A program made the translations under genes and the position numbers. A DNA stretch of 64,000 bases, taken from the NCBI GenBank assembly GCA_963833555.1, contig CAWHYB010000007.1:388739-452738 (forward strand), given 5' to 3'. The notes under the pieces were generated by a model. The model was given only the letters and a program-made list of their open reading frames with translations, made no database searches and was not told where the DNA came from. This document shows positions 1 through 64,000 of this stretch, one piece after another. Source of the stretch: an uncultured Actinomycetes bacterium (GTDB taxonomy: Bacteria; Actinomycetota; Thermoleophilia; UBA2241). Every line of letters starts with the position of its first letter. Positions within the stretch are counted from its first letter, which is position 1.

Positions 1-79
1 GTGGATACCCGCGCACGACTCCCGCGGCGATCCATCATCCGATACCTTCGGAGTCGGTCCGCACGCCAATCCCGGCCGG

Positions 80-784
80 GTGCCGTGGACCTGGCGCGAC
101 GTGCTCTACGCCCTCCTCATCGCAGCGGCCCCGCTGGTCGCTCTGAGCATCCTCAGTTCGCTCGTCCCGGGCAGCAGCGCGGGCAGTACGAAGACGGCTG
201 CGACCACGGGCTTCGCACTCTTTTCCATCATCCTCACCCTGATCGTCGACGGCTGGTTCGTCCTTTGGGCGTGGTTCTTCTCTCTGAGGAAGTACCATCT
301 GTCGTGGCGGAGCTTCGGCTTTCGTGGCTACGAACAAGGACGCTATTGGGGGATCGCCCTGGCCGTGATCCTGGGTGGCCTGGTCGCCGTCTACGTCCTG
401 AGCGGCGTCAACGACTACGTCTACCGCCGCATCGTCGGGCCGGTGCCCGAACAGAACGTCGTCAGCATCTTCCCTCACGCCACCGGCGGCCTCGTCCTGT
501 TCGTGCTGCTCGCCGTGGTCATCGCCCCGATCCTCGAGGAGACAGTGTTCCGAGGGTTCATCTTCCAGGGCCTCGCGCGCTCGTGGGGGCCTCTGGCCGG
601 CGCCGTCGTGTCGGCTCTGATCTTCGCGCTGTCACACCAGCAGCTCTCCGTCCTCGTGCCGATCTTCGCCTTGGGAGCGCTGCTTTCGGCGGCGTTCTAC
701 TGGACCAGGTCGATCTACACGAACATGGCCTTCCACGCCGTCTTCAACGCCCTCGGCGTGATTGCGTGGTGGTTCCTGAAGTAG
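80..784 (+). CDS. CPBP family intramembrane metalloprotease (CAAX protease/Abi-like)
   Basis: Uninterrupted 234-aa ORF with several hydrophobic helices. EETVFRGF and FALSHQ motifs are typical of the CPBP/Abi family. Confidence 0.8.
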   Translation: MPWTWRDVLYALLIAAAPLVALSILSSLVPGSSAGSTKTAATTGFALFSIILTLIVDGWFVLWAWFFSLRKYHLSWRSFGFRGYEQGRYWGIALAVILGGLVAVYVLSGVNDYVYRRIVGPVPEQNVVSIFPHATGGLVLFVLLAVVIAPILEETVFRGFIFQGLARSWGPLAGAVVSALIFALSHQQLSVLVPIFALGALLSAAFYWTRSIYTNMAFHAVFNALGVIAWWFLK

Positions 785-836
785 GCCTTCGCGACGGCGG
801 CGCGCGCGAGTCGTTCGGACCGCGCGCCGCCCACAC

Positions 837-1667
837 TTACTGAAGAAGAGTGGGCTTGCGCAAGTCGCGGCAGTGGCAGCCTTCGTTGTCGTCGCGACCG
901 AGCAGCGCCGCGGCGGCGTCGAGCACGATGCTCGTTACGAGGGCGGCATCGCCGGTGAAGCGGTCCTTGAGCTCGTCGTGACTCCAGTCGCGCACTACGC
1001 CTTCACCGTAGTTCACGATGAGGTAGATGCCCGCGTAGCAGGCGCCGATGTCGCGCGCCAACCAGACCTCGGGCGAGAAACTCTGTCCGACGACGTCGCC
1101 GAGCGTCCTGAGATGGCGGACCTCGGCCGGAGACTCGAATCGCGGACCCTCGGTCACCACGTAGGTGCCACGAGCGAACCGGCGACGGTCGGGCGCGAGG
1201 CGCTCGGCGCTGCTGAGCAGCGCCTCGCGCCCGACCGGGCAGACCGGTTCGCGCATGATCAGCAGCTGATCACCGACCACGCCCGCGCCGTCGCGCTGCG
1301 TGGTGAGATCGACGAAGTCATCGCAGACGACCAGGTCGCCGGGATCGAGGAGCTGGTTGAGGCTGCCCACACCGGCCTCGGAGAGGACGCGACGCACACC
1401 GGCGCGGTGCAGCACGCTGAAGACCTGTCGCGACGCGAGCCCGCGGGGCACACCCGTCCGCCAGCCGTGCATGCGCACGTGCAACACCGGTTCGCCACCG
1501 AGCGAGAAGAGCTGGAACGGAGGACTCTCGCCGTAAGGGGTCTCGAAGACAAGGTGGCGCCCGAGTGACCCCACATCGGAGCGCAAGTCGCCGGGGAAGG
1601 ATCCGCCCTGGGTGCCCGATCCGCCGATCACCGCCAGCCTCGCGGGCGGCACCTTGGCCCCGGCCAC
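837..1667 (-). CDS. S-methyl-5'-thioadenosine / purine nucleoside phosphorylase family protein
   Basis: 276-aa ORF. N-terminal VIGGSG loop plus FETPYG and RMHGW segments resemble the MTAP/PNP family. Its start lies 6 nt after the stop of the upstream gene. Confidence 0.7.
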   Translation of the reverse strand: MAGAKVPPARLAVIGGSGTQGGSFPGDLRSDVGSLGRHLVFETPYGESPPFQLFSLGGEPVLHVRMHGWRTGVPRGLASRQVFSVLHRAGVRRVLSEAGVGSLNQLLDPGDLVVCDDFVDLTTQRDGAGVVGDQLLIMREPVCPVGREALLSSAERLAPDRRRFARGTYVVTEGPRFESPAEVRHLRTLGDVVGQSFSPEVWLARDIGACYAGIYLIVNYGEGVVRDWSHDELKDRFTGDAALVTSIVLDAAAALLGRDDNEGCHCRDLRKPTLLQ

Positions 1668-1672
1668 GACGC

Positions 1673-2491
1673 TCAGAACCCCGAGAGTCGGGTGGGCACT
1701 CTAATTGCAACCAGCTGGACGTGATCGCCGTTGTCGGTCGTGAACTGCCGGAGCTGCTGGTCGAACGACGGCGGGAACTTGCGGACCTCACCGAGCGCTG
1801 ACTCGCCCGCGACCACATCCGCCCCGATCTTCACCTGTGGCGCGACGATGTGCGTGATCACGAGGAGCAGGCTGGGGTCGTCGGCGAGCTGGATCTGGAT
1901 CTCCGTATCGTCGTACCGCCCGAGCAGAGGGTAGTTGTCCCGAACCGACACGACCTTCCCGTCGACGGGACTGTAGACGAAGGCCCCCGGGACAGCCCCG
2001 ACGTCGAGCCCACCGGTGTTGGAGGAGGCGTCGCTGCCGTCGCCCCCCATCATGAAGTAGCGGAGGCCGCCGTTCGAGAAGATGTCGGCCAGCGATCCTG
2101 AGACGCTCGAGGCGTCGCTGCGCTGGCCGACAGGCGTGAAGTCTACTGCGTTCGTGTTGTCGACCGGGTGGAAGGCGATCGCCGTGGTGGCCTCGAGCTT
2201 CACTGGCAGCAGGAGGTCGATGTTCCCGAGGCGGGCGACAACGATGCGGCGATCGACCGAGGGGGCCTGACCGAACGACGAAACGACCGTCGGGCCCGGC
2301 ACCCGGGCTGGTTTGGGTACCGGCCATGCGTAGGCCGCCCAGACGGCAGCGGTGATGAGAGGGATGACCACGACGAGGGCCACCATGCGTCGGCGCCTGA
2401 CTTCACGCCGGCGGAGCCTTGCGACCTGCCGTCGTTCCTTGTTCAGGCTGTGCATGGGCCGAAGGGTATACGCGACAGGTGCCCCACGCAA
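1673..2491 (-). CDS. membrane-anchored hypothetical protein (possible degenerate LytM/M23-like C-terminal domain)
   Basis: 272-aa ORF with an Arg-rich N-terminus followed by one TM helix (MVALVVVIPLITAAVWAAYAW). The C-terminal SPVDGKVV..G segment is only weakly M23-like. An alternative start is at 2455. Confidence 0.4.
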   Translation of the reverse strand: MRGAPVAYTLRPMHSLNKERRQVARLRRREVRRRRMVALVVVIPLITAAVWAAYAWPVPKPARVPGPTVVSSFGQAPSVDRRIVVARLGNIDLLLPVKLEATTAIAFHPVDNTNAVDFTPVGQRSDASSVSGSLADIFSNGGLRYFMMGGDGSDASSNTGGLDVGAVPGAFVYSPVDGKVVSVRDNYPLLGRYDDTEIQIQLADDPSLLLVITHIVAPQVKIGADVVAGESALGEVRKFPPSFDQQLRQFTTDNGDHVQLVAIRVPTRLSGF

Positions 2492-2563
2492 CCAGTCGAG
2501 TCGTTGAAGGGGCGGCGTGGCACGGCAGGACTACACTTCTCAACGCGTCGCGACGCCAGACCT

Positions 2564-2589
2564 TCAACTCGGCAACCGGATTGCCGATA
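2564..2589 (+). promoter_or_regulatory. ECF-type promoter candidate (TCAAC-N13-TGCCGATA), 11 nt upstream of ATG 2601
   Basis: TCAAC at 2564-2568 and TGCCGATA at 2582-2589. The same two blocks with identical 13-nt spacing occur upstream of the paralogous sigma gene at 55809-55834. Confidence 0.4.
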
Positions 2590-2600
2590 CTGTTGCCATC

Positions 2601-4052
2601 ATGACTCCTTTGCAACAGGCGACCGTCATCACCAGTGCGAGCGCCGGCCCACCCGAAAGGAACGATGCGGCCATTGTGCTCGGCCTGCGCCGCGGCGACC
2701 CCGAAGCCTTCGCCGCGCTGTTCACGGCCTACCGGCTGCCGATCTACAACTTCGTGGCGCGCATGGTGGGCGACGTCGAGGATGCCAAGGACGTCACGCA
2801 GGACGTCTTCCTGAAGGCGTATCGCCAGGTGCCCCGCGACGACGCCGATCTCGCCCTGAAGGCCTGGCTCTATCGCGTCGCGACCACCACGTGCCTCGAC
2901 CATCTGCGCGCCCGCAAGCGGCGCGCCGAGACCACTCCCCTGGACCGGCACGAACTGTCGGCCACGACGGACCCGTTCGAGCAGGCCGAGACCGGCCGCC
3001 TGGTGGAGCAGACGCTCGGCCGGCTCTCAGAGCGCCACCGTCTGGCGCTCGTCCTCAAGGACTTGCACGGCCTCCAGCACGGCGAGATCGCGGCGATCAT
3101 CGGCGTTTCGCGCGGTGCCGCCGAGACGCTCCTGTTCCGTGCACGCGCCGCGTTCAGGAGCGCGTTCCTCGAGCTGTCGCCCACTGAAGGCCCCGCCAGC
3201 TGCCCGGAGGCTCGCCGTGCCGCCCTGATGCTGGTCGAGCGTGAAAGCTCGCCGCTCAGCAAACGCCGCTTCGTCGAGCACGCGCGCACCTGCCCGGATT
3301 GCCGTAGAGCGCTCAAAAGCGTCGCCCCGGGAGTATCGGGACTCGCCCTGTTCCTGCCGATGCTACCGCTGCCCAAGGCGCTCCAAGTCTGGCGTGTGGC
3401 GACGTCCATCGCGGGCGCGGCGTCGGCCGGCGGCGCAGGCGCAGCAGCCGGCGCAGGCGTGTCGGGCACGGCCGCAGCAGGCGCCGGCGCCGCCGCCTCG
3501 GGCGCCGCCGCGACCGGAGTCGGCGCGGCCTCGATCGGCGCTCCGAGCGGCATCATCGCGCAGATAGCAGCCGTCGCCGGGACGAAGATCGCCATCCTTG
3601 CGGCGACTGCGACCGCCACCATGGCGCTAGCGACCGCCGGCGCCAGGGTCCTGCCCAGCCACGCCGCCCCCGTCAAACAACCGCACCCGCCCACCGCGCG
3701 GATTCACGCAGCTGACGCAAACCCGCCCGTCGCAGTCACCGGCGAGCACCACGGAAGACGGCTGGGAGGCGGCTCTCCCTCACAGCGGGCCGCTCAAGGC
3801 CGGGGCGCGGCTCGCGACGCCACCAGGGACGCCACCGCAAAGGCCAAGGGCGCTGCCGCGGCCACCGACAAGACGGCCGCCACGGGCAAACAGGCGACCG
3901 GCAAGGACAAGGCGGCAGCCGCTGGCGACAACGGCAAGGCGGTCGGCGGCAAGGCGAGCGGCGGCAAGAGCGGCGCGACAAAGGGCGGCGGCAAGGCCGA
4001 CAAGGGCGGCGTCGACACCAAGACCAGGACCCCAGGCCCTAACGGCGCCTAG
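2601..4052 (+). CDS. ECF (sigma-70 family) sigma factor fused to zf-HC2 anti-sigma domain, TM region and Ala/Gly/Lys-rich tail
   Basis: Sigma region 2 (DVTQDVFLKAY, WLYRVATTTCLDHLR) and region 4 (LALVLKDLHGLQHGEIAAIIGVSRGAAETLLFRAR). These are followed by a ZAS-like H..C..C motif (HARTCPDCR), a hydrophobic stretch and a low-complexity tail. The ORF is open from GTG 2517; ATG 2601 is preferred because of the promoter motif and the paralog alignment. Confidence 0.75.
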   Translation: MTPLQQATVITSASAGPPERNDAAIVLGLRRGDPEAFAALFTAYRLPIYNFVARMVGDVEDAKDVTQDVFLKAYRQVPRDDADLALKAWLYRVATTTCLDHLRARKRRAETTPLDRHELSATTDPFEQAETGRLVEQTLGRLSERHRLALVLKDLHGLQHGEIAAIIGVSRGAAETLLFRARAAFRSAFLELSPTEGPASCPEARRAALMLVERESSPLSKRRFVEHARTCPDCRRALKSVAPGVSGLALFLPMLPLPKALQVWRVATSIAGAASAGGAGAAAGAGVSGTAAAGAGAAASGAAATGVGAASIGAPSGIIAQIAAVAGTKIAILAATATATMALATAGARVLPSHAAPVKQPHPPTARIHAADANPPVAVTGEHHGRRLGGGSPSQRAAQGRGAARDATRDATAKAKGAAAATDKTAATGKQATGKDKAAAAGDNGKAVGGKASGGKSGATKGGGKADKGGVDTKTRTPGPNGA

Positions 4053-4231
4053 CCAGCCGCGCCCCGTAGCGCGCGAGCGACCGGGTTGCCTCCGGCGGTT
4101 ACACATTCTCCGATCGTCCTCGCCTGTGAGCCCGGACGCTCCTTCAAGTCTCCAGCAGCCCTACCGATACCAGCCATGAAGAGCCGCACTGCACGGTGCG
4201 GCGACCCGGCTCGATCGAAGGGAGGAGCGAG

Positions 4232-4744
4232 ATGAAGCGAGTGACCCTCGGTTGCCTTCTGGCGCTCGTCGCGCTGTTCATGCTGGCTCCCGTCGCCTCG
4301 GCCTCGATCACGCTCAGGACGCCGGAACGTCAGCTGCTCGCCCTCGTCAACCACGCGCGAACGTCTCGCGGTCTGCACAGACTCACTGTCGTGACGAGTC
4401 TCGAGCGAGCGGCGCGGGCCCATTCGAGCCAGATGGTCGCCAAGACCTACTTCAGCCACGACTCCTACAGCGGCGAGGCGTTCGGCGTCGCGGCTGATCC
4501 GCTTCGGCTACGGACACGACCGGCTGCACGCTCTGGAAGGTCGGCGAGGACATCGCCTACGGAGCGGGCGACCTCGGCACGCCGAAGGCCATCTTCAGGG
4601 CCTGGATGAAGAGCTCGGCGCACGCGCGATCATCCTCACGAAGGCCTTCCGCAACGTCGGCGTCGGGCGCGCCGTCGGTACCGTACGACGGGCATGAGCG
4701 GCGTGGTCTTCTTCACGCTCGACTGCGGCGTGCGCACGAAATAG
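4232..4744 (+). CDS. secreted CAP/SCP (YkwD-like) domain protein; reading frame interrupted in this sequence
   Basis: Strong SD (GGGAGGAG) 4 nt before ATG 4232 and a signal peptide (MKRVTLGCLLALVALFMLAPVASA). The CAP motif LVNHARTSRGLHRL..AHSSQMVAKTYFSHDS is present. The C-terminal part (FRAWMKSSAH.., FFTLDCGVRTK) continues in other frames. Confidence 0.6.
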
Positions 4745-4852
4745 TCCTGAGGGATCGAGGCGGCGCGCGCTCGCGCGCGCCGCAGACGGGCGGGGGCGGC
4801 CGCACGGCCGCCCCCGCCCGATCCATCTTTGCCGCCGTGCGCATCGACTAGG

Positions 4853-7159
4853 ATGACGCCATGGCCGGACCTCTCGTTCCTGACCGACGGCTCGCACGAG
4901 CAGGTCGTCTACGTGACGCACCGCGCCGCGCGCGCGGCGCGCACCGCACCGCTGCCCGCCCGACCTGCCCGCGGAGCTCACCGAGGCCCTGAAGCCGGCA
5001 GGGCATCGCCGAGCTGTTCTCGCACCAGCGGCGCGTCTGGGACCTGCTCGGCGCGGGTCGGAACGTCGTCGTCTCGACCGGCACCGCCAGCGGCAAGTCG
5101 CTGTCGTTCACGGGACCGGCGCTCGAAGCGCACGCCCGCGATCCCCAGAGCACGCGCGCTCTTCCTCTACCCCACCAAGGCGCTCGCCCAGGATCAGGCT
5201 CGCAAGCTCGCCGCGCTGCGCCTGCGGGGTGTCGTCGCCGCGCTCTACGACGGCGACACGCCGCAGGCGCAGCGCTCACGCATCCGCGCGACGGCCACGA
5301 TCCTGCTCTCCAATCCCGACATGCTCCACGTCGGCATCCTGCCAGCCCACGAACGGTGGGCCGAGTTCCTCCACCACCTGCGCTACGTCGTGCTCGACGA
5401 GGCGCACGTCTACCGTGGCGTGTTCGGCTCGCATGTCGCCCAGGTGGTGCGTCGCTTGCGCCGGCTGTGTGCCGCCTACGGCTCGTCGCCCCAGTTCGTG
5501 CTGGCCTCGGCGACGATCGCCAACCCCACGCCGTTCGCCGAGCGGCTCGTCGGCCTGCCGTTCACGGCGGTCGACGAGAACGGCGCGCCGCAGCCCGAGC
5601 AGCACGATCGTGCTGTGGAACCCGCCGTTGACCGATGTCGCCCTGGGCGTGCGCAAGAGTGCCCTGGCCGAATCGAGCTACGTACTGGCCGAGATCGGTC
5701 CTGGCCGGCAAGCGCACGATCGGCTTCGCCCCCAGCCGCAAGGCCGCTGAGCTCATCTACGGCTACGTCCAGCGACGGCTGCAGGACCGCGACCCGCAGG
5801 CGAGCGACAGGGTGCTGCCCTACCGCGCCGGCTACACCCCGCGAGCAGCGCCGCGACATCGAGCGCCGGCTTTTCGACGGTGAGCTGCGCGCGGTCGTGG
5901 CCACCAGCGCGCTGGAGCTCGGCATCGACGTCGGCGAGTCTCGACGTCGCCCTGGTCACCGGGTTCCCCGGCACGATGACGAGCCTGTGGCAGCGCTGGG
6001 GCCGGGCCGGCCGTACGCAAGGGGATGGGCGGTCCTGGTCGCCGGTCAGGACGCCCTCGACCAGTACTTCATGCGCGAGCCCGAGCGGCTGCTCTCGCGT
6101 GAGGTCGAAGAGGCGATCGTCGATCTGACCAACCCACACATCCTGCGAGGCCCACCTCTGTGCTGCCGCCTACGAGCAGCCGCTGAGCGAGCGCGATGAG
6201 ACGTATTTCGGCGAAGCGGGCATGGCGCGTGCGGCGCAGCTTGCCGCGAGCGGCAAGCTGCGCCGCACCCCTGGCGGCGAGCTCGCGTGGTCACAATCCC
6301 ACTCCCCGGCCCCGCAGGTCGGCTTGCGCTCGGCCTCGGCCGAGACGTTCGTGATCGTCGACGGCCGCGACGGCAGCGTGCTGGGTACCGTCGAGCGAGA
6401 GCGCGCCTTTCGCTCCACCCACCCTGGGGCCGTGTACCTGCACCTCGGCGAGAGCTACCTCGTCAGGCAGCTCGATCTGAGCTCGGCGACGGTGCTGGTC
6501 GAGACCGTTCAGCGGCTCCTACTACACGCAGGCCAAGGTCGAGAAGCACGTGGTCGTCGCGGGCGCCTCGCCGCCACGGCCGTTGAAGGCCGATGCGAGC
6601 CTCTTCTTCGGCACGATCGAGGTGACCGAGCAGGTGGTCGCCTATCAGAAACGCGACCTCGAGGGCGGCGAGGTGATCGACACTGTCTCGCTCGACCTGC
6701 CCGAGCAGGTGTTCACCACCGAGGCGCTCTGGTTCACGCTTGCCGCCCGGACTGCTGGCCGCCCAGGTCGACGAGGGCGCGCAGCTCGGCGCGCTGCACG
6801 CCGCCGAGCACACGTGCATCGCAGTCGTACCTTTGTATGCGATGTGCGACCGCTGGGACATCGGCGGCCTGTCGACCGCCTGGCACTGGCAGACCGACCT
6901 CCCCACGGTGTTCATCTACGACGGTCACCCGGGCGGGATCGGGCTGACGAAGCGCGCCTACGAGGCCTTCTACCAGCTCGCGGCCGACGCGGCGCTGCTG
7001 ATCGACGAGTGCCCATGCGAGGCCGGATGTCCCTCGTGCGTCCAGAGCCCCAAGTGCGGTAACTTGAACGAGCCGCTGCACAAACAGGGGGCGCTCGCGC
7101 TGCTGCGCGCGATCACGCCCCGCGACGAAAGCGAGTTCTATGGGCGACAAGATCAGTGA
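4853..7159 (+). CDS. DEAD/DEAH-box helicase with C-terminal DUF1998 (YprA/MrfA-like); multiple frame interruptions
   Basis: Fragments in three frames (ORFs 4829..6199, 5229..5750, 5635..5883, 5880..6128, 6222..6947, 6550..7062, 6740..7159) join into one protein. It has GTASGKS, VLDEAH, ELGIDVG and the DUF1998 Zn module CPCEAGCPSCVQSPKCGN. Confidence 0.75.
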
Positions 7160-7736
7160 AGCCTCTGTCGACCGCACGACCGTCGAGCCGCTGACCGCGG
7201 CCGACCTGCCGGAGCTCGAGCCACTGTGGCGGTCGCTGGTCGACCACCTGCGCGCGCTCGGCAGTCCTGTGCCGATCGTCGACCATGGCGAGTCGTGGCC
7301 GCGGCGCCGGGACCAGTACGCCGAGATGCTCGCCGACGATGCGTCGTTCGGCCTGTGCGTCAGACGCGCCGGTGTACCGATCGCCTACGCCATGGTGCAC
7401 GTCGCCGAACCCGACCCCGTGTGGGACATGGGGCCACGCTTCGCCGAGCTGACCTCGCTGAGCGTCGCGCCGGGCGAGCGCGGCCGCGGCGTGGGCGGCC
7501 TCCTGCTCGACGAGGTCGATCGTGAACTCCTGGCGCGCGACATCGGCGAGTACGTCATCGGCGTCGACTCCGTCAACGACGGCGCGCGGCGGTTCTACGA
7601 ACGTCGCGGGTTCAGGATCGGCTATCACCTGATGCACGGTCGGATCGGCACCGGCGGCCACGATGTCGCGTCCGGCGGTGCCGGCGACGGTGCCACCGAT
7701 GATCACCCCGACACCGCTTCGCACGCCGAGGCCTGA
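7140..7736 (+). CDS. GNAT family N-acetyltransferase
   Basis: 198-aa ORF with the acetyl-CoA motif RGRGVGGLLL and the ending ARRFYERRGF. It overlaps the helicase stop by 20 nt. Confidence 0.7.
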   Translation: MGDKISEASVDRTTVEPLTAADLPELEPLWRSLVDHLRALGSPVPIVDHGESWPRRRDQYAEMLADDASFGLCVRRAGVPIAYAMVHVAEPDPVWDMGPRFAELTSLSVAPGERGRGVGGLLLDEVDRELLARDIGEYVIGVDSVNDGARRFYERRGFRIGYHLMHGRIGTGGHDVASGGAGDGATDDHPDTASHAEA

Positions 7737-8226
7737 GGTGACGGATCCGGTCTACGTGAGCGTGATCGGCGGCAGCGCGTGCTCTGACGAGGTCGCGGCG
7801 CTCGGCGAGCAGCTCGGAGAGCAGCTCGCCGAGCGCCGCTGCATCGTGGTCAACGGCGGCATGTCGGGCGTCATGGAGGCGGTCGCCCGCGGCGTGCGGC
7901 GCGGCGGCGGCACCTGCGTCGGCATCCTGCCGACGCTCGACCGCCGCGGCGCCGCCCCCGATCTCACGCTCTCGCTGTGCACCGGCATGGGCCACGCCCG
8001 CAACCTCGCCGTGGTCGCCAGTGGCGACGTCGTGATCGCCTTGGGCGGGTCGTGGGGCACGCTTTCCGAGATCGGCCTGGCACGATCCATCGGTCGCGAG
8101 GTCGTGCTGCTGCAGAGCTGGGGGGTCTCGCCGGCCGGACCGGACGCGACTCCAGAAGGACTGCACACTGTCGACGACCCTGCCGAGGCCGTCGAGCTGG
8201 CGTTGCGGCTCGTCGCCCGCGCCTGA
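7699..8226 (+). CDS. TIGR00725-like (LOG/SLOG Rossmann-fold) protein
   Basis: VSVIGGS..., VVNGGMSGVMEAVARG and IALGGSWGTLSEI match the TIGR00725/LOG-like family. The ORF is open from 7663 and the start is uncertain (7699 ATG or 7738 GTG). Confidence 0.65.
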   Translation: MITPTPLRTPRPEVTDPVYVSVIGGSACSDEVAALGEQLGEQLAERRCIVVNGGMSGVMEAVARGVRRGGGTCVGILPTLDRRGAAPDLTLSLCTGMGHARNLAVVASGDVVIALGGSWGTLSEIGLARSIGREVVLLQSWGVSPAGPDATPEGLHTVDDPAEAVELALRLVARA

Positions 8227-8233
8227 ACGCCGA

Positions 8234-8263
8234 GGGGCGGCGGGCCGTCCGGCCCGCCGCCCC
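8234..8263. terminator. perfect 13-bp GC hairpin between convergent genes (bidirectional terminator candidate)
   Basis: GGGGCGGCGGGCC-gtcc-GGCCCGCCGCCCC, lying between the stop at 8226 (+) and the stop at 8307 (-). Confidence 0.55.
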
Positions 8264-8306
8264 CGCGCATCCTAGCGGCGCCGTTCGGCGCCGTCTCTCC
8301 GTTCGA

Positions 8307-11300
8307 TCACCGAACGGTCAGCTTCGTGATGCCGATCTTCTGCTGGATGTTCCCGGCCACATCTGTCGCGTACAGTCGCAGGCTGTAGGTACCGCGCGCC
8401 AAAGGCGCCGGCATCTCGAACAGAAGGGACTTGTTGGTCGGGCGCCGACCCAGGTTCCAGGTGGCGACTGTACGGCCACTCGAGTTGCGCACGAGCAGCC
8501 TGACCGTCGCCAACCCGCAGCTCTTCGTGCCGTCGTTGATGCGGTAGCGATAGTCGAAGAACCCGCCCGCCCGCGCCGACAGCGAAGTCGACACCGCGAG
8601 TAGCGGCCTCAGGGTATCGACGCGCACCGTGATCGTCCCTGTCGCCTTGTTGAGCACGCCGTCGTAGCGCGTCTCCGTGATCACATGCACGCCGTCGTTG
8701 GTCTGGTCGAACACGCCCGGCACGTAGAGCGTCGAGTCGGTCTCCTTGACCGCCTTGTCGACCGAGAAACCCCAGCCGACGAAATGGATGTAGCTTTCGG
8801 GATCGACCGTCAACGGGACGAAGCCGCAGCCCTCCCCGTCGTCCGCGGTCGCCTTGACGGTGGTGACCGCCGCGTTTGTCCAACCCGCCTTAGCGTCATC
8901 GGCCAGGACCGGCGGGGCCGTGTCGACACCGTAGGGGACCGTGAGGTAGTCCTCGGCGTTGCCGACCTTGTCCTGGGCATAGGTGACGAGATCGTACTTG
9001 GCCACGGTGCTCTTCGGCGCCGCGACGCTGATCTGCGTCATGGCGACCGGCTGGCCCGCGACAATGCGGTAAGTCTTGTCGACCCCAGCTCCATCGTCGG
9101 TCGCGTGGAGGTTGATCGTCCGCGGGATGCTCGTCCAGTACCGGCCAGTGGCATCGCCCGGGATCTGGGCCCAGCCGTGGTTGAGATGGATGTCCGGCGA
9201 TTCCTTGGGGAACACGGGAGCGCTGGTCGGTGCCCAGGTGTCGTTCTGGAAGACGTAGACGCGCCCGTTGGCGGGCGCGGCCGGGTCGTGTGCACCGACC
9301 ACGAGGTCGACCACGCCATCGGCGTTCAGGTCGCCCGAGGTCAGACCCTCGACGGTCCCGCTGGGGATGGACAAGTCGAGTGCGTCCGCCAGCGCGCCCG
9401 TGCCGTCGCCGGCCATGATGCTGACGCCGGGGCCGGCGGTGTGCGGCGTGGTCGCAGCGACGTCGAGCTTGCCGTCGGTCGTGAAGTCCGCGACCACGAT
9501 GCGTCCGGCACCGGACGCACTGGTGGCCGTGATCGCCGTCCCGAACCCGCCATTGCCGTTGCCGGGCAGCACGGCCAGGTTGCCGGCGTCGGCGCCGGCG
9601 ACGAGGTCGAGCCGGCCGTCGCGGTTGAAGTCGCCGAGGCCGACGTCGCGCGGGGCGAAGGGCAGCGTGACGCTGCTCGCGGCGCCGAACGCGGCGGTGT
9701 CGTTGCCGAGCGCCACGGAGACGGTGGTGGCGCCGTGGTTCGCGACCGTGAGGTCGGGGCTGCCGTCGCCGTTCAGGTCGCCCAGCGCGAGCCCATCGGG
9801 CTGCGAGCCGACGGCGACGTCGACGTGGGCGGCGAAGCCGCCCGCGCCGTCGCCGAGCAGCACCGAGACGCTGTTGCCGGCGGCGTTCGAGGTGAGCAGG
9901 TCGAGGTTGCCGTCACGGTTCACGTCGCCCGTGATCACGCGGACCGGTCCGGCTCCGGTGGCGTAGGCGACTGCAGGGCCGAGCGCGCCGCCCGGCTGCC
10001 GCAGGGCTACCCGGACTACGTTGCCGGCCGTATCGACGACGGCTGTATCGAGCAGTCCGTCATGGTTGAAGTCCGCGACGCAGACGTCGTCGCCGGCCAG
10101 CTCGGCGGTCGCGGACGAGAACGGCGCGACCTTGCCGATCGCATCGATGCCCGCCGACTGGAGCAGCGACTGGGTCGAGACCAAGTCGGGCAAGCCGTCG
10201 GTCACGCCACCGGGACCGGACACGTCGGCGATCGCCATCGCCTTGAACTCGTTCGCGCCAAGGTCGGTCTGCACGGCCGGCTCGAACGCCGCGCCGTGAC
10301 GGATAGGCCACGTCTTGCGCAGCACTGACATCCGGTCGCTGCCGTAGTCGGCGACGAGCAGATCCGCCGCGCCGTCGCGGCTGACGTCGGCGGCGCAGAG
10401 AGCTCCGGGGCGGTCACCCGCGGCATACGTCGCCACGGTCTGGTCTGCAGCAGCGAGCTCCCAGAACGGCGTGCGATAGCGGCTGAGCGCGACCTTGATC
10501 ACGTCCGAGCCGGGCACGGAGGCGACGATGTCGGGGACGGTGTCGCCATTGACGTCGGCGAACACCATGTCACCGGGGTTGCCGAAGCCCGACCAGACCG
10601 GCGACTCCTTGTCCGTCCCGACGACAAAGCTGCGCGCGCCCACCGCGGACTGACGCAGCACCCAGATCTCGTTGATGGTCCAACTCGCACCCACGATCTC
10701 GGTGAGGCCGTTGTGGTCGTAGTCCCCCACGTACAGCGCCATCGGACCATCCGGCACGCTGCACGGGGACGACGCGGTGAAGCCGCCGTTCCCATCGCCG
10801 TACCAGATGCCCAAGTTGTCGGTGAAGTCGGGGAAGCGCCGGAAGTACGTGGCGAAGACGATGTCGAGCTTGCCGTCCCCGTCGGCGTCGACGATCGCGA
10901 TCTCCCGCGGCCCTTCGTTCAGGAACGGCGCCACACCGGAGATCGGATGGGTCGTCGCGGTGAAGACGCCGGGGGCCGCCTGGGTGAGGATCGAGATGCT
11001 GGCCCCGCCGTAGTTCGTGACGGCCAGCTCGAGCCGGCCGTCGGTGTTGAGATCGCCGGCGGCGAGCCGGATCGGCTCGTTGCCGACGGTGACGGTCTGC
11101 GGGGCCTCAAAGTCGCCGGCGCCATTGCCCAGAAGAATCGTCACCGAGTTGGACCCGTAGTTGGCCACCGCCACGTCCTGCTTGCCGTCGCCGTTCAGGT
11201 CGGCGGCGAGCACGTCGACGGGCTCGGCCCCGACCTTGAACGTCTTGGCGGCCTGGAACGTGCCGTCGCCCTTGCCGAGCAGCAGCGAAACGGTGCCGGC

Positions 11301-11519
11301 CGCTTTGTTGGCCACCACGGTGTCGAGCTTGCCGTCGCCGTTGAAATCAGCCGTCGCGACGGCGCGCGGGCGGTCGCCCACCGCGAACATCGCGGGGCCT
11401 GCGAACTTCGGCGTGACCGCCAGCGCAGCCGACGCGGTCGCGCCCAACACGACGAGCATCACGGCGAACGCCGCCGGCAGTGCCGCACGTAGGCGGGGAA
11501 TGCGGTTTGATGGATTCAT
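8307..11519 (-). CDS. secreted FG-GAP/VCBS repeat protein with C-terminal Ig-like region
   Basis: Uninterrupted 1070-aa ORF with a signal peptide. It has many repeats of the type DFNGDGKLD..VAN....VSVLLGNG.G.F. The C-terminal third is non-repeat and beta-rich. Confidence 0.8.
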   Translation of the reverse strand: MNPSNRIPRLRAALPAAFAVMLVVLGATASAALAVTPKFAGPAMFAVGDRPRAVATADFNGDGKLDTVVANKAAGTVSLLLGKGDGTFQAAKTFKVGAEPVDVLAADLNGDGKQDVAVANYGSNSVTILLGNGAGDFEAPQTVTVGNEPIRLAAGDLNTDGRLELAVTNYGGASISILTQAAPGVFTATTHPISGVAPFLNEGPREIAIVDADGDGKLDIVFATYFRRFPDFTDNLGIWYGDGNGGFTASSPCSVPDGPMALYVGDYDHNGLTEIVGASWTINEIWVLRQSAVGARSFVVGTDKESPVWSGFGNPGDMVFADVNGDTVPDIVASVPGSDVIKVALSRYRTPFWELAAADQTVATYAAGDRPGALCAADVSRDGAADLLVADYGSDRMSVLRKTWPIRHGAAFEPAVQTDLGANEFKAMAIADVSGPGGVTDGLPDLVSTQSLLQSAGIDAIGKVAPFSSATAELAGDDVCVADFNHDGLLDTAVVDTAGNVVRVALRQPGGALGPAVAYATGAGPVRVITGDVNRDGNLDLLTSNAAGNSVSVLLGDGAGGFAAHVDVAVGSQPDGLALGDLNGDGSPDLTVANHGATTVSVALGNDTAAFGAASSVTLPFAPRDVGLGDFNRDGRLDLVAGADAGNLAVLPGNGNGGFGTAITATSASGAGRIVVADFTTDGKLDVAATTPHTAGPGVSIMAGDGTGALADALDLSIPSGTVEGLTSGDLNADGVVDLVVGAHDPAAPANGRVYVFQNDTWAPTSAPVFPKESPDIHLNHGWAQIPGDATGRYWTSIPRTINLHATDDGAGVDKTYRIVAGQPVAMTQISVAAPKSTVAKYDLVTYAQDKVGNAEDYLTVPYGVDTAPPVLADDAKAGWTNAAVTTVKATADDGEGCGFVPLTVDPESYIHFVGWGFSVDKAVKETDSTLYVPGVFDQTNDGVHVITETRYDGVLNKATGTITVRVDTLRPLLAVSTSLSARAGGFFDYRYRINDGTKSCGLATVRLLVRNSSGRTVATWNLGRRPTNKSLLFEMPAPLARGTYSLRLYATDVAGNIQQKIGITKLTVR

Positions 11520-11672
11520 GCTCGACCCCTCCAGGATGGGTTGGCTCCCTGTTCATCCTCGCGGGGATCGGCGGTGGCCGGACTCGTCGATGAGGGCCCA
11601 ATAGGCGCGCGTATCCCCCGTTCAATCTCTATTCGACAAGTTGGGCTTGTATCCTGAGAGGGAAAGTCGCGG

Positions 11673-11694
11673 TGAGGCGTCGTCAGACGCCTCA
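11673..11694 (-). terminator. hairpin downstream of the VanW gene
   Basis: TGAGGCGTC-gtca-GACGCCTCA (9-bp stem), starting 6 nt after the stop at 11700. Confidence 0.45.
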
Positions 11695-11699
11695 GGAGT

Positions 11700-13683
11700 C
11701 TAGTTCGTCTTGCTGGGGCTCGGCTTGGGCTTGGGCGACGAGCTGCCCGAACCGGACGGCGACGGGCTGGGTGACGATGAGGGCGTGGACTTGCTGCCCC
11801 ACGAGCAGCACCTCGGGCACCATCGAGTAGACGCTCTTGAAGACGTCGTTCCAGAGCAGCTTGCCGCCGGCGTCGTAGACCTTGCGGAAGCAGTCGATGC
11901 TCTGCCGCTCGACGCCCGGCGTGTCGACCTTGGTCTTGCCCTTGCGCCAGCGTCGGATCCTTCTTCTTGTCGATGGCGAAGGGCACGAAGTCGTACCAGG
12001 CGCTGGTCGACGAGACGACCTTGCGGTGCAGCGGCGCGCTGTAGAGCGAGACGGTCAGCGAGTAGCCCGTGAACGATCGTCTTCACGAGGATCCAGTTCG
12101 GGGTGTCGTTGCGGAACTTGAGGTCGTAGGAGCCGTAGCTCACGGTGGCGTCGCGGCCCAGCGGGTAGTGCGAGATGTAGAGGCTGTGGTTGTGGCGCTC
12201 GACGATCTGCAGGCCGGCGTCGAAGGCGGCGTTGAAGACCGTCGTCGAGACCTGGCACATGCCGCCGCCGATCGAGTCCTCGAGCTTGCCGTTGATGATG
12301 GTCGGCGCCATCTTGAAGCCCTTGGCGGCGGTGCGCTCGCCGGTCGTGGCGTTGACCGAGAAGATCTTGCCCGGCGCGATCAGCGCTGTTGTTGAGCAGC
12401 GACGAGCCGAGGCCCACGTTGTTCAGGCGGTTGGCGGTGCCCGCCGACGCCACGTCGTGTAGGTGCCGATCCGGCGCGTGATGTTCATGGCCTTGGCGTC
12501 GGCGTAGCTGCAGCGTCGGGCGGGGCCTTGCCGATGACGAGCTGCAGCCGTGCGGTCTGCCGCCCGACGCGGCGCCGCCGCCTCGATGTTGCGCGATCGT
12601 CTTCTCGGGCACGACGCCGTAGCCCGGCTGTGCCGCGCTTGACCCTGACGTGCGTGCCGTCGATCGGCGAACGAGGCGTCCTTGCCGGGCTTGCCGATCT
12701 GCGCCGTGATGTAGTCGAAGTAGCCGCTGCGTGACCGGCGAGTCGAAGGTGACGCGCAGACGCGGCTCGGACGTCTCTGCGGCACGAAGGCCAGGTACTG
12801 ACCGAGCGTCGGCCCGGGAGATCGTCCAGGAGTGGTCCTGATCGGCGAGCGTGAGCGGCCCGGCCAGCCAGGCGCGGGCCGTGTCGGCGGCCTGTCTGGG
12901 CGTCGGCGGTCGAGACGTGCGGCGCGACCGTGACTACCGGCAGCGCGGCGCTCGCGCGGCCGCCCACGATCACGATGTGGCCGAGCAGGCGAAGGACGGC
13001 CGCGCGGTCGACCGCGCGGCCGTCCTTCGCCTGCCGCACCTGGGGCTGTCCGGCGGCGATGCGGACCGCGCCCTCGATCGGTTTGATGTCGACCGCACTG
13101 CGCGATCGCGTCGAGCTGCTCCTTGACGAGCGGCTCGTCGAAGACGATCGGCGGCTGCACGTCGCGGTGTGAGAGCCACAGCGAGAGGCGCGCCAGCCCT
13201 GCGCGACCACATTGCCGCGGCGCGTGGCCAGGTAGGCCGCCCGCGCCGCTGCGCGCGCGTCGAGTCGCGCGCGCAGCTCGCTCGAGGTGAGCGACCACGA
13301 ACGGCCCTTCCAGGTGAGCTGAGCGTGCCGCCCTTGGGTGATACGTGGCGCAGCTTCTGCACGGCCTGGTTGACCGTCAGACCGCCGACGTCGACTCCGT
13401 AGACCCTGACGTTGCGGTGGATCGCGCCGCGCCCAGTGGCCGCGTCGATACCCACCACGCCGAGCATGAGGGCGACCGCCACCAGCACCACGATCAGCAC
13501 GATGCGGCCCCTGCGGCCGCCCCCGCCCCCGAAGACCTTGCGGAACGGCCAAGCCACAACGGCCGCGACCAGCGCCACGAGCACGACGACGAGCGGCTCC
13601 TTCTTCTTCCGGCGCCGGGGCTGGCGGTTCGGCGAGTGGCTGGGCTGCCCGTCAGAGGGGGGCCTGTGGGGTTGGTAGCTCAT
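11700..13683 (-). CDS. VanW family protein with N-terminal TM anchor; multiple frame interruptions
   Basis: Fragments 11700..12311, 12055..12612, 12423..13298, 12485..13552 and 12970..13920. The N-terminus is MSYQPHRPP...KKKEPLVVVLVALVAAVVAW (TM). The VanW core is GGGMCQVSTTVFNAAFDAGL..ERHNHSLYISHYP. Confidence 0.7.
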
Positions 13684-13815
13684 GCGCCCACTATTGTAGC
13701 CGCAGGAACGCCGAGCGCGAGGGCATTGTCCTGCGGCGAGCGACGCTATTGTCACCCTCTCGCACCTCAAGGGACGGCGGACATCGATCTTCGGCTGGTA
13801 TAGTGGAGACACGCT

Positions 13816-16692
13816 CATGGGGGGTACCACGAGTCCATCTTCACGCCGCCGGAGGTCAGGTAGCCGGCACTCCTGCGTTCGTCGCCGCCAAGATCGCGAC
13901 GCCCGACGTGGGACGCGCATCCATCCGTCCTGAGGTGCTCGACCGCCTCGCGGCGGGCGCGCGCAAGCGTCTGGTCGTTGGCGCGCGCCGGCCGGCTACG
14001 GCAAGACGGCGGCGTCGCCGAGGCCGCTCGCGGTTCGGCTGGCAGCGCCGTCTGGTACAAGACTCGACGTTCTCGACCACGACCCCGCCGTCCTCGTCGC
14101 ATCGCTCGTGCAGGGCAGTGCGATGAGCGCGTCGCCGGACTTCGGCGACATCCTCATCGAGCGGTTCGCCGAAGTTCGCGCGACGGCCCGATGTCCCGGC
14201 CGAGATGGTCGCGCTCCTCGTTTCGAGCTGACGATGAGGTCGACGATGAGCTGCACATCGTCCTCGACGACTACCACCAGGCCGTCGTCGAGCCGAGCTC
14301 AACCAGAGTCTCGACTACCTGCTTGCCAACCTGCCCGGCCACGTCCACGTCGCGCTGCTCACGCGCTTCCGCCCGGCCGTGGCCACGGCCCGGCTCAAGC
14401 TCGACGACCAGGTGGCTGAGGTCGCCTTCGAAGACCTGCGATTCGACGCCGGGCAAGTCGCCGAGATGTCGGCACCAGGACGGGTCCGTGTTCAGCCGAC
14501 TGATGAGGCCGAGCGACTCTTCGATCTCACGGAAGGCTGGCCGGCCAGCCTCGTCCTCGTCTGCCGCGCCCTCGAGTGGACCGACCTCGGCTCGATCGAG
14601 CACGCGCCTCGGCGATCCGCGGCTCACGAGCGACGTCTTCTCGTATCTCTCCGAAGAGGCGTTCCGTCGCGAAGACGCCGATACGACCGCGTTCCTCGCT
14701 CGCACGTGCTGCCTCGATTCGATGACCGCCGAGCTCGCGGTGAGGTCGCCGGCGCAGACGACGCGCAGCGTCTGCTCGAACGTCTCGTCGCCCACAACGT
14801 GTTCACGTTCGTCGACAACGCAAGCGGCACGTACCGCTATCACCACCTCTTCCGGGACTACCTTCGGCAGAAGTACGTGCAAGAGCAGGGACCGCAGGCG
14901 TTCCGCGCCCTGCAGCTGCAAGACCGCAGCGGCAGTCGAACACGCCGGCGACCCCGAAAGCGCGATCGAGCTGTACTTCGCCGCCAACGAGCCCGACGAG
15001 GCGCTCGCCGTCGTGTCGCGAAGCGGCGAGCTCGTCACCGACAACTGCCGGTTCGACGCACTCAAATCGTGGCTCGAACGACTCCCGCCTGGCATGGACA
15101 GACAAGACCCGTGGGGATTCTTCCTGATGGGCCAGCTGGCGCTCCGCGAGGGGCGCGGCGACGACGCTCTGACCGAGCTCCGCCGCGCCCAGGTGATGTT
15201 CGACGAGCGCGACGACAGATGGGGCCGCTACCACACTCTCAGCTCAATCGAGGCGATCCACTTCTGGAAAGGTGACTTTCGTGGAGCAGCGCGCTTCTGC
15301 CGCAGGGCACTCAAGGCGACTGTGACGAGTCAGCAGAAGGTGCACACTCTCATCAGTCTTGGCTCTGCCAATGTTTACATGGCAAGATGGAATGCGGCTG
15401 AGCGACTCTGGGACGAAGCCGAGGGAATCGCTGACGCCAGCTGTGCGGGCGAGCTTGCCAGAGTGGCTGCTCTCCGCGCTCATGCGGCAGCGCTGCGTGG
15501 GAATGCGGTTGGAGCATACGAAGAACTTGCCCCCGTGCTCGAACGCGCTACCAAGTCACGCTATCGCATTCTCGAGGCGGAGGTGTTGAGTACACTTCTT
15601 GACATTGCCATCTGTCTCGGATTCTACCCGCAGGCCGAGCAGTTCGCCGCAGCCCATCGCCAGCACTGCGCGCGCTATGGGCTCGACCACCTGACGCACA
15701 TGCCGGATGACAGCATGGCTCAGATCCACGAAGCGATGGGAGATGTCGAGCTCAGCACCGCTTGTCTGTCCGAAATATGCCAAAGAAGCATGGTCCAAGA
15801 GGATCAGTGGTCACTCGTCTGGTCGCTCGTGCACCTCTGCGAAGTCCATCGACGCGCGGGCAATGCCGAGGAGTCCCTGCGATACAGCGGGCAAGCAGGA
15901 GATGTGGCTCGTGGCGCCTCTCCACTCCTGGTGGTCCTCGCAAACGCTAACCACTGCTATTGTCTCGAGGCAACGGGAGCCGTGGGCGGCGGCTCGCTGG
16001 ACGCTGTTCGAAGACAAGCAGAGGAAATCGAGTTTCGAATAGTTGCCCTTCAGTGCCAGTTCTGGAGCGCAGTAGTTGAGTGGCGAAGAGGAGACGTAGA
16101 CCAGGGTCTAGCGATACTCCGGCGGTGCGTTCCACAACAGCTTCGACTTGGGCACATCCACTTCCTCACCCAAGAACTTGCGTCTGATCCGGAGATTGGG
16201 TTCGCGTTGCTCGACGACCGTGCGTTCGCAGGTCAGCGTCCTGCACTCATTCGGGCACTCTCGAGTGGCCCGAGGTCCGCGCAGCTCCTTGAAGACGCAA
16301 TTGAGCGCGGAGAGGACCTGGCCTGCGACACTCTCGCTCACGGTCTCGAGAACCTTCCCAAACACCAAGTCGCTCGCATCGTTGCCAAGGCGAAGCGACA
16401 CAAGTCGGCCGCCGTGCGTCGCGCCGCCTGGGCGCTGCGGCCGCAAGATCGGGGCGGCGGAGTCGGCGCCACGAATGTCCTGAGCCGCCGCGAGATGCAG
16501 GTCATCCAGCTCATGGCCAACGGAGAAAGGAATGCAGAGATCGCGGAGAAGCTCTATCTCTCCGAGACGACCGTCAAGACGCACGTGAACCACATCTTCA
16601 CGAAGCTGGCGGTCGTCGACCGGGTCCAGGCCGTGCTTTGGTATCGCGAAAGTTTCGGCCCGGACAATGGCCAAAATACACCCTTGGGTTGA
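13816..16692 (+). CDS. MalT/LAL-type LuxR family transcriptional regulator; N-terminal half frame-interrupted
   Basis: C-terminal LuxR HTH (LSRREMQVIQLMANGERNAEIAEKLYLSETTVKTHVNHIF). The P-loop APAGYGKT and the LDDYH motif are recovered after frame changes near 13980-14300. TPR-like helical middle region. The start is uncertain. Confidence 0.7.
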
Positions 16693-16749
16693 TTCCAGAA
16701 TCGTCGTCCATGACTAGCCTCATCGTGGCAAACGACCAAGTGAGGGGTC

Positions 16750-17769
16750 ATGGAATCGACAACGTCCATCGTCTTTGTCGAATCGGAGCGTATGAGCCAA
16801 CGTAAGCGGACGGTCATCGAGATGCTGCGCGAGAATCCCGGATTCGTTTCGGGACAAGCCATCAGCAATTCGCTCGGGATCTCGCGAAACGCGGTCCACA
16901 AGCACGTCAACTCGTTGCGGGCCAGCGGCTACCGCATCCTCGGGATCTCCCGGCGGGGCTATAGGCTTGAAGAGGAACCCCGACGCCTCGTCATGCCGAT
17001 CGTCGCCAAGCTGGCCCAGGGCTATGTCTTCGGCAAGGCCTTTCGCTACTACGAAGAAACAGAATCGACCAACCTCGAGGCCAAGCGCCTGGCAGCCGAG
17101 GGCGCGCCCGAGGGCACTGTCGTGGTGGCCGAGACGCAGACCGCCGGGAGGGGCCGCATGGGGCGTCGCTGGAGCTCGCCGCCCGGCAAAGGGCTCCTCT
17201 TCTCCGTCGTCCTGAGGCCCAACCTGCCGATGCCCGAGGCGCACCTGCTCACCCTCACTGTCGGCAATGCCATGGCCGAGGCGATCGAGGCGCAGGTGAA
17301 GGTGCCCGTGCACCTCAAGTGGCCCAACGACTTGATCGTCTCGAACAAGAAGGCCGGCGGGATCCTGCTCGAGGTGTCGGGTGAGCAAGACAAGGTCGAC
17401 TGGGTCATCGCAGGCATCGGAGTCAACGTGAACGTCGATTTCTCCGATCTGCCGGTTTCGCTGCGGCGAACCGCGATCTCTCTGAAAATGGCGACCGAGA
17501 AGACTGTGGACCGGACGGTGCTCCTCGCGCGCATGCTGCAAACCCTGGAGAAGGCGTACCTCGACTGCCTGACCAACGGGTTCGACCGGTCGCTCCGTGA
17601 GTTCCGCGAGCGTGACTACCTGCTCCATCGCAGCGTGAGCGTCCAGACTCGCGAGGGACCCGTGGTCGGCGAAGCCGCCGGCATCGATGATCGAGGCGCC
17701 CTACTGCTCGAGCTGCCTGATCGCCACATCAGGCGATTCCATTCCGGTGATGTGACACTCCACCAGTAA
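16750..17769 (+). CDS. birA: bifunctional biotin-[acetyl-CoA-carboxylase] ligase / biotin operon repressor
   Basis: N-terminal wHTH (GQAISNSLGISRNAVHKHVNSLRASGY) and the ligase motif GRGRMGRRWSSPPGKGL. An alternative ATG is at 16792. Confidence 0.85.
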   Translation: MESTTSIVFVESERMSQRKRTVIEMLRENPGFVSGQAISNSLGISRNAVHKHVNSLRASGYRILGISRRGYRLEEEPRRLVMPIVAKLAQGYVFGKAFRYYEETESTNLEAKRLAAEGAPEGTVVVAETQTAGRGRMGRRWSSPPGKGLLFSVVLRPNLPMPEAHLLTLTVGNAMAEAIEAQVKVPVHLKWPNDLIVSNKKAGGILLEVSGEQDKVDWVIAGIGVNVNVDFSDLPVSLRRTAISLKMATEKTVDRTVLLARMLQTLEKAYLDCLTNGFDRSLREFRERDYLLHRSVSVQTREGPVVGEAAGIDDRGALLLELPDRHIRRFHSGDVTLHQ

Positions 17770-17781
17770 AGGCCGCAAGGA

Positions 17782-17819
17782 GGCCGGGGCGGGGGCTTTG
17801 ACAGACCCCCACCCCGGCC
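17782..17819 (+). terminator. GC-rich hairpin after birA
   Basis: GGCCGGGGCGGGGG-ctttgacaga-CCCCCACCCCGGCC (14-bp stem, one mismatch), starting 13 nt after the birA stop. Confidence 0.5.
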
Positions 17820-17827
17820 TCTACATT
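17798..17827 (+). promoter_or_regulatory. sigma70-like promoter candidate for bioY (TTGACA-N18-TACATT)
   Basis: TTGACA at 17798-17803 sits in the loop of the birA terminator hairpin. TACATT is at 17822-17827, about 30 nt upstream of the bioY ATG. Confidence 0.35.
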
Positions 17828-17856
17828 GTCAGCTCCCGCAGGCCGAACTGGAGTTG

Positions 17857-18414
17857 ATGATTCCCCTCCCCACTCGCGACCTTGTCATCGCGGCGCTGTT
17901 CGCCGCGCTGATCTCCATGGGAGCCCTCGTCTCGATCCCCATGGTCGGGCCGGTGCCTCTGACGTTTCAGGTCTTCTTCGTGCTTCTCAGCGGCCTGGTG
18001 CTCGGGGCGCGGCTTGGGGCCCTCAGCGTCGGCGTCTACCTGGTCGTCGGCCTCGTGGCGCCGGTCTATGCGCAGGGTTCGTCGGGTCTCGGCGCCCTCG
18101 CCGGGCCGGCTGGCGGCTACTTGATCGGCTTCGTGCTCGCGTCGTACCTCGTCGGCGCGCTGGCCCAGCGGTTCCGCCCAGGCGCCCTGGTCGGCTTGGC
18201 GGCGACCGCTTTGACGGGCCTGCTGCCGATCTATGTGCTCGGTGCGAGCTGGCTTGCCTGGAGCCTCGGGACCTTCAACCTCCACACGGTCCTTTGGGCA
18301 GGCATCGCCCAGTTCGTGCCTGGTGATGTCGCCAAGGTATTGCTGGCCGCGGTCGCGGCCCGGGCTCTGCTCAGCCTGCCGCTGGGTCTTCCTGTGATCG
18401 CGCGGTCGCACTGA
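17857..18414 (+). CDS. bioY: biotin transporter BioY
   Basis: Polytopic ORF. PVPLTFQVFFVLLSGLVLG and GPAGGYLIGF are characteristic BioY motifs, and it is adjacent to birA. Confidence 0.85.
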   Translation: MIPLPTRDLVIAALFAALISMGALVSIPMVGPVPLTFQVFFVLLSGLVLGARLGALSVGVYLVVGLVAPVYAQGSSGLGALAGPAGGYLIGFVLASYLVGALAQRFRPGALVGLAATALTGLLPIYVLGASWLAWSLGTFNLHTVLWAGIAQFVPGDVAKVLLAAVAARALLSLPLGLPVIARSH

Positions 18415-19801
18415 CGTCGGCAAACGGCTCGCCGCGCAGGCCCAGGCTGAGCCGGCCGCGCTGGTATTCGTCCCTGAAGTCGGTAACGGTGCCGTTGCGG
18501 TAGGCAAGGTCCTTGTCTCGGAGGATCTGGGCGAGGACCTCGACATAGCGCTCGTCGAGCACCGTTCCGGACATCGTCCGCAGCTCCTTGAGGGCTTCGA
18601 ACGAGCTCAACGCGCTGCGATAGGGGCGGTCGGACGTCATGGCATGATAGGTGTCGGCCACGGCGAGGATCTTGCTGGCATCCGGTATCTCTGAAGCCCG
18701 CAGTCCGGCCGGGTAGCCGCTGCCGTCGAGCCGCTCGTGATGGTGGCGCACGATGTCGGCAACGTTCTGGTAGGCCGCGAGGTGCGAAAGTACCTCGGCT
18801 CCCTTCTCGGGGTGCTGGTGGATGTACCCCCACTCCTCGTCGTCGAGCTCGCTGTCCTTGCGCAGGATGGCATCGGGCGTGCCCACTTTACCGAGGTCGT
18901 GCAGAAGCCCCGCCAGGTGCAGCTCCTCCGCTTCATCCTCACTCATGCCGACCATCGACGCCATGTCACGGCAGTACATGGCGACGGCCGCTGAGTGGTT
19001 GGCTGTGTACTCGTCCTTGCTGTCGAGCAACACGACCATTGCCGCCGCCAGGCCAAGGTTCATCTCGAGGTACTTCTGCGTCAGCTCCTGCTGTGTGGCC
19101 ACGTGCTCGCGCTCGCGCACGAGCAGCTTGAACATGTACTGGCTGGCGAAGAGCGGGATGAAGAGGAGGACGACGGCGATGATGCCGGCCTCGGCATAGA
19201 GTGCAGCGATCGTCAGACCAAGGCCAGTCAGTACGGCGAGAGACTGGAAGAACAGTCGCATCTCTTCGTTCCAGAAGGTGCCGATTCCAACCCCGTACTT
19301 GACGTAGGCGCCGACGCTGGTCAAGCCGTCATTCAGGATCTCGAAAGCAGCGGCAGTAAGGGCGCCAGCGACAAGCAACCCCAACGACACATGATCCGTG
19401 GAGGCGCTTAGAGCATGCGATGAGGCCGTGAACACAAGTGACGCGAGAAGAGTCGACAGGCCGAGGTTCGCGGCATTGTAGACCACGACCTCTCGGGAAT
19501 CCTCGCGCCAGGCTCCCCACACGCCGACCACGAAGGCGATCACCATGGCCGGAAGCCCGCCCACAAACATGATCGAGATGACGATGACCAGGCCGGTTGC
19601 GGCGACCGTGACCCGATCCCGCATGTAGACGGACATCTCCTCGGCGACAACAGCGAGGATCGCCAGCACAACGGCGTCACGCAAATGGCTGGAGGTCAGG
19701 TCGGAAGGGGTCGTCAGGTATGCGGCAATCAGAAAAGCGCACGCCGCGGCAAAGCCAAGCAAGGCGGCGAGCGCCCGGAAATTACGAGCCTTGTCAGGCA
19801 A
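18371..19801 (-). CDS. membrane-bound HD-GYP domain phosphodiesterase
   Basis: Uninterrupted 476-aa ORF with about 7 N-terminal TM helices. HD-GYP signature: HSAAVA...LLHDLGK...HHERLDGSGYP. Confidence 0.8.
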   Translation of the reverse strand: MPDKARNFRALAALLGFAAACAFLIAAYLTTPSDLTSSHLRDAVVLAILAVVAEEMSVYMRDRVTVAATGLVIVISIMFVGGLPAMVIAFVVGVWGAWREDSREVVVYNAANLGLSTLLASLVFTASSHALSASTDHVSLGLLVAGALTAAAFEILNDGLTSVGAYVKYGVGIGTFWNEEMRLFFQSLAVLTGLGLTIAALYAEAGIIAVVLLFIPLFASQYMFKLLVREREHVATQQELTQKYLEMNLGLAAAMVVLLDSKDEYTANHSAAVAMYCRDMASMVGMSEDEAEELHLAGLLHDLGKVGTPDAILRKDSELDDEEWGYIHQHPEKGAEVLSHLAAYQNVADIVRHHHERLDGSGYPAGLRASEIPDASKILAVADTYHAMTSDRPYRSALSSFEALKELRTMSGTVLDERYVEVLAQILRDKDLAYRNGTVTDFRDEYQRGRLSLGLRGEPFADVSATARSQEDPAAG

Positions 19802-19881
19802 CTTGACCCCGCACCATCGGTTATGCCGCTACTATCGGCAGCAACCGACCGATGCTGTAGGCCGAATCGGAACTGCCTGGA

Positions 19882-19956
19882 CTAGTGAATCTTGCTGGTG
19901 CCGCCAGAGGCGAGCGCGACGACCAGTGACGTGAGCATGTTTTCGAGCTTCTTCAT
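19882..19956 (-). CDS. candidate 24-aa small hydrophobic peptide (MKKLENMLTSLVVALASGGTSKIH)
   Basis: ATG preceded by AAGG 7 nt upstream. It lies in an AT-richer spacer 80 nt upstream of the HD-GYP gene. There is no homology evidence. Confidence 0.2.
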   Translation of the reverse strand: MKKLENMLTSLVVALASGGTSKIH

Positions 19957-20068
19957 TGCTAACCTTGTCTTCTCTAGTGAAGTTTGGTGGACATGCGGAT
20001 CATCAGAATCCTCCTGCGCTGGACCTGCATTGCCGGACGTAGCTAGGCGTTGAATCCTAAAGTTCTGT

Positions 20069-20096
20069 GTCAACCTGCCGATAACTAAAGGTTGAC
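20069..20096. promoter_or_regulatory. perfect 8-bp inverted repeat GTCAACCT-N12-AGGTTGAC carrying two divergent TTGAC(A/G) boxes
   Basis: Read directly from the sequence. It lies in the divergent intergenic region between the HD-GYP side and the MFS gene. Confidence 0.3.
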
Positions 20097-20242
20097 GATT
20101 GCCTGTGAGCAGGATGGTATACACGCACCGTGAGTGTGTGCAAGTCCCAATACGCAAAATCGTACGTGACCGTCGGGGTCTTCTTGTCAAATCTGGCAAC
20201 GCTTCTCGGGCCGACAATGGGTATGAGCCGAAGGCCGGCTCG

Positions 20243-21481
20243 ATGACGGTCGCGGACGCGACCCTCCCCCGCTCTCTAGGGCGCAACGCCAATTTCCTCT
20301 TGCTACTCGGCGGACAGTTCGTTTCGCAGATGGGCGACCGGCTGGCGATGGTGGCGTTCCCCTGGCTGGTCTACACGACGACGCACTCGGCGCTGTCGAC
20401 GGGAGTCGTGCTGGCGCTGTTCACACTCCCGTACGTGCTCTTCGGCGCGATCGCGGGCGGCGTGCTCGACCGCGTTGACAAACGCGGTGTCATGATCGCC
20501 GCCGACATCGTCCGCGGCGGGCTCGTCCTGGCTGTGCCGGTGGTCGCCGCCCACTCGACGGCGGGCGTGTTCGCGCTGGCGTTCCTGACGTCGTGTGCGA
20601 CGGTCTTCTTCGACCCCGGGCTGATGGCGCTGGTGCCAGACATCGTGCCGAAGCCCGACTTGCTGCGCGCCAACTCGGCGTTGACTGCGAGCAACCACCT
20701 GACCGAGATCGTGGGCTACTCGGCAGCGGGCTTCGTCGTCTACTACCTCTCGACCGGGACGACCTTCCAGGTCGACGCCGCCACCTTCGGCGTCTCCGCC
20801 CTGACGCTGCTCGCGATGACGATGGGGCGGCGCGGCGAAGGGGCGCAGCCCGGCGCGCCGCCCGCCGGCGGCCTGCTCCCGCGAGCCGGATTCTGGCACG
20901 AGATCCGCGAGGGCATCACGTTCCTCATGCGTCACGTCGGCCTGCGCGCCAACACGCTGCTCAGCATCGTCGCGGCCGCCGGTGTGGGCGCCTTCTATCC
21001 GCTCACGTTCCTGCTCGCCGCCGAACGCTTCCAGGGGACGCGCGCCTTCGGCTTCATGGAGGCGGCCATCGCGGTGGGCTATCTCTCCGGTTCGGTGCTC
21101 GTCGGCGTGTTCGCACGACACGTGCGCAAGGGCCTGGCGATCACCATCGGGCTGATCGTCATGGGCGTTTGCTACGCGCTGCCCTGGGCGCTTCACTCGC
21201 TGCCGCTCATCATGGTCGACTTCGTCGTGCTGGGCTTCGCCAACTCGGGCGTGCTCATCTCGATCGACACCTACATCCAGGCGACCGTGCCCGAAGAGCT
21301 GCGCGGGCGCGTGTGGGGCGTGCGCTTCACGCTCACGCAGGGCGTGTACGCCCTGGGCGTCCTGAGCGCTGGTGCGCTGGCCGCCGGTGTCGGCCTAGGG
21401 CCGCTCTTCGGCCTTTGCGGGCTCATCCTGATCGTGCCGGCGACCATCGGGCTGTTGGTGCCCGCGGTGCGCGACGTCTGA
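20243..21481 (+). CDS. MFS transporter (EntS/MFS_3-like)
   Basis: 12-TM-like profile; N-terminus NFLLLLGGQFVSQMGDRLAMVAFPWLV. The ORF is open from 20099, and ATG 20243 is preferred. Confidence 0.75.
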   Translation: MTVADATLPRSLGRNANFLLLLGGQFVSQMGDRLAMVAFPWLVYTTTHSALSTGVVLALFTLPYVLFGAIAGGVLDRVDKRGVMIAADIVRGGLVLAVPVVAAHSTAGVFALAFLTSCATVFFDPGLMALVPDIVPKPDLLRANSALTASNHLTEIVGYSAAGFVVYYLSTGTTFQVDAATFGVSALTLLAMTMGRRGEGAQPGAPPAGGLLPRAGFWHEIREGITFLMRHVGLRANTLLSIVAAAGVGAFYPLTFLLAAERFQGTRAFGFMEAAIAVGYLSGSVLVGVFARHVRKGLAITIGLIVMGVCYALPWALHSLPLIMVDFVVLGFANSGVLISIDTYIQATVPEELRGRVWGVRFTLTQGVYALGVLSAGALAAGVGLGPLFGLCGLILIVPATIGLLVPAVRDV

Positions 21482-21608
21482 CTGGGGAGATCTGACCGAG
21501 AGACCGACGCGGGCGGCAGCGTGGCCCGGGAGGGGTCGGGGCCTCGTGATAGCCTAGCGACAGTGTCTGGGCGGGCGGCGGCGAACGCCGCCGCCCGCCC
21601 GATTCATC

Positions 21609-22935
21609 GTGGAGGAGCCGTTGACCCCGCCGCCCGACACCAGCACCCGACCCCCCGGGCGCCCCACCGACTGGGGTCAGCTCGCGCTGATCAGCTTCAG
21701 CTCGTTCATCGTCTGGACGGGGTTCGGCGCCATCCTGCCGTACCTGCCGGTCTTCCTCAAGGAGCAGGCACACGCCCAGATGTGGCTGATCGGCCTCATC
21801 GCGGCGATGTACTACGGCGGCACGTTCGTGTTCTCGTCGCCGCTCGGGCGCCTGAGCGACCGCATCGGCCGCAAGCCGGTGGTCGTCGTCGGCATGTTCC
21901 TCTACGCCCTCGCGACGCTGCTGTTCGTGAGCACGACCAACGCCTGGTGGTTCATGGCCTTCCGACTCTGTGAAGGCATCGGCGCCGCATCGGTCGGGCC
22001 CGGCCGCCAGCGCCTTCATCGCCGACATCAGCAACGAAGACACCCGTGGCCGCTCCTACGGGTTCCTGACCAGCGCCCAGTTCGGCGGGCTAGTGGTGGG
22101 TCCCGCCCTGGCGATCGTACTCAACACGCTCGGCGGCGGCGGCAGGTCGGGCTTCTACACGATCTTCATCGTGGGCAGCGCGATGACGCTGGCCATGGCG
22201 GTCCTGCTCGCCCTCTTCCTCAAGGAGCCCGCGCACGTTACCGCGCGCCGCAAGCAGAGCGTCGAACGGCCGACCTATCGTTCGCTGCTGACCCCTCCGG
22301 TGGTCGCGTTCCTCATCGTGGCATTCACGAGCCACTTCGCGATGGGCGGCTGGGAGGTCCTGTGGAGCATCTGGCTGCGTCACCTTGGGGCGAGCATGAA
22401 GTACGTGAGCGCGACCTGGATCGTGTTCTCGGTACCCATGCTGTTCTCGTTTCTGGGCGGCATGCTGGCCGAGAAGGGAAACCGGTTCCGCTGGATGTTC
22501 GCCGGCTATGCGTTCTCGGCGTGCTCGTGGATCGTCTACGGCTTCACGCGCAACCTCGGGATCTTCATGCTCTTCAACGCCCTCGAGGGCATCGCCGTGG
22601 CGGTCGCCATGCCCGCGAAGCAGGCGTTCCTGGTGCAGGTCAGCCCGCGGCGATGGCTGGGGACGGTGCAGGGCATGGAGCAGACCTCGATGCAGCTGGC
22701 CGCATTCATCGGCACGCTCTCGGCGCCGCTGCTCTACGGGTGGATCAGCGGCTACGCCATCGGCGTCGGCGGCTTTCTCGCGCTGGCAGGGCTTGCGGTG
22801 GCGGCGCCGATCCTCGGGCGCGAGTGGCGGCGCATCGTTGCGAGTGGCGAGGCGCTCAGCCTCGCAGAGGCTGAGCGCCTCGCCTCGGCTCCGCACGTCG
22901 CGCGAGCAGACGACGAGCTTGTCACGACCGTGTAG
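21609..22935 (+). CDS. MFS transporter; one frame interruption near 21985
   Basis: ORF 21609.. (GRLSDRIGRKPVVVVG motif) continues in ORF 21970..22935. Confidence 0.7.
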
Positions 22936-23018
22936 GTCGGCGCCCTCTGCCGTTTGAAGTCGCTGCCGTTGCGGAGTAACGTGTGCGCTAGTCCTCTGCC
23001 GCCGACAAAGCGAGTCCG

Positions 23019-23616
23019 ATGCTGAGAAAGATCCGCCCCGCCAGCGGCCCACGGCGAACGATCATCGACTACGGCCTCACCGCCGTGGTCGCCATCGCCA
23101 TGGCGCTCGTCGTCCAGTCCTTTCTGGTCAAGCCATACCTCATCCCCTCGACCTCGATGGCCAACACGCTCGTCCCGGGCCAGCGCGTGCTCGTCGACCG
23201 CATGGTCTATCGCTACCGCTCGGTCCACCGCGGCGACATCATCGTGTTCCGCCGCCCGGCGCCGCCCAACGACATCCTCATCAAGCGCGTCGTCGGCCTG
23301 CCGGGCGACATGCTCGCCAGCGCAGGACGGTCACCTGTTGGTGAACGGCGTGCGCATCAGCGAGCCGTACGTCGACAAGGTCGCACGGCGTAGCCGAGCC
23401 GACCGATCCCGCCGACGCCTTCTCAGGCGGCCAGCCAAGCGCGCCGTGGTCGCTCGAGGCGCCGCTTCACGGTGCCGCAGGGTCAGTACTTCGTGATGGG
23501 CGACAACCGCACCGACTCGTGCGACAGCCGGTACTGGGGCACGGTGCCGCGCAGACGACATCATCGGGCGTGCCTTCTTCACCTACTGGCCGCTGGCGCG
23601 CTTGGGCAACCTCTAG
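23019..23616 (+). CDS. lepB: signal peptidase I; frame-interrupted
   Basis: IPSTSMANTL (Ser box), GDIIVFR, IKRVVGLPGD, then VMGDNRTDSCDSRYWG and FTYWPLARLGNL in other frames. Confidence 0.75.
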
Positions 23617-23636
23617 CGTTCTCGAGCGATGCAAAC

Positions 23637-23668
23637 GGGGCGGGGGCGGCTTTCAGCCGCCCCGCCCC
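23637..23668. terminator. GC hairpin between convergent lepB and the permease gene
   Basis: GGGGCGGGGGCGGC-tttca-GCCGCCCCGCCCC (one bulge). Confidence 0.45.
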
Positions 23669-25336
23669 GTCCCCATTCGGGCGGTCACGTGAGCTCGGCG
23701 TGCGGTCAGGCCGCCCGCGGTCGGTGCGATCTGTGTTGGGGGCTCGCCTTCGCCGCCGCTCGTGCCCGAGAGCAGCTCCTCGGGGTTCTCCTCCCACGGG
23801 ATCATGGCGTCGACGGTCTCCATCTTCCGCGCGAAGTACGGCCTGGAGCGCTTCGAGAACACGTTGAAGAGGACCATGCCGACGACGCCGGTCACGAGGA
23901 AGCCCGGCGCCGATGACGAAGGGCGGGCCGACGCCGAACCACGACGTGCCCGAGGCCGAGTTCGCCGGATACCAGAGCGAATCGAACGACGCGATCAGCA
24001 CCCAGGTCAGGATGGCCGCGCCGAGCAGCGGGAACACGAGCAGCAGCACCGTGTTCTTCCAGTTCTCGAACACGTGATGCCGGTAGAACAGCGGCACCGC
24101 GTAGCCGTTGATGCCGTAGTAGAAGGCGATCGCGATGCCGAGCGCCGCGATCGAGTCGGCCAGCACGTTCTGGCTGAGCAGGGTCAGGCCCACGTACCAG
24201 ACGATCGAGAGGACGCCGTAGATCGCCGTCCCCCAGACGGGCGTCTGTGAAGCGCGGGTTGATGCGCGACCAGACGCTGGGGATCGCCCTGTGCGCGGAC
24301 ATCGACAGCGTGGTGCGGGCGCCCGGCAGGATCGTGGTCAGCGTCGACGCCGTCGCCGAGGTCAGCACGACGGCGATGAGCAGCTTGTCGAGGCCAGACC
24401 CGAGCACGGCGTTGCCGAGCGGGCTCAGGATGTCGCTGGAGTTGTTGCCGAGGTACGCCGGCCCGTGGAAGGCCTGCGCCGCGGTGGTGACGAGCACGTA
24501 GATGAACACGAGTGCCAGAGTGCTCAGGACGGCCGCGACACCCGGCGTACGTCGCCTTACCTCGGTCTCCTCGTTGACCGACACGGCCGTGTCCCAGCCC
24601 CAGTAGATGAAGAGGCCGAGAAGCACACCGCTAGCAAGGGCGCCCAGACCCATGTTGGGGACGAACCAGGACACTGCGGGGTGGACCGAGTCGGCGGGAG
24701 GTGAGCTCCCGTACACCTTGGTGAGTGCGACCACCGAGAAGATGACCAGCATGATGTACTCGAAGCCCAGCAGGAACCACTGGACTCGGGCCGAGATCTC
24801 GATGCCGATGGCGGTGACGACGCTCATGATGATGAGGAAGGCGACGCCTACGAACGTGACCCAGAACAGCGAGTTCGCCAAGCTGTTCGCGCCGATCAGC
24901 AGGAAGAAGTACGTGCCGGTGATCTGAGCCAGGCTCGCCATGACGATGATGTCGGCGGCGACCATGACCCAGCCGGTCACCCAGCCCGTCCTCGGGCCGA
25001 TGGACCGCGCGACCCAGCTGAAGGTCGTGCCGCAGTCGGGGTCTGCTTTGTTGAGGTAGTAGTAGGATCGAGGCGATCAGGATCATCGGGATGAACGACA
25101 CGATCATGATCGCCGGCGACTTGAGGCCGACGCCCGCGACGACCACGATGAGTCCGAGGGTGACGGCAAGGCTGTACGCTGGTGCCGTCGAGGCGACGCC
25201 GATGACGATGCTCGAGACCATGCCGAGCGCGTTCGACTTCAGGCCCTTGGCGCCGCTCAGGGGAACGGTCCAGCGGAACGCTGCCGTCGGGCTTCGGCTC
25301 GGGAAGCGGAACAGTTGCCGATGAGCTTGCCAACAT
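23653..25336 (-). CDS. APC superfamily amino acid permease; frame-interrupted
   Basis: Fragments 24631..(N-terminal part: LKSNALGMVSSIVIGVASTAPAYSLA), 23892..24980, 23579..24193 and 23653..23895 join into a 12-TM permease. Confidence 0.7.
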
Positions 25337-25373
25337 CCCCTCCTTTCCTGCGCGGAGGGCGGAGCTCCTCCGC
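25337..25373 (-). promoter_or_regulatory. two mutually exclusive hairpins, one of which sequesters the SD of the permease gene
   Basis: Minus-strand RNA is GCGGAGG-AGCUCCGC-CCUCCGC, or alternatively CCCUCC-GCGCAGGAAA-GGAGGG(G)AUG. The second pairing covers the SD. Confidence 0.3.
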
Positions 25374-25543
25374 GGCACCTGTGCGTGCACCTGGCCTGGC
25401 CCGAATCGCTTGGCCAAGCTGGCAGGTGTCTAGAACGAGATTTGCCCCTGTGCGTAGTGATAAAGCGGTGCGGTTTGTTAAGGATTGTGAAGGCGAAGCC
25501 GTGCTGCGGCGCAAGCCGAGACACGACGGTCGAACGTTGGGAG

Positions 25544-26608
25544 TCAGGGCCGCGGTAGCGCCGGATCTCGCGTAGAGCGTGTCGCGCTGCACCGGCGTGA
25601 AGCCGGCGGCGGCGATGAGCCGCACCATCTCCTCGACCGAGATGGTGTGGCTCACGCCGGCGGCCCGCACGACGTTCTCCTCGATCATCGTCGAGCCCAT
25701 GTCGTTGGCGCCGAAGGCCAGTGCGACCTGGCCCAGCTTCGAGCCCTGGGTGACCCACGAGGCCTGGATGTTGGCGACGTTGTCGAGATAGACGCGGCTG
25801 ACGGCCAGCATCCGCAGGTAGTCGCAGCCGGTGGCCGGCAGGTGGCCTTCCTGCGAGGGCCGTGTTGCCGGCCTGGAAGGTCCAGGGGATGAAGGCCGTG
25901 AAGCCGCCGGTCTCGTCCTGCAGGTCGCGGATGCGGCGCAGGTGCTCGACGCGCTCGGCCGGCGTGTCGAGCGAGCCGAACATCATGGTCGCCGTCGTCT
26001 TCATGCCCAGCCGTGCGCCTCGCGCATGACGTCGAGCCAGCGCCGCGTGCCGATCTTGTGCGGGACTGATCTCGCCGCGCACGCGGTCGACGAGGATCTC
26101 GGCGCCGCCGCCGGGCAGCGAGTCGAGCCCGGCGGCCCGCAGGCGGCGCAGCGTCTCGGCCACGGTCAGGCCGCTGAGCTCGGCGATGTGCGCGATCTCG
26201 GGCGGCGAGAGCGAGTGGAGGTGGATCGGGTAGCGCTGCTTGATGTCGGAGAAGAGCTTCTCGAACCAGCAGACGTCGAGGTCGGGGTGCAGGCCGCCCT
26301 GCATCATGATGGCGCGTGCCGCCCAGCGCGAGCGTCTCCTCGATCTTGGCGGAAGATCGTCGTCCTCGCCCAGCAGGTAGCCCTCGCCGCTGCCCGGCGT
26401 CTTGTAGAAGGCGCAGAAGCGGCAGCCCGAGACGCAGTAGTCGGTGTAGTTGATGTTGCGGTCGACGATGAAGGTGACGTCGTTGGTCGGAGTGGAGGCG
26501 GCGGCGGACCGCGTCGGCCGCCGCCCCGAGCTCGAGCAGATCGCCGTGCTCGAGAAGCTCGAGCGCCTCGGCGTCGTCGAGGCGGCCGCGAGGCTGCAGG
26601 TCACCCAT
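25544..26608 (-). CDS. mqnC: radical SAM cyclic dehypoxanthinyl futalosine synthase (MqnC-like); at least six frame changes
   Basis: NINYTDYCVSGCRFCAFYK cluster; MMQGGLHPDL, IHLHSLSPPEI, MKTTATMMFG, FIPWTFQ, QASWVTQG..LAFGANDMGSTMIEENV. The MqnC versus MqnE assignment rests on family resemblance only. Confidence 0.65.
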
Positions 26609-27150
26609 CAGGCTCGTCCTTCAGCCGCAACTGGAACCTGACGACGGCACCTTCAGGTACGTTCGGGTCGCCGGTGGCCGGGCAGGCCGTCGACCTCGAG
26701 CTCGCCGGGCAGCATCTCGAAGCCGAGCCGCTGGTGGAAGGCGATCGAGTCGCTTGTTGACGACCGCGGTGACGGCGCGCGCACGTCGACCGGCCGTGTC
26801 GGCGCGCGCCACCTCGAAGAAGCGTTCGTAGAGCCGGCGCGCCAGGCCGGCGCGGCGCCAGGCAGGCTCGACACCGACGAAGTGGACGTAGGCTTCGTCG
26901 TCGTGGTCGGGCACAGAAAGCCGACGAGGAACCCGACGAGCCGACCGTCTCCGTCGCTCGGCGACGAACGACGTGGAGCTGAAGTGCTCGAAGAAGATGC
27001 GCGGCAGCAGGTCGCGCAGGTCGCGCCCGCCCCACCACTCGGGCATGACCGCTACGACGCGCTCCCAGTCGTCAGATGCGCGCGGCGACGAGAGCCGCGC
27101 AGGGCACGAGGCGATCGCTTCGAGTGCGGCGGCGTCTCCCTCGTCGGTCG
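26601..27150 (-). CDS. GNAT family N-acetyltransferase embedded in the mqn operon; frame-interrupted
   Basis: WWGGRDLRDLLPRIFFEHFSSTSFVAE, AYVHFVGVEPAWRRAGLARRLYERFF and SIAFHQRLGFE. The stop overlaps the mqnC start. The 5' end is approximate. Confidence 0.55.
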
Positions 27151-27990
27151 GCTCGTGCCGAGACTCGGCACCTCGCCGAGCTCGCCGATGGCGGCGGCGC
27201 GGCGGTAGAACTCGAGCCAGGCCGCGGCGGTACTCGGCGGTGAAGCCGTACTTGAGCTGATCGAAGTAGTGGTCGAGGTAGGCGTCGCTGAAGTCGTAGA
27301 GCTGCGCCGCCGCGGCCGCCGTCTCGAGCGGATGGGCGGCGCAGCGGTCGCGCGAGGCGACCAGCGCCGCCTCGATGGCGCGGGCCTCGTCGGCGCGCTC
27401 GTCGAGGAACTCGCGGCGCACGGCGCAGACGGCGTAGACCATCGGCAGGCCGGTGACGAGCGCGCCACTCCTCGCCGAGGTCGTAGCTGTGCGGGTAGAC
27501 GCCGGCGCGCAGGATGTACAGCGCCTCGTCGCCGATCAGCAGCAGCCCGTCGTAGTCGGCCAGCGCCTCGGCCAGCGGGCCCTGGCGCGGCGCCGAACGA
27601 CGGCTCGATGCCCCACTCGCGGCAGAGCACCTTGAGCAGGCAGACCGAGGTGGCGCTCTTCTCGGTGAGCGGCGACGCTCTCGATCTGCGTCGCGCGGGA
27701 TCTGCGTGAAGAGCTGGATCGAGTCGACGGCGCCGAACGAGCTGATCGAGATGCCGGGCAGCAGCGCGAGCGCGTCGGCGTGGCGGGCGAACTCGATCGA
27801 CGACGGCAGGGCGACGTCGATCTCGCCGGCGACCAGCAGGCGCGTTGAGCTGCGCCGGCGTGCCGTCGACGACCTCGGCCTGGTACCCCAGCCGCGCCAG
27901 CTCCTCCTCGAAGTGGCAGTAGAGCGGGAAGCAGTTGACGAACTCGATGCGGCCGACGCGCGCGGCGCCGGCGCCGGCGTCAGCGCTCAC
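27150..27990 (-). CDS. mqnA: chorismate dehydratase (MqnA-like); frame-interrupted
   Basis: RVGRIEFVNCFPLY, SATSVCLLKVLCREWGIEP and LDHYFDQLKYGFTAEYRRGL. GTG 27990 overlaps the mqnE stop (GTGA). The 3' end is approximate. Confidence 0.65.
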
Positions 27991-29121
27991 GCCGGCTCCT
28001 CGTCGTAGCGGCGCACGACGTTGTAGAGCGTGTCGCGCTCGACCGGCACGCGGCCGGCGCCGCGGATCACGCGCACCAGCTCGTCGCGCGTCAGCTCCTG
28101 ACCGGTGTCGACGCCGGCGGCGTGGCTGATCTTCTCCTCGACCACGGTGCCGTCGAGGTCGTTGACCCCGAAGGCGAGCGAGACCTGGGCGAGCTTGAGG
28201 CCGACGTTGATCCAGAAGGCCTTGACGTGGCGGAAGTTGTCGAGCACGAGGCGGCCGACGGCGAGCATCTTGAGGTCGTCGTAGCCGGTCGGGCCGGGCA
28301 GCTCGGTCAGCCCGGTGTTGGCCGGCTGGAACGAGAGCGGGATGAAGGCGTTGAAGCCGCCGGTCTCGTCCTGCAGCTCGCGCAGCCGCAGCAGGTGGTC
28401 GGCGAGCTCGGCCGGCGTCTCGACGTGGCCGTAGAGCATGGTGGCGTTGGACTTGAGGCCCGACGCCGTGGGCGGCGCGCATGACGTCGAGCCACTCCTC
28501 GCCGCTGATCTTGCGCTTGCAGATGAGGTCGCGCACGCGGCCGCTGAAGACCTCGGCGCCGCCGCCCGGCAGCGAGCCGAGCCCGGCCTCCTTGAGCTCG
28601 ACGAGCATCTCGCGCACCGCCTTGCCCGCTGATGCGGGCGAGGTGGGCGATCTCGCTCGCCGTGAACGCCTGGATGTGGACGTCGGGCGCGAGCTCCTTG
28701 AGGCCGCGCATCATCTCGAGGTAGTAGTCGAAGGGCAGGTCGGGATGCTCGCCGCCGACGATGTGGATCTCGGTGATGCCGCCGGTGAGCGTCTCGCGCG
28801 CCTTGTCGAGCACCTCGTCGACCGAGAGCGTGTAGGCGTCGGCGTCGCCGTCGTCGTGGCTGAAGGCGCAGAAGAGGCAGCGGTTGCGGCAGACGTTGGT
28901 GTGGTTGATGTGGCGGTTGCAGATGAAGTAGACGTCGTCGCCGACGGCGCGGTGGCGCACGAAGTCGGCCATCGCGCCGAGCGCGAGCAGGTCGGTCGAG
29001 CTCGACAGCAGGTCGCGGCGTCGGCGCGCCGACAGGCGCTCGCCGCCGCGCCACCTTGTCCCAGACGTGCTGCGAGCCCGGCGCGCCGCCAGGCGGTCGA
29101 TCTGCTGTCGTCCGAGCTCAT
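27987..29121 (-). CDS. mqnE: radical SAM aminofutalosine synthase (MqnE-like); frame-interrupted
   Basis: NRHINHTNVCRNRCLFCAF cluster; IHIVGGEHPDLPFDYY, LKSNATMLYGHVE, FIPLSFQ, LAFGVNDLDGTVVEEKI. Confidence 0.65.
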
Positions 29122-29178
29122 GTCACTCCCAGACTAGCGGCTGCCGGCGCATGCTCGACGGTTCGCCCGGCTGGCGGG

Positions 29179-30171
29179 TCAGCTGTAGCGGTCGACCACC
29201 GAGCCGGCCAGCTCGTCGAGCAGCTCGCGCTCGACGCCGCCCGGACAGTCGGCCAGCCGGCTGCGGGCCTCGTCCATGAACGCCAGCGCGGTCTCGCGGG
29301 CGCGTTCGATCGCACCGCTCGGCCAGCACATCGTCGACGACCACGCCGCGAGACAGGTCTCGTCGTCGCGGCAGCGCGGCCAGGCGCGGCCCGATGTCGG
29401 GCCGCGCCTCGAGCGCCAGCACGATCGGCAGCGTCACCGTGCCGTCGCGCAGGTCGGCGCCGCGCCGCTTGCCGGTACGCGCCTCGTCGCCGGTCAGGTC
29501 GAGGATGTCGTCGAAGATCTGAAACGCCAGGCCGAGCGAGTCGCCGAAGGCCCCGAGCGCCGTCGACCGTCTCGTCGGCTCAGCCCGGTGAGCAGCGCGC
29601 CGAGCCGGCAGGCGGCCGCGAAGAGGTCGGCCGTCTTGAGCCGGCAGCGCCGCAGGTAGTCGTCGACGGTGACGCGTCGTGCGAAAGGCGTCGCCGGCCT
29701 GCAGCCGCTCGCCCTCGGAGAGGCCCCAGGCGACCTCGGCTGAGCAGCGCCACGGCAGGCGCGTCGCCCGTGCCGGCGAGCTCGGCGAAGGCCGCGCGAG
29801 CAGGTAGTTGCCGGTCGACGACGGCCATCTCGTCGCCGTAAGCGCGGGCGACGGTCGGCCGGCCGCGGCGCAGCTCGGCGCCGTCGAGCACGTCGTCGTG
29901 GACGAGCGTCGCCATGTGCAGCAGCTCGACCGCGGCGGCGGCGCGCAACACCGGCCCGTCGAGCGGGCCGGTGTCGCGCGCCGCCAGCAGCACGAGCAGC
30001 GGCCGCAGGCGCTTGCCGCCGGCGGTGAGCGTCGAGGCGGCCGGCCTCGCAGAGCCGCCCGGGCATCGACTCGACGACGCTGCCGAGGCGCTCCTCGACT
30101 GCGGCGAGGCCGCCGGCGACGCGGTTGCGCTGTGCGGCCGAGCGCCAGGAGAGGATGTCTGCCGGCTTCAC
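29179..30171 (-). CDS. polyprenyl diphosphate synthase (trans-IPPS, HepT/IspB-like); frame-interrupted
   Basis: First DDxxD ([18 protein letters not shown]) and second motif ([20 protein letters not shown]). GTG 30171 overlaps the menG stop. Confidence 0.75.
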
Positions 30172-30989
30172 GACCGCGCCGTCGCAGGCCGTCCACGGGC
30201 TGCCACGGGCGCATCGCCGACGTGCAGCGCCATGGCGCCGAAGCCGAAGCGCCGATAGCGCACGTTCCGCAGGCCGGCGCGCGCGCATCACGGCCGCCAG
30301 GCCCGTCGGCGTCGGGGAACGAGCGGACCGAGGCCGGCAGATACGCGTAGGCGCTCGGCGTCGCCGGCGACCAGGGCGCCCAGGGCGGCACGACCACGCT
30401 CGAACCAGATGGCGTGGAAGCGCCGGCCGAAGGCGCCGGCGCGGCGTCGTCGCCTCGAGACAGACGACGCGCGCCCCCGGGCGCAGCCACGCGCGACCAT
30501 CTCGGCGAAGGCGCGGTCGAGGTCGGCGACGTTGCGCACGCCCCAGCCGACCGTCACGGCGCCGAAGGTCGCGTCGGCGAAGGGCAGCGCGAGCAGGTCG
30601 CCGGCGAACGAAGCGTACGGCAGCGCCCCGCGACGGCGCGGGCGGCCTTGGCGCGCGCCCGCGCGAGCATCGCCGCGCTGAAGTCGAGCCCGGTGACGGC
30701 GCGCGGCGGGATAGCGGCGCGCGCAGCGCCAGCGTGAGATCGCCGGTGCCGCAGCAGGCGTCGAGCAGCGCTGTGCGCCGGCGGCGGCGCGGCGGCGACG
30801 CGCCGCCGCCGCGCGCCAGCGGCGGTCGAGCCCGGCCGTCATCAGCCGGTTCATGAGGTCGTAGCGCGGCACGATGCGGTCGAACATCGCGGCGATGCGC
30901 TCGGGGTCGCGATCGGGCTGGGTCGCGCGACCATCCGTCGCCGTCGCCGTCGCCCTCCGCAGACCCGGGGGGCGATGGACATCGGTCAC
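30168..30989 (-). CDS. menG: demethylmenaquinone methyltransferase (UbiE/MenG); frame-interrupted
   Basis: MFDRIVPRYDLMNRLMTAGLDRRWR, LLDACCGTGDL, FGAVTVGWGVRNV and the GAMALHVG ending. GTG 30989 overlaps the ubiX stop. Confidence 0.75.
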
Positions 30990-31593
30990 TGCGGACCCTC
31001 CCACGGCGGCGAGAGGCGCTGCTCGAAGCCGAGCGCCGCACAGCACCTTGCCGACCACGAAGTCGACGACGTCGTCGAGCGTCCGCGGGCGCGTGTAGAA
31101 GCCCGGCATGGGCGGCACGATCAGCGCGCCCGCGCGGCGCGCCTCGAGCAGGCGCTTCAGGTGGATCTCGAGAGCGGCGTCTCGCGCGGCACCAGCACGA
31201 GCGGGCGGCCCTCCTTGAGCGCGACGTCGCCGGCGCGGTGGATGAGCGTGCGCGTCGTGCCCAGCGCGATGTGGGCGACGCGTCGACAGCGAGCACGGGC
31301 AGACGACCGCGGCGTCGGGGAAGTTGCTGCCGCTGGCGACCGGCGCCTCGAGGTCGTCGGGGGCGAAGACGCGCGCCTCGGCGCGGGCGGCGGCGAGGAA
31401 CGCCGCCGTCACCTCGGCGCGCTCCGCCAGCGCCGAGCTCGAGCTCGTGGCGCAGCACGGCGAGGCCCATGTCGGAGACGCAGAGCGAGAGCTCGCAGCC
31501 GCGCCGCCGCGAGCGCTCGACGAGCCGCAGCGCGTACGGGGCGCCGCTGGCGCCGGTGACGCCGACGAACAAGCTGGCGGGTGGTGCGATCAC
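30986..31593 (-). CDS. ubiX: flavin prenyltransferase UbiX; frame-interrupted
   Basis: N-terminus [17 protein letters not shown]; [24 protein letters not shown]; C-terminus [13 protein letters not shown] recovered after a 1-nt shift. Confidence 0.75.
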
Positions 31594-31654
31594 GAGACTC
31601 CTTCGATGGCGTCGGCACCCGGCGCCGCCGCGAGCGGCCGCCGGAAGACTCCCG

Positions 31655-32931
31655 CTAGTCTACCGCTCGCGCGACGGCCCCATGTGGGACCGACTGCGTT
31701 GACGAGCGCCGGAGCCGCGCCACGACCGCAGGCCCGGCGCAGCGGCCAAGCTGCCGCTCGTCAGTGTGGCGGACTGCCCGGCTGTGTGGCAGTCGCCGCC
31801 GTAGCAGCTCGCCGCGCCGCCGTCGTTGTTGCCGTGGCACTTCACGCAGACCGCGCCCTCGCGCGCGGCGTACACGAAGTGGCTGGCGATGAACGCGGCC
31901 GGGTGCGGCAGCACGACGCCGTGGCACTGCACGCAGCTGTCCGCGCCGTGGCACTTGCTGCAGAGCGCGGGATCGCTGCGTCGCGGTGGTCGGGTGCGAG
32001 GCAAGCCAGCCGGCCGGGTGCGGCATCGGGAGGCCGTGGCAGTCGATGCAGAACTTTGGGTCCTTGTCGGTGTGACACGAGGCGCAGATCTGCGCGCCTC
32101 GCTGCACGACCAGCGGGCCGTGGGACTGCGTCCAGCCCGGCGGGGTGCGGCATCGTGAGGCCGTTGTGGCACTTGGCGCAGAAGCTGCTGCGTGTGGCAC
32201 TGACGGCAGTTCGCCGGCTGGTCCATGTGCACGGTCGATGGTGATCTGCGCGGTGCCCGGCGGGCACGCCGTTGACGTGGCAGATCGAGCAGCGCTGCGG
32301 CTGGATGACGCCGTTGTGGCACTGCGCGCAGATCGACATGATCGACTGCGTGCGGCCGCGAGCCGACCGGGATCGCGGCGCCGTGGGCGACCTCGGCGTG
32401 GCAGGTCACGCACTGGAAGCCGGCCTCGCGCAGGCCCTTGTGGTTGACGCGGATGTTGCCGACGATCGATGTCGCTTCTCGATCTGGCTCTTGGGGTGAC
32501 ACTGCACGCAGTTCTCGACGCCGACGTAGGTGGTGATGCGGCCTTCTGGTAGTCGCCCCGAGATGTACTCGACGATGTGGGTCGGCCGACTGCAGGTTGC
32601 GGATGAAGTAGTTGAAGACGCCCGGCTTGGTGTGGCAGTCCTGACAGCCGACTCCCGGCCGATGGTGTTCAGACGTCTTGAACGAGGCGACCTCCTTCTT
32701 GATCACGTGACACCAGCCGCACGTGCGCGTTGTTGTTGACGACCGCGAAGCCGATCGGTGACCAGGACGAGGAGCGACGCACGACGGCCGGCGATCATGC
32801 CGAGCAGCCAGGCCCGCGGTCGATGCGGATGGCCGCATCGGCCCGCGGCGTGCGGGCCGCATCCGCCGCGCGCCTCGTCGGGCGGCGCGGCCGGCACGTG
32901 TGGCTGGCTGGTCGTCGGGTCGTCGGCTCAT
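31655..32931 (-). CDS. membrane-anchored NapC/NirT-like multihaem cytochrome c, 13 CXXCH + 1 CX4CH; frame-interrupted
   Basis: N-terminal hydrophobic anchor, then CGWCH, CQDCH, CVQCH, CVTCH, CAQCH, CSICH, CRQCH, CAKCH, CASCH, CIDCH, CSKCH, CVQCH, CVKCH and CYGGDCH. I confirmed 14 CH codon pairs on the plus strand. ATG 32931 lies 3 nt after the upstream stop. Confidence 0.75.
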
Positions 32932-32934
32932 GAC

Positions 32935-33982
32935 CTAGAGCGCGCGGTGAGGATCGAGGGTGACGGCGTCGCGGCGTCGGCGTCCACTGCGGCACGCCTG
33001 CCGGTCGAGGAAGTCGTGCGCCTGCGGGCTGCCCGACTGGTGGGCCGGTGGCACGCCTGGCAGTTGGCCTGGTCGTGGCAGTTGAGGCAGCTCGTCGACG
33101 AGGCGGCGGCCGCTTACGGCGCGTGCTCCAGCCAGTCGGCCGGGTGCGGCAGCGGCACCCGGTGACAGCCGTCGCAGTATGGCGGCTCGTCGTGGCACTG
33201 CGTGCACGACTTGAGCGCCGAGCTTCAGCGCGCTGGCTGCCGTGTGCGCGTGAGCCAGTCGTCGGCGTGCGGCATGACGACGCCGCGATGACAGTCGACG
33301 CAGTCCGGCGGCGATCCGGGGACACCAGCCGGTGACCGCACCGCCCGGTCGCGGGTGGCAGGCGCTGCAGGTCGACAGGATGCCGTTCGGTGCCGTGGGT
33401 CTTGAGCCAGTCGGCCGTGTGACGTGCTGGGCCTGGCGCCCGCCGCGCGGCGCTGACGTGACAGAGGTCGCAGCGGCTGACGCGCGACCGTGCCGTCGGC
33501 CGCGCGGTAGTGGTTGTTGTGACACACCAGGCACTTGTCCATGGTCGGGTAGCGTCCGCGAGCCCGGCCGGGCACGGCGTCGCCGTGGGCGACCGTCGAG
33601 TGGCAGGTCGATGCACTGGTAGCCGGCCTCGATCAGGTGCTTGTGGTTCACGTTGATGCCGTTCTTGGAGATCGTCGGGAACAGCTTGCGTCGGTGTGGC
33701 AGCGCCGGCACGACGCGTTGACGCACCGTGCCGAGGATCGGGGTCTCGTAGTCGCCGGTGATCTGCTTGACGGGCTCCTGCAGCGCCTCGAGCTTGGCGG
33801 TCAGGAAGAAGAACGGACCCGGCTGCGATGGCACTGCTCGCAGTTGACGCCGCTGTGTGCACGACTGTGCTGGTACGCCGACGACGCTCGGCCTTCATGT
33901 TGTGGCAAAGCCCGCAGAAGGCGGTCGTCGAGGTGGCGACCAGCGCGACGCCCGTGACCACGACGAACGCCGTGACGACCAC
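32935..33982 (-). CDS. membrane-anchored NapC/NirT-like multihaem cytochrome c, 12 CXXCH; frame-interrupted
   Basis: TM (AIVVVTAFVVVTGVALVA), then CGLCH, CEQCH, CRRCH, CIDCH, CLVCH, CDLCH, CSACH, CVDCH, CTQCH, CDGCH, CLNCH, CQACH. The true start is probably a little upstream (to about 34010) after a frame change. Confidence 0.7.
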
Positions 33983-34041
33983 GATCGCTGACGATGAGCA
34001 GGCGTCGTGTCAGATGAAGGTTCAGCTTCGCTCCCGCTCCA

Positions 34042-35229
34042 CTAGTTGATCAGTCCACCGGCAGTGGGGAAGGCGTTGTGCACGGCGCTCCTGTGGCAGA
34101 GCAGGCAGGGCAAGCCGACGGCATGGGCCGTGGCCGAGCCGTGGCAGCGCACGCAGCTCGAGCTTGACGGAACGATCTTGCGTCCGTGGAACGCGCTGCC
34201 GTGGCAGGTACCACACGTGAGCCCGCTACCGCGGCCGCTGGCATGCACCTGGAGCGCGTGGCAACGCCGGCAAGCGACCGCCGCATGGGTGACCCGCCGG
34301 GAGTGGACGATGGCGTTGCCCGCGGCCGCGTTGGTGCCGCGGTGGCAACTCGCGCATTTCGTGGCAGGGATGCGCCAGGTCGCGTGCGACATCGTGTGGC
34401 ACTTGGTGCAGGCCGGGAAGCCGGGACTACGCGTCACGCCGTGGTGGAACTGCTTGGCCTTGGTGTGACAGGTCGTGCAGGCAACGCGCCCGGCGTGCTT
34501 CTGCAGCCCCGTGTGGCAGGTCGTGCAGGCCCCGACCGCCGGACTCGTGGTGTGGACCGTCTCGCGCTGGAAGATGCCGGTCGCGCTGTGACAGTCGGTG
34601 CACGTATTCGTGCCGTAGGTCTTCGCCGCGTGGCACTTGTTGCAGGTCGCCGGCTGCACGGGGATGTCCATGCCGTTGTGGCAGGACGTGCACGCTGGCT
34701 TGACCGAGTCATGATTGGCCTTCTGCGAAGCCAGCGTGCCGTTGTGACAGTCCTGGCAAGCCGGTGCCGTGAGCGTCATGCCCGCGTGGTGGGGGCTGCC
34801 GTCGGGAGAGCTGAACCCCGTGCTCACACCATGGCACGTGGTGCACGGTGCGAAGTCGGCGCCGAGATGAGGTGTAGCACCGTGGCTGAACTCGATCGAG
34901 TAAGCCCGCTGGCTCTCGTTCCAGAGGTGACAGGTGCTCGAACAGCCTGCGCTCGTGCGCCACGCGGACGTGTCTTGGCCGGGCTGATGGCAGCTCCAGC
35001 AGGTGTCACCCGGCACCGACTTGAAGTCGCTGCCGTGACAGGCCGTGCACGACGCGTCGCTGGGGCCGGTAGCGTGGCAGTCACTGCAGGCGGTGGCGCC
35101 GTCGTGCTCCCAGGTGGTGAAGGCGTGCGCGGGCGCGGCGGTGAGCGCGCTCACCGCCGCGCCCGCGCACAGCAGCGCAAGCATGGCGACAAGCAGCGGC
35201 ACGCGACCGGCGAGGATCCTGCTGGTCAT
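34042..35229 (-). CDS. secreted multihaem cytochrome c, 16 CXXCH + 1 CX3CH in 395 aa
   Basis: Uninterrupted ORF segment with SD GAGGGGG 7 nt before ATG 35229. Sec signal peptide ending AAPAHA. Motifs were counted directly in the translation. Confidence 0.85.
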   Translation of the reverse strand: MTSRILAGRVPLLVAMLALLCAGAAVSALTAAPAHAFTTWEHDGATACSDCHATGPSDASCTACHGSDFKSVPGDTCWSCHQPGQDTSAWRTSAGCSSTCHLWNESQRAYSIEFSHGATPHLGADFAPCTTCHGVSTGFSSPDGSPHHAGMTLTAPACQDCHNGTLASQKANHDSVKPACTSCHNGMDIPVQPATCNKCHAAKTYGTNTCTDCHSATGIFQRETVHTTSPAVGACTTCHTGLQKHAGRVACTTCHTKAKQFHHGVTRSPGFPACTKCHTMSHATWRIPATKCASCHRGTNAAAGNAIVHSRRVTHAAVACRRCHALQVHASGRGSGLTCGTCHGSAFHGRKIVPSSSSCVRCHGSATAHAVGLPCLLCHRSAVHNAFPTAGGLIN

Positions 35230-35291
35230 CGGGGAACCCCCTCGTAGACGGCAGACAAGCGCCACTCTACCAAGTCCTTTACGCCGGAGCA

Positions 35292-36188
35292 TCACAGCGA
35301 GATCGCCACCGACCAGACGATGAAGGCCGCAAGCGCCAGCGCCGCCAGGATCGCGACGAAGGTGATGACCCACGACACGACGTTGCCCACGATCGCGCCG
35401 CGCCCGCTGGGCGCCAGGACGATGGCCTCGTCGAGGGTCCCCTCGCGGATCCGGTTGGCGTATTCCAGTGGCCGCTCGAGACGGTAGTGATCGACCGGGA
35501 TCGAGCCGGTGAAGATGACCTTGTCGATGGGGAACGAGCCGGGCCGCCCGTGAGCGCTGAACAGGTGCACGAAGATGAAGATCACGCCCATCGCCAGCAG
35601 CGCCTCGTTGGAGTGGATCACGAGCGCGATGTTCAGGGCGATGCCCGGAAGGAACTTCGTCGTGGTCACAGGGAACCACATCATGAAGCCGGTCGCGCCG
35701 ATGATCACCGTGCCCGCCATCATCGACCAGAAGTCGAACTTCTCCCAGTACGTGAAGCGGTTGAACTGGGGGAACGGGCCCCTGCCGAAGAACCACCGGA
35801 ACATGCCGATGATGTCCAGCGCGTCCTTCTTGCTGGGCACGATCGAATCCGGGCCGAAGATCCGGCCGCGGACCTTGACCACGTGCACGCCCATGTAGCC
35901 GAGCTCAAGCAAGAAGTAGAGGATCGTGACGAGGGCCGCCAGACGATGCAGCACGCCGGCCGCCGTGACGCCGCCGATGGCGCCCATCACCCAGTGCGCC
36001 CAAGCGGCGTCCTTGTACTTGAGCGGCATGCCGGTGAACACGAGCACGGTGAAACTCGAGAGCGCCAAGAAATGCATCCAGCGATGGAACGCGTTGAAGC
36101 GCCGGTAGTGCAATCTCTCGTGCTGCTGTTTGTCAGTGCGACTTGTCGTAGAGACCTTGTCTACGACCGCGCCAGAAGTAGAGGACAC
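35292..36188 (-). CDS. FdnI/HydC-like (Ni/Fe-hydrogenase b-type cytochrome family) membrane cytochrome b
   Basis: RFNAFHRWMHFLALSSFTVLVFTG opening typical of PF01292-type cytochromes b. Further histidines lie in predicted helices (LHRLAAL, VIHSNEA, FVHLFSAH), and there are 5-6 TM helices. GTG 36188 has a GGAGGAG SD 6 nt upstream; the ORF is open to TTG 36215. Confidence 0.75.
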   Translation of the reverse strand: MSSTSGAVVDKVSTTSRTDKQQHERLHYRRFNAFHRWMHFLALSSFTVLVFTGMPLKYKDAAWAHWVMGAIGGVTAAGVLHRLAALVTILYFLLELGYMGVHVVKVRGRIFGPDSIVPSKKDALDIIGMFRWFFGRGPFPQFNRFTYWEKFDFWSMMAGTVIIGATGFMMWFPVTTTKFLPGIALNIALVIHSNEALLAMGVIFIFVHLFSAHGRPGSFPIDKVIFTGSIPVDHYRLERPLEYANRIREGTLDEAIVLAPSGRGAIVGNVVSWVITFVAILAALALAAFIVWSVAISL

Positions 36189-37008
36189 TGTGCACTCCTC
36201 CGAAGGTGAAGACAACGGCGATGAGCAGGACGTAGAACATGTACACGAGGAACACCGGGATCGACGATCGCGGTGACGTCGCGTTCACGTGGACGAGGTA
36301 GCTCGCGAATGCGGCGTTCGCGCCGGGATGGCATTTCGCGCAGGTCGCGACGATGTGCTGCTTTGAGATCGGTGCTGCGTGGGTCCGACGGCGGCAGGAT
36401 CTTGATGCGCACCGTGGCAGTCGTAGCAGGTGGCCGCGCCCACCCGACCCAGCTCGAAAGCCTTGCCGTGGTACGTGTCAAGGAAGGTCGCCGCGTGGCC
36501 GCCGTGACAGCCTTCGCAACGCGCCGTCACCTGCTCGCGGAATCGGCGGGTCGTCACGTCGACGACGGCATGCGCATCGTGGCAATCGCCACAGGTCGGC
36601 ACCTTGCCGAACTCGCCCGGCTTCAGCACAAGTCTGCCGTGGAACGAGCCGCGGTACATCGTGCCCTGCTGAGCGTGACAGTCGCCGCACGCGGTGAGCG
36701 AGGCCTGTTCGAACCATCCGCTGGTCTCTTGGGAAGTGTGCTGTCGCGACTGGAAGCCCACATGACAGCTCGTGCAGTCGAGCAGCGAGTGCAAAGAATG
36801 ATCCCAAGCGCTCGTGTCGAGGGCGATGCTCTTCGGTCACGCCGTTCACGTCGACTTGACCTTTCGCGCCAGGCCCATGACACGCGAGACAGCGGTCATT
36901 GTCACGGTTGGCCTGCGCGCCGGCGCTCGTGGGCAGGGCTGCGGTTGCGAGCGCGACCGTGATGACAAGCGCAAGCGCCAGCCGTGCAGGCGCGCGGCTC
37001 GACAACAT
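36133..37008 (-). CDS. multihaem cytochrome c, 7 CXXCH, signal peptide and C-terminal TM helix; frame-interrupted
   Basis: MLSSRAPARLALALVITVALATAALPTSAGA, then CLACH, CTSCH, CGDCH, CGDCH, CEGCH, CYDCH, CAKCH. The C-terminal helix is IPVFLVYMFYVLLIAVVFTFGGV. Confidence 0.7.
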
Positions 37009-37034
37009 CCTGGCTTGTCTGGCTACTGAGCCGA

Positions 37035-38061
37035 TCACGGTGTCGTCACCCCCAGGCGGGCATGGCAGCCGCTGCACATCGTCTGCGGGTGACAGACGAG
37101 GCACGACGCGGTGCCCTTGATGGCGACGGCGCCGTGGGTGGTGCTGCCAGTCGGCGGGATGATCGACCTGGTGGCACTGGTGGCAGAAGGTCTGCTCGCT
37201 ATGACAGCCCTGGCACGAGACGCCGTCGGCCGTCGCGGCCGGTCCGTGGCTATAGCGCCAGTCGCCGGCGAAGTGACTGGCCGGTGGCCGCGCGTGGCAG
37301 GCGTCACAGAAAGCGGCCTTGTCGTGGTGGCAGCGCAGGCAGTCGCTCTCATGGGTGAGCGCCTGGATGCCGTGTGTCTTCAGGAAGTCAGCGGGATGGA
37401 CGTTGCTCGGCGGCGGTGTGGCGTGGCAGGTGGTGCACTGGTTCGGCGCGGCCTGGCCGTTGTGGCACATGGAGCAGACGGTCATCGAGACTGTCGCGTT
37501 CGACTGACCGGGCGTGGCGTGAGAGACCTGGTTGTGGCAGTCGGCGCACTGCAGGTTGTGCATCGTGACATGCGACTGGTGGGGGATCTTGATGCCGTTG
37601 ATGACCGGCGGGAAGTTGCTCAGCTGGTGGCACTGCTCGCAGGCGGCGTCGGTCGGCTTGTGGACGCTCGCTGCCATGTCGGTGCCGGCGCTCAGGTAGG
37701 AGGCCCAGATGTTCTTGCCCTCCTGCAACCGCCAGACGATGCCGTTGATGAGGCCCGGCTCGACGTGACACTTCACACAGGACACGTCGGCGTGCACCGA
37801 GTGTTGCCAGGTGCTGCCGGCGGTCTTCATCTCGTGACACGATGTGCAGTAGCCGGACGTCGAAGTCAGCCGGACGGGGATGTAGAAGACGATCATCACC
37901 ACCGCGAGGACGCCTACCGCAGCAAGTGCGGTCAGCCACCAAGGGATGCTGCGACGAACCGGCGGGGTGCGCGTAGGCGGCGCCGGCGGTGTAGCCGGCG
38001 CCGCAGGCGTGTCGTGGCCGGACGCGTGATCCGGCTCGCGGCTGTCGCCTTCGGCTGCCAT
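37035..38061 (-). CDS. membrane-anchored NapC/NirT-like multihaem cytochrome c, 12 CXXCH; one frame change near 37135
   Basis: TM (WWLTALAAVGVLAVVMIVFYI), then CTSCH, CVKCH, CEQCH, CADCH, CSMCH, CTTCH, CLRCH, CDACH, CQGCH, CHQCH, CLVCH, CSGCH. The ORF is open to GTG 38103. Confidence 0.8.
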
Positions 38062-38116
38062 GCGCTGTGAGCCCCCTGACTCCTGTCCCTCCCCGAACAG
38101 CACTACAGTCCGAGGC

Positions 38117-38134
38117 TTGTGACGAGTGTATCAA
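38117..38134. promoter_or_regulatory. Rex-operator-like site TTGTGAC-GAGT-GTATCAA overlapping the -10 box
   Basis: Matches 10 of 14 positions of the TTGTGAA-N4-TTCACAA consensus (one half 6/7, the other 4/7). A rex gene is encoded 3.6 kb upstream on the same strand. Confidence 0.25.
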
Positions 38135-38152
38135 TCGTCAAAAGAGTGTCAA
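38125..38152 (-). promoter_or_regulatory. sigma70-like promoter candidate for the cytochrome module (TTGACA-N16-TACACT on minus strand)
   Basis: TGTCAA at 38147-38152 and AGTGTA at 38125-38130 on the plus strand. It lies in the 157-nt gap between the prenyltransferase stop and the first cytochrome gene. Confidence 0.4.
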
Positions 38153-38259
38153 ACCGCCGGCGGCCCGAACCCCAAGGCGGTCCCGGGTGCAGCATATCAG
38201 CAGGCTATACGGCGATGCGCCATCTCAGCTGACGGCGCGCCGACGACGCCACGAGTGGG

Positions 38260-39145
38260 TCAGTCAGCGAGCACGGTGACGATCACGACGACGCCGTACA
38301 GCAGGCCGACGACCCCGTTGACCGTCATGAATCCCATGCCGACCCGGCTCAAGGCCGCGTCGCGCGATGTCGACGTGCGACCACGCCAGGATCGCCGCTA
38401 CCACGCAGACAGCCGGCGTAGTAGACAAGCGGCAGTCCAAGCAGCGCGCCGGCCGTCGAGCAGGAGCGACGACTGAGCCAAGGTGAGAGAGGGCGGCGAC
38501 GAGCAGAGCTCGTCGCCGCCCGAACCTGACGGGCACCGAGTGGATGCCCTCGTCGCGGTCGAATCGAGGTCGAAGATCGCGTAGATGACGTCGAAGCCAC
38601 CCACCCACAAGCCGACGGCCACGAACAGCAGGACCGGCGACAGGGCGACGCGGCCGGTCACGGCGACCCAGGCCGCCGCCGGCGCCAGGCCGTCGGTCAG
38701 GCCGAGCGCGTAGTGGCAGAACCAGGTGAAGCGCTTCGTGTACGGGTAGGCGATGAAGGCCGCCACGACGATCGGCCACAGGTACCGGCACGGCGGCGAC
38801 AGGAAGAAGGTCGACAGCACGAGGACGCCGAGCGAGGCGGCAGTGAAGGCGACGACCTCGCCGCGCGCAGCGACGCCGGTCGGCAGCTCGCGCCCGGCGG
38901 TGCGCGGGTTGCGAGCGTCGATGCCGGCGTCGATCAGCCGGTTCAGCGCCATGGCGGCGCTGCGCGCCGCGACCATCGCCACGGTGATCCAGACGAGCGT
39001 CGCCCAGCGACGGGATGCGCTGCTCGGCCAGCACCGCGCCGGCGTACGCGAAGGGCAGCGCGTAGACGCTGTGTTCGACCTTGATGAGGCGGGCGAAGAG
39101 CGCGGGGCGTGCCGACGCCGGTGCGGGGCGTGAGGCGGATGTCAC
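38260..39145 (-). CDS. UbiA family polyprenyltransferase (menaquinone-specific, futalosine route); frame-interrupted
   Basis: LIKVEHSVYALPFAYAGAVL, NRLIDAGIDARNPRTAGRELP (Asp-rich motif), polytopic. Fragments 38264..39145 and 38398..38982. Confidence 0.75.
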
Positions 39146-39173
39146 GGTCGGGTGACGGGCGAGGCGGCGCGCG

Positions 39174-39514
39174 CTAGCGCGCGCCGCCGTTCACGGGCCG
39201 AGGCTCGGTGCCGAACTTGGCGACCAGCCAGCACGACGAAGCCGACGATGACCGCGACGATGGCGACCACGAAGAGGATCGTGTAGAGGAACATGCTGGC
39301 GGGCTGCGCCGCTGCCCAGATAGGAGCTCACGCCCCAGCAGACGACGGCGATCGCCCAGTTGACGATCGACAGGATCCAGAAGCGGCGTGCGGTGCGGAC
39401 GTGGGGAGCGTCGCCACCGGTCGCGGCGGCTGCGGGCTCGTCGGGCCGCGCGGAGGCGGTCGGCACCTCGCCTGCGTCGCGATCGGTGGGCATCTTGTCG
39501 TCCGGCTGCGTCAT
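39174..39514 (-). CDS. small two-TM membrane protein of unknown function; one frame change
   Basis: RRFWILSIVNWAIAVVCWGVSSYL and, after the shift, MFLYTILFVVAIVAVIVGFVVLLVA. No family was recognised. Confidence 0.4.
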
Positions 39515-39610
39515 GTCAGTCAGTGTAAAGAAGGCCGGGCACGCTGTCGAGAAGCCCTGCTGTTGGCCCGAAACGCTCCGACCGGTGGCGGCTGGGAATC
39601 GAGATCGCGG

Positions 39611-41102
39611 TCACGTGCGCCGAAACCCGAGACCCAGTTCGGCCCAGCGACGCGTCGACGCGCGCCATCGACGGCCGGGTCCATGGCGAGCTCGTCGGGC
39701 CACTCGCGGCCGTGACCTTCGTCGGGCCAGGTCCTGGTCGCGTCGATGCCCATCTTGGCGCCGTAGCCGGCCGTCGGGCTCGAGTGGTCGAGCACGTCGA
39801 GCGGCCCGTCGACGATCATCGTGTCGCGGCGCGGGTCGACGTTGTTGAACACGCGCCAGGCGACCTCGCGCGGGTCGTGTACGTCGACGTGCTCGTCGAC
39901 GACGACGACGAACTTGGTGAACATCATCTGTCCCATCCCCCAGACGCGCTCATCACCTTGCGGGCGTGACCGGGGTACGCCTTGCGGATCGAGACCACGG
40001 CGCAGTCGTGGAAGACGCCCTCGATCGGCAGCTCCAGGTCGACGATCTCGGGCAGTGTCAGGCGCAGGAGGGGCAGGAACAGGCGCTCGGTGGCCTTGCC
40101 CAGATAGCAATCCTCCATCGGCGGGCGGCCGACTATGGTGGCCGGGTAGACCGCGTCGTGGCGCATGCTCATCGCGGTCAGATGGAAGACCGGGTAGTCG
40201 TCGGCGAGCGAGTAGTAGCCGGTGTGATCACCGAACGGGCCTTCGCGGCGCAGCTCGCCCTGCTCGACGTAGCCCTCGAGGACGATCTCGGCGTCGGCCG
40301 GCACTTCGAGATCGACCGTCGCGCACGGCGCCAGCTCGACCGGCTCGCCGCGCAGGAAGCCGGCGAACATGAGCTCGTCGATGCCGGGCGGCAGCGGCGC
40401 CGTCGCGGCGTAGGTCACGGCAGGATCAGTGCCGATGGCGACGGCGACCTCGAGCCGGCCGTCGGCGGCCCGGAAGTTCGCGGCCCCATCGTGATGGACG
40501 TGCCAGTGCATCCCAGTGCTCTGCGCATCGTGGACCTGCAGCCGATACATGCCGGCGTTGCGGCGGCCCTCGCGGTCCTTGGTGATCACGACCGGCAAGG
40601 TGATGAACGGGCCGCCGTCGCCCGGCCAGGTCGTGAGTACGGGCAGCCTGCCCAGGTCGGGCGGCTCGACGACGACCTCGCGGAAGGCCGCCTTCTTCGT
40701 CGGCTTCGGCGCGAACGAGGCGAGCTCGCGCAGCTGCCCCAAGGCCTTGACCTTGCTGACCAGCCCCCTGGGCACCTGCAGCTCGACGAGCTCGCCGATG
40801 CGGGCGGCGATCTCGTCGAGTGGCGCGCCGAGGGCCAGTTCGAGCCGCCGGTACGACCCGAACTGGTTCATCAGTACGGGCAGGGGCGGTCCGGACAGCC
40901 GATGGGCGTTGCCGGGCGACGCCACGACCGGCGAGCTGTGACCCGACGCGCTCTCGGGACGCTCGAAGAGCAGCGCGGGACCGTCGGCCTTGCTCGCGCG
41001 GTCGGCGATCTCGGCCATCTCGAGATACGGATCGACGGGCGCCGTCACGACGGCCAGCTCGCCTTCGCGGCGCAGCAGCCCGACGAACTCGGCCAGCCTC
41101 AC
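39611..41102 (-). CDS. UbiD family decarboxylase (menaquinone biosynthesis type); frame-interrupted near the 3' end
   Basis: LLFERPE, GGPFITLPVVITKD, RNAGMYRLQV, FGDHTGYYS, MMFTKFVVVVDEHVDVHD. GTG 41102 overlaps the upstream stop (GTGA). Confidence 0.75.
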
Positions 41103-41767
41103 GCCGGCTCCTTGCAAGCCATGGCGGTGAGTGCGGCGCCCGCGGCGCCGGCATCGTCTGAGCCCGGGTGCTGCGCGTCGGTCTCGACCTCGTGCTCCAT
41201 GCCGAGGGCGGCGCGCAGCGGCTGTGGCCGGCGCAGTGACAGCGACGCCGCTGCCCGCCGCACGACCTGGGGCAGGCGTTCGGCGCGGCCGCGGCCGAAC
41301 AGCGCGCCGACCTCGTCGAAGACACGCAGGGCCGCGAGGCCGCTGCCGCCGGATGCCGACGATGCCATGCCGGCCACGCACAGGGCCCAGAGGTCGTCGT
41401 CGCAGGCGAACGGGCAGTCCTCGGCGCGCAACCAGGAGCAAGTCGCCATCAGCCGGGTCAGCAGGGCGATCGAATCGAGGTCGCCCGCGTCGGCGACCAG
41501 CCGCAGGCCGCTGGCATCGAGGTGGTCGCCGGCGAGCAGCCGCGTCTGCAGCGTGGTGTTCGCGCCGAGCAGGCGGCTCACTCGATAGTGGGTGAGGTAG
41601 CCCTCGTAGACGAGCTCGATGGCCAGGACGTAGGGGTCGGGAGCGGCCTCGGGCGCGAGCGCCCGGAACAGCGGCGCGTAGACCAGCGCGAAGCGCGGCG
41701 GCGGCGCCGTCGCAAACGGCGCCGCCGCGGCCCACAGCGCCTCGCGAATTGCCTGATCGTCGGCCAT
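41099..41767 (-). CDS. hypothetical protein (222 aa) between rex and the UbiD-like gene
   Basis: Uninterrupted ORF, translationally coupled at both ends (TGATG and GTGA overlaps). No family was recognised. Confidence 0.45.
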   Translation of the reverse strand: MADDQAIREALWAAAAPFATAPPPRFALVYAPLFRALAPEAAPDPYVLAIELVYEGYLTHYRVSRLLGANTTLQTRLLAGDHLDASGLRLVADAGDLDSIALLTRLMATCSWLRAEDCPFACDDDLWALCVAGMASSASGGSGLAALRVFDEVGALFGRGRAERLPQVVRRAAASLSLRRPQPLRAALGMEHEVETDAQHPGSDDAGAAGAALTAMACKEPA

Positions 41768-42423
41768 CAGAGCTCGCGATCGAGGTAGAACGACAGGAAC
41801 ATGAGCTCGCTCGAGAAGTCGACCTGGCGCACCACGACGTCGCGCGGCGCCAGCACCTTGACCGGCGCGAAGTTCAAGATGGCGCGCACGCGGCGGTCGG
41901 GCTCGAGCGAGACCACCCTGTCGATGATCGACTGGGCGGCGTGGGCCGGTACGGTGATGATGGCGATGTCGACCCGCTCGTCACGGCAGAACGGCTCAAT
42001 CTCGGCGGCGTCGCGGATGGTGCGCCCGTCGCCGAAGCCGACGCCGACCTTCTTCGGCGACGCGTCGAACATGGCGACCAGCCTGAAGCCCTGCTCGGCG
42101 AAGCCGCGGTACCGGGCGAGGGCGGTGCCCAGCGAGCCCGCCCCGATGATGATCACGTTCCAGGTGCGCTCGAGCCCGAGGCAGCGCCTGATCTCGTCGA
42201 CCAGACGGTCGACCTCGTAGCCGACGCCCCGCGTGCCGAACTCGCCGAAGTACGAGAAGTCCTTGCGGATCTGCGCCGCGTTCAGGTCGATCATCTCGGC
42301 CAGCTGCTTCGAGGACACACGCTCGAGGCCCCGGCCTTGCAGCTCGCGCAACTTGCGCAGATAGAGCGCGAGGCGCGGCACAGTGACGGCCGGCACGGCG
42401 TTCTTGTCGACGGGACGTCCCAT
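41767..42423 (-). CDS. rex: redox-sensing transcriptional repressor Rex
   Basis: N-terminal wHTH (RLALYLRKLRELQ..VSSKQLAE...AQIRKDFSYFGEFGTRGVGY) and Rossmann loop IIGAGSLGTAL. Confidence 0.85.
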   Translation of the reverse strand: MGRPVDKNAVPAVTVPRLALYLRKLRELQGRGLERVSSKQLAEMIDLNAAQIRKDFSYFGEFGTRGVGYEVDRLVDEIRRCLGLERTWNVIIIGAGSLGTALARYRGFAEQGFRLVAMFDASPKKVGVGFGDGRTIRDAAEIEPFCRDERVDIAIITVPAHAAQSIIDRVVSLEPDRRVRAILNFAPVKVLAPRDVVVRQVDFSSELMFLSFYLDREL

Positions 42424-42444
42424 GGGCCCCTCCTCCTCGTCGTC

Positions 42445-43737
42445 CTACAGGCCTGCGAAAAACGCGCCGGCCGCTTCGGCCGCGCGGGCGACATCGGTTT
42501 CGGTCAGCGCCAGCGACACCATCGCCGACTCGAACTGCGACGGCGCCAGGTAGATGCCACTGTCGAGCATATGGCGCCAGTAGCGCGCATAGAGCGTTGT
42601 GTCGGCGTGGCGGGCCTCAGCGAAGCTTGTGACGGGCCCGTCACAGAAGAAGAGCGTCATCATGGCGCCGACGCGGTTGAGCGTGGTCGGCGCTCGCTCG
42701 CTGACCGCCGAGGCCGCGGCGACGAGGCCCTGGCAGACCTGCACGGCACGCGCCTCGAGCGACTCGTAGACGCCAGGTTCGGCAAGCGCCCGCAGGGTGG
42801 CGATGCCGGCCGCCATCGCGAGCGGGTTGCCGGACAGCGTGCCGGCCTGGTAGGTCGAGCCGAGCGGCGCCACCGTCTCCATGATGTCGGCGCGGCCACC
42901 GAAGGCGCCGACCGGCAGGCCGCCGCCGATGATCTTGCCGAGGGTGGTGAGGTCGGGCATCACGCCGAAGCGTTCCTGCGCGCCGCCCCACGCGACGCGG
43001 AACCCGGTGATGACCTCGTCGAAGATGAGCAGCGCGCCGGCGTCGGTACACAGCCGGCGGATCTCCTCGAGGAACCCCGGTTGCGGCGGAACGACGCCCA
43101 TGTTGCCGGCGACAGGCTCGACGATGACGCAGGCGATCTCGTCGCCGTGCGACGCGAACACCGCGCGCAGCGCCGCCGCGTCGTTGTACTCGACGAGGAT
43201 GGTGTCCGAGGTCGTGCCCTTCGTGACCCCAGGGCTGTCGGGCAGTGCCAGCGTGAGCACGCCGCTGCCCGCCGCCGCCAGGAACGGGTCGGCGTGACCG
43301 TGATAGCAGCCGATGAACTTGACCACCTTGTCGCGCCCGGTGAAGCCGCGCGCCACACGCAGGGCACTCATCGTCGCCTCGGTGCCCGAGTTGACCATGC
43401 GCACGAGCTCGACCGACGGGACGGCCTCGCAGATCAGGCGGGCGAGCTCGACCTCGAGTGCCGTCGGCGCGCCGAAGCTCGTGCCCAGGTCGACCTGGGC
43501 ATGAAGTGCGGCGACGACCTGCGGCTGTCCCCAGCCCAGGATCATCGGCCCCCACGACGAGACGAGGTCGACGAACTCGTTGCCGTCGACATCCCATATG
43601 TGAGCGCCGCGGGCGCGTGAGATGAACAGAGGATGCGGCATGCCGACACCCTTCATCGCCCTCACCGGCGAGTTCACTCCCCCGGGTATGTACTGCCGCG
43701 CCTCGTCGAACAGGCGCTTCGATGTCTCGATGTTCAA
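42445..43737 (-). CDS. hemL: glutamate-1-semialdehyde 2,1-aminomutase
   Basis: Uninterrupted 430-aa ORF with YIPGGVNSPVRA, GTEATMSALRVARG and LIFDEVITGFR. TTG start with a GGGAGGA SD. Confidence 0.9.
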   Translation of the reverse strand: MNIETSKRLFDEARQYIPGGVNSPVRAMKGVGMPHPLFISRARGAHIWDVDGNEFVDLVSSWGPMILGWGQPQVVAALHAQVDLGTSFGAPTALEVELARLICEAVPSVELVRMVNSGTEATMSALRVARGFTGRDKVVKFIGCYHGHADPFLAAAGSGVLTLALPDSPGVTKGTTSDTILVEYNDAAALRAVFASHGDEIACVIVEPVAGNMGVVPPQPGFLEEIRRLCTDAGALLIFDEVITGFRVAWGGAQERFGVMPDLTTLGKIIGGGLPVGAFGGRADIMETVAPLGSTYQAGTLSGNPLAMAAGIATLRALAEPGVYESLEARAVQVCQGLVAAASAVSERAPTTLNRVGAMMTLFFCDGPVTSFAEARHADTTLYARYWRHMLDSGIYLAPSQFESAMVSLALTETDVARAAEAAGAFFAGL

Positions 43738-43865
43738 AGATCCTCCCGTTGACAGTCTCTGGGCGCCGCGATCATTTGTGACTGACGGTACATGATACTG
43801 TGGCGCGCCATCCAGCGCCCGTGATGGCTGTGGTCGCTCCGGAGATCGGCGCCGCCGAGGCCTAG

Positions 43866-44107
43866 ATGCGCGATCTCAGCAGTGCCGAGCGCCGCTGGCC
43901 GGCCCGGTGGCTGTCCGTGCGTCGGGCGGGCGGCGTCGAAGCCGCGGCGTCGGTGACGCGCTGCCGGCCGCGGCCCTGCGCCGCTTCGAGGCTGCCGGCT
44001 GCAAGGAGGCCGCCGTCGCCACGGTGTCCGGCAACGACCGCGCGGCGGCGCTCTATCGCAAGCACGGCATGGTCGACGAGGCGCTCCAGCTCGACAAGCA
44101 CTTCTGA
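43866..44107 (+). pseudogene. C-terminal remnant of a GNAT acetyltransferase
   Basis: Only the tail GRGVGDALPAAALRRFEAAGC..VSGNDRAAALYRKHGM is recognisable, with no intact N-terminal half. Confidence 0.3.
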
Positions 44108-44141
44108 GTCCGGCGGCGTCTGACCCACCGGCAGCGACTGG

Positions 44142-45263
44142 TCAGGCCGGCTGCGGCACCCAGCCCTTCGGGATGTAGGCGCAGTACGGCTCCTCGGCCA
44201 TGTAGTCGCCGGTGCACTCGTAGGCGCGCGCCCGGCAGCCGCCGCAGACCCGCTTGTACTCGCAGGCGCCGCACTTGCCCTTGAGCGCGTCGAGGTCCCG
44301 CAGGTGCGTGAACAGCGGCGAGTCGCGCCAGATCTCGCCGAAGGTCTGCTTGCGCACGTTGCCGGCGAGCTTGTCGAAGTAGCCGCAGGGCTGCACCTCG
44401 CCGACGTGCGAGATGAAGCAGAACCCGACCCCCGCGAGGCAGCCGCGGCTGAGCGTGTTCATGCCGCCGTGTGAATGCTGGTGCACCTCGAGGCTCTTCC
44501 CGTCGGCCTTGGCGCGCTGGCGCATGACGCGCCAGTAGTGAGGCACGTCGGTCGGCTTGAAGAACAAGCTCGAAGTCTGCTGGGCGTCGTAGATCCAGTT
44601 GAGCGTGCGTTCGTAGTCGTCGGGGTCGAGCTCCTGCTCGGCGAGGTCCTTGCCGCGGCCGGTAGGCACGAGCAGAAGCGGATGGAAGCTCACCGCCCCG
44701 AGCTCTTCGGCCAGGGCGAGCAGGCGCGGCAGATGAGCGACGTTCATCTTGCGTGATGGTCGAGTTGATCTGGATCTCGATGCCGGCGCCCTGAGCGACG
44801 CGGATGCCGCGCATGGCGCCGTCGAAGGCGCCTGGGCAGCCGCGGAAGCGGTCGTGGTCGACCGCGTCGGGAAAGTCGATCGAGACGCTGATGCGGCCGA
44901 TGCCGACCTCTTTCATGCGGGCCGCGGTCTCAGGCGTGATGAGCGTGCCGTTGGGCGCCATGACGACCCGCAGGCCCGCCTCGCGGGCCGCGTCGGCGAT
45001 CGTGAAGATGTCGGGACGCAGCAGCGGCTCGCCTCCGGTCAGGATGAGGATCGGGTCGCCGGTGGCGGCGATCTGCCCGACGAGCCTGAGGCACTTCGTC
45101 GGTGGAGAGCTCGCTCTCGTAGGGGCCGTGCAGGGCCGACGCGCGGCAGTGGGCGCACGCGAGGTTGCAGCTGCGCGTGACCTCCCAGGCGACGACGCGC
45201 GGCGAGCTCGCGTCGAGCGGCCGGGTGTGGCGCGCGTGCCTCGGCGTGCTGCGATGGTTCCAT
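44142..45263 (-). CDS. radical SAM/SPASM protein of the AhbD/NirJ (haem synthase-like) type; frame-interrupted
   Basis: [14 protein letters not shown] cluster; [11 protein letters not shown]; C-terminal [34 protein letters not shown]. At least two 1-nt shifts (about 45090 and about 44750). Confidence 0.6.
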
Positions 45264-45382
45264 GGACGGGGTCGCAGACCGTAGGTGGAGTTTCATCGTC
45301 TCGATAGAAGTATGCAGAATGGGGCGGGGGGAGGCAACGGCTGGACGCCGTTGCCTGCCCCCGCCGCCGCGACCGTCGTGCT

Positions 45383-46368
<986 letters not shown>

Positions 46369-46489
46369 TGGTCGGGTCCTTCCATGGGCGAAAGGTGGGT
46401 CGAGGTGCGGTCCGGTTGACTCTACCCCTTGCGGGGCGGAACTGACAAGGCGCCGCACTTGCAGGGAGAAACTGATCAGGCGCCGTCTA

Positions 46490-47726
46490 TCATAGCACGA
46501 GCGCCTTGGCGACGACCGCCTCGACCGAGGCTTTGTCGCGCAGGCTGCAGGCGACGATGGGGACCTCGTCGGCCAGGCCGAGCGCCTTGGCCACGGCCGT
46601 CGTGTCGAGCGAGTCTCTTCCTCCATCGAGACGTAGGTGGCCACGACGTCGGCAGGTCGCCGAGCTTGCTTCACGAAGGCAAAGTCGCGCACCGAGGCCT
46701 TGAGGCTGTCGATCGAGTTGGCGTTGGCGAGCACGACCAGGCCGGAGCTCTGCGCGACCAGCCGGCGCCACGCGTCCTCGGGCGTGCTCACGCTCGCGGT
46801 GTAGACCAGGGTATCGGGTTCGCCTGAGCCGTTTGCGGCGTAGTGTGGCGGCGACCATCGGGATCTCGACCTCGTGTTCGTCGATGAGCTCGACCCGCAG
46901 GTGCTCGGTCACGTTGGCGTCGGACAGCGTGCTGAGGAAGACCTGGTTGTAGACGTCGATCGGGCCACGCACGATCGATCGAGCGACCCTTGCCGATCTC
47001 CTCGATGGCGGCGTCGCTGACCTCGACGAGCCCGTTCTGGTTCAGGTCGTAGATGACCTTGGCACCGTTGAAGCGGTCGAGGCCGCACTCCTTGAGGATG
47101 GTGTTGATGTCGTGGCGGCCGTCGACCCAGCAGACGACGCGCCACTGTCCGGTGTGAGCCTGACGCCACCGTCCTCTTCGACGATGTCGTTGTAGCGCAG
47201 GCGCGGCACGCGCTCGAGCGAGCCCAGCGTGTCGAAGATGAGCTCCCACTCGTCGATGCGGCGGCAGCCCTCCATGATGACCGACTCGACGTTCATCTCG
47301 ACGAGGATGTCCTCGTCGCTCACCGTCTTCGTCGGCCTCGAAGATGAAGTCGCCGTCGGTCCAGCTGAAGAAGTTGAAGGTGACGTCCTCGATCTGGTCG
47401 CGCACGGCCTGCTCGAGGGTCTGCCGGTCGATGTAGCCGTGCTCGAGCAGGATTGCGCCGATGCGGCCCTTGGCGGATTTCTTCTTCTGCTCGGCAAGGG
47501 CCGCCTGCAGCTGCTTGCTCGTGATGTGGCCCGACTTGACGAGCCGCTCGCCGAGCGGCATGGTGCCCGGGTGGGCGGTCGCGAAGTGGATCTGCCCGTT
47601 GCGGAAGAAGATCTTGCCCGACTCGTCGTCGCGGGTGATCGACAAGGCACCGGTCTTGGCGCTCATCTTCACGAGCTGGAAGACGTTCGGCAGGCTGAAT
47701 TCCTTGAGATTGCCCTGCAGGAGCAC
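46490..47726 (-). CDS. DUF4388 domain protein with uncharacterised C-terminal region; frame-interrupted
   Basis: LLQGNLKEFSLPNVFQLV hallmark at the N-terminus. GTG 47726 has a GGGGAG SD. Fragments 46788..47798, 47042..47650, 46490..46972 and 45547..46791 (N-terminal part). Confidence 0.55.
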
Positions 47727-47862
47727 GCTCGTTCTCCCCTTCTCGTGGCCGCGCTCGGACCGCCCTTCGCGGTCGGCCCGCACCCACGGTCTCTTCATCG
47801 GCCGGAAGGTCTCGACTATTGAACGCTCGCGGCACGATTCTACATCGGCCGCCGGACCGGTT

Positions 47863-49141
47863 TCAGCGTGTCTGCGGTTCAGGCGGGCGCGCGGCGGCGG
47901 CTGCGCACCGCAGCCGCCGCCGCAGGACCAACGCAGCCACCGCGCCGGTCAGTAGGGTGATCACGCCGCCGCCGGCGAACGCAGTGCGCGGCCCGAAGTG
48001 CGCCGCGACGACGCCGGTCAAGAGGCTGCCGATGGGCGTACTGCCCAGGAACACCATCGCCCAAAGCGACATCACCCGGCCACGCATGGCCGCGACCGAG
48101 TTGAGCTGCAGCAGCGAGTTGGTCGTCGAGACGAAGATCACCGAGAAGCCGCCCATGACGAGCAGTGCGGTGAGCTCCAGAGTCAGACCAGGCGCGAGGG
48201 CGGCGGCTACCGAGAAGACGCCGAAGCCCACCGTGGCGCCCACCAGCAGCCGGCGGTCCGGCCGCGTCCTGCCGGCCGCGAACAGACCACCGGCGAGGGC
48301 GCCTATCCCCATCGCGGTGCTGAAGGCGCCATAGGTGCCCGCTCCCCTGTGGAAGGCGACCTTCGCCATGAGCGGCAGCAGGACCGAGAAGTTGTAGCCG
48401 AGCGTTCCCACGACGGCCATGATCGCCAGGGGGATCAGCAGCTCCGGCGTGTTCCACACATAGCGAAAGCCGGCGCGCAACTGTCTCTTGGCGCGTGCCA
48501 CCGGGCGGCCGCGATGGAGCTCCGCGGTTCGCATCGCGGCCAGCGCCGCCGATCACGAACAGAAACGACGCGGCATTGCCGAGGAAGCACGGCGCGAGAC
48601 CCACGGTGGCGATGAGGATGCCGGCGAGAGCCGGCCCGACCACGCGCGAACCATTGATGATGACGCTGTTCAGCCCCACCGCGTTGGCGAGGTCGTCGGC
48701 GCCGACCATCTCGATGACGAACGACTGCCGGGCCGGGTTGTCGAGTGAGTTGGCGACCCCCATCAGGCCGGCCAGCACGAAGACCATCCAAACCCGCACG
48801 GCGCCGGTGAGCGTGACCAGACCGAGGATGGCGGCCAGGACGGTCATGGCCGACTGGGTCGCCATGAGCAGCCTGCGCTTGTCGACCCGGTCGGCGATAA
48901 GTCCGCCCCACGGACCGATGAACAGCACCGGCCCGAACTGCAGCGCCACTGTGATGCTCAGCATGAGGGCGCTGCCGGTGAGGTGGAGCACGAGCCAGCC
49001 CTGTGCGATCGACTGCATCCAGGTGCCGCTCATCGAGATGATCTGGGCGATGAAGTACAGCCGGTAGTTGCGGACGTGCAGCGAGCGGAACGTGCGCCGT
49101 GCGACCGTCACGGCTGATGTGCGTGTGACCGATGCGTTCAC
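47863..49141 (-). CDS. MFS transporter (MFS_3-like); one frame change near 48530
   Basis: Fragments 47879..49186 and 47863..48534; FRSLHVRNYRLYFIAQIISMSGTWMQ and GGLIADRVDKRRL. Confidence 0.7.
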
Positions 49142-49306
49142 GGTTCCGAACGTCCTTGCAGTCGCGGTCGGGCGGGCGACGAGCAAGCCGGGCGACCGCG
49201 TGTCGTCACATCATGGGTTCTCGGGACGCCGCCGTCAGTAGACGGGATCCGCGGCGTGCCGCAGGTGGAAGGCTTGACGGCCGCCGGGCTTAGGCGACTG
49301 GCCAGG

Positions 49307-49615
49307 CTATCGCCGCGAGCCGCGGCCGCCTTCCCTGCCCAGATCGCGCCCGGCCGTCGCGTACGGCAGCAGCGCCATCTCACGGGCACGCTTGACTGCG
49401 ACTGCCACCTGGCGCTGATGACGCCGGCAGGTACCGGTGACGCGGCGCGACTTGATCTTGCCGCGATCGCTGATCGAACGTCGCAGGGCGACGGTGTCTT
49501 TGTAGTCGACGACGACGACCTTGTCCTTGCAGAAGTGACAGTAGCGACGTCGTGAAGGATCGACGGGCCGCCCCTTCTTTCGGTCAGGCCGTGGTTTGCC
49601 CCTGGAACTCGACAC
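49307..49615 (-). CDS. rpsR: 30S ribosomal protein bS18
   Basis: [60 protein letters not shown] start with an AAGGGA SD. Confidence 0.8.
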
Positions 49616-49727
49616 AGGCGTCCCTTCTTCTTGAGTGGTGGTTACGTGATCGCACGACTACCGTCATGCACGAACGAGCATTGTACAGTAACGCGGCGCC
49701 GGGCGCCTACGACGACTGTCTCCCCCA

Positions 49728-51385
49728 CTACTTGATCCAGTAGTCCTCCGGCCCGTAGCCGTAGACCAGGTTGTAGTAGAAGCCGCCCAGCCTCTTCGAG
49801 AACATCGTCGTGATGACCGGCGAGTACAGGGTCACATACGGGGCCTGATCGAGGATCGCCGCCTGGATCTCGTCGTACTTGGCGAGCCGCGCTGTCGGAT
49901 CGGTCATGGCCTGCGCGTCGGCGATCATCTGCTCGACGGTCGGGTCCCACCAGAAGGCGTTGTTCATGCCGCCCTGCACAGCGCTGGCTTTGTTGAAGAG
50001 CGTCATCCAGTCGTACGGGTCGGGGAAGTCCATGTACCACAGCGCCGTGCCCATCATGGCCGTGTCCGGAGTCGAGGTGAACGAGTAGTAGGTCGAGTTG
50101 CTCATCAGCTTGACGTCGGCCTTGATGCCGACAGCCGCCAGGTCCGCCTGGATCGACTGGATGAGCTTGGGGTCGGGGTCGACGTTGTCGGTGTAGAGCA
50201 TGGTCTTGAAGCCGTTGCGAATCCCGCCTCGCGCGAGCAGCTGCTTGGCCTTGGCCGGGTCGTAGCCGTACCACTTCTTGCCGGCCTGGTGGCCCGGCAT
50301 GCCGGGTGGATACAGCTGGTAGAGCGCCTGGCCCTGGCCGCTGAGCAGCTTGACGAGCTTCTCGCGGTCGATCGCCCAGGAGATGGCCTGCCGCACCTCG
50401 ACGTTGTCGAGCGGCTTCATGCTGCGTGTTCAGGAAGAGGTAGATCGTGCCGATGATCGGCGTCGAGTAGACGTAGTGCTTCCAGGCGGGATCGGCCTTC
50501 GCGCTGCACGACGTTCGCCGGCGGCAGGTTGTCGCCGAGCACGTCGACCTCGCCGCGCTGCAGCTTCAGGAAGCCGGTCTGGGGATTCACGGAGAGGTCG
50601 AACGTGATCTCGTCCAGATACGGCGTGCCGGCCTCCCAGTAGTTCGGGTTGCGCTTGAGGACGATCTCCTGGCCGGGCGTCCAGTGGTCGAACATGAAGG
50701 GCCCGGTGCCCAGCGGATGGCGGCCGACCTTGCTTGTCGCCCCACTTCTCGACCCACTCCTTGGGGATGACGTCGCAGAACTCCATGCCGAGCGCGTTGA
50801 GGAACGCGAGGTCGGGCGACATGAGGTCGATCTGCAGGGTGTGAGTCGTCGAGGACCTTGAAGCCGGCGATGTGGCTCGGCCTTGCCGGCCTGGTAGTCG
50901 TCGGCGCCGACGACGCCCGTGTAGAAGTACGTGCCGGAGCCAGCGGCAGCCTCATCATGCGCTCGAAGCTGTACTTGAAGTCCTGCGGCCGTGACCTCGC
51001 GGTTCACCGGCGGCTGGAACTTGACGCCCGTGCGGATCTTGATCGTGTAGGTCTTGCCGCCGTTGCTGATCGTCGGGCATGGCCGCGGCGAGCTCGGGCA
51101 CGAGCTTGAGTGCCCGCGACGCCGGGCTTGGCGGCGTAGCCGTACAGGCTCTGGAAGACGTCGTGCTCGATCTGCCAGTCGATGAGGTTCCAGGCGATGG
51201 CCGGGTCGAGCGTCGTCGGCTCGCTCTGCCACGAGAACGTCATGGTCCCGCCCTTCTTGGGCGTGTCGCCGCCGCCGGTCGAGCTGCCGGTCGTGGTGCT
51301 GCTCCCGCCACATGAGCTCACCACGACGACGAGCGCGCCCACCACGAGCGCCACGCAGGAGCCAGCCAGACACGGTTGTCTTCAC
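49728..51385 (-). CDS. ABC transporter substrate-binding lipoprotein, family 5 (peptide/nickel type); frame-interrupted
   Basis: Lipobox VVSSCGG; GGTMTFSWQSEPTTLDP, GTGPFMFDHWTPGQEIVLKRNPNYW, and C-terminal fragment 49728..50420. Confidence 0.7.
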
Positions 51386-51581
51386 GACGTCCCCCTTTCG
51401 GCTTCGACCCGGTCGTGACGGCGCGCCCCCTGGCGGCCCTCCAGTCGCACAGTATCTCGACTCACCTACGAATGGCAAGGGGGTCGGCATCGGACCCTGC
51501 CCGCGATGGCGACGACGGACGTAGGATGCTGCGTAAGAGCAGCGCCTGGACGCGCCCGCACCGTGCGAAAGGGAGTCGTGA

Positions 51582-52688
51582 TGAGTCTCGACCTCGAGTT
51601 CCTGCGGGACCTGTGTCTCTGTCCGTCGCCCGAGCGGCTTTGAGGGCGCGGTGCAGGACGCTGCTTCGCCGGCGGCTGGCCGGGCCGCCGCTCGACGGGA
51701 CGGCAAAGCCGCAGGCCGACGCGATCGGGAACCTTGGGCGGCGGCTGGACCGCCAGACGGGCCGCAGGTCGTCGCCGTCGCCCACGCCGACCAGATCGGG
51801 CTGATCGTGACCCACGTCGACGAGGCCGGCTTCGTGCGCTTCGACGCCGTCGGCTGGCTCGATCACCAGCTGCTGCCGGGACACACCGTGCTGATCCACA
51901 CGGCCGGGGGACCGGTGCGCGGCGTCGTGGGGCGGCCGCCGACCCATATCGTGCCCGAGGCCGAACGTGGCAAAGCCGCTCCGATCAAGGAGCAGTTCGT
52001 CGACATCGGGGCGAGCTCGACCGAGCCGAAGCGCTCGAGCGCGTCGCGGTGGGCGACGCCGTGACGTTCGACCAAGGCTTCCATGAGCTCGCGCCCGGAC
52101 GGTTCGCCTCGCTCGCGCTCGACGACCGGGCCGGCGTCTACGCCGCGTTCCGGGCGCTCGAGTTCTACGCGGCGGCCCCCGGCCGCGCCCGCCTGACGGC
52201 CGTCTCGACATCCCACGAGGAGACGACCTGCATGGGCGCCAAGGCCCTGGCCCGGCGGCTGCGGCCGGACGTGGCCATCGTCGTCGACGGCGACTTCGCC
52301 AGCGACTATCCGGGCGTCGACGCGACACTGCTCTCCGGCGAGGTGAAGACTGGGCGGCGGGCCGATCCTCGGACTGGGCACAACGACCAACCGGCCGCTC
52401 ACGGAACTCGCCATGGAGGTGGCCGCCGGCGAAGGCATCCCGGTGCAGACCAAGGCCTACGCCGGCCGCCTTCTGACCGACGCCGAGGAGTTCGCGGCGG
52501 CCGGCGAGGCGGCCTCGCTGGCGCTGAGTATCCCGATGCGCTACGTGCACTCGGCCGCCGAGGTGGCCGCCGCGAGCGACATCGAAGCGACGGCACTGAT
52601 CATCGCGGCGCTGGCTCGGCGTCTCGGCGAGGCGTTCGCACCCGGCATGTTCACGCCGGGCGCGAGTGGTACGACCACCTCCACGTAG
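51582..52688 (+). CDS. M42 family metallopeptidase (glutamyl aminopeptidase/CelM-like); frame-interrupted
   Basis: VAVAHADQIGLIVTHV, LDDRAGV, STSHEET, IPMRYVHSAAEV. Confidence 0.7.
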
Positions 52689-52725
52689 GCAGTGACGGCG
52701 GCCGTGGCCGCCGCCGCGGCCGCCG

Positions 52726-54193
52726 TCACTGCTCCTGGTCGCGCGCCCGTGACCGCTTCATGGCATACATCCGGCGGTCGGCTTCGCGCAGCAGATCGTC
52801 GATGTCGGCCTTGCCGGCCGTGTGCATGCCCATGCTCGCCGAGAGACGCACCGGTCCTTTGGTCGCGGCGTTGCGACTTGCGATCGCTTCGTCGACCTTG
52901 AGAGCGACGCGCCGGGCACCCCGTTCGTCGGTGCCCGGCATCAGCACGACGAACTCGTCACCGCCGTAGCGCGCCACGATGTCGGTGTCGCGGCAGCTCG
53001 CCTCGAGAAGCGCGGCCAGCTCGCGCAGCATGGCGTCGCCGGCCTGGTGGCCGTACTCGTCGTTGACCTTCTTCATGTCGTCGAGGTCAAGGAAGAGGAT
53101 GCTCACCACGCCGCCGTTGCGGCGCACGTCCTTTTCGGTGCGCTCGAGGGTCAGTTCCAGATAGCTTCGGTTGTAGACACCGGTGAGGCCGTCGTGAATC
53201 GCCAGCTGATCCTTCTCCTGGATGAGTCCGCCGGTTGTCGAGCGCGATGACGGCGTGGATCGCGAACGTGCGAAACAGCGTCCTGTCGTCGTCGCTGAAG
53301 TGCCGCGCACGGTCATAGAAGCACGGCGAGGGCACCGTAGGTGCCGCGGTAGCTCTCGAGCGGCACCGCGAGAAACGACCGATAGCCGCCGCCTCCGCCG
53401 ACCCGGTCTGCGGTCGTGCTCTCGGCATCGACATCGTCGACGGCCACCGTCTCGCCGCCGAGTACCGCCCGCCCCAGGAGCGAGCCTTCGAGCGGCACCA
53501 CGAAGAGCTGCCGGTAGCGGTCATCGAGCCCATGCACCTGCCTTGGCGACCAGCACGTCGCCGCGCACCGCAAGCAGGGCCGCCTGCGGGGCGTCCATGA
53601 GCCGCGCCGCCTCGGCAAGGATGATCGGTTCGAGCGAGGCCGAATCGACACTGCGGTTGATCGTCTCGGCGGCGTCCAGAAGAAGCTGCTGGCGGCCGAT
53701 GCGCTCGAGCTGCTCGCGCAGGACGAGGGCGTGTTCGATGGCGGAGGCCAACTCGGCGCCGGCCGCGCCGACGAAGCCGACGTCGTCGGCGGAGTAGGTG
53801 CGCGGCCGGCGCGTCACGACCGTCAAGACCCCGAGCGCCCGGCTCTGGGCGACGAGCGGAAAGGCGAGCAGCGTGGAGATGCCCTCGCTCAGGGTCGGCG
53901 GCAGCACCAGCGGACTGACCGACGTGTCGGCCACGATCACAGTCTCCTGCCCGGTGAAGGCGACACCTGCCGCGGCCTCGTCATAGGGAACGACTGGCGA
54001 TCGTCGCTGCGTAGGCGTCTGAGATGCCGCGGTGGCAGGCCAGATCGAGCGTCTCGCCGTGAACAAGAGAGATCCACCCACCGTCGACACACAGGCCGGC
54101 GACGACCTTGTCGAGCCCCGTGCCGAGCACGGCCTCGAGCTCGACTGAGAGATCTGTTGCGGGGCCGGTCTGAGTCACGACGCCCAACTCCAA
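52726..54193 (-). CDS. GAF-GAF-GGDEF diguanylate cyclase; frame-interrupted
   Basis: C-terminal GGDEF domain (HDGLTGVYNR, RYGGDEFVVLMP) is intact in ORF 52726..53316. GAF-like segments lie in fragments 53313..53651, 53521..54090 and 53981..54193. Confidence 0.7.
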
Positions 54194-54226
54194 ACAACGG
54201 CGCGCGGCGTCGGCGTGCCGCTCGAC

Positions 54227-55798
54227 CTAGGGTTTGCCGCTCTTGCCGGGCTTGCCGGGCTTGCCGCTCTTGCCCGGCTTGGCGGCGTGGCCCTGGCCGC
54301 TGCGCTTGGGGATCTTCGCGTCGTGGTGTGCGGCATGCCGATTCGCGGCCTTCGTCGTCTTGATGGCCTTGGCCTGATGTCGAGCGGCCTTCTTAGCAGC
54401 GTGCAGCTTGGCGTGGATCTGGCGCTGCTTGACGCTGGCGCTCCCGCCGTGGCCCGGCTGCTTGCGGACAGCCGTAGATACCATGGATCTGTGATCGTCA
54501 GCCGCAGCGATCGCGGTCTGCAGCGTCCTGTCTGCCGCCGCCGATCCGCTGCCTCCATCCGCGCTGGCGTCAAACCCGATGAGCCCGCTGCCGGCCGGAG
54601 ATTGCGGCGTCACCACGACTCGGCTGGAGGTAGCCCAGTCGACTGTCTCGTCGGGTGTCGCCGCAGTGGCACCCGGTCCTTCGGTCACCGTCGGATGGCT
54701 GCCACCGACCGCAGGCGACTTGTCTGGTGACGCGGCCGGAGCCGGCACGATCACGACGCGGACTTGTGAGGGCGTCATCTGTCCCACCGGCTGCGGATGG
54801 TGCTGGCCCGCATACGCGGCCAGCCCGATGAATGCCGAAAGACAGACCGCAGCCACGGCGTAGGCGGCCGCTCTGCTGGCGACGACCGATCTGATCCTGG
54901 CCAGCGTCCCGGCGCCGGCAGCGGCGGCGCTTGCGGCGCCGGCGATCGCCACCGGCGGCGAGCTCGAGCCCGCCGCCACACCAAGCTCGGTCGCGGCGCC
55001 GAAGATCGGCGCCGCCTGCAGCGCCTCCGGGAGCAAGGCTTCTTCGAGGAAGAGCGCCAGACCGAATGCGGCTTCACCCCACGGCTTCATCGTGGTGCGG
55101 CAAGGCTTGCAGTACGCAGCGTGTTCGCGGAGCTTGCGCATTTCGTCGACGGGCAGAAGACGACCGACAGAACTCGCGGCGACTCGTTCGGCGAGCCGGC
55201 AGGGCGCGCCGGGCTGGTCCGTCATGGGCTCCTCGAAGGCGCGCAAGAACCGCTCTCGCGCCCGGAACAGCAGCGCGCCCATCTCACCGGTCGATATGCC
55301 GAGCACCATCGCGGTCTCTTCCGGGCGAAGGCCGTAGACGTCGTTGAGCAGGAGCGCGGTGTAGTGGTCGTCGCCCAGCGTCGACAGCGCCTGCTCCGCG
55401 CGGCGGTCCAGATCGCTCGCACCGCGCTGACCCGATCGAGGCCCGTCGTCGCCGTCCGGCTCGCGACCGCTGTCGCCGGCATCGCGATCGCCTCGACGGT
55501 CGCGACAGACGCTGACGGCGACCCCATAGAGCCACGGTCTCAGGTCGAATCGGCTTTCGTCGAGAAGGATCTGCCGGTAGGCCGTCACGAAGACTTCATT
55601 GGTGACGGCCGCGGCGTCGCCGCGGCCGCGCATCAGGCGCAGGACGAAGTTGTAAATGGACGTCCGGTAGGTCTCGTAAAAGCGCAGGAACGCGTCGCGC
55701 TCACCGGCCCGCAGATCGTCCAGGCAGAGGGTCGGCACCGAGCGCGTGTCTACGCCGACTGCGTGGTGATCACCGGAGGGTTCAGAAAGCCTTGCCAT
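54227..55798 (-). CDS. ECF sigma factor fused to zf-HC2 anti-sigma domain, TM region and Lys-rich tail (paralog of 2601..4052)
   Basis: Uninterrupted 523-aa ORF. Region 2 (TNEVFVTAYRQ, WLYGVAVSVCRD), region 4 (ALLLNDVYGLRPEETAMVLGISTGEMGALLFRAR), ZAS-like HAAYCKPCR, a hydrophobic segment, and a K/A/G/P-rich end. Confidence 0.75.
   Translation of the reverse strand: MARLSEPSGDHHAVGVDTRSVPTLCLDDLRAGERDAFLRFYETYRTSIYNFVLRLMRGRGDAAAVTNEVFVTAYRQILLDESRFDLRPWLYGVAVSVCRDRRGDRDAGDSGREPDGDDGPRSGQRGASDLDRRAEQALSTLGDDHYTALLLNDVYGLRPEETAMVLGISTGEMGALLFRARERFLRAFEEPMTDQPGAPCRLAERVAASSVGRLLPVDEMRKLREHAAYCKPCRTTMKPWGEAAFGLALFLEEALLPEALQAAPIFGAATELGVAAGSSSPPVAIAGAASAAAAGAGTLARIRSVVASRAAAYAVAAVCLSAFIGLAAYAGQHHPQPVGQMTPSQVRVVIVPAPAASPDKSPAVGGSHPTVTEGPGATAATPDETVDWATSSRVVVTPQSPAGSGLIGFDASADGGSGSAAADRTLQTAIAAADDHRSMVSTAVRKQPGHGGSASVKQRQIHAKLHAAKKAARHQAKAIKTTKAANRHAAHHDAKIPKRSGQGHAAKPGKSGKPGKPGKSGKP
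54231..54283. repeat. imperfect 9-nt tandem repeat encoding (GKS/GKP)n
   Basis: TTTGCCGCTCTTGCCGGGCTTGCCGGGCTTGCCGCTCTTGCCCGGCTTGGC encodes the tail KPGKSGKPGKPGKSGKP at the 3' end of the sigma-fusion gene. Confidence 0.5.
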
Positions 55799-55808
55799 GC
55801 ACCCATTC

Positions 55809-55834
55809 TATCGGCATCGAGATGAAGACGTTGA
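55809..55834 (-). promoter_or_regulatory. ECF-type promoter candidate (TCAAC-N13-TGCCGATA), 10 nt upstream of ATG 55798; implies a leaderless or near-leaderless mRNA
   Basis: On the plus strand TATCGGCA is at 55809-55816 and GTTGA at 55830-55834. TAGAAT (plus-strand ATTCTA, 55805-55810) ends 6 nt from the ATG. Confidence 0.4.
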
Positions 55835-56038
55835 GGGCGATGTCACGTTGGTCGCCTTCGTCACCGGCGGGAGTCCACCTTCAACATCGCGGTCAGTCCC
55901 GGGGCGGACTCGGGTGCGTGGGCTGTTAGAGACGCAGATCGCCCGCCCCAGGCACCCTGAACGCGAGTGAGCGCCGACGAAGGCCCGCGCGGCCTCGCGT
56001 CGGAGGCGAAGAGGACGACGTGACCTCCTGTGATCATG

Positions 56039-57514
56039 TCAGACTCCTTCGTGGCCCGGTGGCTCGGACCCGGCGGGGCGGACGCCGAGCTTCTGCAGGG
56101 TCACAGCGATGTCAGAGGCCGTCGTGCGCGGGTTGATGGTGCACAGACGAAGCACTGGTCGGCCCCGCAGCCGTGTGCTGGTGAGCGCCGCGTACCCGTC
56201 CTGCGCGAGGCCGGAGGCCAGCGACTGGTGGTCATCGTCGCCGGCACCCCGGCGGGCAAAGGTGACGATTCCGAGCTGGGCCGTAGTGACCACCTCCCAC
56301 AGCTCATCGCTCTCGATCGATCGCTGGGCGTAGTCGGCCAGAGCCATACCGCGCTCGATCGCGGCGGCCATGTGCCGCACGCCGTAGATCCGGAAGCTCA
56401 GCCACAGCTTGATCGCCCGCGCGCGCCTAGTCAGCTCCGCGCTGCGATCGCGGAAATCGACCTCTTCGTCGACGCCCATCACGTCGACGAGGTAGTCCGG
56501 GCTCATGTGAAACGCCTGCTTGAGGGCGCCGGGGCGGCGCACCAACACACACCCGAGATCGTAGGGCTGGAAGAGCCACTTATGCGGATCGACCACCAGC
56601 GAGTCGGCAAGCTCGAGCCCAGCGAGGGCGCGGCGGCCGGCCTCGCAGAGGCCGGCCGCCGCGCCGTACGCGCCGTCGATGTGGAACCAGAGCCCTTCAG
56701 ACCGGCAGAGGCCGGCGATCTCGCCCAGAGGATCGACGCCCCCCGTGTTCGTGGTCCCTGCGGTGGCGACCACGAAACCGGGCCGTCTGCCGGCCGCGGC
56801 GTCCTCGCGCACGGCGTCGGCAAGCGTCGGCGGCGACATCCGCAACGCGCTGTCGCTGTCGAGCACCCGGATGTGGTCGTCAGGGAAACCCAGCACCGCC
56901 AGCGCGCGCGGGATCGACGCGTGGGTCTGGTCGGTCAGGTAGCACACGCCGGGCCCTTCGGCGGCGCGCGCGGCGGCCAAGGCCGTCAGGTTCGCCATCG
57001 AACCGCCGCTCGTCATCACGCCTTCCGTACCGGCCGGCATGCCGAGCAGCGAGCGCAGCCAGTCGAGCGTCACCAGCTCGAGGGTCGCCGGTCCGGATCC
57101 GCCGCTCCACGACGCAGCCATGGCGTTGAAACCGGTCCCGAGCCAATCGCCTAGCACGCCGGCATAGGACGACGGCCCAGGCACCCTCGCGAAGTATCGG
57201 GGATGGTCGCCGTGCTGCATGTGTGTGAGCGCGACATCGGCGAGCGTCTTCACGGCCTGCAGGGCGTCGCCGCCGTCCTGCGGCGGCGGGCCGCCCAGCA
57301 AGGCCCAAAGATCGGCCGGTGCACCAGTGCGGATCGCGGGTTCGTCGGCAATATGGACGAAATGCTCGACGACGCGGTCGACGACCCAGTAGCCCAGTTC
57401 GCGCATCTCGGTCTCTTGGAGACCCAATGGTTCGTCGCCACGCGCCGGATCGGCGGGGGGCTCGTGCCTGTGCTCGTCGGTCACTTCGTTCCTCCTCGTG
57501 CACTCGCCGCACAT
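56039..57514 (-). CDS. PLP-dependent group II decarboxylase (aromatic-L-amino-acid/tyrosine decarboxylase-like)
   Basis: Uninterrupted 491-aa ORF with [22 protein letters not shown] and the PLP-lysine motif [10 protein letters not shown]. Confidence 0.8.
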
Positions 57515-57607
57515 CGATCGCGCCCATTCTAGCGAGGCCCGGCCAGGTTATCGCGCCTGGCCGGTTGGGTATGCCTACGGCGGCGGATCGGCGGCGGGGA
57601 GGGTTGC

Positions 57608-57976
57608 ATGTACGGCGCAGCAGTTGGCCAGTATGGCAGTCGACGTGGCTTCAATGTCGTGGGTCGGGGCGGCGTCGAGCGTCCCAGCACTTATGGGGCA
57701 GGAAGGGTCTGCGCGGCGGAAGCGTGCGTCACGATCCTTTCCGCCTACAACCCCAGCGACGTGTGTTGCCTGCATGAGGGCTGGACCGCCCGATGTGCGC
57801 CGTCCACACGCCAGTTCGCCCCCCGTGAGGAACTGACCCGTACCTGTCTCTACGAGCGCTGCGGTCGCGAGTTCGTCACGACGAACCCGGCCAAGAAGTT
57901 CTGCTCAGATCGCTGCCGCCTTGGAGCCTTCCAGGCTCGTCGCGCTGTCGAAGGACGCCACGCCACGGCGGGCTGA
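57608..57976 (+). CDS. hypothetical Cys-rich small protein
   Basis: ORF with CAAEAC..CCLH and C..C...FCSDRC patterns suggesting Zn binding. There is no family assignment and the start is uncertain. Confidence 0.3.
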   Translation: MYGAAVGQYGSRRGFNVVGRGGVERPSTYGAGRVCAAEACVTILSAYNPSDVCCLHEGWTARCAPSTRQFAPREELTRTCLYERCGREFVTTNPAKKFCSDRCRLGAFQARRAVEGRHATAG

Positions 57977-58032
57977 CCGCGGGCCGGCTGCGGCCGAGCC
58001 CGGCGACATCTGCGTTCTAGGAGGGGCAACGG

Positions 58033-58425
58033 GTGGATCTCAGCGAACTACCGCCGGGCGAATCAGGGCCAGAAGTGACGGCTGATCCTCTCGCCAACAT
58101 CGCTGCCGCAGGAGCGACTCCGACCGCAACAGAAACGCGCGGCGGCCGATTCGCCCGCAAGGCTCATCGGGTCCGCCTTTACCTCTACGCCGTGATGGCG
58201 GTCGCGCTTCTCGTCTTCTTGATCGCCCTGGCGGTGGCAAATACGCGCCACGTCAAGGTCAGCTGGGTGTTCGGGACTTCGTCGGTGTCGCTCGTCTGGC
58301 TGGTGCTCTTCTCCGCGATCCTGGGTCTGCTGCTGGGCGCGATCATGGGTGCGTTGTTCCGCTGGCGCACCCGAAGGCCGCGCGAACCGAAGCTTGCCCC
58401 ACAGGGGGAATCGGGCCCGCGCTAG
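58033..58425 (+). CDS. LapA/DUF1049-like membrane protein
   Basis: Two TM helices flanking NTRHVKVSWVFG, an arrangement typical of LapA_dom proteins. Confidence 0.5.
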   Translation: MDLSELPPGESGPEVTADPLANIAAAGATPTATETRGGRFARKAHRVRLYLYAVMAVALLVFLIALAVANTRHVKVSWVFGTSSVSLVWLVLFSAILGLLLGAIMGALFRWRTRRPREPKLAPQGESGPR

Positions 58426-58503
58426 GAGGCACTGTCGAACCGGGCACCGGGCACGGAGGTCCGACTCACGGCCAACGTATCGCGCCGCTGCCGCGCGACC
58501 GGG

Positions 58504-58689
58504 TCAGAGAATGTTGAGACCGCCCAAGATGATCCCGATCACGATCAGCACGACTCCCATGAGCAGCCTGCGGCGGAAGAGGGCGACGCCTCCAGCGACG
58601 ATCAGGATGATGCCGATCACCCACGCGATCGGAACGGCTCCTCCACTCAGGACCGAGGCCAGCAGTGACGCCACAAGCGCGCTGTGCAT
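58504..58689 (-). CDS. small hydrophobic membrane protein (61 aa)
   Basis: ORF with two predicted TM helices. No family was recognised. Confidence 0.35.
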   Translation of the reverse strand: MHSALVASLLASVLSGGAVPIAWVIGIILIVAGGVALFRRRLLMGVVLIVIGIILGGLNIL

Positions 58690-58698
58690 CGTGCCCTC

Positions 58699-58866
58699 CT
58701 ATTTGAGATGCAGGCTGACTCCGAACAGGACCAGCGGCCACAGCACGACGGCGAGCACCGCCGAGAGCACAGCCGTGACGCTGGTCAGATGCGCGAGGTA
58801 GTGATGGGAGTTCGCAACGACCGCGCCGACGACCAGGTACACGATGATGGCGATATTGCGAATCAA
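58699..58866 (-). CDS. small hydrophobic membrane protein (55 aa)
   Basis: TTG 58866 has an AAGGAGGG SD 4 nt upstream. Two TM helices (IAIIVYLVVGAVV, AVLSAVLAVVLWPLVLFGV). Confidence 0.4.
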   Translation of the reverse strand: MIRNIAIIVYLVVGAVVANSHHYLAHLTSVTAVLSAVLAVVLWPLVLFGVSLHLK

Positions 58867-58998
58867 GCGGCCCTCCTTGAAGAAGGGCCCCCGGTCCCGG
58901 GCTTGAGCCCGAGAGCCTCGGGATGCAGATGCATCCTGACGGCATGACGATACCCCCAGCCTCAAACAGCCAACCGCGTCGCTCGGCGGGGCGGGCCG

Positions 58999-59499
58999 CT
59001 ACGATGCGGACGTCAGCGCCGTCGATCGCGGAGCGGCAGCGGGCGAGCGCTTTCCGGTCAGCGCGCGCAGCCGCACCCGGACGACCATCGTCTTCTCGAC
59101 CATCTCCGGGGCGAAGTCCCAACCGTGTCTGCCCGAGTACTTGTGCATGATCACCCCAAGACCCTGGAGCTTGGTGGCCACGTCGTCGACGAGCTCCGCC
59201 GTGCCAAAACCGATCACGGATTCGTAACAGCTCGTCCAGCCGCCGCAGGCGCTCTCCCCGCCTTTGAGTTCGATCAGCCGGTCGACCTCGATACAGACCT
59301 CTGGATTGGCGCGCAGACACTCCAGCTTGCGACCCAGGCCGGCGCAATGGAACCACAACACGTCGCCCCGGCAGGCAAGGTTGAGCGGCACGACGTAGGG
59401 CCGCTCGCCGTCGACCAAGCCGAGGCGGATCACCGGCGCGTCAGCCAGGATCCTGTCGATCTCCGCGCAATCGGTGATCTGTTCGTCGTCTCTGCGCAT
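58999..59499 (-). CDS. pyridoxamine 5'-phosphate oxidase family (NimA-like) protein
   Basis: RLGLVDGERPYVVPLN...LWFHCA..GRKLECLRANPEVC resembles the PNPOx-like split-barrel family. Confidence 0.65.
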   Translation of the reverse strand: MRRDDEQITDCAEIDRILADAPVIRLGLVDGERPYVVPLNLACRGDVLWFHCAGLGRKLECLRANPEVCIEVDRLIELKGGESACGGWTSCYESVIGFGTAELVDDVATKLQGLGVIMHKYSGRHGWDFAPEMVEKTMVVRVRLRALTGKRSPAAAPRSTALTSAS

Positions 59500-59656
59500 C
59501 GCCTCCGCCTCTGCCTCGGGTTCCTGTCTCCGTCGATTCGAGCGCTCGCACCCCCCGGGCGGGACTTCGCCCGCCCGTGGGGTGGAGGCGTCGGGGAGGC
59601 CAGTGTCGGAGACTGTGGGCAGCGACGCGCCGTCTACTCCAGTCGCGCTCAGGTGG

Positions 59657-60085
59657 TCACGCGGCCTGCAGGCGCCTGAGGATCCCGACCATCTCCGGCG
59701 AGATGTCGGTGTGGTGATGGACCATCTTCCACCCGCCGGGTTCGCGCCGGTAGATGTTCGTGACGCGTTGCTCGATGGTGACCCGCTCGCCGGCCATCGT
59801 CGCCTGCCCGGACTCGACACCGATCTCGTAGGCCGCATCCCCAAGGACATGGACACTCCGGTCGCGCAGTTCGACGTGGCCCCCCGAGGCGACCTTGCCG
59901 ACCTGTTCGAACGATCCTCGGACTTCGTCCCACCCCGACTCGCGACCGCCGATGGGGTGCATCGTCGTGACTTCGGCGCCGTGTGACCAGACGTTTGCCA
60001 GCGAGTCGGTATCGCCGTCGAGCATGCCGTTCAGCGCTGAGTAGAACCGTGTTGATGCTTCGCGGACGTCGTCTTCTGCCGACAT
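59657..60085 (-). CDS. SnoaL-like/NTF2-fold (DUF4440-like) protein
   Basis: FYSALNGMLDGDTDSLANVWSH...VTNIYRREPGGWKMVHHH is typical of NTF2-like proteins. Confidence 0.6.
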   Translation of the reverse strand: MSAEDDVREASTRFYSALNGMLDGDTDSLANVWSHGAEVTTMHPIGGRESGWDEVRGSFEQVGKVASGGHVELRDRSVHVLGDAAYEIGVESGQATMAGERVTIEQRVTNIYRREPGGWKMVHHHTDISPEMVGILRRLQAA

Positions 60086-60190
60086 GGTCGCTCCTTGGGT
60101 CAACAGCCTCGAGGAGGCTGCGCTTGCTCTGACAGACTTGTGCTTCCGGCGGGCGGGCGGCTGCGCCGCCCGCCCGCAAGGCCTTCCGAC

Positions 60191-60493
60191 CTACGCGGCC
60201 TTCGCCTTGTAGCCGACGGTCTCGGTCTCCCGGGCCCGCGTGACGCGCGGCTCACCGATCACGCCGCCGCGCTCCATCGCTTCCTTCAAAGACGGGTCGA
60301 CGGCAAACGCCTCGGCCTGCTCCTTGGATGGAAAATGGTTCACGATCGTTACTTCGTTGGGATCGTCGACGCTCCGGTAGAGCTCGTGGCCGGTGGCGCC
60401 GTGGCGCCTGCGGATGTCTCCGTGCTCGTCGAACACGGGCTTCCACGTGTCGTAGTCACGTACCTTGTGCTGCACGATGAGAATCATGATCAC
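60191..60493 (-). CDS. hypothetical small protein (possible dimeric alpha/beta-barrel fold)
   Basis: Uninterrupted 100-aa ORF; the fold guess comes only from the sequence pattern. Confidence 0.35.
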   Translation of the reverse strand: MIMILIVQHKVRDYDTWKPVFDEHGDIRRRHGATGHELYRSVDDPNEVTIVNHFPSKEQAEAFAVDPSLKEAMERGGVIGEPRVTRARETETVGYKAKAA

Positions 60494-60637
60494 CTCTCGA
60501 AGGAAGCGGGAGCGCCGCTCCCGTCCGTAGCCGCATGCCGATTAGCAATAGTGGCTCGTACCACACACTACGCGTCGATAACCGCGTTGGCGGCATGGCC
60601 TGACCGGGCGAACGGACGGGCTGGGAAGCAACGAGCC

Positions 60638-61991
60638 TTACGGGCGCCCGCGGCGCCCCAGTCGCGGCAGCCGGGGCGGCAGGGCGATCGGCTCGATCAC
60701 GCGCTGACTCACGGTCCGTGGCGCCACGATCGCCTCGGCAATGGTCGAACCGACTACCAGCGCCACGGCGAGTAGCAGCGTCGTCACAAGTACGTTCACG
60801 CCACTGGCGCCGCCCTTGCTCACCAGGCTCAGAACGCCCTGGAAGCCCAGCGCACCCGGCACGAGCACGGTCAGCCCCGGCACCGTGATCGTCGACTTGG
60901 GATGGTGCAGATGGCGCGAGTAGACGTTGCCGGCCAGCCCAACGGCCAGGCTGGCGATGCCGACCCCCAGGGTCGTGCCGAGCACCCACACACCGAAGCG
61001 GCTGGCGATAGTGGCGACGATCACGGCGACGAAGACCCAGCCGACGTCGCGGCGTCGGGCGTTCTCAGAGACCGAGAACGCCAGCGCCGCTCCGATCACG
61101 GCCGCCACCAGCATCGCCGTCGTGGCTCCGTGCGCGCGCCCCAGCAAGGGGAACGCGTGGAGCCTGTGAAAGACGGTCCAGGTGAGCGCCACACCGATGC
61201 TCAAGTTGAGCAGCGTCATGCCCGCCCCGGCGAGTCGCGCGGTGCCACAGACGAGGTCGTGCGAGGCGAGTTCCGAGACGCCCTGGGTGATGCGCAGGCC
61301 GGGAAGCAGCTGCACTATCGCCGCCAGTACGACGGTCGTGGCGTCGAACCTTTGCAGGACGTGACCCAGAAGGAGCGCGAGACAAGCGGCGAAGGCCGCC
61401 GAGGAGAGCTCCAGCAGCCCCTCCAGGCGACCCCTGCGACGGGCGAGGCCGTGAAAGACGGCCACGGCGAGTCCGATAGCCATGGCAGCGACGGCCTCGC
61501 GCGGGCCGCCGCCCAGTAGCAGGGCGATGGCAGCGGGACCAAGTCCCCCGGCCACCAGCCGAAGCCAGAGAGAGAAGCGCGGCCGACGGGCGGCGAGAGC
61601 TTCGATCCGTTGCGTCCCCGCCCCCGGGCTGATCCAGCCCTTTCCGACCGAGACGGCGACACTCTCGAGGAGGGCTTGGGTCTCGAGATCGATCGTGCCA
61701 CGACCGACCGGGATGAAGGCGATGCGCTCGTCGCCGAACTCCTCGTAGATGATCTGCACCATGGTCGGCAACACGAAGAACTGCGCCGACAGACCGAGGC
61801 CGGCGCTGCAGGCCGCCAGCTGCGCCGTCAGCTCGGCGGCCGTCTGACCGAGCGGGGCGAGCTCTCTCGCAAGGGTCTTGAGGAACTCGACTCGAGAATC
61901 TGCTGCCGTGTGTCAACTCCTCTCCGTCGCCGGGCTGCCTGATCGAAGCGCCTTGCGCGTTCCCGATCCCGCCGGCCCCGTCTGTCCCCAT
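60638..61991 (-). CDS. threonine/serine exporter (ThrE) family protein; one frame change near 61900
   Basis: VEFLKTLARELAPLGQTAAELTAQLAACSAGLGL (N-terminal domain, upstream of GTG 61774 in an open frame lacking a start) plus a polytopic C-terminal part. Confidence 0.6.
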
Positions 61992-62347
61992 GCTACATGC
62001 GCCGCCCGATCCGCACTGTTTCAAGCCACTCTGCCGATGCCAGGTGCGTCGTGATGCGAACTGACTCTCTATCGATCGACACCATCAGACTCCCGCTCCC
62101 GGCTACGACGTTCATCGAGCACCTGAAGCCGGCCGCGGCGCTAGTCTTCGTGGCGGCCGCCGTGTACGGGTGCACAGCCTCAGCTGAAGCGCCGCCGCTG
62201 AAGGTCACGGTCTGGGATCACATCCGCGGCAGTGCGTCGGCGGCTAGCTTCTCCTCGGCGCCGAGCGCGTTCTTCGCAGTCGCGGAAGCGGCCTCGCCCG
62301 AGTTCCCGCACTCCGCGTCAACGTGCCGATGGATCGCCGTTGCCGGG

Positions 62348-63403
62348 TCAGTGGCGATCTAGCGCAAGGGCCTGTTCCAGCAACACGAACCCCTGAGGCG
62401 AGGGAACGGTGACGCGCACCGTGCCGGGAGCCTCGAGCGCGCTACCGGGCCGGACGCTGACACCGTGTCGCTCCAGTCGGACGGTCAGGTCGTCCGTCTC
62501 GCCCGTCAGCACCAGCACGAAGTTCGCCTGGGAGGGGACGACCTGATAGCCGGCCGCCTCGAACAGCTCGGTCAGGCGCCGGCGGCCTTCACGTACCTGC
62601 TCCCGGGTCTGCCGGCGGTGCGCGTCGTCTTTGACCGCCGCCTCGGCGGCAGCCTGGCCGGGCGTCCCGATCGAGAACGGCGGCCGGATGCGCCGCAGGT
62701 AGTCGACGATCTCCGCCGAGCCGACGAGGTACCCGACCCGGGCTCCGGCCAGGCCGTAGGCTTTGGACAGGGTGCGAGTGACGACGAGCTTGCCGGCCGC
62801 CTCGCCGACGAGCGTCGTTGCGGCCGGGTCGTCGACGAAGTCGATGTAAGCCTCGTCGAGCACCACGAGCCGGGCGCGACAACGGGCGACGAAGGACCGC
62901 AACTCGTCACTCGAAACGACCGTTCCCGTGGGGTTGTGGGGGTTGCAGACGAAGGCGATGTCGGCGTCGATCCCAGCCATCGTGTCGAGGTCGTGGACCC
63001 AATCCTTCAGAGCGACTCTGGTGACCGACGCACCCACGATCCGCGACGCGATGTCGTGGATCCGATAGGGCGGATCGGCGCACAACACCGATCCGCCGCA
63101 GGCCGCGTAAGCCAGGACGAGCAGGTAGACCAGCTCGTCGGAGCCGTTTCCCACCAGTATCGTCTCGGGATCGACGCCGAGCTGCGAGCCGAGCAGACGG
63201 CGCAGAGGGCTCGCCAGGGGATCGGGGTAGCGGTGAAGTCGTGCCGCCGCCGACGCCAGCGCTTCTCCGACCGTAGGTGAAGCACCGCAGGGTGACTCGT
63301 TGGACGCGAGGCTGCCGTCCTCGCTGGCCGCCGGACGGCCCGGAACGTAGGCACTGAGCTCGCGCACCACGGGGCGCGGCTCCGGCACGCCACCGGGCGA
63401 CAT
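62348..63403 (-). CDS. hisC: histidinol-phosphate aminotransferase
   Basis: Uninterrupted ORF with SNESPCG, YPDP, NPHNPTG and the PLP-lysine motif TLSKAYGLAG. Confidence 0.85.
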   Translation of the reverse strand: MSPGGVPEPRPVVRELSAYVPGRPAASEDGSLASNESPCGASPTVGEALASAAARLHRYPDPLASPLRRLLGSQLGVDPETILVGNGSDELVYLLVLAYAACGGSVLCADPPYRIHDIASRIVGASVTRVALKDWVHDLDTMAGIDADIAFVCNPHNPTGTVVSSDELRSFVARCRARLVVLDEAYIDFVDDPAATTLVGEAAGKLVVTRTLSKAYGLAGARVGYLVGSAEIVDYLRRIRPPFSIGTPGQAAAEAAVKDDAHRRQTREQVREGRRRLTELFEAAGYQVVPSQANFVLVLTGETDDLTVRLERHGVSVRPGSALEAPGTVRVTVPSPQGFVLLEQALALDRH

Positions 63404-63408
63404 GGCAC

Positions 63409-64000
63409 TCAACCCCCGCGCCTGTCGTCGACGCGGTGGCAGGCGGTCTTGCCCTGGCCACTGGTCATGCGCGGCAGCGAGAAGGGCTCTGACAGCTCGA
63501 CTCGCGGGGTGACACCGACCGTCGCCTTCGTCGCCGCGGCCACCTTCTTGGCGAACAGCTCCTTGGCGTCCTCGGTGAACTCACCCAGCCCGCGCACCTC
63601 GACCTGCAGGGTCAGCCGGTCGAGGTTGCGGACGCTGTCGACGACCATGCAGAAGTTGTTGCCGATCTCGGCGAAGTTCACGAGTACCTCCTCGATCTGG
63701 CTGGGGAACACGATCAGCCCGCCGATCGAGAGGGCGTCGTCGCTACGGCCGGTGATGCGTCCGATCCTGGGATGCGTGCGGCCGCAAGGACACGGTTCCC
63801 AGGTGAGCGAGGAGATGTCGTGACTGCGGTAGCGGATCATCGCCATCGCGTCGCCGACGAGAGACGTCCAAACCAGCTCGCCCGCCTCGCCGTCGCCGAC
63901 CCGCTCGCCGCTCTCCGGGTCGATGCACTCCACGAGCAGGTGGTCAGACCACACGTGCATGCCGTCCTCGTTGGGGCATTCGCAGGCCATGCCGGGGCCG
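63409..64000 (-). CDS. paaK: phenylacetate-CoA ligase (PaaK family), C-terminal part; runs off the window
   Basis: MIRYRSHDI, CPCGRTHPRIGRITGRSDDAL, LIVFPSQIEEVL. Confidence 0.75.
   Translation of the reverse strand, partial: GPGMACECPNEDGMHVWSDHLLVECIDPESGERVGDGEAGELVWTSLVGDAMAMIRYRSHDISSLTWEPCPCGRTHPRIGRITGRSDDALSIGGLIVFPSQIEEVLVNFAEIGNNFCMVVDSVRNLDRLTLQVEVRGLGEFTEDAKELFAKKVAAATKATVGVTPRVELSEPFSLPRMTSGQGKTACHRVDDRRGG

Follow-up and report, generated by a model that had tools for sequence, protein, structure and literature searches.

A predicted CbcL-type menaquinol oxidoreductase encoded as overlapping cytochrome c and cytochrome b genes in a Thermoleophilia menaquinone operon

Few routes are known by which electrons leave the quinone pool for extracellular acceptors; CbcL is one of them and serves as a metagenomic marker gene. 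The protein of Geobacter sulfurreducens (GSU0274, GenBank AAR33608.1, our reference throughout; the accession agrees with PMC9129911) carries nine N-terminal CX2CH motifs and six C-terminal transmembrane (TM) helices, with histidines in TM1, TM2 and TM3 and two in TM5 (PMC6295460, PMC9129911, bioRxiv 10.1101/2021.04.15.440034). Across the CbcL/MtoC/MtrH family the number of CX2CH motifs ranges from 3 to 23, and the survey of 2018 that defined this range found no CbcL homologues in Actinobacteria (PMC6295460); CbcL homologues in Thermoleophilia have already been published (2022). Two-gene CbcL-like clusters were described in Carboxydocella thermautotrophica in 2018 (PMC6085454). A second Geobacter system, CbcBA, consists of CbcA (GSU0594), a c-type cytochrome with 7 haems and an anchor at its C-terminus, and of the dihaem cytochrome b CbcB (GSU0593); it is reported to share no sequence homology with CbcL (bioRxiv 10.1101/2021.04.15.440034).

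The window analysed here, the whole stretch of 64,000 nucleotides of Thermoleophilia DNA, contains a cytochrome gene pair which the first-pass annotation had read as the logic of CbcL carried by two polypeptides. We conclude that a CbcL-family menaquinol:multihaem-cytochrome c oxidoreductase is probably encoded here in two parts, one per gene, with the break between TM1 and TM2. The two-gene form itself is not new: Carboxydocella provides a precedent (PMC6085454), and the architecture is that of Geobacter CbcBA.

An overlapping gene pair with a frame-broken c gene

The following features of the pair were located.

35292..36188, minus strand: dihaem-type cytochrome b subunit gene, 298 aa with five membrane helices, equivalent to CbcL TM2-TM6
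36133..37008, minus strand: 7-haem c-type cytochrome subunit gene, about 290 aa once frame-corrected, corresponding to the periplasmic domain and TM1 of CbcL (residues about 1-316)
37008-36910, minus strand: Sec-type signal peptide of the c subunit
36328..36891, minus strand: whole span of the seven CXXCH haem-c motifs
36891-36877, 36776-36762, 36689-36675, 36593-36579, minus strand: CXXCH motifs 1-4
36518-36504, 36428-36414, 36342-36328, minus strand: CXXCH motifs 5-7
36193-36261, minus strand: C-terminal membrane helix IPVFLVYMFYVLLIAVVFTFGGV of the c subunit, equivalent of CbcL TM1
36192-36190, minus strand: codon CAC of the conserved helix histidine, directly after the helix
36201-36195, minus strand: Shine-Dalgarno-like GGAGGAG, 6 nt 5' of the b gene's GTG
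36133..36188, minus strand: 56-nt stretch shared by the two genes, b being read in the +1 frame with respect to c

There is no interruption in the cytochrome b ORF, which extends from GTG 36188 to a stop codon at 35294-35292 and stays open upstream as far as TTG 36215. The c subunit has a signal-peptide-like N-terminus starting at ATG 37008 and ends in the membrane helix followed by a short basic tail, its reading frame being closed by TGA 36135-36133. The earlier placement of the b start codon, preceded by GGAGGAG and lying inside the last 56 nt of the c gene, was confirmed. GGAGGAG doubles as the Gly-Gly codons of a conserved FGGVH, directly before the helix histidine, and since it sits within conserved Phe-Gly-Gly-Val codons the presence of the motif is partly forced by coding. 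Overlaps of various lengths were found in orthologues: 59 nt in L001, 53 nt in L087, 32 nt in L007, L008 and L013, 8 nt in L009, 4 nt in L086 and 1 nt in L011 and L012. The two genes overlap or abut at all split loci with an examined junction, and such pairs recur in independent assemblies, short-read ones included. The c and b genes of the window are probably co-translated, which would give a 1:1 complex. An Rfam scan of the whole window gave no matches, and an exact-sequence look-up of the window's b protein returned no record.

Because the b frame is +1 and a read-through product would be collinear with fused relatives, it is thinkable, though more speculative, that some full-length fused CbcL could be made through a +1 shift on the stop codon of c (CAC UGA C). 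We did not retain programmed +1 frameshifting other than as a low-probability aside, as no slippery or stimulatory signal is evident and the junction geometry differs among orthologues.

The claim of a 7-haem protein held for its seven CXXCH motifs and its membrane helix but not for its single ORF. Three-frame translation showed that the c gene of the window is spread over three frames, and DNA alignment with the intact orthologous genes of L001 and L086 traced this to three 1-nt insertions.

36828..36843, minus strand: frameshift site 1, a 1-nt insertion in comparison with L001 and L086, GGCGTGACCGAAGAGC
36397..36410, minus strand: frameshift site 2, a 1-nt insertion, CATCAAGATCC; orthologues read CATC-AGATCC
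36365..36376, minus strand: frameshift site 3, a 1-nt insertion, AGCACCGATCTC; orthologues read AGCACC-ATCTC

Removal of the insertions gives a 290-aa protein with 7 CXXCH motifs, and all comparisons of the c subunit with CbcL used this frame-corrected sequence. As it stands in the window the c gene is interrupted, and its expression in the host is assumed. Three frame breaks within about 880 bp could also mean that the locus is a decaying pseudogene, with a truly frameshifted c gene and no complex made. We consider this very improbable. The three insertions sum to restore the original frame, the correct frames hold no in-frame stops, and all seven CXXCH motifs, the helix and its histidine are kept. 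Comparable shifts relative to L001 occur in the neighbouring UbiD, UbiA and UbiX genes and in three NapC/NirT-like cytochrome genes, at a density of at least about 12 in about 11 kb; this spread across neighbours favours assembly error over decay of the c gene. Long-read indel errors typically produce scattered shifts of this sort. Moreover, the nearest public relatives come from assemblies with contig_NNNNN names, some of which have broken genes too. We infer that the frameshifts are most likely assembly errors.

Relationship to CbcL and to other dihaem cytochromes b

Both proteins matched CbcL (AAR33608.1) by BLASTP. The b protein was 39.6% identical over 275 aa (E 2e-61, CbcL residues 343-612) and the c protein 29.8% identical over 272 aa (E 3e-30, CbcL residues 55-316), the latter match taking in the first membrane helix and its histidine. 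The earlier reading of the pair as CbcL in two polypeptides is borne out by these matches. The split falls between TM1 and TM2, so that the helix total is kept as 1 + 5. NCBIfam and Pfam hold no CbcL-specific model. Judged from these comparisons, the likeness to CbcL is one of homology, beyond analogy; chance is excluded by the strength of both matches together with the recurrence of overlapping or abutting pairs in independent assemblies.

Multiple alignment with CbcL, a 9-haem protein, shows that its haems 3 and 4 have no counterpart in the c subunit. All seven CXXCH motifs are kept in the aligned 7-haem orthologues of Thermoleophilia/Actinomycetota type, split and fused alike. The TM1 histidine column is invariant in the multiple alignment, and nearly all of 113 fused family members have histidine at this position. 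Taken across the c and b subunits, the CbcL histidine pattern (TM1, TM2, TM3 and two in TM5) is matched in full, with 99-100% conservation of these residues among family representatives.

Minus strand, 36074 (His39), 35948 (His81), 35615 (His192) and 35567 (His208): codons of the candidate haem-b ligands

The four candidate haem-b histidines had been proposed to align with those of FdnI, and they did. A 151-sequence family profile aligned with E. coli FdnI by hhalign (97.7% probability, E 1.5e-12), placing FdnI His18, His57, His155 and His169 in register with His39, His81, His192 and His208 of the b subunit; a shallower b profile gave an identical register. Conservation of these residues among family representatives was 151/152, 162/162, 167/167 and 166/166, respectively, and His213 (35552) is likewise conserved. 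An invariant YWEKFD loop of the b family aligned with the quinone-site loop of FdnI. The hhalign comparison with E. coli HyaC was not significant with either the shallow (0.5%) or the deep (14%) profile, and a PDB sequence search with a 27-sequence b profile found no matches even at E 10. An AlphaFold2 model of b built from a shallow alignment was poor (pLDDT 62.8); Foldseek returned nothing from the PDB at E < 1 for this weak model, only noise of the ABC transporter and STEAP kind.

The alignment with FdnI raises the question of whether b belongs to FdnI/HydC proper and anchors a formate dehydrogenase or a hydrogenase in the membrane. Weak matches to Ni_hydr_CYTB and to TIGR01583 (formate dehydrogenase gamma) point the same way, as does the name 'cytochrome b subunit of formate dehydrogenase' in several JGI sources. 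The window's b protein, with 29.0 bits, falls just under the gathering threshold of PF01292 (Ni_hydr_CYTB), 30.1 bits; most b orthologues have a precomputed PF01292 match, and CbcL itself has none at E 0.001. The TIGR01583 score is 29 bits against a cut-off of 116 bits, however, and the b protein is only about 20% identical to FdnI, whereas its identity to CbcL is about 40%. Its partner, presumably co-translated, is a multihaem cytochrome c, and neither the window neighbourhood nor the syntenic loci hold genes for a molybdopterin or NiFe catalytic subunit. Membership of FdnI/HydC proper is accordingly extremely improbable.

CbcBA was considered as a closer relative on account of its 7 haems, C-terminal anchor histidine and two genes. 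Both systems encode a seven-haem c, ending in a histidine-bearing membrane helix, immediately upstream of a b-type cytochrome, and the pair might on that ground be a CbcBA-type complex with no relationship to CbcL. Yet both window proteins are clear sequence homologues of CbcL. In addition, the b subunit shows four ligand histidines in five helices, against three histidines and four helices in the description of CbcB (CbcBA being GSU0593/GSU0594, set apart here by its published description), and the Pfam annotations of the syntenic loci that are intact include no sigma-54 (BccR-like) regulator. The Geobacteraceae relatives are 9-haem fused proteins, and this, with CbcL matching both halves, led us to drop CbcBA, an assignment that we regard as very unlikely.

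Relatives and gene neighbourhood

At least 596 species genomes contain the CbcL family, for the most part with the c and b domains fused in one protein. Thermoleophilia, Nitrospirota and other groups repeatedly have split forms, fused 7-haem forms were found in related Thermoleophilia, and further relatives occur in Burkholderiales (Rhodoferax, Ramlibacter, Rubrivivax). Soil metagenome-assembled genomes (MAGs) of Thermoleophilia commonly carry split and fused forms, in contrast to the survey of PMC6295460. That the in-frame fusions P0018, P0076 and P0086 are frameshift artefacts was ruled out by fused 7-haem ORFs in independent assemblies.

In several genomes the fused 7-haem protein is a paralogue adjoining a split pair. 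One fused-form locus, L006, has a k141-type contig name and is apparently a short-read assembly.

The pair lies in a cytochrome cluster within a futalosine-type menaquinone biosynthesis operon. Three NapC/NirT-type multihaem genes flank it, as the first-pass annotation had noted, and the neighbouring cytochromes have 12 to 16 haems. The module consists of six cytochrome genes with about 60 c-haem motifs, in addition to the two presumed b haems, between UbiD/UbiA and UbiX/UbiE, and the same cluster, intact and in identical order, was found in L001, L086 and several Thermoleophilia MAG loci.

This setting invites a wider reading, which we put forward tentatively and, taken as a whole, hold to be unlikely. 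On this view a conserved respiratory module of Thermoleophilia, embedded in the operon and produced along with its quinone, would wire menaquinol to the cell surface, and the split pair would serve as one of its entry points. Actinomycetota would then have an extracellular electron transfer route that has so far not been characterised. Within the module, the near-invariant histidine of the c helix would complete the cytoplasmic-side haem/quinol site of b, making the complex an obligate heterodimer.

Proposed electron path and comparison with known systems

Haem binding, complex formation, the quinol site and the direction of electron flow are predictions from sequence. The b subunit would bind two b haems, one on the outer side through His81 and His192 and one on the cytoplasmic side through His39 and His208. 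In NiFe hydrogenases the C-terminal helix of the small subunit packs against HydC. The c-subunit helix may pack onto b in a comparable manner, parallel to what has been proposed for CbcA with CbcB, and its histidine would then come to lie near the cytoplasmic-side haem and the quinone pocket. Menaquinol would be oxidised near the cytoplasmic face, where we presume the quinol site to lie from one profile alignment, that of the YWEKFD loop with the FdnI quinone-site loop, and from the FdnI structure. Electrons would pass from menaquinol through the two b haems across the membrane to the seven c haems outside, from where the 12- to 16-haem cytochromes encoded nearby would accept them. This path would amount to an FdnI-type loop in reverse, in which membrane potential is spent, a cost that would fit the reported low-potential, low-yield role of CbcL.

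The same machine could also run backwards as a quinone reductase, passing electrons from extracellular donors such as Fe(II) to the menaquinone pool. Nothing in the sequence fixes the direction, and reverse flow has already been proposed for MtoC and MtrH, which form one family with CbcL, a family that occurs in Fe(III) reducers as well as in Fe(II) oxidisers (PMC6295460); the Burkholderiales relatives are compatible with it as well. Geobacter CbcL, however, the sole member characterised genetically and biochemically, acts in quinol oxidation (PMC9129911, bioRxiv 10.1101/2021.04.15.440034), and the Fe(II)-oxidation genes Cyc2 and MtoAB were not recognisable in the 20-kb syntenic context. Reverse flow is thus doubtful, and we prefer quinol oxidation as the role of the pair.

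The pair is a real module of an already known kind; it adds a member to the family and leaves the general picture unchanged. Two practical points follow from its form. Searches that demand the c and b parts in one protein can miss split CbcL, and the natural cut after TM1 offers a ready-made construct for probing the fifth histidine of CbcL.

Among known systems CbcL is the nearest, both halves of the pair being homologous to it and collinear with it. Shared features are the signal peptide, the multihaem c domain, the membrane helix with its conserved histidine, and an FdnI-like b domain with four ligand histidines, a sixth C-terminal helix and the invariant YWEKFD loop; the presumed task, electron transfer from menaquinol to periplasmic or outer cytochromes, is also the same. 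Unlike CbcL, which is one polypeptide with nine haem-c sites, the enzyme described here would consist of two polypeptides cut after TM1 and carry seven sites, a number inside the published family range. Its host belongs to an Actinomycetota lineage, and its genes stand in a menaquinone biosynthesis operon, adjacent to three 12- to 13-haem NapC/NirT-like cytochromes and a 16-haem cytochrome.

With the FdnI and HydC/HyaC cytochromes (PF01292) the b subunit would share the four-helix dihaem core, with the same four histidine positions, and, if the packing proposed here is right, it resembles the hydrogenases in receiving a helix from its partner subunit. It differs in having an extra C-terminal helix and a cytoplasmic segment, a multihaem cytochrome as partner in place of a catalytic dehydrogenase, and a likely role in quinol oxidation, not quinone reduction.

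CbcBA, a proposed low-potential quinol oxidase under sigma-54/BccR regulation, likewise combines a seven-haem c subunit with a histidine-donating C-terminal anchor and a separate b subunit, the c gene coming first. The Carboxydocella clusters, by their published description, also place a dihaem b gene next to a multihaem c with one membrane helix, in a Gram-positive host, and have been proposed to carry electrons from quinol to the cell surface (PMC6085454). They belong to Firmicutes whereas the present pair belongs to Actinomycetota, and the likeness between them is drawn here from that description.

The overlapping gene pair and its c frame

All genes of the region lie on the minus strand of the window, whose G+C content is 68.6%. 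The features of the pair and its junction are listed in order of transcription.

Between 36891 and 36328, minus strand: seven CXXCH motifs (sequence)
Within 36843-36828, minus strand: 1-nt insertion 1 in the c gene (alignment to the DNA of two intact orthologues)
Within 36410-36397, minus strand: 1-nt insertion 2 in the c gene (same alignment)
Within 36376-36365, minus strand: 1-nt insertion 3 in the c gene (same alignment)
36261-36193, minus strand: coding DNA of the C-terminal helix of the c subunit quoted in the first-pass annotation
36201-36195, minus strand: SD-like GGAGGAG, 6 nt 5′ of the b start codon
GTG 36188 to stop 35294-35292, minus strand: cytochrome b ORF, intact, 298 aa
36135-36133, minus strand: TGA stop, end of the upstream cytochrome c frame
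34051-35220, minus strand: 16-haem cytochrome gene, intact, directly downstream of cytochrome b

The first-pass annotation had described a seven-CXXCH c gene overlapping a cytochrome b gene. This was borne out: the genes overlap by 56 nt, with the b frame +1 relative to the c frame, and the b ORF starts at GTG 36188, in agreement with the start implied by its database copy (P0001, 298 aa). The SD-like motif falls on the Gly-Gly codons of a conserved FGGVH. Pair, overlap, helix and SD-like motif were all present, but the c gene is not a single ORF, its pieces occupying three frames. With the three insertions removed, the gene encodes 290 aa, comprising a signal peptide, all seven CXXCH motifs, the C-terminal helix and a basic tail.

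Searches by tblastn with the proteins of one intact syntenic locus detected further frame breaks. They affect UbiD, UbiA and UbiX, the gene of a small membrane protein and each of the three NapC/NirT-like genes, and bring the number to at least about a dozen in 11 kb (30200-41200), the seven-haem c gene included. The cytochrome b and 16-haem genes are intact within this stretch. Since functional motifs are all retained and essential quinone biosynthesis genes are affected too, the breaks are probably assembly indel errors, of long-read type by their look, rather than gene decay. If so, any ORF-based reading of the region needs frame correction.

Homology to CbcL and the candidate haem-b ligands

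Both halves of the pair are homologous to CbcL. Identity to CbcL is 39.6% over residues 343-612 for the b protein (E 2e-61) and 29.8% over residues 55-316 for the frame-corrected c protein (E 3e-30); the latter match takes in the first membrane helix of CbcL plus its histidine. The reference was reached with a Geomonas protein, which retrieved a G. sulfurreducens protein whose 90% cluster includes AAR33608.1, the accession of cbcL (GSU0274) according to Antunes et al. (PMC9129911). In a multiple alignment, haems 3 and 4 of CbcL have no counterpart in the seven-haem form; elsewhere the two are collinear. [quoted passage not shown] Judged by sequence, the pair is a CbcL homologue broken between TM1 and TM2. 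The proposal of CbcL logic carried by two polypeptides was therefore right, and the underlying observation real except for the broken c ORF.

A 27-sequence profile matched E. coli FdnI with a probability of 52.7%, and a 151-sequence family profile with 97.7% (E 1.5e-12, FdnI residues 5-207). In both, FdnI His18/57/155/169 aligned with His39/81/192/208 of the window b protein, so that all four candidate haem-b histidines found a counterpart among the FdnI ligands. Family representatives keep His39 in 151/152, His81 in 162/162, His192 in 167/167 and His208 in 166/166; His213 is kept in 153/166 and His35 in just 59/150. Almost every fused member has the histidine of the c-part helix, and the sequences of the multiple alignment share it without exception. 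The invariant YWEKFD motif of b aligns with an FdnI loop which we take to line the cytoplasmic-side menaquinone pocket of FdnN, a structure reportedly described by Jormakka and colleagues in 2002; this favours a quinol site close to the cytoplasmic face, short of proof.

Split and fused relatives

Relatives of the b protein at 60-80% identity number in the hundreds in metagenomes. With each species represented by a single genome, at least 596 genomes proved to encode a relative. Among those with a name, Thermoleophilia MAGs come closest (57-69% identity), followed at 39-48% by Nitrospirota, Geobacteraceae (Geomonas, Trichlorobacter), Burkholderiales, Bacteroidota, Caldithrix, Acidobacteriota and others. 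Judged by synteny and identity, the window's host probably belongs to Thermoleophilia or to a closely related lineage of Actinomycetota. Most of those genomes encode one long ORF with an N-terminal multihaem c domain and a C-terminal b domain; the Geobacteraceae protein has about 615 aa and nine CXXCH. Fused proteins of 924-947 aa with 19 CXXCH occur in Bacteroidota, Caldithrix and one Actinomycetota MAG (L018, L044, L061, L064), and their haem domain seems to have grown by internal repeats.

At every split junction examined, the two genes overlap or abut. Overlaps measure 56-59 nt in the window and the syntenic locus L001, 53 nt in a short-read contig, and 32, 8, 4 or 1 nt in other Actinomycetota. 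Nitrospirota have a gap of 2-8 nt between the stop and the start codon. Relative frame also differs (+1 or −1). What is conserved is thus the tight coupling, not the precise geometry of the junction. The Nitrospirota loci (L016, L017, L033, L045, around position 10000) encode 9-haem split CbcL homologues whose c gene ends ...KGGG-stop, the Gly codons (GGAGG) also serving as ribosome-binding site for a b start 2-8 nt on. Their split is independent, with a junction unlike that of Actinomycetota.

Several Thermoleophilia genomes carry, in one cluster, a split pair and a fused seven-haem CbcL of about 600-635 aa; both forms therefore coexist as paralogues. The fused copies lie between UbiD and UbiA:

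L005, 8359-11011
L006, 2347-4149
L010, 8972-10879
L014, 9008-10840

The split b protein of the window is 62-66% identical to these fused copies, versus 42-45% to the split copies of the same genomes.

Pfam and NCBIfam lack a CbcL-specific model, and the b domain of genuine CbcL (P0335/P0391) gave no match to Pfam PF01292 at E 0.001. Annotation of the family is unreliable: its members carry public names as different as 'cytochrome c3 family protein' and 'cytochrome b subunit of formate dehydrogenase'.

Operon setting, proposed function and known systems

The intact syntenic loci L001 (on a 634-kb contig) and L086 (a 10-kb JGI contig that stops just past the last NapC/NirT-like gene) share the order UbiD, small membrane protein, UbiA, 12-haem NapC/NirT-like, seven-haem c, cytochrome b, 16-haem cytochrome, then 12-haem and 13-haem NapC/NirT-like genes. 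UbiX and UbiE follow in L001, and beyond them a polyprenyl synthase and futalosine-pathway genes; the cytochrome cluster therefore lies within a menaquinone biosynthesis operon. The same six cytochrome genes occupy about 30200-41100 of the window, between UbiD/UbiA and UbiX/UbiE, and the arrangement is kept in several Thermoleophilia MAGs (also L007-L010, L013, L014). A listed ORF at 34042-35796 (584 aa) extends the 16-haem gene too far upstream, across the b gene in another frame. The entire cluster within the Thermoleophilia menaquinone operon is a loose end of more interest than the c/b pair.

The pair is most likely a two-subunit menaquinol:cytochrome c oxidoreductase. Two b haems would be stacked across the membrane in the b subunit, and a helix packed on b, supplying the TM1 histidine of CbcL, would anchor the exported seven-haem subunit. 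From menaquinol, electrons would flow out to the c haems and then to the large cytochromes encoded nearby. A cytoplasmic-side quinol site like that of FdnI would make the loop spend membrane potential, which would agree with the reduced growth yield ascribed to respiration through CbcL. Electron flow may run inward instead: sequence does not fix the direction, and the CbcL-family MtoC and MtrH are found in Fe(II) oxidisers (PMC6295460).

CbcL homologues were already noted in 8/19 Thermoleophilia MAGs (bioRxiv 10.1101/2022.03.26.485925). A 2018 survey listed none for Actinobacteria (PMC6295460), a gap that we suspect is partly owed to its c-type-cytochrome-based screen. A two-gene CbcL-like arrangement is known in Carboxydocella (PMC6085454), so the window pair adds a member to a known kind whose split form is already published. 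Geobacter CbcBA has the same architecture (seven-haem CbcA with C-terminal anchor and His, plus CbcB) and is set apart by its published description as non-homologous to CbcL (bioRxiv 10.1101/2021.04.15.440034). By homology the window pair belongs to the CbcL/MtoC/MtrH family; it differs from CbcL proper, a single chain with nine haems, in being split and having seven.
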